Source of the DNA: a virus
Lineage: Duplodnaviria > Caudoviricetes
DNA length: 33,494 bases
Reading direction: 5' to 3' (one strand)
Virus record (IMG/VR): IMGVR_UViG_3300044724_000968
Coordinates: 1 to 33,494 of that record
Below are positions 1-33,494 of the stretch, in pieces; positions within the stretch are counted from its first letter, which is position 1, and each line of letters opens with the position of its first letter. The position numbers were made by a program, and so were the translations under genes. The notes below the pieces were generated by a model that did not search any database, was not told the origin of the DNA, and was given only the letters and a program-made list of their open reading frames with translations.

Positions 1-11
1 AGAATAAACCA

Positions 12-359
12 ATGACAACTTACATCAATATCAACGGCGATGTTCGTGATGCATCGTCTCTTACAGTTCCAACTGACCGCACATTCCGTGGTGCTTGGCA
101 GTTTAATGGTAGTGCAGTCGAAGTAGACATGGATGCAGCTAAAGCAATCCACAAGGACAACCTACGTGCTGAACGTGCGCCACGTCTGGCTGATCTGGAT
201 GTACAATATATGAAAGCCTTGGAAGCTGGCTCTGGTGCGGCTGAGATTGCAGCGCAGAAGCAAACACTGCGTGACATCACAGACGATGCCCGTATTGCTG
301 CGGCAACCACACCTGATGAACTCAAGGCATTGGACTTGGCTACCCTGTTGGGAGAGTAA
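12..359 (+). CDS. Small phage tail-associated protein (tail fibre assembly/chaperone-like)
   Basis: 115-aa ORF directly upstream of a tail fibre gene. The segments RTFRGAW and RAPRLADLDVQYMKALE...KQTLRDIT resemble small tail-associated proteins of marine phages. Confidence 0.6.
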   Translation: MTTYININGDVRDASSLTVPTDRTFRGAWQFNGSAVEVDMDAAKAIHKDNLRAERAPRLADLDVQYMKALEAGSGAAEIAAQKQTLRDITDDARIAAATTPDELKALDLATLLGE

Positions 360-362
360 CAA

Positions 363-1346
363 ATGAGTAAGGCAAGACAACTTGCAGATCTTGGCAACGT
401 CTACGATGACGGTGCTTTGTCGCACAGAAATAGGATTATCAACGGTGCAATGGTTTTTGACCAGCGCAACAGTGGGTCAAGTGTTGCTTTTACATCCGCA
501 GCTTATAAGCTTGACAGATGGGTGGGGGCTGTTGGGACTGCTAGTGGTACAACCATTCAAAGATCATCAACATCTGCTACAGGATTTTCAAACTCTGCTT
601 TAATCACTATTGGAACTGGCGCATCTCCTGTTTCTGGTGCGGTAAATAGAATTTATCAAGTCATTGAGGGATATAACATTGCAGACTTTTCGTGGGGAAC
701 TGCATCTGCCAAAACAATCACTTTATCCTTTTGGGTTCGTTCCAGCGTTACTGGCACTTTTTCGGGGGCATTGTACGGAGCAAGCACAATACAGTCTTAC
801 CCATTTACATACACAATTTCTGCTGCAAATACGTTTGAACAAAAGACTATAATTATTGCTGGACCAACAACGGGTACTTGGGACTCAACAAATGGTACTG
901 GGGTTTATGTTAATTTTGATTTAGGCAGTGGTTCATCATTTAAGACTACTGCAGGATCATGGACAACTGGAACTTATATTGGCGTAACAGGTTCAACAAA
1001 TTTATGTGAAACATCTAGCGCAACTTTTTACCTGACAGGCGTCCAGTTGGAAATCGGCGACACGGCAACCCCCTTTGAGCATCGGTCCTACGGGGATGAA
1101 CTTGCACGGTGCCAGAGGTATTATAACTCAATACACGCCCACTATTTAACTTACTATACTTCGACTTCTTGTATAGCTAACGTAGATTATGCTGTATCCA
1201 TGAGGGCAAATCCCACTATTACTATTGGAAGTAACAACAATGGTTCCATTGTAACGGGGGGTGCAAGTCCTAGTGGTCATTATTTTTATCTTACATCTGC
1301 TGCAAATGCTTATTATGCGGCCTCCACTTCTGATGCGGAGTTATAA
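363..1346 (+). CDS. Tail fibre / receptor-binding protein with carbohydrate-binding-like beta domain
   Basis: 327 aa, rich in Ser/Thr/Gly. Motifs NRIINGAM..DQR, KTITLSFWVRSS and GVQLEIGDTATPFEHRSYGDELARCQRYY are typical of marine phage tail fibres. GGAG RBS upstream. Confidence 0.75.
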   Translation: MSKARQLADLGNVYDDGALSHRNRIINGAMVFDQRNSGSSVAFTSAAYKLDRWVGAVGTASGTTIQRSSTSATGFSNSALITIGTGASPVSGAVNRIYQVIEGYNIADFSWGTASAKTITLSFWVRSSVTGTFSGALYGASTIQSYPFTYTISAANTFEQKTIIIAGPTTGTWDSTNGTGVYVNFDLGSGSSFKTTAGSWTTGTYIGVTGSTNLCETSSATFYLTGVQLEIGDTATPFEHRSYGDELARCQRYYNSIHAHYLTYYTSTSCIANVDYAVSMRANPTITIGSNNNGSIVTGGASPSGHYFYLTSAANAYYAASTSDAEL

Positions 1347-1349
1347 ACA

Positions 1350-1535
1350 ATGGACAATATGGATATCACAACCGCACAGTACATATCTGACCCACTGTCA
1401 GGCACCAACTCTTCCATCCGTGCCACCATCGACGGGCAAGAGATGTTTGTCCCACTAGACCCCAACAACAGACACTACAGTGAGATCATGCGTCAGGTCG
1501 AGGCGGGAACGCTTGTGATACAAGAGGCTGAGTGA
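1350..1535 (+). CDS. Small hypothetical protein accompanying the tail fibre
   Basis: 61 aa with motif FVPLDPNNRHYSEI, tightly packed between tail genes. Its TGA stop overlaps the next ATG. Confidence 0.7.
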   Translation: MDNMDITTAQYISDPLSGTNSSIRATIDGQEMFVPLDPNNRHYSEIMRQVEAGTLVIQEAE

Positions 1536-2371
1536 TGTTAGGTTTTTCCGCATTAGGTTCGACCCCGTTAGGAGATGACGACGAACAGATTGCGGTCCTT
1601 GTAGGTCTTTCCGCCACAGGCGCTGTTGGCAGTGTTGGGATTTCCGGTGAAGCAAATGTTGGCCTCATTGGGAACGAGGCTACCACCGCTGTTGGTAATG
1701 GGTCTACAGTAGAGGTTTCAACTACGGCGAATGTCGCGGCAACGGGCGAAGCTGCCACGGGTGCTGTTGGTACAGTCGTTATTACGGCTGATGCAAATGT
1801 CGCAGTAACGGGCGAAGCTGCTACGGGCGCTGTTGGTACAGTTACTATTTCTACGGAAGCTAATGTTGCGGTAACGGGTGAATCTGCCACAACTGCGGTT
1901 GGATCCGTTATTGTTATAGCTGATGCTAATGTTTCGGTAGTAGGCGAGGTAGGAACTTCTGCAGTTGGTTTTGTTACTATTTCCGCTGATGCCAATGTAG
2001 CTGTTACGGGCGAGGTCTCTACGGGTACAGTAGGCGCGGTTATTGTTTCTGCTGATGCTAATGTGGCTGTTACGGGCGAGGTCTCTACGGGCGCAGTAGG
2101 CACAGTTACTGTTGTTGAGGGCTTTGGTCCTATTGTTGTGGTTACAGGCGTTGAAGCGACAGGAGAAATTAGCTCAGTAAATGTTTACGACCGAATTATT
2201 CCAAACCAAAATCCGAACTATGTGGGAATATCTCCAGCGCAAACACCCGCGTATTCAAACATTGCTCCAAATCAAAATCCGAATTATGTAGGGATATCTC
2301 CATCGCAAACTCCATCATACTCAAATATCTCTCCAAATCAAGATCCCAACTGGCAACGGCTTGTTGCTTAA
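1535..2371 (+). CDS. Repeat-rich virion structural protein (Val/Ala/Gly/Thr beta-repeat)
   Basis: The ORF track starts at GTG 1532, but ATG 1535 (TGATG overlap) is the more likely start. It has about six 22-aa repeats (ANVAVTGEAATGAVGTVxIxAD) and C-terminal 11-aa PxQxPxY repeats. Confidence 0.7.
   Translation: MLGFSALGSTPLGDDDEQIAVLVGLSATGAVGSVGISGEANVGLIGNEATTAVGNGSTVEVSTTANVAATGEAATGAVGTVVITADANVAVTGEAATGAVGTVTISTEANVAVTGESATTAVGSVIVIADANVSVVGEVGTSAVGFVTISADANVAVTGEVSTGTVGAVIVSADANVAVTGEVSTGAVGTVTVVEGFGPIVVVTGVEATGEISSVNVYDRIIPNQNPNYVGISPAQTPAYSNIAPNQNPNYVGISPSQTPSYSNISPNQDPNWQRLVA
1727..2115 (+). repeat. Coding tandem repeat, 66-bp period (about 6 copies)
   Basis: GCnAATGT recurs at about 1727, 1793, 1859, 1925, 1991 and 2057. 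Confidence 0.85.
2195..2352 (+). repeat. Coding repeat, 33-bp period with a 66-bp higher-order duplication (PNQNPNYVGISPxQTPxYSNI)
   Basis: Two near-identical 22-aa blocks plus a partial third are visible in both protein and DNA. Confidence 0.8.
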
Positions 2372-2422
2372 AATGCAAACAGACGATATACTAAGTTCAA
2401 TTGAACTTTTGGCGGGTTCCAC

Positions 2423-3799
2423 ATGGCTACATATACAGATATTAATGGTGTAAAGCTTATCACTACAGGTGATGAGGCTGGTACATGGGGTACAAGCACT
2501 AATACAAATTTGCAAATATTAGAGCGAGCAGCAAATGGGTATGCCCAGATTGCTCTTTCAGGAACTACATATACGTTAACACTGTCAAACCAACCCTCTT
2601 CCCCAGAGAATGGACACTATAAAGCTATAGAGTTTACGGGTAGTCCCGGTGGAACTTGTACTGTGACGCTTGAACAAAATGACCACGCAAGGGTCTATAT
2701 GTTCCTCAATAGCACAGACGAAACGGTAACAATAACTCAAGGTTCAGGTGGTAATGTATCTATTGCGGCTTCTGACGGCGCTATTGTTTTAGCCGATGGT
2801 GCAGGTTCTGGTGCGCAAGTAAAAGATCTTACGGCTACGATTCAAGCAGAAACGGCTGTTAGGCTTGCCACTGCCAGAGACTTTTCTATTACGGGAGATA
2901 TAACTGCAGCGGCGGTTTCTTTTGATGGAACCGGAAATGTCGCGTTGAGCGCAGCAATAACAGCGGATTCTATTGTAAATGCTGATATTAATTCAAGTGC
3001 AGCTATCGCAGATACAAAGCTGGCAACGATTTCCACAGCAAGTAAGGTGGCTAACTCTGCAACAACAGCTACAAACTTAAACACGGCAAGTGCTATTGTA
3101 GCGCGTGACGGAAGCGGCAACTTTACGGCAGGGACAATTACTGCAACTCTTACGGGTAATGTCACGGGAAATGTCACGGGCAATGTCACTGGAAACGCAA
3201 CCACTGCGACAACTTTGGAAACCGCACGAACTATAGCGGGACAAAGCTTTAATGGAAGTGCAAACATCAGCATTGGACCTACGGACTTAACAGGGGTCAC
3301 AGCTAGTGCTTCTGACATAAATACAGCGTCTACAAACTATGTTCCTTCAGGTGGAATTATTATGTGGTCGGGCGCAATTGCCGCGATACCCACGGGGTGG
3401 GTTCTTTGCGATGGTAACAACTCAACTCCAGACTTGAGGGATAGATTTATTGTTGGCGCAGGTAGCACTTACGCTGTAGGTGCTACGGGAGGTGCTGCAA
3501 GTGTAACTCTGACTACAAGTCAGATCCCAAGCCACAGCCACGCCAACACGGCGTCCTCTTCCTCAAGTGTTACAGATCCCGGTCACACTCATAATTCAAA
3601 TGTTGTGACAGGCTCAAATGAAGGTGGATCAACTGGGGGACAAGGAAACGGCACGGCAACAACAGCGGCTACATCAAGTTCGACAACGGGTATATCGGTG
3701 TCAACTACAACTACAATGACAAATGCTTCTACTGGTGGTGGAAGCAGTCACGAAAACAGACCACCATACTATGCTCTTGCTTACATTATGAAGACTTAA
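2423..3799 (+). CDS. Tail fibre protein with C-terminal tail collar domain
   Basis: 458 aa. It has TGNV repeats, LETARTIAGQSFNGSANI fibre repeats, a collar motif GGIIMWSG..IPTGWVLCDG...PDLRDRFIVG and the C-terminus HENRPPYYALAYIMK. Confidence 0.85.
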   Translation: MATYTDINGVKLITTGDEAGTWGTSTNTNLQILERAANGYAQIALSGTTYTLTLSNQPSSPENGHYKAIEFTGSPGGTCTVTLEQNDHARVYMFLNSTDETVTITQGSGGNVSIAASDGAIVLADGAGSGAQVKDLTATIQAETAVRLATARDFSITGDITAAAVSFDGTGNVALSAAITADSIVNADINSSAAIADTKLATISTASKVANSATTATNLNTASAIVARDGSGNFTAGTITATLTGNVTGNVTGNVTGNATTATTLETARTIAGQSFNGSANISIGPTDLTGVTASASDINTASTNYVPSGGIIMWSGAIAAIPTGWVLCDGNNSTPDLRDRFIVGAGSTYAVGATGGAASVTLTTSQIPSHSHANTASSSSSVTDPGHTHNSNVVTGSNEGGSTGGQGNGTATTAATSSSTTGISVSTTTTMTNASTGGGSSHENRPPYYALAYIMKT

Positions 3800-3801
3800 A
3801 C

Positions 3802-6000
3802 ATGCCATACACAGATCTTCGCTTCAAACCGGGCATAAACAAAGAGATTACTTCTTTTTCTGAAGGTAATGGGTGGGTTGATTGTGACAAAATACGTTTT
3901 AGATTTGGTTATCCAGAAAAGTTAAATGGTTGGGAAAAGAACACTACAAACTCTTTTCTTGGTGCGTGTCGTGGGTTGCATGAATGGGTTGCTCTCAGCG
4001 GTGAAGGCTTTCTAGGTGTTGGAACCCAATTAAAATATTACATTAAACAGGGTACAGCGTTCAATGATGTTACCCCCATAAGGCTTACAACTGGTGCGGG
4101 AGATGTAACATTTGCAGCGACGAATGGATCTTCAACGATTACAGTTACTGACGTAAATCATGGCGCTGTCGAAAATGATTTTGTAACTTTTAGCGGTGCC
4201 ACCTCTTTAGGCGGTGCAATTACAGCGGATATTCTTAATCAAGAGTATCAAGTTGCTTCGGTTACGGACGGTGATACGTATACAATTCAAGCAAGAACCG
4301 TAAGTACAATATCTAGCATAACAGAAGACGGATCTTTAAATCCAACACTGGTCCCTGCTAATTCAAGTGATACAGGTAACGGTGGTGCATCTGTTGTGGG
4401 TGCTTATCAGATAGGCACAGGGCTTAACTCCTCTGTTGCGGGCACTGGATGGGGTGCTGGACTTTGGGGCGGCACAAACAACGGCGCATTGCAAACAACT
4501 CTTAATGAAGGCGGAACACTTAGTGCGGGGGACACCACAATTACTGTTACCTCTGCTACAGGTATTTCGGCAAGCGATGTAATTTTAATAGGCGGCACTG
4601 AACTCGTTTTGGTTGGTGGGGTTAGTTCAAATGACCTTACTGGATGTACGCGAGGGCATAATGGAACGACCGCAACATCTCATGCTGATGGCTCTGTGGT
4701 TCGTTTAACAGAGGGAAATGCTGACAGTATAAACAATTTTAATGGCTGGGGTGAAGGTGTTGCTACAGGCGTTCAAACAGCCACAACAGGTCTAAGAATA
4801 TGGTCGCATGATAATTTTGGAGAAGACCTGATATTCAATGAAAGAAATGGTCAAGTATTTTACTGGGACAAAACAAATGGCGTTGGAACGCGTGGCGTAG
4901 AACTCTCAACGCTTTCTGGCACACCGCGATCTGTTCCTCAGAAGTGCGCTCAAATTTTGCTATCAGACAGAGACAGGCATGTCATTGCATTTGGAGCCGA
5001 TGGTTTGGGGGGATCTTCTGACACTCAAGGAAATGGCACTCAAGATCCAATGCTTATTAGGTTTTCAAGTCAAGAAAATCCTATAGACTGGTATCCTACA
5101 GATACAAATACAGCGGGGGATCTTAGAATTGATACAGGGTCTAAGATTGTTCAGGCAGTAGAAACAAGGCAACAAATAGCTGTGTTCACAGACATTGCCG
5201 TGTATGCCATGCAGTTTATTGGGCCACCCTTTACTTTTGGGATTAATCTTGTTTCGTCAAACATTACGATTGCAAGTCCAAGAGCGGCAATTGCTGTAAA
5301 TGATATTGTGTATTGGATGGGTAATGCAGAGTTTTATAACTATGCTGGTTCTGTTCAAAGGATACCATGCACGGTTAGGGATTACGTCTTTAATGATTTC
5401 AATACAAGCCAAATAGAAAAAGTTGTTGCTGGATCTAATGTTTCGTTTGCAGAGGTTTGGTGGTTTTATCCGTCTTCTAGCTCTACAGAAAACGACAGAT
5501 ACGTTGTGTTTAATTACCAAGAAAACATTTGGTACGTGGGAACATTAAGCCGAACAGCTTGGTTGGATAGAGGAATTGGGTCTGTACCAATTGCAACTGG
5601 CGATGATGGTTACTTATACAACCATGAAACGGGCGCAAAGGCAGATGGTTCTGCCATGACAGCATTTATAGAATCTGGTGATATGGATATCACTGATGGT
5701 AACCAGTTTAGCTTTATAAGCCGTGTTATACCTGACTTAAATTTTAGGGAAACAAACGTAAACGACACTACGGTAAACTTTATATTCAATGCGAAAAATG
5801 CACCGGGCCAAACAGCCCAAACCACGAATACAGACACTATTACAAAGACATCGAACACGCCTGTAGATCAATATACAAGTCAGTATCAAACACGGATTAG
5901 GGGGCGCAGCTTTACATTCAAGGTGGAGTCTACAGATGCTGATGTTTTGTGGAGACTTGGAATCCCTCGCGTTGACATAAGACAGGATGGCAGACGATGA
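3802..6000 (+). CDS. Tail tubular / head-stabilisation protein (podovirus nozzle, P22 gp10-like)
   Basis: 732 aa, beta-propeller-like composition. Motifs include LIRFSSQENP.DW.PT.TNTAGDLR, EVWWFYPS and YVVFNYQENIWYVG.L.RTAW. Located in the tail module. Confidence 0.7.
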   Translation: MPYTDLRFKPGINKEITSFSEGNGWVDCDKIRFRFGYPEKLNGWEKNTTNSFLGACRGLHEWVALSGEGFLGVGTQLKYYIKQGTAFNDVTPIRLTTGAGDVTFAATNGSSTITVTDVNHGAVENDFVTFSGATSLGGAITADILNQEYQVASVTDGDTYTIQARTVSTISSITEDGSLNPTLVPANSSDTGNGGASVVGAYQIGTGLNSSVAGTGWGAGLWGGTNNGALQTTLNEGGTLSAGDTTITVTSATGISASDVILIGGTELVLVGGVSSNDLTGCTRGHNGTTATSHADGSVVRLTEGNADSINNFNGWGEGVATGVQTATTGLRIWSHDNFGEDLIFNERNGQVFYWDKTNGVGTRGVELSTLSGTPRSVPQKCAQILLSDRDRHVIAFGADGLGGSSDTQGNGTQDPMLIRFSSQENPIDWYPTDTNTAGDLRIDTGSKIVQAVETRQQIAVFTDIAVYAMQFIGPPFTFGINLVSSNITIASPRAAIAVNDIVYWMGNAEFYNYAGSVQRIPCTVRDYVFNDFNTSQIEKVVAGSNVSFAEVWWFYPSSSSTENDRYVVFNYQENIWYVGTLSRTAWLDRGIGSVPIATGDDGYLYNHETGAKADGSAMTAFIESGDMDITDGNQFSFISRVIPDLNFRETNVNDTTVNFIFNAKNAPGQTAQTTNTDTITKTSNTPVDQYTSQYQTRIRGRSFTFKVESTDADVLWRLGIPRVDIRQDGRR

Positions 6001-6395
6001 CTATAGCACCAGTCCCATACTTTCCTGTACCGCCGCCCACTTACTCACAGCAGTACTTAGCCGAAATAACTAGGGCTTTCTCTACGTTTGCCGCCCAAAT
6101 AACGAACCCTGCTATAGCAAAGCCTGTGTTGATAGAGATACCGACATCTGCTCAAAGTGGAGATTCAGTTGGTACAGTCTACGAAAGTAACACAATACTT
6201 AGGATTAAATCAGCGACCGCTGCAAACAACACCACTGGGATTCCACTCCCTCAATATACTGTAGCTACACTCCCCACTGTGGAAACGGGAACTCTGATAT
6301 ATGTATCAGACGGGGCAGCAGGTAGCCCCGTTGTGGCTTTTGGGGATGGATCAAACTGGCTGCGTGTTGATACAAGAGCGGCAGTATCTACTTAG
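5997..6395 (+). CDS. Hypothetical virion protein
   Basis: 132 aa with an ATGA overlap with the previous gene. The C-terminus YTVATLP...GTLIYVSDG...VAFGDGSNW resembles a fibre-like module. Confidence 0.7.
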   Translation: MTIAPVPYFPVPPPTYSQQYLAEITRAFSTFAAQITNPAIAKPVLIEIPTSAQSGDSVGTVYESNTILRIKSATAANNTTGIPLPQYTVATLPTVETGTLIYVSDGAAGSPVVAFGDGSNWLRVDTRAAVST

Positions 6396-6404
6396 GAGAT
6401 CACT

Positions 6405-6626
6405 ATGGCACATACGATAATAGATGATTACAAGATCTTCCCACGGCTTATGATGCTTGTGGTTACGATCCTGACTTACCAGTCTGTACATTGGTTTATG
6501 TCTCTCGACATGCCAAGTCCCAGTCAGGCAGGTCTGGTATCTGTGTGCATGGGCGCACTTACAGGTTGCTTTGGCATTTGGATGAACAAAGAAGCGAAGA
6601 CCGATAGGTCTCAAGGAGCGGGTTAA
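6405..6626 (+). CDS. Small two-TM membrane protein (holin-like)
   Basis: 73 aa with two hydrophobic segments and a charged C-terminus. AGGAG RBS. Lies upstream of the lysis genes. Confidence 0.6.
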   Translation: MAHTIIDDYKIFPRLMMLVVTILTYQSVHWFMSLDMPSPSQAGLVSVCMGALTGCFGIWMNKEAKTDRSQGAG

Positions 6627-7522
6627 TGGCTACATTTAGTAATGCAGACTATGCTGGTCCCTTCTCTAGCAAGTATGAAGAAGATGAGGCTTTACAGGGA
6701 AATCGTGGTAACCGCGCCGCACACACAGCGGCACAAGCAGTACATAGTCGTGGTCTTAGAAACATAGATATTGCTAATAGACCAAGAGACAACAATAGAA
6801 CTCCACAAACGGACACCTCTATATACGGCACAAATGAAAATCCTTTAATGCGTATGCTGAATATGCCGAATGCTGCGCAGTTTGCTGATCCTAGAAAAAA
6901 CCCTATGTACAATTACAGGGCGCAGCCACAACTTTATGAATATCAAGCGCCAAGTCCGGGGGGTATTCGAGTCCCATTAGAAGGTGGCGGCACTACTTTA
7001 AAGCCACGTTCAAGGCCATATCCCGAAGGTGGTTTTTTCCCTAGCCTTGCTGGACCGGGGCCAACAGGTGCGCCGGGGTTTTTAGGACAAATGGGTGACA
7101 ACTACGCAGGTATGAGAGAGGCTGCGGGTATGGGCATTGCAAATATTGCAAGCGGCGGTGCTTTTAGTAGTGATCCTAATGTAAAAATGCGAAAATTTAT
7201 GGAGCAAGGGTTTAGTCCAGAACAAGCACAGGATTACATTAACGACACAGCAAGAACTAATGCACGTCTAGCACAAGAGCGTTTTGTTTACGGTGATCGT
7301 ATAAATGAGCGAGGTGGCACACAAGGGACACAAGCCACTGCCGCGACAGGGGAAGAAGAGGAAACATACATTCCACCGCACTTGCGTTATCTCATGGAGC
7401 AGCGACAGCCTGTAACCACCATGAACATGGGTGGCTTGATGGCGTTAGGTCCAATGATGCAGCAACAGCAGTACGAAATGGGTAGGCAAATGGCTATGAG
7501 AGATATGGGGGTATCTGTATGA
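6626..7522 (+). CDS. Hypothetical low-complexity protein, possible internal virion protein
   Basis: 298 aa, rich in Gly/Met/Gln/Pro, with overlapping start and stop codons at both ends. Carries an MNMGGLM motif also seen in the downstream ejection-like proteins. Confidence 0.6.
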   Translation: MATFSNADYAGPFSSKYEEDEALQGNRGNRAAHTAAQAVHSRGLRNIDIANRPRDNNRTPQTDTSIYGTNENPLMRMLNMPNAAQFADPRKNPMYNYRAQPQLYEYQAPSPGGIRVPLEGGGTTLKPRSRPYPEGGFFPSLAGPGPTGAPGFLGQMGDNYAGMREAAGMGIANIASGGAFSSDPNVKMRKFMEQGFSPEQAQDYINDTARTNARLAQERFVYGDRINERGGTQGTQATAATGEEEETYIPPHLRYLMEQRQPVTTMNMGGLMALGPMMQQQQYEMGRQMAMRDMGVSV

Positions 7523-7977
7523 TTACGCTTCTCGGGAGCTTACTTGGTTTTGGCACATCGTTTTTGCCAGAGGTACTAAACTACTTCAAAGCAAACCAAG
7601 CGCACAAGCATGAATTAGAACGCGCTCAGTTAGAGATGGACCTTATGTCTAAACGTGCTGAACTAAAGTTAAGCATTATGGACAAAGAGGCAGACATTAA
7701 GGAAACAGAGGGGCTATATCGACATGATAGCATTGATGCGGGAGGCTTTATCAACGCACTACGCGGAAGTGTGCGTCCTGTTATCACTTATTGTTTTTTT
7801 GCTCTTTTCGTTGCCATTAAAGTGACTGCTTTGCTGGCGCTATTAGATACGGGCCATGAGATAGGACGTGCTTTGTCCTTGATCTGGGATGACGCTACGG
7901 CTGGGCTGTTCGCTGCTATTATGTCATTCTGGTTTGGAAACAGAGCGGTCAGCAAATATATGAAAGCGAAACCATGA
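7519..7977 (+). CDS. Holin (3-TM, GTA holin-like)
   Basis: 152 aa with an N-terminal hydrophobic helix, a coiled coil, SVRPVITY followed by a TM segment, and FWFGNR at the end. Directly upstream of the endolysin. Confidence 0.7.
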   Translation: MITLLGSLLGFGTSFLPEVLNYFKANQAHKHELERAQLEMDLMSKRAELKLSIMDKEADIKETEGLYRHDSIDAGGFINALRGSVRPVITYCFFALFVAIKVTALLALLDTGHEIGRALSLIWDDATAGLFAAIMSFWFGNRAVSKYMKAKP

Positions 7978-8429
7978 CGTTTAAATTAAGCAGACGTAGC
8001 TTAGATAAGCTTGAAGGTATTGATGAGCGACTACAGGCAGTTGTAAAGCAGGCCATAACGCTTACCAAAACCGATTTTGGTGTAATTCAAGGTATGCGAA
8101 CCCTTGAGCAGCAGAAAGAACTCGTTGCTAAAGGTGCCAGCCAAACAATGAAATCCAAGCATCTTGAGGGCAAAGCCTTTGACATTATGGCGTTTATAAA
8201 TGGCAGAGCAAGTTGGGAGTTGAATTTGTACGACGATCTTGCTGATGCTGTTAAAGAAGCCGCAATTATTGTTGGGGTGCCTATGCGATGGGGCGCAGCT
8301 TGGCATATAGATGATATCCGTAAATGGGATGGCACGATGGAAGAAGCAATGAATGCCTATGTTGATTTACGAAGATCACAGGGCAGACGTCCTTTTATAG
8401 ACGGCCCCCATTTTGAATTGATGGACTAG
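7974..8429 (+). CDS. Endolysin, M15 family L-alanyl-D-glutamate peptidase
   Basis: Contains GMRTLEQQKELVAKGASQTMKSKHLEGKAFDI (SxHxxGxAxD zinc site), RWGAAW and DGPHFEL. Confidence 0.9.
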   Translation: MTFKLSRRSLDKLEGIDERLQAVVKQAITLTKTDFGVIQGMRTLEQQKELVAKGASQTMKSKHLEGKAFDIMAFINGRASWELNLYDDLADAVKEAAIIVGVPMRWGAAWHIDDIRKWDGTMEEAMNAYVDLRRSQGRRPFIDGPHFELMD

Positions 8430-8468
8430 ACGTTTGATGCTACAGTGAGACAACTTTAGAGGTAAAAT

Positions 8469-9482
8469 ATGGTTCTCCCACTTCTATTTAGCTTTGGTCT
8501 ACCCGCTCTAGCAGGTACAGGTGCGCTCGGTGCTACTTTTGCGGGTATGTCTGCCCCCGTGCTGTCTGGTCTTGGTGCGGGGCTTGGCTCATTTTTGCAG
8601 AGTGGAGATATAGGAAAAGGCGTACAGACAGGTCTGACCGCTGTACTAGGTGGCAAACTTCTAGGTGGTCTTGGTGGGGCGCTTGGTGGGCAGCAAACAG
8701 CAACAAATGCTCTTTCTACAAGCAGCCCCATGACAGCCGTGCTTGCTGCACCCGCAAAAGAATCTATTTTGCAGCCCGTGCTTGGCGATACACTAACAAA
8801 AACTATGGCTGCACCGGGGATGATGGAGTCAGCACTTATAGGTTCTAGTGTGGCTAGTGCATTAGACTATAAAGCTCCTGAGATGAAAAAGAAAAGCGAC
8901 GAAGAAATTCCTGATCCTAGACCCAAGATACGAGTAGCAAAAAGAAAACCAGATAACTTTCAAGGTGAGTTTGACTATTTCGACTATTACGACCCTGATG
9001 ATTACGTGCAGTATGCGCGTGGCGGGGGTCTTATGGGTCTTGGTCAGCGATATGCTGAAGGTGGTGAAGTTGAGGGGATGAACGAAAAAGACGTTATCCT
9101 CGAATCCATACTTGCTATTAAAGGGATGAAAAGCGAAGCAGAAGCTCAAATGATTTTGGGTAAATTTTTAAGCGAATACGGCGAAGACGCACTGCGTGAC
9201 CTAGTAGATTCGGTGCAGTCCGGTGAGTACGACGAAACAGTAGCGCGGTTTGCTGAAGGCGAAAAAGGTATGGTACGTGGACCCGGTGATGGGTCGGGTG
9301 AAGACGATAAAGTACCTGCTACATTAGATAATCAACAAGATGTTTTGTTGACAGAAGGTGAGTTTGTTATTCGTAAACCAACCACAGATGCGCTAACAAA
9401 AGAGTACGGCGGTGGTTTTTTAGACAGGATTAACGAAGCCGAAGGAGATGCACCAGAGGTGCTAAGAAAAATGGTGGGGTAG
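8469..9482 (+). CDS. Internal virion / DNA ejection protein
   Basis: Gly/Ala/Leu-rich hydrophobic N-terminus. The C-terminal GPGDG..DDKVPATL...LTEGEFVI motif is typical of phage internal and tape-measure-like proteins. Confidence 0.55.
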   Translation: MVLPLLFSFGLPALAGTGALGATFAGMSAPVLSGLGAGLGSFLQSGDIGKGVQTGLTAVLGGKLLGGLGGALGGQQTATNALSTSSPMTAVLAAPAKESILQPVLGDTLTKTMAAPGMMESALIGSSVASALDYKAPEMKKKSDEEIPDPRPKIRVAKRKPDNFQGEFDYFDYYDPDDYVQYARGGGLMGLGQRYAEGGEVEGMNEKDVILESILAIKGMKSEAEAQMILGKFLSEYGEDALRDLVDSVQSGEYDETVARFAEGEKGMVRGPGDGSGEDDKVPATLDNQQDVLLTEGEFVIRKPTTDALTKEYGGGFLDRINEAEGDAPEVLRKMVG

Positions 9483-9908
9483 TTGAGAGTAAGTGCTGTT
9501 CCGAAGGATACAGTCAAGTACATATGGAAGGATGTTGAACGGGTACTAAAGAAAAGTGTCGAAACAGCTATCGGCAAGATGCAAATGATAGATGTTTTAA
9601 AGGGAATACTAGACGACACTTACGTTCTTTGGGTTGTATTTGAAGACGATAAAATTGTCGCCGCTTTTACAACTAGGATAATTGAGTACCCGCAACGTAG
9701 AAGTATGGCACTTGATTGGGTAGGTGGAAGTAGAATGAAAGAATGGTTAGATATCGGTATGGAAAAAGTTGTCGAATTTGCTGTTCTTAACGACTGTAAG
9801 CACCTAGAAGGCTATGGTCGCAAGGCGTGGGGACGTGCTTTAGAAAAACATGGGTTTTACCCCGAATACATTGCGTTTCGCATGGAGATAGAAAATGGGC
9901 AAAGGTAG
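9483..9908 (+). CDS. GNAT-fold protein (T7 gp13-like virion assembly protein)
   Basis: 141 aa, TTG start, ending in GYGRKAWGRALEKHGF. Its position between tail and ejection genes is typical of podoviruses. Confidence 0.55.
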   Translation: MRVSAVPKDTVKYIWKDVERVLKKSVETAIGKMQMIDVLKGILDDTYVLWVVFEDDKIVAAFTTRIIEYPQRRSMALDWVGGSRMKEWLDIGMEKVVEFAVLNDCKHLEGYGRKAWGRALEKHGFYPEYIAFRMEIENGQR

Positions 9909-11304
9909 TTCACCAGCGCAGCAGCAAACTAGCACAGGTCTTCCTGAGTATGTTGACCCATACTTTAAGCGACTTCTTAAAGGCGCTGAAGAAGCGACTA
10001 TGCCATATTACCCAGACGATCCTGACACGTATGGTGATCTAGCGGGTAAATCCACTTATCAACCATACGAAGGTGATCGCTTAACGTCTTCTGCAGATTA
10101 CGCTGATATTATGTCATCGAGAGACATGATCCGTAATGTTGCTGGATCTGGTATTCCGGGCATGGAAACAGCGACTAGCGCACAGCTAACAGGTATGGCG
10201 GGTATAAAAGGTTTAGCTGATGCACCGCCTAGTTTTACCGCGTCTGATTTTACTGCAAGTTCTGTTGACCCGTACAGTGGTTTTCAAGCAAGTCCTGCTA
10301 CCGCCTATGGAGGATTTCAAGAATCTCAATTTACTCGCGGTGCGGGTAGTGAGTTTGATTTTGGTCCAGCGCGTCAGTTCACTGGTGCAGAAGTTCAGCA
10401 ATACATGGACCCCTACATGCAGAATGTCGTTGATGTTCAGAAGCGTGAAGCCATTCGTGATTTTGATAGGGGTCAAGCTGGCAGAGATGCGTCAGCAGTT
10501 ACTGCGGGTGCGTTTGGTGGATCACGTCAAGCTGTAGCACAGGGTATGGCAGAGCAAAATCTGCGGCAAAGATTAGGTGATATACAGCAAATCGGTAGTC
10601 AAGCTGCATTTGATAGGGCAATGAAAGCGTTTGAGTCCGACAGAGCAGCACAAATGGGCGTTGATAAGTCCCGTGCAGCAGAGTTAGCTAGGGTGCAAGG
10701 TATTGGTATCGGTGAACTAGGCCGTACCGAAGCAGGTGCAGCATCAGAGGCGGCTCGTCGGCAAGCAGCGGAAGCAGCAGAACAAGCTAGAGTGCAGGGC
10801 TTAGACGCATCAGAAGCAGCGCGTATACAGTCTGGAGAAGCAGCGGAGCTTGCTAGAACGCAGGGTATAGATGTTAGCGAAGCGGCGCGTGTGCAGGGCG
10901 CAGATGCAGCGGAACAGGCAAGAATACAAGCCGCATTAGAAGCGCAGCGATATGGCACCGCTGGACTTTACGATCAATATATGCGCGCAGGTTCTGGACT
11001 TGTTGGTTTGGGTGAAAGAGCTAGAGGCGCAGATATTCAAGACGCACAGCTACTTGAACGTATTGGTGGCGATATCCGTGCCGAAGATCAGGCACGGCTT
11101 GATTTAGATTACCAAGATTTCTTACGGCAACAAGAGTATCCAATACGCCAGTATGAACGATATGCGGGTATTTTACGCGGTGTACCTGTTACACCAGACA
11201 CGTATACAACAACGTATCAAGCGTATAACCCAATACAAGCTGCTTTGGGTACGGGTCTTAGCGCATTAGGATTATACAGAGGTCTAGGGTACGGAGGACA
11301 GTAA
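9895..11304 (+). CDS. DNA ejection / pilot protein
   Basis: 469 aa with an MGKG.S start, YMDPYMQNVVD and GAFGGSRQ. It has Ala/Gln-rich 11-aa repeats (EAARVQG) at about 10670-10940 and a Gly-rich C-terminus. Confidence 0.6.
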   Translation: MGKGSSPAQQQTSTGLPEYVDPYFKRLLKGAEEATMPYYPDDPDTYGDLAGKSTYQPYEGDRLTSSADYADIMSSRDMIRNVAGSGIPGMETATSAQLTGMAGIKGLADAPPSFTASDFTASSVDPYSGFQASPATAYGGFQESQFTRGAGSEFDFGPARQFTGAEVQQYMDPYMQNVVDVQKREAIRDFDRGQAGRDASAVTAGAFGGSRQAVAQGMAEQNLRQRLGDIQQIGSQAAFDRAMKAFESDRAAQMGVDKSRAAELARVQGIGIGELGRTEAGAASEAARRQAAEAAEQARVQGLDASEAARIQSGEAAELARTQGIDVSEAARVQGADAAEQARIQAALEAQRYGTAGLYDQYMRAGSGLVGLGERARGADIQDAQLLERIGGDIRAEDQARLDLDYQDFLRQQEYPIRQYERYAGILRGVPVTPDTYTTTYQAYNPIQAALGTGLSALGLYRGLGYGGQ

Positions 11305-13973
11305 TGAACATTTTAGAACAGTCCGAAGCCTTAAAAGATATTCCTGAAGCCGCATTGATGCGTGAAATGCAGATGCCGACCGGAAGCTTTCCGCAGTATC
11401 TTGTGCTGACAGAAATAAAACGCCGTAAGCGTATGCGTGACGAGTTCCAAAGACGTGAAGCACAAGACATGCCTACTGTAGCAGAAGAAGCTGTGATGGG
11501 TGCAGGGATGCCCCAGCAAGGCATTATGCAGATGGCTAAATCTATGGCCCCACAAACAAGTATGGGTCAGAATACAGGCATAGCTAACGCTGCACCGAAA
11601 CAGCCTACTATGGGTATGGCTGAAGGTGGCATTATTAATATGCGGACGGGTGGTAAGCTCGTTAATTTTAAAGGTAGAGAGTTTGCTGTTTTTGAAGATG
11701 GTGAGGTCTATAGAGTTTTGCCAAACGGTAAGAGGCTAAAAGAACCCTCACCCGCAGTCAGACGGATGGTTATAGAAGAAACTACTAAAATGCTGGGTGA
11801 TCGTAGAGATCAGACAGTTGTAGATGTAGAACAATCTGGTTTAGAGGCGTTTGAAGCAGCGCAGACGCCCTCCGCTGAAGTTGAAAAAGAGTTAAGTTTT
11901 TTAGACACTCTTAGAGAAGGTGCAGACGTACGAGAAGCTGCTAAAACGGCAGGAATTACTCTTTTAGAAGCAGCTAACATTGTTGCTGGGTCTGCTGGAC
12001 TACTTTCACGCGAATTTCAAAAAGCAACATTGCGAACTATTCAAGATTTTGTTCCAAATAAAGATGCAAGTAGAAAAATCCAAAGTATGATAGACGGTAT
12101 AACCGAAATACAAAAAGAATATTTTGGTGAGGGCAATATATTAGATCGCTATGTGCCTAGAGCCACAGGCGAAAGCTTAATACAAACTAAAAGCGCCAAA
12201 GAGAAAGAGGAAGAAGCCGCACGGGCTGCGTATGAGGAGCAGCAAACAGCGGAAACAATGGCAGCTTTAGGCGATGAAGGAGAATATGACAGGCTTTCAA
12301 ACTTACTGCAGGGTCAAGCAGGGCCAATACCCGTAGCTCCCGGTGCTATAAGTGCTGCGGACACAATGAGTAATCTTCCTTTTGCCACAGGAGAAATGTA
12401 CGAAGCACCAATAGCGGCTCCTGACCCAACGGCAGCAACTCCGCAAAACTTGAGCGCAATCCAGCAAACCACACCACCTGCCTCTGTTCTACAGGTACCT
12501 TCCGCTGCTCCTACCTCTGGATCAGACGCCGAATTTTCTGACTACATGCAAGCAGAAAGGGATAAGAGTAGAGAATTATTGGACCGTAAGCTGGAAAAAA
12601 TGAAAATCCGTGACGTGCTAGGTGGGATGGGCAGTAACTATATTGGTACGGCAGATCTTATTGACAAGTTAAGAGAAAACAATAAACGGCTCTCCGATGA
12701 TGGAAGAGATACTGCCGGAAATCAGTTGCTTGGGGCATTAAACCTTCGAGGTAGAGACCCATTTTTTTCTGGTGATTACCCAGAATTTACTACTTTACAA
12801 GACGTTGCAGAGTATGGCGGCGCCCAAACCTTCAGGGATGTTTTTGGAGGTAAACCCAAATCCGATGCGGAAAGAGATTTAGAAAATAGATCTTTAGATT
12901 ACTTTGCTGGAGATCAATTCACACCACCCAGTGAGATATACGGTGATCTTTTAGGTGGCGATCCACGCACAACCGCTAAATACCAAGAAGAACCTTCGTC
13001 TGTTATTGATCAAATATCAGATCGTTTATATCGTGAAGCACAGCAAGGTGAGCTTGCAAAACAAGAACAGCTTTTCGGTGATTATGATGCAGAAGCGCAG
13101 GCACAGAGAGACGCCGAAATAGCTGGGCAAAGGGATGTGTTAGAGCAAGCGGCTTTGGCTCGCGCAGGAGAAAGGCTAAAGGATCAGCAGCCTACAGAAG
13201 ACCTTACGGGTGTAGCAGGTGCAATACAAAAGGGTCTTGATTATGTTGGTGATCCCGCACTTAACTTTCTTGAAGGGGCCACAAATAAATTCGGTGCGCT
13301 GGTTGAAAGCGGTCAACAGAAAGTCGGCGATTACTTTGATGCAAGACGGGCTATGGAATCTGACGAAGCTGACCTTGGAGTGGGTAATCAGATCATTGAC
13401 CCAAGCCAAACAGCAAAAGCCAAACAAGACGCAGCAGATAAAAAAGTACGTGACATTATAGCAGCAGAACAAGCAAGGGCAACTAAAGCATCACAAGCTG
13501 CATCTGCACAAGCAGGTTCGTTGGAAGCACGTATAGCGGACGCTATAGCAAAAAGAGAAAAACGTGCGGAACAGGATAAGTGGCTGGCACTTGCACAAAC
13601 GGGTGTAATTTTGGCTTCTGGTAATCCAGCAGATTTGGCGACAGCGGGAACAGCGGGTATAAAAGCACTGACAACTGCTCGCGCACAACAAGACAAGTTT
13701 GACGCTGATATGCTTGGCCTACAACAACGTATTGACGCTTACAAAGCACGTATTGCAGCGGCGGGTAAGGGTGGTTTGACAGCTAATCAGATGCTCACTA
13801 GAGGAACTAGCCTTCTAAAAGAAGGGCAAACTATGCTAGAAAACGCAGGTGACAATGCTGATTTAGTAACGGAAGCACAGCAGCTAATTGATTACGGTAG
13901 GTCTCTTATAGGCATAGCGATGGGTGGGTCAGGCACTTCTAGTGGCGGGAATAAAACTGTAAAAATATCATAG
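11304..13973 (+). CDS. Large internal virion / ejection protein
   Basis: 889 aa, helical and Ala/Gln/Glu-rich. The N-terminus has PQYLVLTEIKRRKRMR and MAEGGII motifs. Located in the ejection-protein cluster. Confidence 0.6.
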   Translation: MNILEQSEALKDIPEAALMREMQMPTGSFPQYLVLTEIKRRKRMRDEFQRREAQDMPTVAEEAVMGAGMPQQGIMQMAKSMAPQTSMGQNTGIANAAPKQPTMGMAEGGIINMRTGGKLVNFKGREFAVFEDGEVYRVLPNGKRLKEPSPAVRRMVIEETTKMLGDRRDQTVVDVEQSGLEAFEAAQTPSAEVEKELSFLDTLREGADVREAAKTAGITLLEAANIVAGSAGLLSREFQKATLRTIQDFVPNKDASRKIQSMIDGITEIQKEYFGEGNILDRYVPRATGESLIQTKSAKEKEEEAARAAYEEQQTAETMAALGDEGEYDRLSNLLQGQAGPIPVAPGAISAADTMSNLPFATGEMYEAPIAAPDPTAATPQNLSAIQQTTPPASVLQVPSAAPTSGSDAEFSDYMQAERDKSRELLDRKLEKMKIRDVLGGMGSNYIGTADLIDKLRENNKRLSDDGRDTAGNQLLGALNLRGRDPFFSGDYPEFTTLQDVAEYGGAQTFRDVFGGKPKSDAERDLENRSLDYFAGDQFTPPSEIYGDLLGGDPRTTAKYQEEPSSVIDQISDRLYREAQQGELAKQEQLFGDYDAEAQAQRDAEIAGQRDVLEQAALARAGERLKDQQPTEDLTGVAGAIQKGLDYVGDPALNFLEGATNKFGALVESGQQKVGDYFDARRAMESDEADLGVGNQIIDPSQTAKAKQDAADKKVRDIIAAEQARATKASQAASAQAGSLEARIADAIAKREKRAEQDKWLALAQTGVILASGNPADLATAGTAGIKALTTARAQQDKFDADMLGLQQRIDAYKARIAAAGKGGLTANQMLTRGTSLLKEGQTMLENAGDNADLVTEAQQLIDYGRSLIGIAMGGSGTSSGGNKTVKIS

Positions 13974-13982
13974 GTTATAGAT

Positions 13983-16900
13983 ATGGGTATCTTTCAATAT
14001 ACTGATCCGCAAACCCGACGAAGCTATGACTTTGAAATTGCAGGTGATGACCCTAGTAACGAAGATTATGCTAAAATACGTCAATATTTAGACGGTGAAC
14101 GTGCTGAATACGCGCAGCGTTACCAAAATGTATTCGGTAAAGAGTTTGAAGTAGACGATGAAACAGCCGTGCGCCGTGGGCTTCGCCGTGGATATCAGCA
14201 GATTAAAGGTGCGGTTGGCGAAACACTTGGGACTGCTGGTGAGGAGGCGGGGCTTGGGTTTCTTGCAGAATACGGACAGGACGTAGAAGAGAGATCACGA
14301 CAGCGGCTAGGGGAACTACTACTTGAACAACCCGAACGTATGCAGTCAACTGACGTAGATAGTATTGGCTCTGCGTTGACGTATGCAGGAGAACTTGTTG
14401 GTGAGCAAATCCCGCAGCTTGGCCTTGGTCTTGGCGCAGCAATAGCAGCCCCTGTCATAGCAGGCACAACAGGCTTATCCGCAGTTGGTTTAGGGATAGC
14501 CGCAGGTGGCGTAGCCACAGCTCCAATTTTGTTTGGTAACAACATCCAGCGCCGCGAAGATGTTGTAGGTGAAGGCAATCTAACCGAAACTGACATATAC
14601 AACGCTCTAAAAGCCACATTCGGACAAGCAGCGCTTGAAGGTATATCCTCTAAAGTGTTGGCAGGTGGTCTATTCCGTCCGCTAGGCAAGTCTATATTTA
14701 CTCGCACAGCGAGCCGTGCGACAGGCGGTGCGACCACTGAAGGTTTAACTGAAGTCGGTCAACAAATGATGGAGCGAGCGCAAGCTGGCCTCCCAATCGA
14801 CAGCGAAGATGCTATTGCAGAATACCGTGAAGCAGCTATCGCAGGTGGTCTAATCGGTGGCGGCACACGCGCTACATTCGGTGCGTTCCAAGGTGTACCC
14901 GAAACTGAAGCAGAAAAGAAAGCTAGGCTTGAAGCAGAAGCAGACGTAGACGCAGAAGCCACTGCAGTTACCACAGAAGTAGAAACAGAAGCCGCTGCAG
15001 TCACCACAGACACAGATATAGGCACTGACCCTACGGACGTTACTCAACCAGAAGCGGATAAAGTCGAAGAAACTATAGCTGCGGCTGAAGAAATCACAAC
15101 CGTTACGGACGCTCAAGCTACAGAAGCAAGAAATGCTGCTGACTCTACACCACCCAAAGGCAAAGCAGAACAAACCGATACGCAGCGAGCGGTAGCCGCA
15201 GCCGATGTAGATACAAGTACAGATAAACAAACGGCGATTGCTAAAGAAGCAAGGTTAAAACAAGAAGAAGCATTAAGAAAAACTGAGAAATATATTAAAC
15301 CTGCCGTAGACCCCAACGCAGTAGCGGAAGATCGTGACGCTGCACTAAAAAGTGAGCAAAGCGGTGAGAATATACAGGTAGGGGTTAGAGAAGAAGTAGA
15401 AGTAGACGCTGTAACAACTGACTCTAATGTAATAGATGACGACTTCTTGTCAGGTCTAAGTGTACCGAAAGAGGCGTTGATTAGACGTAAAAACACAAAG
15501 ATAAGCTTAATCGGCAAAAAGAAAAACGATCCTGCGGTCATTGAAGCGTTAAAAAAATACGCGCTTACAAGTTCCGTATCAGCAGCCAAACAAGGCGTAA
15601 CTGATTATCTTAGTTCTGTAGGAGTATCTCTTGAAAGAAAATCTGACACAGAAAGACTTGGAGTTGGCGTTCCAAGTGATCAACCAAGCGTGGTTGGAGG
15701 ACTCGGACGAGACAGTACAGATACCGAGGTCGTTGCGGAAGCTGACGTGGGAAGACTGGGAACTGATCTGCCACCTGCTAGAGATACTGCAGATACAACA
15801 GGAATCGAGTCCGATACATTAGAAGATGTGGATTTTGTTACAGCACGGGGGTCTACTTACTCTATCAAAGAAGGCAACCGCACTAAACGAAATCGCGCCT
15901 CTAATACAAAAAGTGGTGAGTTCGTAGAACAGCCTACTAGCGGCAAAACAATTTATATGTCTTACGAAGATATGAATAAGTTTGGTTCGTTATTTCAACA
16001 AGGCGAGCTAGGACTGTATAAATTTCTTCCGATAGAAGGTACTACAAACGAAGCCCAGTTAGTTTACACTCAAGACTATGGACCATTTAAAGCCGGAGAT
16101 CCTGTATCGGATACACAGGTAACTTTTTCCACTACCCCAGAAGTAGGTAAACACCCCGTTGAGATTTATGACTCAACAAACAAAACTGGCAATGATATCC
16201 ACTTTGGCTCTAAAATAACAAAAGTAAATTCTACTAAACCTAAAACTGCAGCAGCGTTAGAAGAATTAAAACAGCAAGCTGATATTGCTACAGCCGAACC
16301 AGTAGCGCCTGCTCCTCAACCTGCTACACCTGCCATGCAGCAAGCAGCAATCGGTGGTGCCGAAACAGGACTTGCGGGACAAGTAATTCCTGAACCTGTA
16401 CAAGTACCCGCTGCACCGCCAATGCAAGCCGCGCCTGTTCCACAAGAACAGTTACAGGCTATGGAAGCGCAACAAGACGCTGCTGCACAAGCACGTATTG
16501 ACAGGGTGTTTGAGAGCAATCGGGGTAAGCAGCCACAGGTCCGAGAGTATCACGATACACAAGTAGACCCACGCTCTGCACCAGAAGTCACGACTGCGGT
16601 GGACAAAGAGGGTGTTGCAGACTTACTAGAAACCCCCGACAAAGATCTTGATACACGGGCTAAAGCGGCAAAACTTTTCTTCAAGCGGTTCCGCAGACCT
16701 GTTGATGCCCTCGCCGAAATGGGCGCAGTTAGTGCTGCTGGACCTGCACAGTCTATTGAAAAAGACTATACTCCGGTTGAGTTTGCTTTCTACAAAGGCA
16801 TGACCCAAAAGTCAGCTATGGATGCGCGGAAGTGGGTGTTTGATAATCTGTCTCGTCAAGCTTTTGTAGAAACACGCGATGCAAGTGTTCTTGCACGTCG

Positions 16901-19900
16901 AGACACAGCAAAATACAGCCCATCTGATGCGTATATCCGTGCAACTAAGTCAATCAAACAAGTCCTAAATAACGAGCAAAGAAGATATAATAGGCAGCTT
17001 GAAAAAGATGTAGAAGCGTACACAGAAGCAAAACGCGCAGAAGCCGCAGCGGAGCAGGTGAATAAACAGCTTGCACTAGATACTTCTATGGATGCGCCTC
17101 GACCTATGGTTACGCAGGCGGGAGAAGAACTTTTCCGTGTAACTACACCTAAAAAAGGTGAGACAGCATTCGATTCTTACTTGCTTAGTATGGGCTTTAA
17201 GAAACGCAAAGTACCTAAACAAGACGATTATGTATTTATAGATCCTGACACCAAAAAAGCTCTAACTGATGAAGAGCTTATGGACTTCTACGATGGTTGG
17301 GTTGCGTCCCGCGAAATGGGCTTCTTGCTTATTGACCCCGTGCATGGGCTAGACCAAGCGTTGCTTCCAAGCATCCGTAACGCGCTACAACGTGGGGATT
17401 TAGGTTTTGCGTTGGACGCTATAGCTTCAACAAGTCAAGTGGACCGCATTCGTGAAATTGCAGCCAAGCTTGCCAATGTTGTCGGCGATACACAGGTACA
17501 GGTAGTTGATGACCTATCCGCAATGACAGGGCGAAAAGCCGCTGGATTTTTTAGACCTCAAACAAATACAATTTTCATTGATGCTAACAACGGGATGAAC
17601 GTGCATACTATTCTGCACGAGATGACCCACGCAGCTACCTCGGCATCATTGGCGAACCCATCTCTACCAGAAGTAAAGCAGCTACAGGCTATACTTAAAA
17701 ATATGCGAGAGCAATTAGGTGAGGTGTATGGCACAGCAGACTTGGACGAGTTTGTTGCAGAAGCCTTCAGTAACCCTGAGTTCCAAAGAGCATTAGCTCT
17801 TGCCCCGGTAGATGGTGGTAAGATGTCAGGCTGGGAGAAGTTTACAGGTGCTGTAAAACGTATCGTCCGGAAGCTACTAGGTTTGTCACCTTCGCCGACT
17901 GCACTATCAGAAATAGATAGATTGATCGACGGTATGCTGGCCCCATCACCAGCCACACGCGCAGCGCCAAACATGTTGTTAGCAGCAGGTACACGAAAAG
18001 GTGCAGCAGATTTGTTGGGTACATATTTTACTGCTGTACCGAAAGAAGACAGAAATAGCTACGAGCGGATAAGGGATGTTGTTCTTGCTAACACCCCAAG
18101 GTCAGTTAAAAATTTTGCTCTTTCTTTGCAGCCCGTAACTAACTTAACTCGTATCGCTAAAGAACGTATTCCTTTTGCCCCAGAACTAAACGTATTAATT
18201 GACCAAGCGTCAGGAGCGTACCGAAAAGCTTTAGAGCCTGTCGATGTAATATACGAAGATTATAGAAAATTCCGTAAGGCAAACCGCGCCGCATACGATA
18301 AAATGCTTGGGTTAATGAACCGCGCAACCCAAGAAGAAGTTGATCCCGCACGTCCAAGAGATACGTACGCACAATACTGGTTATCTTATTTCGATAAGAA
18401 AACTGAAAAAACAGTGACCCGTGCATTTAAAAACGAACAAGCGCGTAATGCAGAAATAGCAAAATTAAACGCCGATTTAAAAGCTGATGAAGACGCAGGC
18501 AAAACACTAACTCGTACTAAAGCTAAAAAAGCTGGTGATGCTAATGCAGACAAAACGGCAATGTGGGATGTCCTAAATAAAGAATACAAGGCTTTAGGTA
18601 AGCAAGGGCAAGACCTGTATAAAATTACCCGCAATATGGGTGAGAGTGCTATGGACCGTATTCTTCCAGCTATGAAAGCACGTATAGACGCTATGGGGGT
18701 AGACAGCGCGACAAAACGAACAGCATTCGAAAAGCTTGCGGACCTACTCCATGCTGAAAGTGGTGTTATTCGTCCATACTTTAGGCTAAATCGTGATGGG
18801 GACTTCCGTCTACAATACGTTGCTCCTGATCCTCTTACAGGTAACGATGAAGTTTTCACTGAGCGGTACGACTCCGAAAGAAAATTACTACAAGCGCAAG
18901 AGAATGTTAATAAGTTTTTAAAACGTATAGAACGAGAAGACTTGGTTTCGCAGATAGAATCAGGTAGGGACAGCGGCGTACGGAATTACGGCAAAGCTCC
19001 TAGCTCTTCGTTTGTGTTTAACCTATTACAAACGCTACAAGCTACAGGCGTAGATCAAAAAACAATGGATCGGGTTGTTGATCTTGCTTTAGACGCTATT
19101 CCAGAGCGTTCATTTATGCAGTCGTTCCGTAGTCGTAAAGAACGCGCATCCGGTGGACGGGGTGTATTCGGTGCGCTTGGTGAGGTTACTCCGTCAGGTA
19201 TGCCCGGAATGGATGCTGACCCTGCAGAATTATTTCGAACAAATTTTCGTGGTATAGAGAAACAACTCGTACAGTTAGAGTATGGCGCAAAAATACAGCA
19301 GTTCCGTAATAAGTTAGAAGATGGGAACTATTTAAATCGCCTTGATACGGATGTAATGGCTAGAAAACTAGATAAAATAGCCGAATTTGCGCAGTCTCCA
19401 TCTATGCCAAACTGGTCGCGGATAGCTACATCTGCAGGGTTTGGGTGGACTATGGGCGCGAACATATCTTCTGCGGCTGTTACCTTATTTGATATGCCCA
19501 TGAGTGTATTCCCATATCTAAGCGGGGAATACGGCATAATGAAAACAACAAGTGCTATAAGTAATGGTGCTAAGTTATTTTTAGGGTCGCCCGAAACTAA
19601 GACAGTAACCATCATGGGCGCAGATGGGCAACCTGTTCAGCGTGAAGTGAAGATGAGTAAGTTTGGTAAGTCTATGGCTAACTATAACTACGACGATCCT
19701 AACTTGCCTAACGACATAAAAAGATATGAACCTCTCGTAAAACTTGGCACCCCACGTGGATTTTTTAACCAAAGTATGACCCAAGAACAGTTAGATATAA
19801 CTGGGGACCGTGATGTTTTAGAGAAAATAAATGTAGTAAGTAGTTTCTTATTTCACCACACAGAAAGAATGGGGCGTGAAACCTCTCTAATTGCCGCATA

Positions 19901-20993
19901 CGATTTAGAGTTAAATAAACTAAGTGACAACGGAAGAAAAAGAATCACAGAACAAGACGAGCGAGCCGCAGCAGAAAAAGCACTCGATTCTGTGGAGCTT
20001 ACGCTCGGAGGCACCGCCGCTGCTGGTAGACCAGTATTTGCACAAAATCCAGTCGGTAATGTGGTTTTCTTGTTTAAACGGTTTGCGGTGCAACGCTACT
20101 ACTACATGGCTCACCTGCTTGATCAGGCGTTGTCAGGAGCAGACCCAGAAACTCGCAGTATTGCTAAGAAACAACTAGCACAAGTCTTTATAATGTCAGG
20201 GATACTGGCTGGCGTAGGCGGTATGCCACTGATGGGCGCAATCGGCGCAATCTATAACATATTTACCGATGATGACGAAGATGATTTTGATGCCATGATG
20301 CGTAAGACTATACCGGGGGGTATGTATGACGGATTTGCAAACGAAATACTCGGTGTTGACGTGGCAAGTCGTGTCTCTATGAACAGCTTACTTTATCGCC
20401 CACCTATCGTAGAAAAAGATCAGTTTCCTCTTTGGACACTCGCAGAGCAAATAGGTGGCCCTGTCGTTGGATCAGTACAGAGTATATGGCGTGGCTACAA
20501 GTTGGTAGGAGAAGGTGAGTATCTACGCGGCGCAGAAGCCGCATTACCTGCAGCGGCAAGGAATCTTATTAGGGCGTATAGATTTGGAACAGAAGGCGCG
20601 ACAACCTTACGTGATGACCCAATCGTAAAAGACATTAACCCATACAATACGTTTATGCAGGGTCTAGGGTTCGCACCTGCAGATTATATCGAAAACCTAG
20701 AGAAGAACAGAAACGAGCGCAGTAAGAAAAACTTTATAGATCAAAAACGCCGTAAACTTATGAGGCGGTACAATATGGCTAGAAGAAACAACGACAACGA
20801 AGGCGTACAAAAAGCACTGCGTAAAATACAGGAGTTTAACGCCAACCTACCTTCAAACTACCGTGTAGAAAGTCGTATTGACCGTGAAGATCTTAGAAAA
20901 TCATATAAAGGGTTTACGCGCACTACGGGTAACATGGTAAATGGTGTTGTATATACAGACGCCATGCGTAAGAGTTACGAAGAGTATAAATAA
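13983..20993 (+). CDS. Giant internal virion / polyvalent protein with zincin metallopeptidase-like domain
   Basis: 2336-aa uninterrupted ORF with an N-terminal Gly/Ala hydrophobic region. HEMTH...DEFVAEAFSNPEFQ lies at about 17616-17785, followed by a PLxRFG-like YFRLNRDGDF and a helical C-terminal region. Confidence 0.75.
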   Translation: MGIFQYTDPQTRRSYDFEIAGDDPSNEDYAKIRQYLDGERAEYAQRYQNVFGKEFEVDDETAVRRGLRRGYQQIKGAVGETLGTAGEEAGLGFLAEYGQDVEERSRQRLGELLLEQPERMQSTDVDSIGSALTYAGELVGEQIPQLGLGLGAAIAAPVIAGTTGLSAVGLGIAAGGVATAPILFGNNIQRREDVVGEGNLTETDIYNALKATFGQAALEGISSKVLAGGLFRPLGKSIFTRTASRATGGATTEGLTEVGQQMMERAQAGLPIDSEDAIAEYREAAIAGGLIGGGTRATFGAFQGVPETEAEKKARLEAEADVDAEATAVTTEVETEAAAVTTDTDIGTDPTDVTQPEADKVEETIAAAEEITTVTDAQATEARNAADSTPPKGKAEQTDTQRAVAAADVDTSTDKQTAIAKEARLKQEEALRKTEKYIKPAVDPNAVAEDRDAALKSEQSGENIQVGVREEVEVDAVTTDSNVIDDDFLSGLSVPKEALIRRKNTKISLIGKKKNDPAVIEALKKYALTSSVSAAKQGVTDYLSSVGVSLERKSDTERLGVGVPSDQPSVVGGLGRDSTDTEVVAEADVGRLGTDLPPARDTADTTGIESDTLEDVDFVTARGSTYSIKEGNRTKRNRASNTKSGEFVEQPTSGKTIYMSYEDMNKFGSLFQQGELGLYKFLPIEGTTNEAQLVYTQDYGPFKAGDPVSDTQVTFSTTPEVGKHPVEIYDSTNKTGNDIHFGSKITKVNSTKPKTAAALEELKQQADIATAEPVAPAPQPATPAMQQAAIGGAETGLAGQVIPEPVQVPAAPPMQAAPVPQEQLQAMEAQQDAAAQARIDRVFESNRGKQPQVREYHDTQVDPRSAPEVTTAVDKEGVADLLETPDKDLDTRAKAAKLFFKRFRRPVDALAEMGAVSAAGPAQSIEKDYTPVEFAFYKGMTQKSAMDARKWVFDNLSRQAFVETRDASVLARRDTAKYSPSDAYIRATKSIKQVLNNEQRRYNRQLEKDVEAYTEAKRAEAAAEQVNKQLALDTSMDAPRPMVTQAGEELFRVTTPKKGETAFDSYLLSMGFKKRKVPKQDDYVFIDPDTKKALTDEELMDFYDGWVASREMGFLLIDPVHGLDQALLPSIRNALQRGDLGFALDAIASTSQVDRIREIAAKLANVVGDTQVQVVDDLSAMTGRKAAGFFRPQTNTIFIDANNGMNVHTILHEMTHAATSASLANPSLPEVKQLQAILKNMREQLGEVYGTADLDEFVAEAFSNPEFQRALALAPVDGGKMSGWEKFTGAVKRIVRKLLGLSPSPTALSEIDRLIDGMLAPSPATRAAPNMLLAAGTRKGAADLLGTYFTAVPKEDRNSYERIRDVVLANTPRSVKNFALSLQPVTNLTRIAKERIPFAPELNVLIDQASGAYRKALEPVDVIYEDYRKFRKANRAAYDKMLGLMNRATQEEVDPARPRDTYAQYWLSYFDKKTEKTVTRAFKNEQARNAEIAKLNADLKADEDAGKTLTRTKAKKAGDANADKTAMWDVLNKEYKALGKQGQDLYKITRNMGESAMDRILPAMKARIDAMGVDSATKRTAFEKLADLLHAESGVIRPYFRLNRDGDFRLQYVAPDPLTGNDEVFTERYDSERKLLQAQENVNKFLKRIEREDLVSQIESGRDSGVRNYGKAPSSSFVFNLLQTLQATGVDQKTMDRVVDLALDAIPERSFMQSFRSRKERASGGRGVFGALGEVTPSGMPGMDADPAELFRTNFRGIEKQLVQLEYGAKIQQFRNKLEDGNYLNRLDTDVMARKLDKIAEFAQSPSMPNWSRIATSAGFGWTMGANISSAAVTLFDMPMSVFPYLSGEYGIMKTTSAISNGAKLFLGSPETKTVTIMGADGQPVQREVKMSKFGKSMANYNYDDPNLPNDIKRYEPLVKLGTPRGFFNQSMTQEQLDITGDRDVLEKINVVSSFLFHHTERMGRETSLIAAYDLELNKLSDNGRKRITEQDERAAAEKALDSVELTLGGTAAAGRPVFAQNPVGNVVFLFKRFAVQRYYYMAHLLDQALSGADPETRSIAKKQLAQVFIMSGILAGVGGMPLMGAIGAIYNIFTDDDEDDFDAMMRKTIPGGMYDGFANEILGVDVASRVSMNSLLYRPPIVEKDQFPLWTLAEQIGGPVVGSVQSIWRGYKLVGEGEYLRGAEAALPAAARNLIRAYRFGTEGATTLRDDPIVKDINPYNTFMQGLGFAPADYIENLEKNRNERSKKNFIDQKRRKLMRRYNMARRNNDNEGVQKALRKIQEFNANLPSNYRVESRIDREDLRKSYKGFTRTTGNMVNGVVYTDAMRKSYEEYK
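15631..15822 (+). CDS. Candidate nested, overprinted 63-aa protein inside the giant gene
   Basis: AGGAG (15620-15624) lies 6 nt before the TTG. The product is an amphipathic helical sequence, while the host frame here is low-complexity. Confidence 0.45.
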   Translation: MKENLTQKDLELAFQVINQAWLEDSDETVQIPRSLRKLTWEDWELICHLLEILQIQQESSPIH

Positions 20994-20996
20994 AGA

Positions 20997-21017
20997 CCCC
21001 CTACTATATGTAGGGGG
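20997..21017 (-). terminator. Intrinsic terminator at the convergence of the structural and replication modules
   Basis: CCCCCTAC-TATAT-GTAGGGGG forms an 8-bp stem. It is followed on the - strand by TCTTTATTTA. Confidence 0.8.
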
Positions 21018-21067
21018 CCAAGTATAATGGAGAACAACTTACAGAAGAAGTCGCTATATATTGTGTA

Positions 21068-21295
21068 TCACACAATCCTCCACACTCGTAAACCTAATTT
21101 TTCATTTTCTATGCAAATTTGTATATCGAACTCCCAAGATTTCATTTTTGCAACACTTTTTAGTTGCTTCTCACCTTTATCGGTGTTGATACATGGTAAA
21201 AAGAACGACGACCCCACAGCCATATTGTCCCAGTTTATAGTGATCCGTAGCCCGTCAGGGTTCAGATCATCAAGCTTCATTACCTTTTGATCCAT
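21068..21295 (-). CDS. Small conserved phage protein, possibly DNA-binding
   Basis: WDNMAVGSSFFLP...GLRVWRIV pattern. The likely start is ATG 21295 (MDQKVMK), overlapping the 3' end of the primase gene. Confidence 0.65.
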   Translation of the reverse strand: MDQKVMKLDDLNPDGLRITINWDNMAVGSSFFLPCINTDKGEKQLKSVAKMKSWEFDIQICIENEKLGLRVWRIV

Positions 21296-24083
21296 CTTCC
21301 CCCTCGTCAAACTCTGCAAACTTTAGTTCAAGTACGTCTTGTGGCGGCATGTTTAGGTCCGTGCCTTTGGTCAGACGTTTCTTAGTTCGCTTTGCTCCCA
21401 TCTTCTCTTTCAGATCGTCTACTACAGAAGCGTAGTTTATCTGTTGATCTACACACCAATCCTTAAAGGGTTTGATCCGAAGAAATAGTAGCTTTGTGTC
21501 AGGTTCAAATCGTGCAACAAGCTGCCCTCTTGGAGATGCACTGATGGGTACAAGTTGATCCAACCCATTGTCGTTTCTACCACGAAGATCCTCTGTGCTT
21601 TCGATCTTCAAGAGGTTGTTGTAGTTTTCTGACAAGTAGTTGTTCAGCGTTTCTGATACCGATGCGCCGATTTCATTAACGAAGCTGTTTCGGCGAATTA
21701 ACTCTGCAACAATCCACTTATATACTTTGGCTATGTCGTACTTAATAAATCCAAGCTGCTTTGCTATAATCAGACCTGCTAGTACAACAGCGTTTCCATT
21801 TGACCAGAAGCGGTTTTCGGGACCAAGTTTAGCGGCAGTATCCAGCCGTGCCTTCGCTCGCTTGACGATAGCACGTGCCTCTTCTCGGTTATTTATAATC
21901 CACTGGATATACTCGACACCAACGTGTCCGTAATTTGCCTTTACCTTTTCTAGCAGGTCGGCGGTATCCGAATTGTTACCTACGGAGTGGATCATCTTGG
22001 TTACCTTAATCTCGAACAGCCTCTGCATCTCCGCTTTCGGTGTAGCTTTGTCCCTGCTCAATATCTCCCACGCACTTGTGTTACCAGAACTCAGCGCCAG
22101 CAGTTTCCACGGCTTGCCACGGATGCGCTCCACGTTACCGTTTGACGACAATCTATTCTTTTGTCTGCCACCGGATACTTGGTAAACATACTCAGACATC
22201 TCTCTGCTTGTGACGTTTGTCATCTCATCAGATACCAAAGGTAGGCTGTGCATAATTTCGCCACGGTTCATGCGGGAATTGTGAGTATCATCTTTTTGCA
22301 ACATCAATAATTCTGGATCGCCCCAGATAGACATAGCAGCCATCTGCGCTGTCGTTTTACCTACGCCTGTGCCACCGTAGAGATGCACTGCCATGCTGTT
22401 CAGACCTGTCAGAGCCATCAGCGGCGAGCCGAAACCAACGCCTACCACGTATTGATGCAGTTCAAATCCATCGCGGTTGTAGAAATCAAAGACTTCAAGA
22501 CTGCTTTCTTTTGTACCTTTTGGTTCAAACGTATCCATAAGCCCTGCGGTCTTCGAAGAAGGCGGGTTGTACGTCACGTCACTCGCCTCAATAAGTTTTT
22601 CCCCAAGAACAAAAGCGTCCATGTCATCATCGACCCAACCGAATTGGCGGTGCGCCTCGTCAGCAGTTGATGTACGTTGTAGTTCGTCTACCCATCTTGT
22701 TGTGTATACCATTAGCTTATCCAGACTTTTTCCCCATGCAGTAACGCCTTCATGCGCCATGCTTTTTCGAAACTCTTCTTTAGAAGTTACGTGTTTAAGC
22801 GGCACACTAAACTGCCGCACCCCATCTTTTGGTAAGTGTAAACGGAACACCAGAGTTTCGCCAAGTTCTTCGTCATGCAGTCGGCGCGTTATGTATATAT
22901 CGTGGTGGTAAATTAGATCTTCTGTGATGTCCCCCTCTGCGTTGCTGCCACGCAAGAACACACCGCCCCGTACGCCCCTAAAGTATGGTTTAGGGTACTC
23001 AGGTATATCAAACTCTTTCTGCGTTTTCTTGCCCTGCACAGGGGCTGATACGCTAACTACACCCTCGCTTTCTCGGATGCGTTTACCCAACACAATCGGC
23101 GATTTTATCTCACCCCAAAGTGGGCAGTCTCGACAGATACCCTCGTTAAGTTCGTCAAAACGTACGCAAGTATACGGACCTTTTATCTCGTCCAACTTTT
23201 TGCGCATTTCTGTTTCGTTATAATCAGGGTGCCTATTTGAAATTTTCTCAGCGGCTTTGTCTGCATCCACGCAAAACTTTGCGATGGAAAGACCCGCTCT
23301 CCACAAAGGCTCGCTTACTTCTGCCTGTTTGGTCGCAATAAATTCTATTTGTTTGCACCCACGCCCCGCAAAAGTTTTTTCGACAATCGTCTTAAAAACA
23401 TTCTCAGAGTTCTCGGCATAAGCTTCGTACAGTGCATCAGTTCCCAAATCTATCTTGGTAACTGGCATCACAATGCCAAGTTTTTGGACAAACTCGGACA
23501 AAACCACAGGCTGCGGCATCTCTACGCCAAGGAACTCAGTAGGTAGCGGCGTATCTTCTTTGTAATTATGGGTGTGCGGCACACGCAATATACGTGATCT
23601 ATCTGCCGTAACCGCAGGGTCAGCGCGAAAACCGTTCTCAGAACAGGCTCGCTTCAATCGCTCCGCTGCATCTAGCCATGTGTCCACCGAAACCGCTTCG
23701 GTAAGGGGCCAGTAAACATGTACTCCTCTGCCGCTGTTTACCATCAAAGGTTTAGGCAGGGATAGTTGTTTACAGAACTTGCGTAAGTCGCCTACCGCTT
23801 CTTGCTGCGTGGCATATTCTTTTGACGGGCCAACATCTAAATCTAAGAACAAAGATTTAAATTCGTATGCGTTATCGTGCTTACGGTTGGTTGGTTCTTG
23901 GAAGGTTGCTAGAGCAAAATAGGTGTCCATCCCACTACTATCGAATTTCATAGCCGCTCTTTCGACTTCTTCAATAGTTTCGTAAAACTTAGTTACCTTT
24001 GTTTCTGTTTCTTTATGCGCTGCAAACACGCAATAGAAACCGTTCTCGCTCAATACTCCCTGTAAAAAATTTTTAACTTCCAT
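21270..24083 (-). CDS. DNA primase-helicase (RepB/AEP-like primase, PriCT-like region, DUF927-type P-loop helicase)
   Basis: AEP motifs FLDLD and VNSGRGVHVYW, ILRVP, a Cys cluster, Walker A GGTGVGKTT and Walker B LVSDE. Start re-assigned to ATG 24083 because of GGAG at 24091-24094. Confidence 0.85.
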   Translation of the reverse strand: MEVKNFLQGVLSENGFYCVFAAHKETETKVTKFYETIEEVERAAMKFDSSGMDTYFALATFQEPTNRKHDNAYEFKSLFLDLDVGPSKEYATQQEAVGDLRKFCKQLSLPKPLMVNSGRGVHVYWPLTEAVSVDTWLDAAERLKRACSENGFRADPAVTADRSRILRVPHTHNYKEDTPLPTEFLGVEMPQPVVLSEFVQKLGIVMPVTKIDLGTDALYEAYAENSENVFKTIVEKTFAGRGCKQIEFIATKQAEVSEPLWRAGLSIAKFCVDADKAAEKISNRHPDYNETEMRKKLDEIKGPYTCVRFDELNEGICRDCPLWGEIKSPIVLGKRIRESEGVVSVSAPVQGKKTQKEFDIPEYPKPYFRGVRGGVFLRGSNAEGDITEDLIYHHDIYITRRLHDEELGETLVFRLHLPKDGVRQFSVPLKHVTSKEEFRKSMAHEGVTAWGKSLDKLMVYTTRWVDELQRTSTADEAHRQFGWVDDDMDAFVLGEKLIEASDVTYNPPSSKTAGLMDTFEPKGTKESSLEVFDFYNRDGFELHQYVVGVGFGSPLMALTGLNSMAVHLYGGTGVGKTTAQMAAMSIWGDPELLMLQKDDTHNSRMNRGEIMHSLPLVSDEMTNVTSREMSEYVYQVSGGRQKNRLSSNGNVERIRGKPWKLLALSSGNTSAWEILSRDKATPKAEMQRLFEIKVTKMIHSVGNNSDTADLLEKVKANYGHVGVEYIQWIINNREEARAIVKRAKARLDTAAKLGPENRFWSNGNAVVLAGLIIAKQLGFIKYDIAKVYKWIVAELIRRNSFVNEIGASVSETLNNYLSENYNNLLKIESTEDLRGRNDNGLDQLVPISASPRGQLVARFEPDTKLLFLRIKPFKDWCVDQQINYASVVDDLKEKMGAKRTKKRLTKGTDLNMPPQDVLELKFAEFDEGEDGSKGNEA

Positions 24084-24097
24084 GCTGCTGCTCCAAA

Positions 24098-24134
24098 TGT
24101 TGTGGTGGGCCAACTTGCAAAACCCACCACAACA
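24098..24134. promoter_or_regulatory. 12-bp perfect inverted repeat just upstream of the primase RBS
   Basis: TGTTGTGGTGGG (24098-24109) and CCCACCACAACA (24123-24134), with a 13-nt loop. Confidence 0.6.
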
Positions 24135-24167
24135 GGACTACCGTTAATGATCCGACTAATTTGCAGT

Positions 24168-25064
24168 TTAGTCGTCGTCCCAGTCATCAACGATAGATGC
24201 AAGGTCGTCAGCGGAATCAGAGGGAGCAGCTACCTCTTTCTTTTTGGCGACCTTTTTTGGCTGAGGTTCTGGCTCTGATTTCGGCAGATCATAGATGTCT
24301 ACCTCGTCGTCCTTAACCTCACCCCCACGTGCCTGCACCCCATCTGTTTGGGATACTGTCAGCGTGATTGCTTGGATAGCTTCATCACTATCCCTAATTG
24401 CCACGGCTTGTTCTAACTCTTCTTCTGAAAGAGGACGTGCCGCTTTGAAAAACAGTTTCGGTGTATCGCTGTTTTCGTCAAAAGACATTGTAGTAACCAC
24501 AGCAATAGATGGTGTCTTGTGCGCCTTGAGATGCTTGGCGTATGCTTGCATACCCATCTTACCGTCCTTGGCCTCACCGAAAATAGAGGTGGCAGGTAGG
24601 GACAACTGATAAACATTCTCCATATCTCCCTCTAAACACACCGCAAGACGTTGTGAGAACCTACAGGCTTTGCTGTCACCCTGACCAGAACCTTTAATAT
24701 TCTGAGGACACTCCATGCAGCGAGATGCTTGCATCTGATCTTTCGGTACACCAGAAGAAGGCTTTTGTGTATCGGGCGACCAGCAGGTAGGCGCAGATGG
24801 GTTTTCTGCATCGTACGCACCTTTGTAATACGTGCGTGATAGCTTTGCAGCGTTTACAATAATTACGTTCAAGAACCCATCGCTCTTGACGTTTATCTGT
24901 TCACCACCGACTAGCTGCCGAAAACGACCACCACGCAAGCTAATTCTACGGTTTTGATTACCGCCCGAACCGCCTGACAGGTTGTCATCGACATCCTGCA
25001 AAGACTTAAACAAGTCGCTAGAGACTAGGGAATTACCACCTTCAAAGAGGGTCATGTCTGACAT
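24168..25064 (-). CDS. Single-stranded DNA-binding / annealing-like protein
   Basis: Acidic C-terminal tail ending DDWDDD, a Cys cluster (CW..CMECPQN..KAC) and a replication-module context. Start re-assigned to ATG 25064 because of GGAG at 25071-25074. Confidence 0.65.
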   Translation of the reverse strand: MSDMTLFEGGNSLVSSDLFKSLQDVDDNLSGGSGGNQNRRISLRGGRFRQLVGGEQINVKSDGFLNVIIVNAAKLSRTYYKGAYDAENPSAPTCWSPDTQKPSSGVPKDQMQASRCMECPQNIKGSGQGDSKACRFSQRLAVCLEGDMENVYQLSLPATSIFGEAKDGKMGMQAYAKHLKAHKTPSIAVVTTMSFDENSDTPKLFFKAARPLSEEELEQAVAIRDSDEAIQAITLTVSQTDGVQARGGEVKDDEVDIYDLPKSEPEPQPKKVAKKKEVAAPSDSADDLASIVDDWDDD

Positions 25065-25075
25065 ATTGTTCTCCA

Positions 25076-25297
25076 TTAATATTCATTATACAGGGTGCCA
25101 TCTTGCCCCTTTTGTTGTGCGGCTGTCAACGCCGCTTCTACATCATCAAGCCGAAACCGATAAACTTCTCCGACTTTAATGTATGTATCTAATGGGATTG
25201 CCCCATTTCTGCACCATTTTCTGATAGTGGATACAGATACTTGAAAGTAATCCGCTACAACATTTATGTTTGTGTAGGGGGTTTCTACGTCACTCAT
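25076..25297 (-). CDS. Excisionase/MerR-like helix-turn-helix protein
   Basis: VADYFQVSVSTIRKWCRNGAIP...KVGEVYRFRLDDVEA. Confidence 0.8.
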   Translation of the reverse strand: MSDVETPYTNINVVADYFQVSVSTIRKWCRNGAIPLDTYIKVGEVYRFRLDDVEAALTAAQQKGQDGTLYNEY

Positions 25298-25683
25298 TTT
25301 TTCCTCACAGAAATAACGTACTCAGAGTCCACGTTTAAACCCGCTGGCATCAGGTCTGGGTTCTCCTCAAGAAATTGTCGTACGTTTGTTTGGTTGAGAC
25401 GCTTCTCAAAGAACTCAGGCAAGTTATGCTCCATTATGAATGAATGCATAGACTCCCAGTCATTCGTCCAGTAGCGTGATTTAATTGTGCGATAGAACAA
25501 CCCTGCGGCTGTCTTAACGCTATCTACGTTATGCTCTTTGCAGTGATCTAACAAAGCGCGTCTTATTTTATCTTGCTTATCTGCAAGTTGGTCATCCTTT
25601 TCAGCGAACTCCGCTTTCAATTCTGACCGTTTTGTACGTATGTTTACATACGCTTTTACCAACTTCTCGACGGGAACCGTCAT
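25294..25683 (-). CDS. Conserved phage hypothetical protein (N-terminal coiled coil)
   Basis: 129 aa with VKTAAG, DWESMHSFI and FFEKRLNQT. GGAG RBS. Genes of this kind are common in phage replication modules. Confidence 0.7.
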   Translation of the reverse strand: MTVPVEKLVKAYVNIRTKRSELKAEFAEKDDQLADKQDKIRRALLDHCKEHNVDSVKTAAGLFYRTIKSRYWTNDWESMHSFIMEHNLPEFFEKRLNQTNVRQFLEENPDLMPAGLNVDSEYVISVRKK

Positions 25684-25735
25684 CGGTGTTCTCCATTTTA
25701 TAGTTATATTACTGTTATATAGTGACTTATGTTAC

Positions 25736-27271
25736 TTAGTCAAGTATTTCTTTGTACAGATTTATCATTTCTGTGTGTACGTTGATGCGCTCGTCTAACA
25801 GACGGTAAATACGTTTTTCTGCGCTAGACCCCGCAAGCTGTATAACCGTGCATTTATGCTTCTGTCCTGATCTGTGAACACGTGCATTTGCTTGCGCGTA
25901 AGTTTCAAGAGAAGATGTCGGCCCCCACCATACCACGGTGTTTGCAGCGGTCAGCGTAACTCCATGAGCCGCAGCCTGCGGTTGGATTACTAAGACTTCT
26001 GGATCTGGTTCACTTTGAAAGCGAGCAAATATCTCGGTGCGTTTAGGCGCAGAAACATCTCCTCGTATGATAGCAGACGATATGCCGTCACTGGTTAGCT
26101 TTTCTACAAGCAGGTCGATAGTGTGCTTGAAAGGCACAAAGATAAGAACTTTTTGGCTGCTTTCATCTATAACTTCTTTGAGCGCTTGGTATCGACTCTT
26201 GATATCAAACTGCACTGTGTCACCATCATCGGTGTAAATCGCACCCGCACTTATTTGTAGGAGTTTGTTCAGTCCAATCGCTGCGTTCGCGGCGGTAACT
26301 TCTTCGCCTGCGACTTCCATTACCATCTTTTTCCGCAGTGTCTCGTAGTATTTCTTTTGTTGTGGTGTCATTTCGACGAAGCGTTTGGTGTACGTCATGT
26401 CTGGCAGATCAAGACATTCGTCTTTTGTAAATCTGATAGCAGGTTGAAGCACCCTGTGGACTGTATCTTTTGCCGTTTCTTTAGGTTTGTAGGTGAACTG
26501 CGTGTATTTATACATCACCATATCCCGCCAAGACCCAAAGAACCTTGGCACTGATAATGGGTTGACTAGCTTGGCTAGACCATACGCATCAAGGGGGGAC
26601 TGTGCAGCGGGTGTACCCGTCATCATCCACAGCCAATCTTTCTCCCCTATAAGTTTGTTTAGGGTTTTCCACCGTTTGGTCTGTGCGTTCTTATAGTGCG
26701 TAGCTTCGTCCACAATAAATAAATCGAAACCACCGTTGGCTATCTCGTCTTTTACAATGTCAACACCATCGTAATTTATGATAACGAACTCCGCTCCCCC
26801 GTTTATAATCTTTTGACGTTTCTCTTTGCTGCCATAAGCCACATCAACCGTCCGGTGCATTGCAAAAGAAAACAAATCATTTCGCCACGCGCTATCCATG
26901 ATCGACAGTGGGCAGATAACCAAGGCACGTTTTATTTTGCCGTGGGTCATCAAGTAGTCTGCCGCCCAGATTGCAGAGGCAGTCTTACCTGTACCCTGCT
27001 CATTGAAGCAAAAAGACTTCTTGTTGCTCGTCAAAAACGCAGCGGTGTCCTTTTGGTGCTCGTAAGGTTTATATTGTCCGGGCCACTTGTAACGTCTAGT
27101 AATGGGTGACGGTACGTTTATATTTAAACCTAATAGTTTGTGGACTTCATCAAGCCCCCAATTTACGACGACTTTATTCATCGGCAACTCCTTACTTTTA
27201 GGGATTACCGCCGTGATCTGTTTAGGATTACGGACCTTCAGCAGTAGTGCTTTGTCCCTTATGATTTCCAT
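25736..27271 (-). CDS. SNF2-family (SF2) helicase
   Basis: EQGTGKT, VICPLS, IVDEATHYKN, MMTGTP, GVTLTAA and QANARVHRSGQ. Confidence 0.92.
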   Translation of the reverse strand: MEIIRDKALLLKVRNPKQITAVIPKSKELPMNKVVVNWGLDEVHKLLGLNINVPSPITRRYKWPGQYKPYEHQKDTAAFLTSNKKSFCFNEQGTGKTASAIWAADYLMTHGKIKRALVICPLSIMDSAWRNDLFSFAMHRTVDVAYGSKEKRQKIINGGAEFVIINYDGVDIVKDEIANGGFDLFIVDEATHYKNAQTKRWKTLNKLIGEKDWLWMMTGTPAAQSPLDAYGLAKLVNPLSVPRFFGSWRDMVMYKYTQFTYKPKETAKDTVHRVLQPAIRFTKDECLDLPDMTYTKRFVEMTPQQKKYYETLRKKMVMEVAGEEVTAANAAIGLNKLLQISAGAIYTDDGDTVQFDIKSRYQALKEVIDESSQKVLIFVPFKHTIDLLVEKLTSDGISSAIIRGDVSAPKRTEIFARFQSEPDPEVLVIQPQAAAHGVTLTAANTVVWWGPTSSLETYAQANARVHRSGQKHKCTVIQLAGSSAEKRIYRLLDERINVHTEMINLYKEILD

Positions 27272-27283
27272 GTTGTTCTCCGT

Positions 27284-27300
27284 GGTAGTGTTTCACTACC
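27284..27300. promoter_or_regulatory. Palindrome GGTAGTG-TTT-CACTACC upstream of the helicase RBS, repeated at the window end
   Basis: 7-bp inverted repeat. TGGTAGTGTTTCA recurs at 33482-33494, where the window truncates it. Confidence 0.5.
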
Positions 27301-27583
27301 GTTTTTTCTTGGGGCTACTCAACGCACCCCCACCTGCACGATTTTTCTTGCGGCTCTGGACTTTGTACCCGTCCTTGTTTGTGCCGCCTTTACTCAATGG
27401 TTTTTTGTGAGCAATGTCTTTGCCCTCACGTTTATCGGCTACGCCGTTCTTGTTTGCATCCTTACCTGTCTTGTCCATCGCTCGACGCGCACGTTGGCGC
27501 TCCATGCGATCAGAGTGTTCTCCTCTGGATTTTTGCTGTTCGTATTCTTTTTTATATGGGCGGGGTTTGTTTTTGTAAGGCAT
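27296..27583 (-). CDS. Small basic HNH-like endonuclease
   Basis: GKDIAHKKPLSKGGTNKDGYKVQSRKKNR matches the DxxHxxPxSxGGxN..N pattern. Confidence 0.7.
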   Translation of the reverse strand: MPYKNKPRPYKKEYEQQKSRGEHSDRMERQRARRAMDKTGKDANKNGVADKREGKDIAHKKPLSKGGTNKDGYKVQSRKKNRAGGGALSSPKKKR

Positions 27584-28254
27584 CAGTTCTTTCCGTTATG
27601 TGGGCATTCTACAACTGGACAATGGCGCTTACACAAGCCAGATGGACGTGGGTTCCAAACGTCTGCTTTAAACGCCTTCTCCATCTTACCATAAATTCCT
27701 AACCATTTCTCCCAAAGAAGTGGCTCCGAATCAATTTCATATTGGTGTTTTACTAGCTTATTTGCGACAACAAATAACAGTCCCGCCCGTACTTTCTTGA
27801 TATCGGGGTAGTGCTTGAACACTGACATAGCCATCAACTCAAGCTGCCCCTTGTCTGCATATTGTGCAGACCTTCCTGTCTTATAATCTATGACCCAAGC
27901 AGTTTCGGCGAGAGTGTCCACGATCAACAAGTCTGCGATACCGCGAAACCACACACGCTTACTGAAGAAGTCGCATGGTTCAAGATCAGCCGTTAGTCCC
28001 AACTTCTTTTCACACAGTTTAACACCACGCTTTTTATTCAGGGCATCAAGTGTATCTTTGATAAAGTCGAACTTTTTAGGCAGGGGTTTACCTTCGCCGA
28101 TATAATTTTCACACGCTTTGTGGAACTCAGTGCCGTAGCGCATGGCTTCTGTCTCTTCGACAGGGTACTCCTTCAATATTTTTTCGTGGTAGAACTGCTT
28201 CGGACACGTCTCAAACGCTTTAGCCTTACTGAACGACCAAGGTGCTATACTCAC
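27583..28254 (-). CDS. Cas4-like PD-(D/E)XK exonuclease
   Basis: N-terminal CPKQF, ADLL..VIDYKTG, QLELMA and C-terminal CKRHCPVVEC (four-Cys Fe-S arrangement). Confidence 0.88.
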   Translation of the reverse strand: MSIAPWSFSKAKAFETCPKQFYHEKILKEYPVEETEAMRYGTEFHKACENYIGEGKPLPKKFDFIKDTLDALNKKRGVKLCEKKLGLTADLEPCDFFSKRVWFRGIADLLIVDTLAETAWVIDYKTGRSAQYADKGQLELMAMSVFKHYPDIKKVRAGLLFVVANKLVKHQYEIDSEPLLWEKWLGIYGKMEKAFKADVWNPRPSGLCKRHCPVVECPHNGKN

Positions 28255-30077
28255 TCACAATCTCCGTATGATTTTCCTGTGCCGCTTTCGCAGTCCACAG
28301 GTAGCCCTGCTGCCCAATCGGGTGTCCACCGCATACATTCTTCAACATATGCTTGCGCTGCATCGACCTCTTCGTCACGAACGCAGCAAACAATCGAGTC
28401 GTGTACCGTCAACACCACTTTGTATTTCTTACTTATTTTTAGCATTTGCTCGCCTATGATGCAACGTGCTAGTGCTTGGCACACGTTTTCTATTACCTTG
28501 CCACCGTATATTCTGGTGCGTCCACGGCGTGTTTTGTAGCTGTACTCAAGACCTTTTTCGCCCTGCTCACTATTTAAATTCTCATAAATAATGCTTAGTT
28601 TGCTCGGCATGATCAGCGAACTTTCTGCCGCTGCAACCTGCACCACACCTTTACGCCCAAACTGCGCGGCCCTTTTGTTTGCAAGCTGCTGCACCATGTA
28701 ATGAGCATCGCGCCATACCTTACTAATTTTGTAGTTGGCGTCACGATAGATGGTTATGATCCTACGGGCTTCGTCAGGTGCCACTTCAAACCCAAAAGTC
28801 TTTAGCTGCATCCCGAACTTCTCGGCACCCATGCCGTAACCTGCGCCAAGGATTGTGGTCTTACCAACGAACCGTTGATCCTTCGTGACATCCTCTTCTT
28901 CACAGTTGTATATACGTGCCGCCATTTTGACGTATACATCTTCGCCTTTCGCAAATGCGTTTGTGAGATCATCTTGCCCAGCGAACCATGCCAACACCCG
29001 CGCTTCGATCTGCGAACTGTCTGCCTCTACCAGAGTGCAGCCTTCGGGGGCGATCAGTGCCTTCTTTAGTTTCTTGGCGTTTGGCCCACGGCTCGGCAGG
29101 TTTTGTAGGTTTATCTTGTCAGCCCCACCCCAACGACCAGTGTGCGCGGCGTAGTATCTTACGGGGACCGGAAGCAGTCCACGTTTACAAATATCTATAA
29201 ACCTCTCTGTACGTGTTTCTTCTAAGGTACTTTTGCTACCCAAACGTGCCGCCACCAGAGATTGCACCCGATCATCATCGTGTTCTTGCAGAGCCTTGAA
29301 GCCCTCGTCAGACTTGGCAAAGGCGTACGTCTGCTTGTTTGTTGTTGGGCTGATTTTCATCGGGGGTTCCACCCCAATAGCTTTGAGCAGATCCGCAAAC
29401 TTAGGGTTCGACATAAGATCTTTCTTGTCGGTGACGTTTGCGTCACGCAATAGTTTGTCTTTGCGATCTTTGACATATTCTAAATGCTGCTCCAATAACT
29501 CAAGGTCCAGATCCAACGTGGGTTCAATGAACATCCGCAGCGTGAGGTCAATCAGTTTTAATTCTTGTCGGGGAAACACACGCCCCATCATCGTGAATAA
29601 TTTGTAGGTTAAATCTACATCGTTCTTGGCGTAGCCGCCGTACCGTGCAAGTTCTTGCTCAGTGAAATCGGTTTGACGCTTCCCTTTAGCGTTGTTGACT
29701 TCGGTGCCTTTGACGCCCACGCCGTATCGCTCTGCCACGGCTTTCAAGGATGCACTTGTTTCGATGCCGTGCAGGGCGCGAGACATGCACATAGTGTCAA
29801 ACCACACCTTTGGCTTCACGCCGTACCGCCATGAAAGTATAGCACCGTCGAACATCGTGTTGTGACACAAGATGGCGCTGTCAGAGAAGTTTATGTGTGA
29901 TAGTAAACCGGATAGTTGATGGGGATCAACTATCCACTTTGTAGCCTTGTCGTTCTTTTTGATTGCAAGGCCAATGACTTCGAAACGCCTATCACGCACG
30001 TATTCTTCCGTTGTCATCTTGGACAACGAATAATCTTTGTCGTAGTACGTTTCGAAGTCTAGGGTGTATACGTCCAT
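28251..30077 (-). CDS. polA: Family A DNA polymerase with 3'-5' exonuclease
   Basis: Exo I LDFETY, HNTMFD, TGRW, NLQNLP, motif A DSSQIEARVLAW, motif B RFVGKTTILGAGYG and motif C TVHDS. Confidence 0.95.
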   Translation of the reverse strand: MDVYTLDFETYYDKDYSLSKMTTEEYVRDRRFEVIGLAIKKNDKATKWIVDPHQLSGLLSHINFSDSAILCHNTMFDGAILSWRYGVKPKVWFDTMCMSRALHGIETSASLKAVAERYGVGVKGTEVNNAKGKRQTDFTEQELARYGGYAKNDVDLTYKLFTMMGRVFPRQELKLIDLTLRMFIEPTLDLDLELLEQHLEYVKDRKDKLLRDANVTDKKDLMSNPKFADLLKAIGVEPPMKISPTTNKQTYAFAKSDEGFKALQEHDDDRVQSLVAARLGSKSTLEETRTERFIDICKRGLLPVPVRYYAAHTGRWGGADKINLQNLPSRGPNAKKLKKALIAPEGCTLVEADSSQIEARVLAWFAGQDDLTNAFAKGEDVYVKMAARIYNCEEEDVTKDQRFVGKTTILGAGYGMGAEKFGMQLKTFGFEVAPDEARRIITIYRDANYKISKVWRDAHYMVQQLANKRAAQFGRKGVVQVAAAESSLIMPSKLSIIYENLNSEQGEKGLEYSYKTRRGRTRIYGGKVIENVCQALARCIIGEQMLKISKKYKVVLTVHDSIVCCVRDEEVDAAQAYVEECMRWTPDWAAGLPVDCESGTGKSYGDCE

Positions 30078-30574
30078 TATTTTTGACTTATTTCACCGCC
30101 AAGCGCCATGTACCCACAGACATCTACATAGTTGTCTATGTGCTTGTTGTCTCCGTGAAGCCTAGCGACCTTCATCAAAGCCAACATGACTGGTACGTCA
30201 TCGACTTTTATGTAATCACGCAGCCCAAGATGTGCGTTCCAGTACGCAGCCATCAATACAAAGTTACTTTCTGCATCGCCGTGCTGCTCGGCACGATCTT
30301 TACTGACAAGTGTCTCAGCTTCTTTGAGAATACTTGTGCGCGTAACTGACAGCGGTGGATCGAAGGGCAACTCAAGCTGTTCTTCTGGCTTCTCGCACTT
30401 CATCACTATCGACTTCGGTGCTTCTAACACCTCTTTCGGCGTACCGATCTTCTTCATCAGCATAAATACATACGCCTCTGAAGATTTTGTTGCCTTTGCA
30501 ATTTGCTTCGCGGTTGCCTTTGGGTGTTTAATTTTATACGCCCAAATCTTATCGGCTTTCTTCTGTTTAACCAT
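30077..30574 (-). CDS. DUF6378-like protein with N-terminal HTH-like segment
   Basis: ILKEAETLVSKDRAEQHGDAESNF...W...MLALMKVAR...DNYVDVCGYMAL. The N-terminus contains ATAKQIAKATKSS. Confidence 0.75.
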   Translation of the reverse strand: MVKQKKADKIWAYKIKHPKATAKQIAKATKSSEAYVFMLMKKIGTPKEVLEAPKSIVMKCEKPEEQLELPFDPPLSVTRTSILKEAETLVSKDRAEQHGDAESNFVLMAAYWNAHLGLRDYIKVDDVPVMLALMKVARLHGDNKHIDNYVDVCGYMALGGEISQK

Positions 30575-30583
30575 AATGTCCTC

Positions 30584-30772
30584 CTAGACATTTTTACCTG
30601 CAATACGCAGTTGTTTTACGAACTCTTTGAGTTCCCTTCTTGCCCGATCCCAATCCTGATTGACATTCGGGTGCTTAAATTGCGTCCTTAGACTTTCGTT
30701 TTGGTAGTGGTCCACCTCTCGACGAAGGTGACGCAAAAGTGCTTCTTCAACAGGTGTAAGTTTTTCACTCAA
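30584..30772 (-). CDS. Hypothetical protein (62 aa)
   Basis: TTG start overlapping the upstream TGA. GGAG upstream. Helical, charged product. Confidence 0.6.
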   Translation of the reverse strand: MSEKLTPVEEALLRHLRREVDHYQNESLRTQFKHPNVNQDWDRARRELKEFVKQLRIAGKNV

Positions 30773-30897
30773 AACGGTGGCTCCTCTCCCTCATAACTTG
30801 GTTTCCACGCTACGTATTCTTCACGTACGCTTACGTGTTCTTCCCGTTCTTCTACCAGCCCCATCTCCTTTAGAAACAGGGCTAGTTCTTGTGACAC
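30769..30897 (-). CDS. Small 42-aa protein missed by the ORF track (ends WKPSYEGEEPPF)
   Basis: GTG start 4 nt after the upstream stop. It fills the gap exactly and its TGA overlaps the next TTG start. Confidence 0.6.
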   Translation of the reverse strand: MSQELALFLKEMGLVEEREEHVSVREEYVAWKPSYEGEEPPF

Positions 30898-30901
30898 ATT
30901 A

Positions 30902-31399
30902 TCAAGCTGCATCTTCGTCGTCTATGCCGCGCAACGCATGAACGAGTTGTTCCATCGGTGTAACGTCATGCCCTACATGTTCGACACAGCCCCGATACCT
31001 AGCCAACCACGCAGCCAAAGCCTGTGCAGCTTGCAGTCGCAACTCTTGTTGCGAAGCTTCACTTGAAGGATCAAAAGGGATGTACCCGCCCCCATGCTTT
31101 CTGTCTTTCATGGGACTAATGTAAGCTGGGTAATCAGCTACTTTGATACGCACCTTAACATCTTTCACTGTCTCATGTTTAACAGTGATGCGAAGTCCGC
31201 GAATAAGTCCCGCAATCCGATCCTTCTCATACTCTTCGATCTTTTTGTCATCGGAAGCACCGAAGACGTAATCGTAAAATTCGTGATCTGGTTTTTGTTT
31301 TAGCCATTCACGTATTTGCGCGACATCAAGAGTATTCCTACCTGTTTCTGCCGCGTATTCATTTATAAGCCGCTGCTTATCGCTCTTCTTGAAGTTCAT
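30902..31399 (-). CDS. Uncharacterised protein directly downstream of the pentamer array (candidate accessory protein)
   Basis: 165 aa with a GGAG RBS. Motif KPDHEFYDYVF..SDD....YEKDRIAGLIRGLRITV...PAYISP...GGGY. Confidence 0.75.
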   Translation of the reverse strand: MNFKKSDKQRLINEYAAETGRNTLDVAQIREWLKQKPDHEFYDYVFGASDDKKIEEYEKDRIAGLIRGLRITVKHETVKDVKVRIKVADYPAYISPMKDRKHGGGYIPFDPSSEASQQELRLQAAQALAAWLARYRGCVEHVGHDVTPMEQLVHALRGIDDEDAA

Positions 31400-31426
31400 A
31401 TTTTCTCCATTTCAAGTTAATATTAA

Positions 31427-32257
31427 AAACCAAGCCGGACCATACCGTTTATGCGCCCCAACTCGCCGAACCCGTCCAAACCGGACCGTTCCCCGACCGC
31501 CGTAACTCTCCATGCCCAAACATATCTTACCGGACCCCGACCGCCTTAACATACCGCGACAAACCGCGACAGACCTAACCGGATCTCGCCCCGACCGCCA
31601 TGCCGAAAAACACCAAAACTTAACGGGCCGAACCGCACCATGACCGCCGTACCGAGACCCAACATGCCTGACTTACCACACCAAAGCGCACCGAAACACG
31701 ACCGCCGTAACTGACCGAACCACGCGAAACCAGAACAAACCTGACCGCACCGCACCTCGACCGCCCTACCATGCCCCACCGTGACTCAACTCGTCCCGAC
31801 ACGCCTTGCCTTGACCGCCCTACCATGCCCCACCGTGACTCAACTCGTCGCGACGCGCCTTGCCTTGACCGCCCTGACTGACCGTGATCAAACTGAACGG
31901 GCCATACCTAGACCGCCACGCCAAAAAACACCAAAACTTAACTCGCCGAACCAGAACTCACCTTGCCTAGACCGCCAGACCTTGACCAGCCGAACCCTAT
32001 ACGACCCAACCGAACCGCGACCGACATGCCGTGACCCAACTGATCATACCCCGCCCTAACAGACCTTACCTTGCCTTGACCGACACGCCGTAACCCAACT
32101 GACCTAACCCCGTCGAACCAAACCTTGCCTTGACCGACTTGCCTGACCGCAACCCACCTGACCGCTACGTGCCTCTCCACACCGCGCCTCGACCGACATA
32201 CCGAACCAAAACTCAACATAACCGACCGTAACTTACCCCGCCTCGACCGCCTTGACC
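31427..32257 (-). ncRNA. Non-coding G(G/T)Y-NN pentamer array of 15 units (putative guide RNA array)
   Basis: The delimiter GACCG(C/A)C (+ strand) starts at 31495, 31539, 31593, 31642, 31700, 31759, 31813, 31867, 31911, 31970, 32019, 32078, 32132, 32191 and 32245. Spacings are 44, 54, 49, 58, 59, 54, 54, 44, 59, 49, 59, 54, 59 and 54. Between delimiters a conserved triplet alternates with a variable dinucleotide. The repeat structure is directly seen; expression as RNA is inferred. Confidence 0.85.
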
Positions 32258-32268
32258 AAAAGGGGGAA

Positions 32269-32284
32269 GGGGCATTGCTGCCCC
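32269..32284 (-). promoter_or_regulatory. GNRA-tetraloop hairpin between the RAMP gene and the array (leader, processing site or attenuator)
   Basis: On the - strand it reads GGGGCA-GCAA-TGCCCC, followed by TTCCCCCTTTT and then the first array unit. Confidence 0.65.
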
Positions 32285-32289
32285 AACCT

Positions 32290-33126
32290 TTATTCTGCTG
32301 CAATGTCCTGTATATCCGCATCGAAGCGACGACCCATCTCTGACTTGACATATTCTACCAAGTCCGCTGTAACATCGTCGGCATACTCAGGATTATCCAT
32401 CGCTGCCTGTTGGACATCACGCCCCTCAAGCATCAACTCATCCCAAACTTTTTGTGGTGAACTGCCGTCTGGCATAAAGTCTGTCCAATCATCTCCGCTA
32501 TCGGATGTACCAACAACAAATGTGCCATAAGACCCACGGCCTTTCTCTTGCCGAAAATCACCGATACCAATGATTGCACCCGCATTGCTGAGTAGTGATA
32601 CAATACCATAGGCGCTGAGTGTTGGTTGAACATAGGCAATATCAACCTCTGCGCACCAACGCGGTAGATAACAACGCGTCCGTATGTCTGGCGTACGTTT
32701 AATATCTGCGGTGCGAACTATGTCAGTCTTTAACTGCGGCTTACCCCATATCTGAATGTGGGTTTGCGGCATAAAGATCAGACGTTGCACAGACGCCTTG
32801 GACACATTTTCTGTCTCAAGTGCTGCTGTAGCCATAGCAGCTTTGACCCCCGGAGCGGGGAAACATAGTAGTGTTTCTCCAAACTCCTTTTTGTATGCGG
32901 AGTCATAGAACTCTCTTATGGGATCATGTTTCATCCCTGTTAGCTGCTTCTTACCTTTGACCTTTTCTTTCGGTGCAGCAAGATCGCGCATTGTTTTGAC
33001 GCTCATGCTGTTGAAGTAAAGAGGTGTTGTACCAACCATCCGTAAACGGACACGACCCTTCTTGAACTGACTAATTTTAAGTGTTTGTTCTGAAGGTTCT
33101 ACGGTTTCTTTTTGCTTGAAAGCCAT
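32290..33126 (-). CDS. Stand-alone RAMP-superfamily (Cas7/Csm3-like) RNA-binding protein
   Basis: The first strand RLRMVGTTPLYF, the segment FPAPGVKAAM (cf. IPGSSLKGAL) and the C-terminal Gly-rich loop GIGDFRQEKGRGSYGTF occur in RAMP order. The gene is adjacent to the array. Confidence 0.75.
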   Translation of the reverse strand: MAFKQKETVEPSEQTLKISQFKKGRVRLRMVGTTPLYFNSMSVKTMRDLAAPKEKVKGKKQLTGMKHDPIREFYDSAYKKEFGETLLCFPAPGVKAAMATAALETENVSKASVQRLIFMPQTHIQIWGKPQLKTDIVRTADIKRTPDIRTRCYLPRWCAEVDIAYVQPTLSAYGIVSLLSNAGAIIGIGDFRQEKGRGSYGTFVVGTSDSGDDWTDFMPDGSSPQKVWDELMLEGRDVQQAAMDNPEYADDVTADLVEYVKSEMGRRFDADIQDIAAE

Positions 33127-33428
33127 GTTTGTTGTTTTCCATTACCAAGAGTTTGTAGGGTTTGCCCTACTTGTGAAAGGTTATCTTCATTGATAACCAG
33201 CGAAATGCCACCTGCTGCTGCGATGTCTTTAAGGTTTTTCTGCTGCAACGGGGTGGGCTTGTTGCTGCCAGCCTTACATTCAATACCGACAAAGAAGCCG
33301 TTGTAACATGCAACTACATCAGGCACACCGCTGCGCCCGTAGCCACCTGTCACAGGGTAAAAGAAGTAGGCACCAAACTCTTTAAGTGTAGCGACAACTT
33401 TCTTTTTTACTTTAGCTTCTGGTGTCAT
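33099..33428 (-). CDS. VRR-NUC domain nuclease (Holliday junction resolvase-like)
   Basis: PEAKVKKKV, GRSGVPDVVAC, FVGIECKAG..KPTPLQ. Confidence 0.9.
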   Translation of the reverse strand: MTPEAKVKKKVVATLKEFGAYFFYPVTGGYGRSGVPDVVACYNGFFVGIECKAGSNKPTPLQQKNLKDIAAAGGISLVINEDNLSQVGQTLQTLGNGKQQTWLSSKKKP

Positions 33429-33458
33429 GTATTTCCCGTAGTAACTGGCATCAAACGA

Positions 33459-33474
33459 GGGCGGTTTTCCGCCC
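33459..33474 (-). terminator. GC-rich hairpin upstream of VRR-NUC (possible weak terminator)
   Basis: GGGCGG-TTTT-CCGCCC on the + strand. Only a short T-run follows on the - strand. Confidence 0.4.
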
Positions 33475-33494
33475 CCGAAATTGGTAGTGTTTCA

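Follow-up and report, generated by a model that had tools for sequence, protein, structure and literature searches.

We found that a minus-strand array of short pentamer units in a marine-type phage record most probably encodes the guide RNAs of a phage-borne VIPR system, with each delimiter-bounded unit being one guide predicted to silence a gene of a rival phage (probability roughly 0.93). VIPR has been described as a CRISPR-related gene silencer with a GGY/NN code, a 1-nt skip and staggered arrays in which the guides overlap by 1 nt (10.64898/2026.04.26.720920). VIPR guides are built from alternating GGY/NN pentamers with 9–16 repeats. An earlier reading of the tract from the sequence only had suggested that its variable NN pairs carry spacer-like information. 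This was substantiated, since decoding with a one-base skip provided matches to genes of other phages.

Genomic setting of the array

The window, i.e. the whole stretch of 33,494 nt that was analysed, is a 33.5-kb virus record that is approximately 55% complete. Tail and virion genes are found on its plus strand, and genes for polymerase A, an SNF2 helicase and primase-type proteins on its minus strand. The array takes up the intergenic stretch that separates a 278-aa ORF from a 165-aa ORF, with all three located on the minus strand (Table 1). No close cultured relative of the window phage was found, the best polymerase match being 36%. Scanning 19 window ORFs of this incomplete record revealed no Cas families. 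Two further features of the window concern other genes: 66-nt tandem repeats at 1730–2351 lie within an ORF (1532–2371) that is placed between tail-fibre genes and has no PHROG match, and a 2336-aa ORF (13983–20993) has a DarB-like match at its C-terminus and a short repeat near 14931–15010.

Table 1. Positions of the array, its flanking genes and its individual guides in the window, with predicted targets.
Feature	Position	Strand	Description
vipr	32290..33126	-	stand-alone RAMP (Cas7/Csm3-like), 278 aa; phrog_4652, RAMP-like model
Leader	32252..32284	-	short GC-rich hairpin 32284-32269, then TTTGGTCAA immediately before first unit
Staggered vrRNA array	31427..32251	-	15 G(G/T)Y-NN pentamer units; 1-nt register slip at each G(G/T)CG/GTC
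Guide 1	32198..32251	-	predicted target DnaB-like helicase gene of roseophage-type phages, 20/20
Guide 2	32139..32197	-	predicted target terminase large subunit of HK97-like phages, 20/22
Guide 3	32085..32138	-	predicted target a second site in the guide-1 helicase gene, best 19/20
Guide 4	32026..32084	-	predicted target the guide-3 helicase site, best 20/22
Guide 7	31874..31917	-	predicted target a 114-aa gene beside endolysin, antisense strand, in L028, 16/16
Guides 8 and 9, near-duplicates	31766..31873	-	weak candidate, tail assembly chaperone gene, 19/20 each
58-nt unit	31649..31706	-	one internal 4-nt repeat
Guide 13	31546..31599	-	weak candidate, family A DNA polymerase gene, 18/20, one IMG/VR record, chance level
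Last unit	31427..31501	-	nine regular pentamers, 6-nt repeat, four further pentamers
Accessory gene, vap-like	30902..31399	-	165 aa, mostly helical; homologue conserved in related loci

Many relatives carry a hairpin 5' of the array that is similar to that of the window leader but differs in sequence. Folding of the window leader gave z = -1.59, and z < -2 was obtained for 18 of 49 leaders. A consensus fold with RNAalifold returned no pairs for the leaders, probably due to misaligned stems of unequal length. The leader hairpin is terminator-like on the opposite strand only, and a promoter scan found none. Contigs from four RNA-library runs cover parts of vipr, the array and the partner gene; these are assembled sequences only, which may stem from DNA and carry no information on ends, strand or level.

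Grammar and register of the array

The 15 delimiters of the form G(G/T)CGGTC lie on the minus strand at positions 32251, 32197, 32138, 32084, 32025, 31976, 31917, 31873, 31819, 31765, 31706, 31648, 31599, 31545 and 31501. The spacings between them are, in this order, 54, 59, 54, 59, 49, 59, 44, 54, 54, 59, 58, 49, 54 and 44 nt. The sequence-only reading had proposed units of 5n+4 nt, and 13 of the 14 spacings follow this rule, the remaining one being 58 nt; its parse of the stretch from 32251 to 32191 was exact on re-reading. Units hold 8–11 NN pairs plus the delimiter, the triplet is G(G/T)Y, and approximately 38% of the triplets have T instead of G at the second position.

The periodicity was quantified by autocorrelation, as had been proposed: at a lag of 5 nt a value of 0.429 was obtained compared to 0.300 ± 0.015 (maximum 0.356) for 1000 shuffled sequences. 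A flat entropy across the five phases had been named as a refutation, yet the 13 regular units provided 0.29, 1.23, 1.11, 1.92 and 1.96 bits, i.e. low-entropy triplets and near-random NN pairs. When the phase was not reset at the delimiters, the fixed-phase entropy became flat (1.83–1.90), in agreement with the idea that the delimiter breaks the 5-nt phase. Elsewhere in the window at most 6 motif pairs per 200 nt were found, compared to up to 32 in the array.

That the NN pairs differ in every unit does not hold: the similarity amounts to 95% between units 31873 and 31819 and to approximately 80% between units 32138 and 32084. The 58-nt spacing, which had been put down to a 1-nt deletion, was confirmed; because the same 58-nt unit also occurs in the related loci L001 and L002, it is not a sequencing error. 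In two other loci (L004, L005) a 58-nt guide has an internal 4-nt repeat that still spans one codon of a helicase target (18/20), which would fit a 1-nt loss within the guide better than a new boundary.

The units follow one another directly, without an intervening tail, spacer or ribozyme, and are unstructured (z from -0.9 to +1.4). A coding origin of the array was ruled out by 5–13 stops per frame and stop-free stretches of at most 104 codons in the six frames. As for a known RNA family, Rfam gave only a sub-threshold snoRNA match (E 0.33). Among the pooled guides of L001–L080, GGT followed by GG is rare (10 cases), as is GGC followed by CA (5 cases). The triplet used depends on the NN that comes after it, by which false registers are perhaps avoided.

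The 278-aa protein is a Vipr-family member

The 278-aa protein matches phrog_4652 with E 1.9e-12 over profile positions 6–189 of 194. The same family is matched with E 1.4e-96 by YP_009199429.1, which is named as the Vipr of the Escherichia phage SUSP1 in 10.64898/2026.10.15.759431. The only PDB sequence match of the 278-aa protein was this SUSP1 Vipr (36pp_D), a weak one with E 0.26 as a single sequence and E 0.0086 using a profile of 76 sequences. Aligning both with hhalign resulted in a probability of 91%, with weak direct likeness over 53 columns. A predicted model of the protein (pLDDT 75.6) provided 33 Foldseek matches with E <= 0.001, of which the top ones were all CRISPR RAMP complexes (Csm, Cmr and Cas7 chains); fold scores were middling (best VIA Z 8.8, rmsd 4.1, 163 aligned).

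According to 10.64898/2026.04.26.720927, residues R138, D177, W178 and R179 of SUSP1 Vipr contact the GGY triplet. In pairwise and profile alignments they correspond to R151, D190, F191 and R192 of the 278-aa protein, which are invariant across 76 homologues; in the multiple alignment R138 is displaced by three residues from this placement. The region of the residues that clamp the non-target strand (K82, K88 and R39 in SUSP1) has no reliable alignment to the 278-aa protein. Homology was found for 1339 of 1770 candidates, and the cellular Vipr homologues are mostly from Alphaproteobacteria, several of them from Rhodobacteraceae. Judged from these alignments and the predicted model, the 278-aa protein is a Vipr-family member with a putative RAMP fold, in keeping with the RRM core, thumb and G-loop that characterise a stand-alone Vipr.

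The partner gene

A homologue of the 165-aa partner was present in all 59 related loci that extend at least 1500 nt beyond vipr. Searching Pfam, PHROG and PDB with the 165-aa protein provided no match, and neither did a comparison of folds (best Z 4.8); no nuclease was matched, and its Atlas neighbours are unnamed. The missing family and fold match is no evidence for a new fold. Compared to Vap1, the accessory protein of SUSP1, hhalign gave 0.9%, a level at which remote homology may still exist.

Related loci and turnover of units

The family was surveyed in the best 80 of 365 related viral loci. In 78 of these a pentamer tract follows vipr on the same strand, the two exceptions having only 33 and 0 nt downstream. 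Among 563 delimiter spacings of at most 80 nt, which include the window and near-identical loci, 417 are 5n+4, 76 are 5n, 51 are 5n+3 and 19 other. Side by side with this layout, some of the loci L245, L254–L256, L259, L062–L064 and L066–L068 have the array after the partner gene or split around it, and several more distant relatives among them do not have this delimiter.

For the target search, 402 units with a length of 5n+4 and at least 70% regular triplets were collected. They provided 277 distinct guides, to which the last unit of the window was added (278 in total). Irregular units were kept out of this set and scanned separately. The content of the units turns over even where Vipr is 99% identical: with the window, 2 of 9 regular units are shared by L001 and 7 of 8 by L005. 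Together with the skip-specific, wobble-phased matches described below, this turnover bears out the earlier statement that the tract is not a microsatellite.

The guides are predicted to be read with a one-base skip

The frequencies of the NN pairs resemble codon positions 1-2 of the window genes (r = 0.87), compared to r = 0.17 for positions 2-3 and -0.09 for positions 3-1. We searched the fetched loci with the guides, skipping 0, 1 or 2 target bases between successive NN pairs. A best match with E < 0.02 was obtained for 0, 15 and 0 of the 278 guides, respectively. With a shuffled order of the NN pairs the corresponding numbers were 0, 0 and 1. In an enlarged locus set they were 0, 28 and 0 (shuffled controls 1 and 0); as this set was assembled from earlier matches, the 28 of 278 is inflated and the result is circular for guides 32251 and 31501. 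For 25 of the 28 matches the target lies in a frame of at least 120 codons and the skip falls on codon position 3; they represent approximately 13 distinct sites. In 29 loci of cellular genomes, skip 0 provided 2 matches, which is within the chance range, and skip 1 none.

Most of the strong targets are matched on the sense strand, and all are located within genes, not in promoters. Matches are seen on both strands, with guide 31917 and two frames of 1230 codons in antisense. Self-targeting was not found: the best self-match of the 14 guides in the window had E 0.41 or worse, and in the complete relative G015 the 13 guides reached at most 17/22. The delimiter was considered as a part of the target and rejected, with GG after the last NN in 2 of 15 matches and CG in none. 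With regard to the lack of a PAM in VIPR, the two bases 3' of the last NN are mixed over the 15 matches, which represent few independent sites. Neighbouring units match different sites or genomes, which argues that the delimiter is the predicted boundary between guides.

Predicted targets of the individual guides

Of 14 window guides searched, five had good targets, four had candidates at chance level and five had none. The most extensive evidence comes from guide 1 (32251). Its 9-NN pattern has 36 exact matches in IMG/VR, 33 of them in one helicase family. The tenth NN, which was held out of the pattern, agrees in 33 of 33 helicase loci, while 9 of the 10 skipped positions vary among these helicases. 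The targeted protein is DnaB by PHROG and has 67% identity to the helicase of CRP-235 and 35% to that of HMO-2011. The Roseobacter phages CRP-235 and CRP-212 are called HMO-2011-type, which is an abundant marine group.

The same helicase gene is matched by guides 3 and 4 (32138 and 32084), although neither had served to fetch it. For guide 3 the agreement is 19/20 in 2 of the 33 loci and 15–16/20 in the other 31; for guide 4 it is 20/22 in one locus, 19/22 in one and 18/22 in 22. Variants of guide 2 (32197) occur in 12 related loci, and the variant of L006 fits a variant target exactly (20/20). The match of guide 7 (31917) has an E of about 0.002 in the local set and comes from a single locus of a phage that itself bears VIPR.

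The candidate of guides 8 and 9 was found in two related IMG/VR records, near chance level; each of these guides is one base off the same site, which is intermediate between them. For the last unit (31501) a portal gene in antisense is a weak candidate, with 4 exact 9-NN matches of which 3 lie in one portal family, again at chance level. Guides 32025, 31976, 31765, 31648 and 31545 had no local match better than E 0.37, and guide 31765 had 0 matches in IMG/VR, which was covered by five exact-pattern scans. The irregular-unit scan provided no match for the 58-nt unit.

Matching the window guides to the first 50 kb each of the cultured phages CRP-235 and CRP-212 provided none with E < 0.005. In cultured CRP-212, guides of relatives match two genes, that of the helicase with 21/22 and that of ribonucleotide reductase with 19/20. 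No vipr was found in 5 helicase-bearing and 5 terminase-bearing target records, which are mostly fragments. The genes predicted as targets serve replication and packaging in phages that likely have a roseobacter-type host in common, and the host of the window phage itself is likely a roseobacter.

Several observations were made on the guides of relatives. Those in the arrays of L013–L065 point to a common set of target groups, in which the genes for terminase, prohead protease, helicase and ribonucleotide reductase are matched. Two HK97-like, terminase-targeted records (L067:2068–5189 and L077:1–2669) have their own VIPR locus directly 3' of the terminase gene. A terminase guide of seven loci (L017, L019, L026, L038, L044, L045, L048) has an internal 6-nt repeat that fits if four target bases are spanned, as though three variable bases paired consecutively; with flanks of 20/20 in three variants of one lineage this is suggestive.

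Proposed mechanism and alternative explanations

By analogy to SUSP1, one Vipr subunit would sit on each pentamer, forming a filament along the guide in which the triplet is buried. The NN pairs would read double-stranded DNA by gapped pairing, with two bases in every three being paired, and binding of the Vipr-guide complex would block transcription of the target. As the skip falls on the wobble position of the codon, a target phage would not escape by synonymous changes. The 1-nt slip at the delimiter may end one filament and start the next, such that no run-on into the next guide occurs.

The array RNA of the same VIPR system might alternatively stay uncut, as one long transcript with side-by-side Vipr filaments that are each ended by the slip. 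The abutting, unstructured units without tail, spacer or ribozyme and the lack of a substantial Rfam match are in agreement with this. Moreover, confirmation by sRNA-seq is listed for ribozyme arrays and single guides only and thus not for staggered arrays; the same paper, however, writes of 'individual processed vrRNAs' in the legend of its fig. S18 and reports short RNAs from all characterised VIPRs (10.64898/2026.04.26.720920). We consider an uncut transcript unlikely but worth serious attention. Far less probable is an activity beyond the blocking of transcription, with either Vipr or the 165-aa partner cleaving or degrading the target or working on RNA. The resemblance of Vipr to Csm3/Cmr4-type RAMPs and the mostly sense-strand matches within genes would suit such an activity, but the antisense matches and the missing nuclease match of the partner would not, and phage-type VIPRs repress, with predicted nucleases in types III and V only (10.64898/2026.04.26.720920).

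That the tract is a degenerate microsatellite, a replication origin or a protein-binding array devoid of guide function is hardly credible. Near-duplicate neighbouring units exist, and 9 of the 14 searched guides have no strong target. This explanation is nonetheless largely refuted already by the skip-1 statistics and the helicase matches of guide 1; the matches are wobble-phased and hit conserved genes in other phages, the array is strictly linked to the Vipr gene and its strand, and its units turn over between phages with 99% identical Vipr.

A more far-reaching and rather doubtful extension of the guide reading is that the clade possesses a fast-evolving, Cas1-free immune memory against abundant marine roseophages. 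Whole guides would be gained, lost, duplicated and retuned, with the GGCG/GTC slip as the joint at which guides are both separated and exchanged. This might take place on an unprocessed RNA holding several guides, aided by a 165-aa partner unlike Vap1. If true, guide acquisition by VIPR, which is left unexplained in the available text of the VIPR preprints, would become directly testable.

Comparison with known systems

The VIPR system and its staggered layout were already published (2026), and the locus adds a clean, target-mapped example. It provides sequence-based evidence that a delimiter-bounded unit would be a separate guide, for a type of array that has no sRNA-seq confirmation in the source paper. 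It would also widen the phage-versus-phage conflict of VIPR to include marine phages of Alphaproteobacteria, the guides being directed against conserved helicase and terminase motifs. The words marine, Roseo and Rhodobact are absent from the text of 10.64898/2026.04.26.720920, and a search of a limited literature set provided no paper linking VIPR to roseophages. As a compact, tail-less array of 15 guides the locus would lend itself to testing multiplexed targeting and guide acquisition. A total of 99 VIPR-like array clusters is reported in 10.64898/2026.10.21.760802.

Class 1 CRISPR-Cas, in which a Cas7/Csm3 backbone forms on the crRNA, shares with the locus the RAMP fold and a variable-guide array directed against viruses. 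It differs in having direct repeats with contiguous spacers and multiple cas genes, none of which are seen here; a contiguous (skip-0) reading of the array provided targets for 0 of 278 guides in the viral sets.

VIPR types I–VII are told apart by the phylogeny of Vipr and by the vap gene. The type II VIPR of SUSP1 (Vipr YP_009199429.1, PDB 36pp) has the same PHROG, code and wobble phasing, and the thumb arginine and the D-aromatic-R motif of the G-loop are conserved in the 278-aa protein. In contrast to the four separate vrRNAs with structured 3' tail of SUSP1, 15 abutting tail-less units are found here. SUSP1 Vipr has 195 aa compared to 278 aa including a C-terminal helical extension, its accessory protein Vap1 has no detectable likeness to the 165-aa partner, and it targets satellites while the targets predicted here are full phages.

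Closest are the published staggered VIPR arrays (10.64898/2026.04.26.720920, fig. S18 legend), compared by text and legend. Both they and the present locus have a Vipr RAMP gene with one accessory gene, GGY/NN pentamer guides, a one-base-skip code and targets in other phages, and the published 1-nt guide overlap equals the 5n+4 spacing observed here. A difference is that the triplet is often GTY here, while several GGY substitutions abolish silencing by SUSP1 (10.64898/2026.04.26.720920). Overall, the locus is likely a VIPR system with the published staggered array layout.

Follow-up and report, generated by a model that had tools for sequence, protein, structure and literature searches.

VIPR is a CRISPR-related gene silencer that consists of Vipr, vap and vrRNA, with a one-base skip that falls on the wobble base (Yoon, Loi et al., bioRxiv 10.64898/2026.04.26.720920). 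One of the guides, vrRNA4 of SUSP1, targets the excision recombinase of the F5 satellite and was shown in tests to block satellite excision (Lopez et al., bioRxiv 10.64898/2026.10.15.759431). Tyrosine recombinases are marked by the HxxR signature (PMC8371274). Here we analyze a stretch of 33,494 nt (hereafter, the window), which is positions 1 to 33,494 of the virus record IMGVR_UViG_3300044724_000968 (Duplodnaviria; Caudoviricetes); the CheckV completeness of this record is 55%.

The plus strand of the window carries structural and ejection-type genes, and the minus strand harbors a replication module that includes primase, SNF2 helicase, PD-(D/E)XK nuclease, and PolA. Tandem repeats of 66 nt (22 codons) at 1613-2113 and 2195-2351 lie within the ORF at 1532-2371, which is probably a repetitive virion protein, and the 2336-aa ORF at 13983-20993, with LPD39 and DarB-like matches, is a large polyvalent/ejected protein. 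No cas families were detected among the 29 ORFs of the window, no Rfam families in the window, and no sigma-70-like promoter at 30700-33494.

A staggered pentamer array next to a RAMP-fold gene

The vrRNA array (31443..32256, minus strand), located between a 278-aa RAMP-fold ORF (32290-33126) and a 165-aa ORF (30902-31399), coincides with a C-rich segment that has a GC skew of -0.4 at about the same coordinates. It encompasses 15 units of 9-12 G(G/T)Y-NN pentamers and is preceded by a 2-pentamer stub; GGY or GTY starts 147 of the 164 parsed pentamers. Every unit begins with GTC, ends with G(G/T)CGG and abuts the next one with a 1-nt overlap, and no structured 3' tail was found between the units. 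The unit spacings are 44, 49, 54 or 59 nt (5n+4), apart from one of 58 nt that involves a 1-nt loss. Overlapping ORFs within the array (for example, 31938-32351, 137 aa) are treated here as by-products of the repeat. Units U6 and U7 are near-duplicates, and halves are held in common by U11 and U12 and by U3 and U9. An RNA-library contig omits 107 and 108 nt, that is, two whole units each, at GACCG junctions (31591-31699 and 31758-31867); these skips are array variants produced by unit loss or gain. The RNA-library contigs span vipr and parts of the array, not U10, account for small shares of the window, and are no measure of transcription or habitat. A GC-rich hairpin (32269..32284) separates the stop codon of vipr from the array, and similar hairpins are found 3' of vipr in two related loci (L448 and L453); this element might be a terminator or a processing mark.

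The vipr gene (32290..33126, minus strand) encodes a 278-aa protein with a RAMP/Cas7-like fold and the G-loop GIGDFRQEKGRGSYG. The structural model built from a 35-sequence alignment has a pLDDT of 54, whereas the single-sequence fold only reached 32 and was discarded. In a Foldseek search with the former model, all 33 among the matches listed are CRISPR effector complexes (best E value of 3e-4), and VIA gave the best Z of 8.3 for a Cmr subunit (rmsd 3.8, 156 aligned). At the sequence level, the top PDB match is SUSP1 Vipr, with a weak E value of 0.26; in a profile search, SUSP1 Vipr has an E value of 0.029 and ranks behind an unrelated EpiD stretch. The GGY-binding residues of SUSP1 Vipr given in 10.64898/2026.04.26.720927, namely R138, D177, W178 and R179, correspond in this weak alignment to R151, D190, F191 and R192, and all four of the latter are invariant across 35 Vipr homologs.

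Pentamer arrays adjoin 78 of 80 related viral vipr genes, and the 165-aa ORF (30902..31399, minus strand) is a conserved neighbor of vipr, present in 77 of 89 related loci. This ORF belongs to no Pfam or PHROG family and is a candidate vap accessory gene; searches found no link to any named vap family, no nuclease signature and no detectable likeness to cultured-phage proteins. The locus, with its RAMP-fold gene, staggered array and accessory ORF, is a VIPR system. Vipr-like hypothetical proteins with 23-29% identity are encoded in Gordonia, Mycobacterium and Pseudomonas LESphi2 phages (records H1-H31). A search of 401 Rhodobacteraceae-family genomes, 192 Puniceispirillum-order genomes and 5 single genomes, run without a positive control, yielded no Vipr match.

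Unit U10 and the tyrosine-integrase HxxR box

Unit U10 (31972..32021, minus strand), a predicted vrRNA guide, reads gtcGC ggtTC ggtTG ggtCG tatAG ggtTC ggcTG gtcAA ggtCT ggcGG on the minus strand, that is, nine variable NN followed by a constant terminal GGCGG. The preliminary description of this DNA gave the nine plus-strand pentamers at 31977-32021 exactly as they occur (NN = AG TT CA GA CT CG CA GA GC) and omitted the tenth, constant one that closes the unit. Under a one-base skip, the target strand of U10 is AGnTTnCAnGAnCTnCGnCAnGAnGC, the coding strand of a tyrosine-integrase R-F-H-D-L-R-H-E-A box. Indeed, the previously proposed reading, RFHDLRHEA, is compatible with U10 at 9 of 9 NN, with a chance of 3e-11 per placement given the NN frequencies of 412 related guides. 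One triplet of U10, tat, is non-canonical and lies over the Leu wobble base (31987-32001 region).

The gapped NNx code with the skip at the wobble base, inferred previously from the sequence of the array, holds up, but is the published VIPR rule (10.64898/2026.04.26.720920) rather than a new code. In IMG/VR, the U10 pattern produced 36 exact matches at skip 1, compared to none at skip 0, none at skip 2 and none for one shuffled order, in agreement with the predicted enrichment of in-frame integrase hits. Among these matches, 24 are in frame at tyrosine-integrase HxxR boxes; the remaining 12 are antisense, and 11 of these represent one redundant family, so that the 18 fixed bases alone permit chance matches. 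At skip 3, the pattern has 10 matches: 9 recover the nine NN of this guide within other pentamer arrays, and 1 is due to chance. All 9 contigs with such array matches encode a Vipr homolog that is 44-57% identical to that of the window, and the contig with the chance match encodes none. Skip 3, which had been suggested as a control gap size, is thus invalid as a negative control because it retrieves other VIPR arrays.

The skip rule was also assessed independently of integrases, using 348 guides with at least 8 NN. Of these, 19 match the loci of relatives at skip 1, versus 0.5 for shuffled guides, 1 at skip 0 and 1 at skip 2. The codon frame is kept in 26 of the 28 best guide matches, in loci that were partly chosen by these same patterns. 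None of the 348 guides matches the window itself at skip 1, the window being 55% of the genome.

Among species genomes, the skip-1 pattern of U10 has at least 120 matches, and 102 of the 120 fetched read [RS]FHDLRHEA. In the Puniceispirillum order, a site with at most one mismatch is present in 30 of 192 genomes (7 exact sites in 6 genomes; 1 of 192 for the shuffle), and in Rhodobacteraceae, in 10 of 401 genomes, which is only a hint that the target sites are denser in the former, given that both groups were picked from matches. Of these sites, 20 were fetched, and in 19 the context is typical of integrases, with tRNA genes close by in some cases. A family pattern derived from related guides matches 78 viral loci, mostly with 43-49% GC, in each of which (78/78) the match is in frame at an HD(L/F)(R/S)H recombinase box; all 3 of the matched proteins that were scanned passed PF00589. 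The best agreement of the window guide with these 78 viral FHDLRHEAI integrases is 8 of 9 NN (5 loci). A guide variant from a phage with an identical Vipr (L038) matches, at 9 of 9, four of the six loci that were inspected (see below), where the window guide scores 8 of 9. The mismatch between the two guides at these loci is CT versus TT, a difference that might be accommodated by a G-T pair.

The six FHDLRHEAI loci that were inspected are temperate phages with a repressor, an HTH_17 gene and an integrase beside a window-like replication module. The identification of the approximately 20-kb FHDLRHEAI contigs as satellites was rejected: these contigs derive from temperate phages, of which they are fragments, and carry full replication modules. 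Targeting of a satellite of the window's own phage is likewise unsupported, with a structural-region gene held in common with the window at only 1 of the 78 loci. No element was found that is matched 9 of 9 by U10 together with another window guide. The HxxR box is common to many integrases, both in temperate phages and in tRNA-linked islands, and therefore, the predicted guide would act as a broad, family-level weapon rather than one directed at a single element. Because integrases are common, match counts in databases alone cannot prove targeting. Of the earlier suggestion that U10 targets the integrase of a rival prophage, satellite or island, the tyrosine-integrase match stands, on the strength of the in-frame matches and the controls, whereas the box, being so widespread, singles out no specific rival element.

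Other units of the array and other guides of the related phages also have matches in phage genes. Unit U13 (32134..32193, minus strand) has an in-frame match to EA(I/V)ETAQGAH in the HK97-type large terminase, with 10 of 11 NN at best, and U8 (31869..31913, minus strand) matches, in frame (LWVQWGMY) and at 8 of 8 NN, the gene for a 114-aa membrane protein upstream of the endolysin in a related phage (L064). Overall, the guide targets in relatives comprise the HK97-type large terminase (three sites), the prohead protease, the lysis-region membrane gene and the vipr G-loop. The family of U13 is the commonest among the guides (13 variants in 24 loci; L097:541-2058, L117-L235), and its target motif, EA(I/V)ETAQGAH, belongs to an abundant HK97-type large terminase (>120 viral matches). 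Further guides match EVGQVRG and AEAGTAHG of the same terminase and DVSIVTTPAY of the prohead protease. U8 and one guide of L054 have two in-frame sites in the same 114-aa gene (phrog_2524; L064:7318-7662) of a sister VIPR phage, and an L096 guide has an 8 of 8 match at the G-loop of the L094 vipr.

The HK97-type phages (L094-L112, for example, L097:541-5366) have a VIPR of their own between the terminase and portal genes, with a Vipr that is about 60% identical; thus, the targeted phages are armed, too. Four of five HK97-type or related VIPR records were checked for co-location, and PF00589 is missing from the two near-complete ones with the targeted terminase, which indicates that the elements targeted by the terminase guides are not those targeted by the integrase guides. 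No close HK97-type terminase was found in the 192 Puniceispirillum-order genomes, in a search without a positive control. The last unit of the array, U0 (31443-31497), has 11 variants in 21 loci and decodes to G-T-P-(F/L)-R-(S/T)-(D/E)-G-A, with CG/AG variation at Arg. No target was found for this widely conserved unit, nor, overall, for 12 of the 15 window units.

Guide variation, mechanism and rival explanations

The window and 78 relatives (79 arrays) yielded 957 parsed units, of which 635 contain 7-17 pentamers, for a total of 412 unique guides. HDLRH is decoded by 8 of these 412, compared to 0.01-0.02 in 300 shuffles, and within HDLRHE, the eight guides vary only at Leu (CT/TT) and Arg (CG/AG), which are the only first-position synonymous changes in this motif. 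We then have an additional, held-out metagenome scan, performed in guide form with F, H, D, H and E fixed and with the Leu and Arg slots open, which gave 50 matches in 49 loci. The Leu slot contains CT or TT in 48 of the 50, and both slots are synonymous in 41 of the 50 (24 of 29 unique cores), with a chance expectation of 0.011; all four Leu/Arg synonymous combinations are present. The exceptions include 7 matches (3 cores) with the non-synonymous AT at the Arg slot and 2 unrelated ones; 4 of the 50 sit within internally repetitive arrays. AT at the Arg slot, which would read I/M, is the only recurrent non-synonymous variant and marks a lineage of the integrase guide (L464, L461, L469, L465, L471, L485 and L494).

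The triplet over the Leu wobble base is non-canonical (cgt, cat, tat, cac, gct or gac) in 22 of the 29 guide cores, against a baseline of at most 0.25. This shared middle triplet points to common descent, so that the guide counts do not represent independent events; the related integrase guides were probably inherited. Across all units, non-canonical triplets peak at pentamers 4-5 (0.24-0.25). The arrays turn over fast: among six loci with 99-100% identical Vipr, the U10 guide is present in three.

The preliminary description held that synonymous changes cannot escape such a guide. This is an overstatement: in 3 of the 9 codons (Arg, Leu, Arg), a synonymous change is possible at the first position and alters the bases read, and 25 of the 30 one-mismatch sites in the 192 Puniceispirillum-order genomes (counted by eye) differ by precisely such a change at Arg or Leu. 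These changes appear to be covered by the guide population. A broader proposition, to which we assign about equal weight for and against, is that a wide lineage of marine phages, with Vipr 44-100% identical, maintains a single anti-integrase guide as a family-level weapon, its letters co-evolving with the only silent escape of the target, the first-position swaps of Leu (CTN/TTR) and Arg (CGN/AGR). If correct, this would be direct evidence for tuning of VIPR guides by point mutation and selection, and would imply arrays reshuffled unit by unit rather than CRISPR-like capture.

Our preferred interpretation, which we hold with good confidence, is that U10 is a predicted VIPR guide that matches codon positions 1-2 of the HxxR box in a family of tyrosine integrases, and that rival integrase genes are likely silenced by the Vipr filaments that it brings to them. 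By analogy with the SUSP1 VIPR, the minus-strand transcript would be cut into single units, one Vipr would bind per pentamer, and the NN would pair with the coding strand of the integrase gene, in which every third base is flipped out, without involvement of a PAM. The bound filament could then block transcription about 40 codons before the catalytic Tyr, and resident temperate phages or islands might thereby become unable to excise or integrate during infection. The binding of the integrase gene could also act otherwise than through a transcription block, for example, if the 165-aa accessory protein were recruited and then cut or occluded the DNA. The match is close to the 3' end of the integrase gene, far from the promoter, the accessory ORF is of no known family, and some VIPR types include predicted nucleases or helicases (10.64898/2026.04.26.720920); however, this ORF shows no nuclease signature, and the published phage-borne VIPR represses from inside coding sequences, so we deem such a route improbable.

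A regulatory role within the phage itself, whereby the guide silences the phage's own integrase as a lysis-lysogeny switch, would require that an integrase is encoded in the portion of the genome that was not sequenced. With a completeness of 55%, the record leaves room for such a gene, and the matched viral integrases come from phages with a window-like replication module (PolA, SNF2 helicase, PD-(D/E)XK, primase and HTH_17). Nevertheless, PF00589 was not detected in the complete genome G006 (Vipr 89% identical), in the complete, terminal-repeat genome G614, which bears the same nine NN, or in 9 partial guide-bearing records; the HTH_17 gene of the window is not adjoined by an integrase, which is the place of the latter in the temperate relatives; and although G010 encodes an integrase along with an HxLRH-type guide, this integrase reads HTLKH, not the motif of the guide. 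Self-regulation is, accordingly, quite unlikely. The earlier statement that no integrase is encoded is accurate for the window, with no PF00589 match, whereas for the whole phage, given the incomplete record, it rests on the relatives. Finally, the match could be due to chance, with one of 15 degenerate units fitting a famous motif post hoc, given that each NN admits 1-2 residues and that any HDLRH-compatible pattern is enriched in databases, integrases being common. The probability per placement (see above), the recurrence of the guide in phages with Vipr down to 44% identity, and the in-frame matches of other guides to terminase, prohead protease and vipr genes argue against this explanation, and the held-out test, where the open slots hold synonymous pairs, refutes it, leaving it a negligible probability.

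Comparison with described systems

The locus resembles VIPR (10.64898/2026.04.26.720920) in having a RAMP-fold gene with a G-loop, one candidate accessory gene, and GGY/NN units of 9-12 repeats, as well as in the one-base skip at the wobble position, the units overlapping by 1 nt, and targets on either strand of rival phage genes; the array fits the staggered architecture of Fig. S18 of that report. Unlike in the published VIPR, in the window, GTY triplets are nearly as common as GGY, there are 15 guides, and no resemblance to proteins of cultured phages was detected for the accessory ORF. The window Vipr consists of 278 aa versus 202 aa in SUSP1, and, unlike in VIPR type II (SUSP1-like), the units lack a structured 3' tail after the repeat tract. 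The modeled effector fold of Vipr appears similar to the Cas7/Csm3/Cmr RAMP backbones of Class 1 CRISPR, but the window has neither a cas operon nor a repeat-spacer array, and the pairing is non-contiguous.

Within VIPR, the nearest parallel is SUSP1 vrRNA4: like this guide, U10 reads the first two positions of each codon in an active-site stretch of a recombinase, with the wobble base skipped. The vrRNA4 target is 6 codons (residues 79-84) of a serine recombinase from one E. coli satellite family, whereas the U10 target is 9 codons of the tyrosine-integrase HxxR box in marine-type temperate phages and tRNA-linked islands; and, unlike vrRNA4, the U10 family includes variants that cover the Leu/Arg first-position synonymous codons. 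The word "tyrosine" does not occur in the text of 10.64898/2026.10.15.759431, and a literature search found no paper that links VIPR to a tyrosine recombinase; the word "integrase" is absent from the supplement PDF of PMC13142463, although its Data S1-S4 and the bioRxiv supplementary tables may list such targets. VIPR, the wobble skip and recombinase targeting (of a serine recombinase) are already published, and the useful addition is the guide variants that cover the Leu/Arg silent escapes. These expose a limit of the "wobble-proof" idea, with the six-fold Leu and Arg codons as the remaining escape route, apparently tracked by the guide population. With a guide family that has natural variants and whose target codons are known, the origin of VIPR guides becomes testable, and the staggered, tail-less guides of 45-60 nt are compact candidates for programmable repression. 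Compared to SUSP1, VIPR recombinase targeting is extended from the serine recombinase of one E. coli satellite to tyrosine integrases in aquatic phages.

What the first reader, a model, noticed from the sequence alone, without database searches (positions are those of the whole stretch)
31546..31595. A second unit decodes to a PolA-like motif, GDPYLAFA
The - strand NN series GG GA CC TA CT GC TT GC AT AA gives G(D/E)PYLA(F/L)A(I/M)(K/N). This fits the GDPYLAFA segment I recall between motifs A and B in a group of phage/prophage family A polymerases. This phage's own polymerase reads GEDVYVKMA there, so it would not be self-targeted. This unit decodes in the opposite orientation to the integrase unit, which favours a dsDNA target over an mRNA target (inference).
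Basis: inference. Interest (0 to 1): 0.8.

Follow-up and report, generated by a model that had tools for sequence, protein, structure and literature searches.

The report
Phage guide aimed at island polymerase
A repeat unit in this estuarine phage spells, at 19 of 20 coded letters, a conserved stretch of a DNA polymerase gene carried by small integrated mobile elements of aquatic bacteria, so it is likely an RNA guide of the known VIPR type that the phage uses to silence those elements.

Summary
The unit (31546-31599, minus strand) is one of 15 in a GGY/NN array between a Cas7-like gene (32290-33126) and a conserved 165-aa gene: a VIPR locus. The exact 20-base target was found nowhere (0 in IMG/VR, 0 of 120 metagenome loci, 0 of 64 GTDB matches). 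A slightly degenerate pattern fell in frame, skip on the wobble base, on the GDPY[LIM]AFAIQ motif of one family A polymerase clade in 119 of 120 metagenome loci and 60 of 62 GTDB loci; 55 and 26 of these differ from this guide by one base in the last NN. That clade includes the reference CHEAP enzyme and sits mostly in small integrase-bearing islands, not in phages. Fourteen related arrays keep the unit, with variants that mirror the target's L/I and A/S changes, and other units of related arrays hit the same islands at further sites (14 of 281 versus 5 of 1405 shuffles). No self-target. Silencing, expression and a helper-satellite link are inferred. VIPR against satellites is known; this target class was not found in print.

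The parts
31546..31599 (-). Array unit 13: predicted vrRNA guide with 10 NN pairs against the CHEAP-clade polymerase motif
   Evidence: covered at 100% identity by a DNA contig and an RNA-library contig
31448..32251 (-). GGY/NN array of 15 units, each opened by G[GT]CGGTC; 13 of 14 head-to-head spacings are 4 modulo 5 (staggered layout)
32290..33126 (-). vipr candidate, 278 aa, RAMP/Cas7-like fold with invariant C-terminal glycine-rich loop
   Evidence: alignment A1; model pLDDT 68; Foldseek Csm3-type chains E 1.4e-4; VIA Z 6.2 Cmr, 6.0 Csm; profile hits SUSP1 Vipr 36pp_D at E 0.036
30902..31399 (-). Accessory gene candidate (vap), 165 aa, no family found
   Evidence: homolog in 69 of 80 related vipr loci; no Pfam, PHROG or NCBIfam hit; only unnamed Atlas clusters
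31977..32025 (-). Unit 5: decodes antisense to an integrase-like HDLRHEA motif
   Evidence: 60 of 72 IMG/VR loci; motif name recalled
32139..32197 (-). Unit 2: decodes sense to a terminase-large-subunit motif of the EAIETAQGA type
   Evidence: 120 of 120 IMG/VR loci in frame
28920..28946 (-). Homologous site in the phage's own PolA (GEDVYVKMA), not matched by the guide

Best explanation
The unit is likely one guide RNA of a phage VIPR system, whose ten NN pairs match the polymerase gene of small integrated mobile elements at 19 of 20 bases, and which is predicted to silence that gene by binding its DNA. Shown: array anatomy, a RAMP-like gene and a conserved accessory gene beside it, the in-frame match with the skip on the wobble base, the absence of a self-target, and the convergence of related arrays on several genes of the same elements. 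Inferred from the published SUSP1 system: the array is transcribed with vipr, cut into single guides at the GGCGGTC register shifts, coated by Vipr at each GGY, and the NN pairs read the template strand of the polymerase gene two bases at a time, blocking transcription. Inferred from gene content: the elements (integrase, AlpA-type regulator, a conserved 190-200 aa gene, CHEAP polymerase, small HTH-like gene, often an HGGxSTG or terminase gene) are resident parasites or competitors that would replicate during infection, and the guide would keep them from doing so.
For: 119 of 120 metagenome loci and 60 of 62 GTDB loci in frame in one PolA clade; skipped bases vary as synonymous third positions across 135 distinct sites; 4 of 401 genomes of one family carry the 18-base site within one mismatch, all 4 in this polymerase, reversed control 0 of 401. 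The unit is kept in 14 of 80 related loci, with variants CT/AT, GC/TC, CA/AA, of which the three CA-ending combinations have exact natural targets. Other units hit two more polymerase motifs, the integrase, AlpA and the HGGxSTG gene of the same elements, repeated on separate GTDB loci: 14 of 281 units versus 5 of 1405 shuffles, 1-4 under other skip rules, 3 of 281 in flanking host DNA. 35 of 79 arrays carry at least one such unit. Elements: integrase within 6 kb in 25 of 34 long loci, att-like repeats at tRNA ends in L220 and L274 and a circular 8.3 kb form L213, sporadic presence (1 of 61 relatives).
Against: No exact 20-base target was found; only 3 of 113 homologs have a last residue compatible with AA. 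In IMG/VR the hit count is at background (12 versus 14). None of the window's other 14 units matches the element loci better than shuffles. The degenerate pattern was built after L002 and the related arrays had been seen, and no control pattern could be run in the metagenome or GTDB scans. Targets of the window's L variant in GTDB span many classes, while the Roseobacter-group and SAR116 hits carry I or M, so the true target host is not fixed. No DNA homology between phages and elements, no HGGxSTG gene in 5 related phage records; 9 of 34 long loci showed no integrase with the queries used and most showed no att repeat. Protein membership rests on modest scores (Z about 6, E 0.036).
Confidence: 0.8

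Rival explanations
1. The guide is real, but the elements do not depend on this phage: they are self-replicating or defence-carrying islands that the phage silences as generic competitors.
For: No shared DNA or packaging gene with the phages; the same array also aims at tailed-phage terminase and at integrases of prophage-like contigs; the elements are rare in IMG/VR (6 of 10 hits); hosts are very broad.
Against: Integrase-AlpA-replicase layout with no capsid gene parallels PICMI (PMC10803314) and VEIME module 6 (PMC9618062); some carry terminase genes; 35 of 79 arrays spend guides on them.
Confidence: 0.35
2. This copy is a drifted, weakened guide (last NN changed from CA to AA), or it aims at a variant ending in K or N that is not sampled.
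For: 12 of 15 aligned copies have CA, 3 near-identical phages have AA; no exact target found.
Against: The first nine NN pairs are intact; 95% match is above the 80% cut-off used in the VIPR paper; an abundant clade reads GDPYLAFAIA (35 of 113), so the last position varies in the targets too. I found no mismatch-tolerance data in the passages searched.
Confidence: 0.15
3. The match is chance: with 15 units and two orientations some NN string lands on a conserved motif.
For: Many conserved motifs exist; background-level counts in IMG/VR.
Against: Variants of the unit track target variants; independent units converge on the same elements; reversed control 0 of 401 versus 4 of 401.
Confidence: 0.03
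4. The RAMP protein uses the units against mRNA, as Csm3/Cmr4 do.
For: Nearest solved folds are type III RAMPs; unit 5 is complementary to integrase mRNA.
Against: This unit and unit 2 have the same sense as the target mRNA and could not pair with it, if the minus strand is the one transcribed.
Confidence: 0.03

Closest known systems
VIPR systems (10.64898/2026.04.26.720920; SUSP1 type II; staggered arrays of its Fig. S18)
   Same: RAMP gene, accessory gene and GGY/NN repeats; 1-nt skip on the wobble base; targets on both strands; no self-target; register shift between units as in the staggered arrays.
   Different: 15 tail-less abutting units instead of four guides with a structured tail; 278-aa Vipr; accessory gene of no known family; estuarine phage. 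Type I-VII could not be assigned (Data S1-S4 not seen).
SUSP1 VIPR against its satellite (10.64898/2026.10.15.759431)
   Same: A phage without integrase (0 of 5 related records) aims guides at a small integrated element, including its recombinase.
   Different: Here a main target is a replicative polymerase; the elements have no tail genes shared with the phage and no orphan arrays of 7 or more repeats; dependence on the phage is not shown.
CHEAP polymerases, cluster 15 (PMC10201439)
   Same: The reference enzyme A0A643FCZ2 carries the same three motifs hit by guides (YCASDV, KTGRNQPS, GDPYLAFAKQ); about 580 aa, exonuclease DxE, leucine at B3.
   Different: The passages read call CHEAPs cellular auxiliary enzymes with no known partners; here they lie in integrase-bearing islands with a conserved upstream partner gene (32 of 34 loci).
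PICMI (PMC10803314) and VEIME module 6 (PMC9618062)
   Same: Small size, integrase, AlpA, a gene between integrase and AlpA, one replication gene, no capsid; module 6 VEIMEs are described with DNA polymerase and small terminase genes in Alphaproteobacteria.
   Different: PICMI needs a primase and inserts at fis in Vibrionaceae; these carry PolA, insert at tRNA or other sites, in many taxa. Identity with module 6 was not tested.
CcPol-MP / PolA-SSB primases (PMC10061031)
   Same: PolA with a small neighbouring gene on recombinase-bearing islands; CCPol is CHEAP's closest relative.
   Different: Those are in Bacillota with a helicase; no helicase cluster was seen here and the partner's fold is unknown (one search gave no usable hit).

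Membership tests
VIPR | Stand-alone RAMP-fold protein with glycine-rich loop, no CRISPR array or cas operon | tested here: met
   profile reaches SUSP1 Vipr at E 0.036; scores are modest
VIPR | Adjacent array of alternating GGY/NN repeats | tested here: met
   15 units of 8-11 NN; units in 79 loci including the window
VIPR | NN series matches natural DNA with a 1-nt skip on the wobble base, not with 0, 2 or 3 | tested here: met
VIPR | Targets on both strands and no self-target | tested here: met
   units 2 and 13 sense, unit 5 antisense
VIPR | Accessory vap gene | tested here: inconclusive
   conserved neighbour in 69 of 80 loci but not assignable to vap1-6
VIPR | Expressed, processed guides bound by Vipr; repression of the target | not testable with these tools
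   one search shows contigs only: one RNA library covers the array and not the genes, without strand or ends
Type II VIPR (SUSP1-like) | Separate guides each with a structured 3' tail | tested here: not met
   units abut with a 4-modulo-5 spacing and no tail
CHEAP (target gene) | Clusters with I. dechloratans A0A643FCZ2; intact exonuclease and polymerase motifs, leucine at B3 | tested here: met
   shared motifs read in the paper's supplement rows 43-44; no alignment or tree with the reference was run
PICMI (target element) | int, alpA and primase, inserted at fis | tested here: not met
   PolA in place of primase; tRNA and other sites
Phage satellite (target element) | Excises, replicates and is packaged with a helper phage | not testable with these tools
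   only indirect: att repeats, one circular contig, terminase genes in some

The most novel reading that the evidence does not exclude
The CHEAP polymerases, described as cellular enzymes of unknown role, are the replicases of an undescribed, widespread family of minimal phage satellites (integrase, AlpA, partner protein, PolA), and a clade of aquatic lytic phages has devoted a large share of its VIPR guides to them, so the arrays read as a record of which phages these satellites parasitize.
Probability: 0.4. Interest if true: 0.75.

Novelty: new member of a known kind. Interest (0 to 1): 0.55.

Why it matters
It extends VIPR-versus-resident-element conflict from E. coli to aquatic phages and names a concrete, testable guide-target pair. 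It also places the CHEAP polymerase subfamily on small mobile islands, which offers a role for an enzyme whose role was open, and shows that decoded arrays can point to satellite-like families and their likely helpers without culture. The system and the principle are already published, which caps the surprise.

Tried and rejected
Exact 20-base pattern in IMG/VR: 0. Raw hit counts in IMG/VR are uninformative (12 versus 14 reversed); of the 12, 4 were the polymerase, 3 one unrelated phage protein, 5 scattered. L269/L270 looked like a tandem element but is a repeated host gene, not in frame; dropped, with L196, from later counts. Unit 5's 2-mismatch site near the L255 element lies in host DNA and is treated as chance. 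Unit 7's 3-mismatch sites in the same polymerase are within shuffle range. Single-sequence fold of Vipr failed (pLDDT 32). The profile's top PDB sequence hits (EpiD, E 0.004) are a short stretch not borne out by the fold searches. No Rfam family, no sigma-70-like promoter. No phage-element DNA homology or orphan arrays. Atlas gave nothing usable for the element's partner gene. The deep representative search was not obtained, so the Vipr alignment has 37 rows. RNA runs X15 and X16 cover parts of the genes and little of the array; lack of cover in contigs proves nothing. Literature searches showed no paper linking VIPR guides to CHEAP islands; HGGxSTG gave 0 papers.

Full report
What is there. 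The window is a whole 33.5 kb virus record with tail and virion genes on the plus strand and primase-helicase, SNF2 helicase, exonuclease and PolA on the minus strand. Its DNA occurs in estuary, marsh and freshwater runs. Its PolA's best GenBank phage match is 36%, so the host is unknown. On the minus strand lie, in order, a 278-aa gene (32290-33126), an array (32251-31448) and a 165-aa gene (30902-31399). The array has 15 units, each opened by G[GT]CGGTC and made of NN pairs separated by G[GAT]Y triplets; 13 of 14 spacings are 4 modulo 5, the exception being a unit with a one-base deletion.

The system. A 37-row alignment of the 278-aa protein has an invariant glycine-rich C-terminal loop; the model (pLDDT 68) matches Csm3/Cmr/Cas7 chains (Foldseek best E 1.4e-4; Z 6.2 and 6.0 with rmsd 4.2 and 3.6 over 156 and 136 residues), and the profile reaches SUSP1 Vipr weakly (E 0.036). 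The 165-aa gene has a homolog in 69 of 80 related loci. This is the VIPR anatomy of 10.64898/2026.04.26.720920 (read: parts 1-3, 5, 6 of 6, and keyword passages of the supplement PDF; Data S1-S4 not seen), whose Fig. S18 legend describes staggered arrays with 1-nt overlaps.

The target. The exact 20-base pattern has 0 hits in IMG/VR. The 16-base core has 12, of which 4 are in frame in a family A polymerase; a reversed control has 14 scattered hits. Related arrays then showed the same unit in 14 of 80 loci with three variable NN positions. A pattern allowing those variants gave 120 metagenome loci (scan stopped at 31 of 64 parts), 119 in frame in one polymerase clade, and 62 GTDB loci, 60 likewise. 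None is a 20 of 20 match to the window's unit; 55 of 120 and 26 of 62 match the first nine NN pairs and differ by one base in the last. Skipped bases behave as synonymous third positions. An unbiased protein search confirms the motif: 113 of 120 homologs carry it, and positions 1-4, 7 and 8 are compatible with the guide in all 113. In 401 genomes of one family 4 carry the site, all in this polymerase, against 0 for the reversed pattern. The phage's own polymerase clade reads EDVY[VIK] here and no self-target exists in the window or in 5 related records.

Which polymerase. It has no close relative among 50,697 GenBank phages (best 28.5% over 58%). The reference CHEAP enzyme of PMC10201439 (read: keyword passages, section 26, supplement rows 43-44) carries the same motif and the two other polymerase motifs hit by related guides. 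In 34 loci long enough to judge, a conserved 190-200 aa gene lies beside it in 32, a small gene after it in 32, an integrase in 25, an AlpA or excisionase-type gene in 15 and an HGGxSTG or small terminase gene in 12 (families). Flanks are host metabolic genes. L220 and L274 are bounded by duplicated tRNA ends 11.3 and 10.2 kb apart, L213 is a circle of about 8.3 kb with HNH and both terminase genes; most of the 28 loci tested showed no clear att repeat. The gene was found in 1 of 61 relatives of a carrier. This layout resembles PICMI (PMC10803314: abstract, section 10) with PolA in place of primase, VEIME module 6 (PMC9618062: passages, section 5) and the PolA-SSB islands of PMC10061031 (parts 1-3 of 5), without being shown to be any of them.

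Convergence. Of 286 distinct units from 79 arrays, 24 match the metagenome element loci within two mismatches (5 are this unit's family, matching by construction) against 10 of 858 shuffles. On the separate GTDB loci, 14 of the other 281 match the element core against 5 of 1405 shuffles and 1-4 under other skip rules; 3 of 281 match the flanks. Units are not independent, but the sites are distinct: two more polymerase motifs, several integrase sites, AlpA and the HGGxSTG gene. 35 of 79 arrays hold at least one such unit. Phages with the 65%-identical Vipr have a different polymerase from the window's, so the locus and this guide are shared across phage lineages. Against: none of the window's other 14 units hits these elements. 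Two of them have other targets: unit 2 a terminase motif of tailed phages (120 of 120; gene name from motif context and gene order, recalled, with 5 tblastn hits) and unit 5 an integrase-like motif on the antisense strand (60 of 72; patterns slightly degenerate).

Mechanism. By analogy with SUSP1 (10.64898/2026.10.15.759431: part 1 of 8 and passages; 10.64898/2026.04.26.720927: abstract start and one passage), Vipr would coat the guide, pair its NN pairs with the template strand of the polymerase gene and block transcription, preventing the element from replicating. Because this guide has the sense of the mRNA, the target would have to be DNA. Expression is only hinted at: contigs of one RNA library cover the array, including this unit at 100%, and not the genes, but contigs give no strand or ends. 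Whether the elements are packaged by these phages is open: no shared DNA or HGGxSTG gene was found.

Verdict. Observation confirmed; interpretation supported with the carrier corrected from phages to small integrated elements and the match corrected to 19 of 20. New member of a known system, with a target class not found in searches. An earlier scan note (e1-6298652) reports a related marine VIPR locus with an integrase-directed guide; it is an unchecked note and was not used as support.

Noticed in passing
window 32139-32197 (-): Unit 2 decodes to a terminase-large-subunit motif of tailed phages (120 of 120 IMG/VR hits in frame); relatives of this unit occur in 21 of 79 arrays.
   Followed up: partly
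window 31977-32025 (-): Unit 5 decodes antisense to an integrase-like HDLRHEA motif (60 of 72 hits); related units in 13 arrays.
   Followed up: partly
window 31649-31706 (-): Unit 11 has a one-base deletion that breaks the pentamer register; units 8 and 9 (31766-31873) are a recent tandem duplication differing in two NN pairs.
   Followed up: no
window 31766-32138 (-): Units 3, 4, 8 and 9 form a family starting AA AA and ending GG A[CT]; no target found in the loci held.
   Followed up: no
L013-L017: Phages with 99-100% identical Vipr have different unit sets and orders, which points to fast gain, loss and shuffling of units at the GGCGGTC heads; how units are acquired is unexplained.
   Followed up: no
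L213 1-8418: Circular 8.3 kb element with integrase, excisionase, CHEAP-clade polymerase, HNH, small and large terminase and no capsid gene.
   Followed up: partly
L073-L087: A more distant Vipr group has the array split in two blocks about 600-700 bases apart and AlpA-like decodes were not checked.
   Followed up: no
window 32269-32284: A GC-rich hairpin between the vipr stop and the first array unit; could mark processing or convergent termination.
   Followed up: no
window 13983-20993 (+): 2336-aa virion-type protein with LPD39 and a DarB-like antirestriction match.
   Followed up: no
L248, L255, L104, L149: Several island polymerase genes appear frameshifted or split, some in long-read assemblies; decay or sequencing error not separated.
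   Followed up: no
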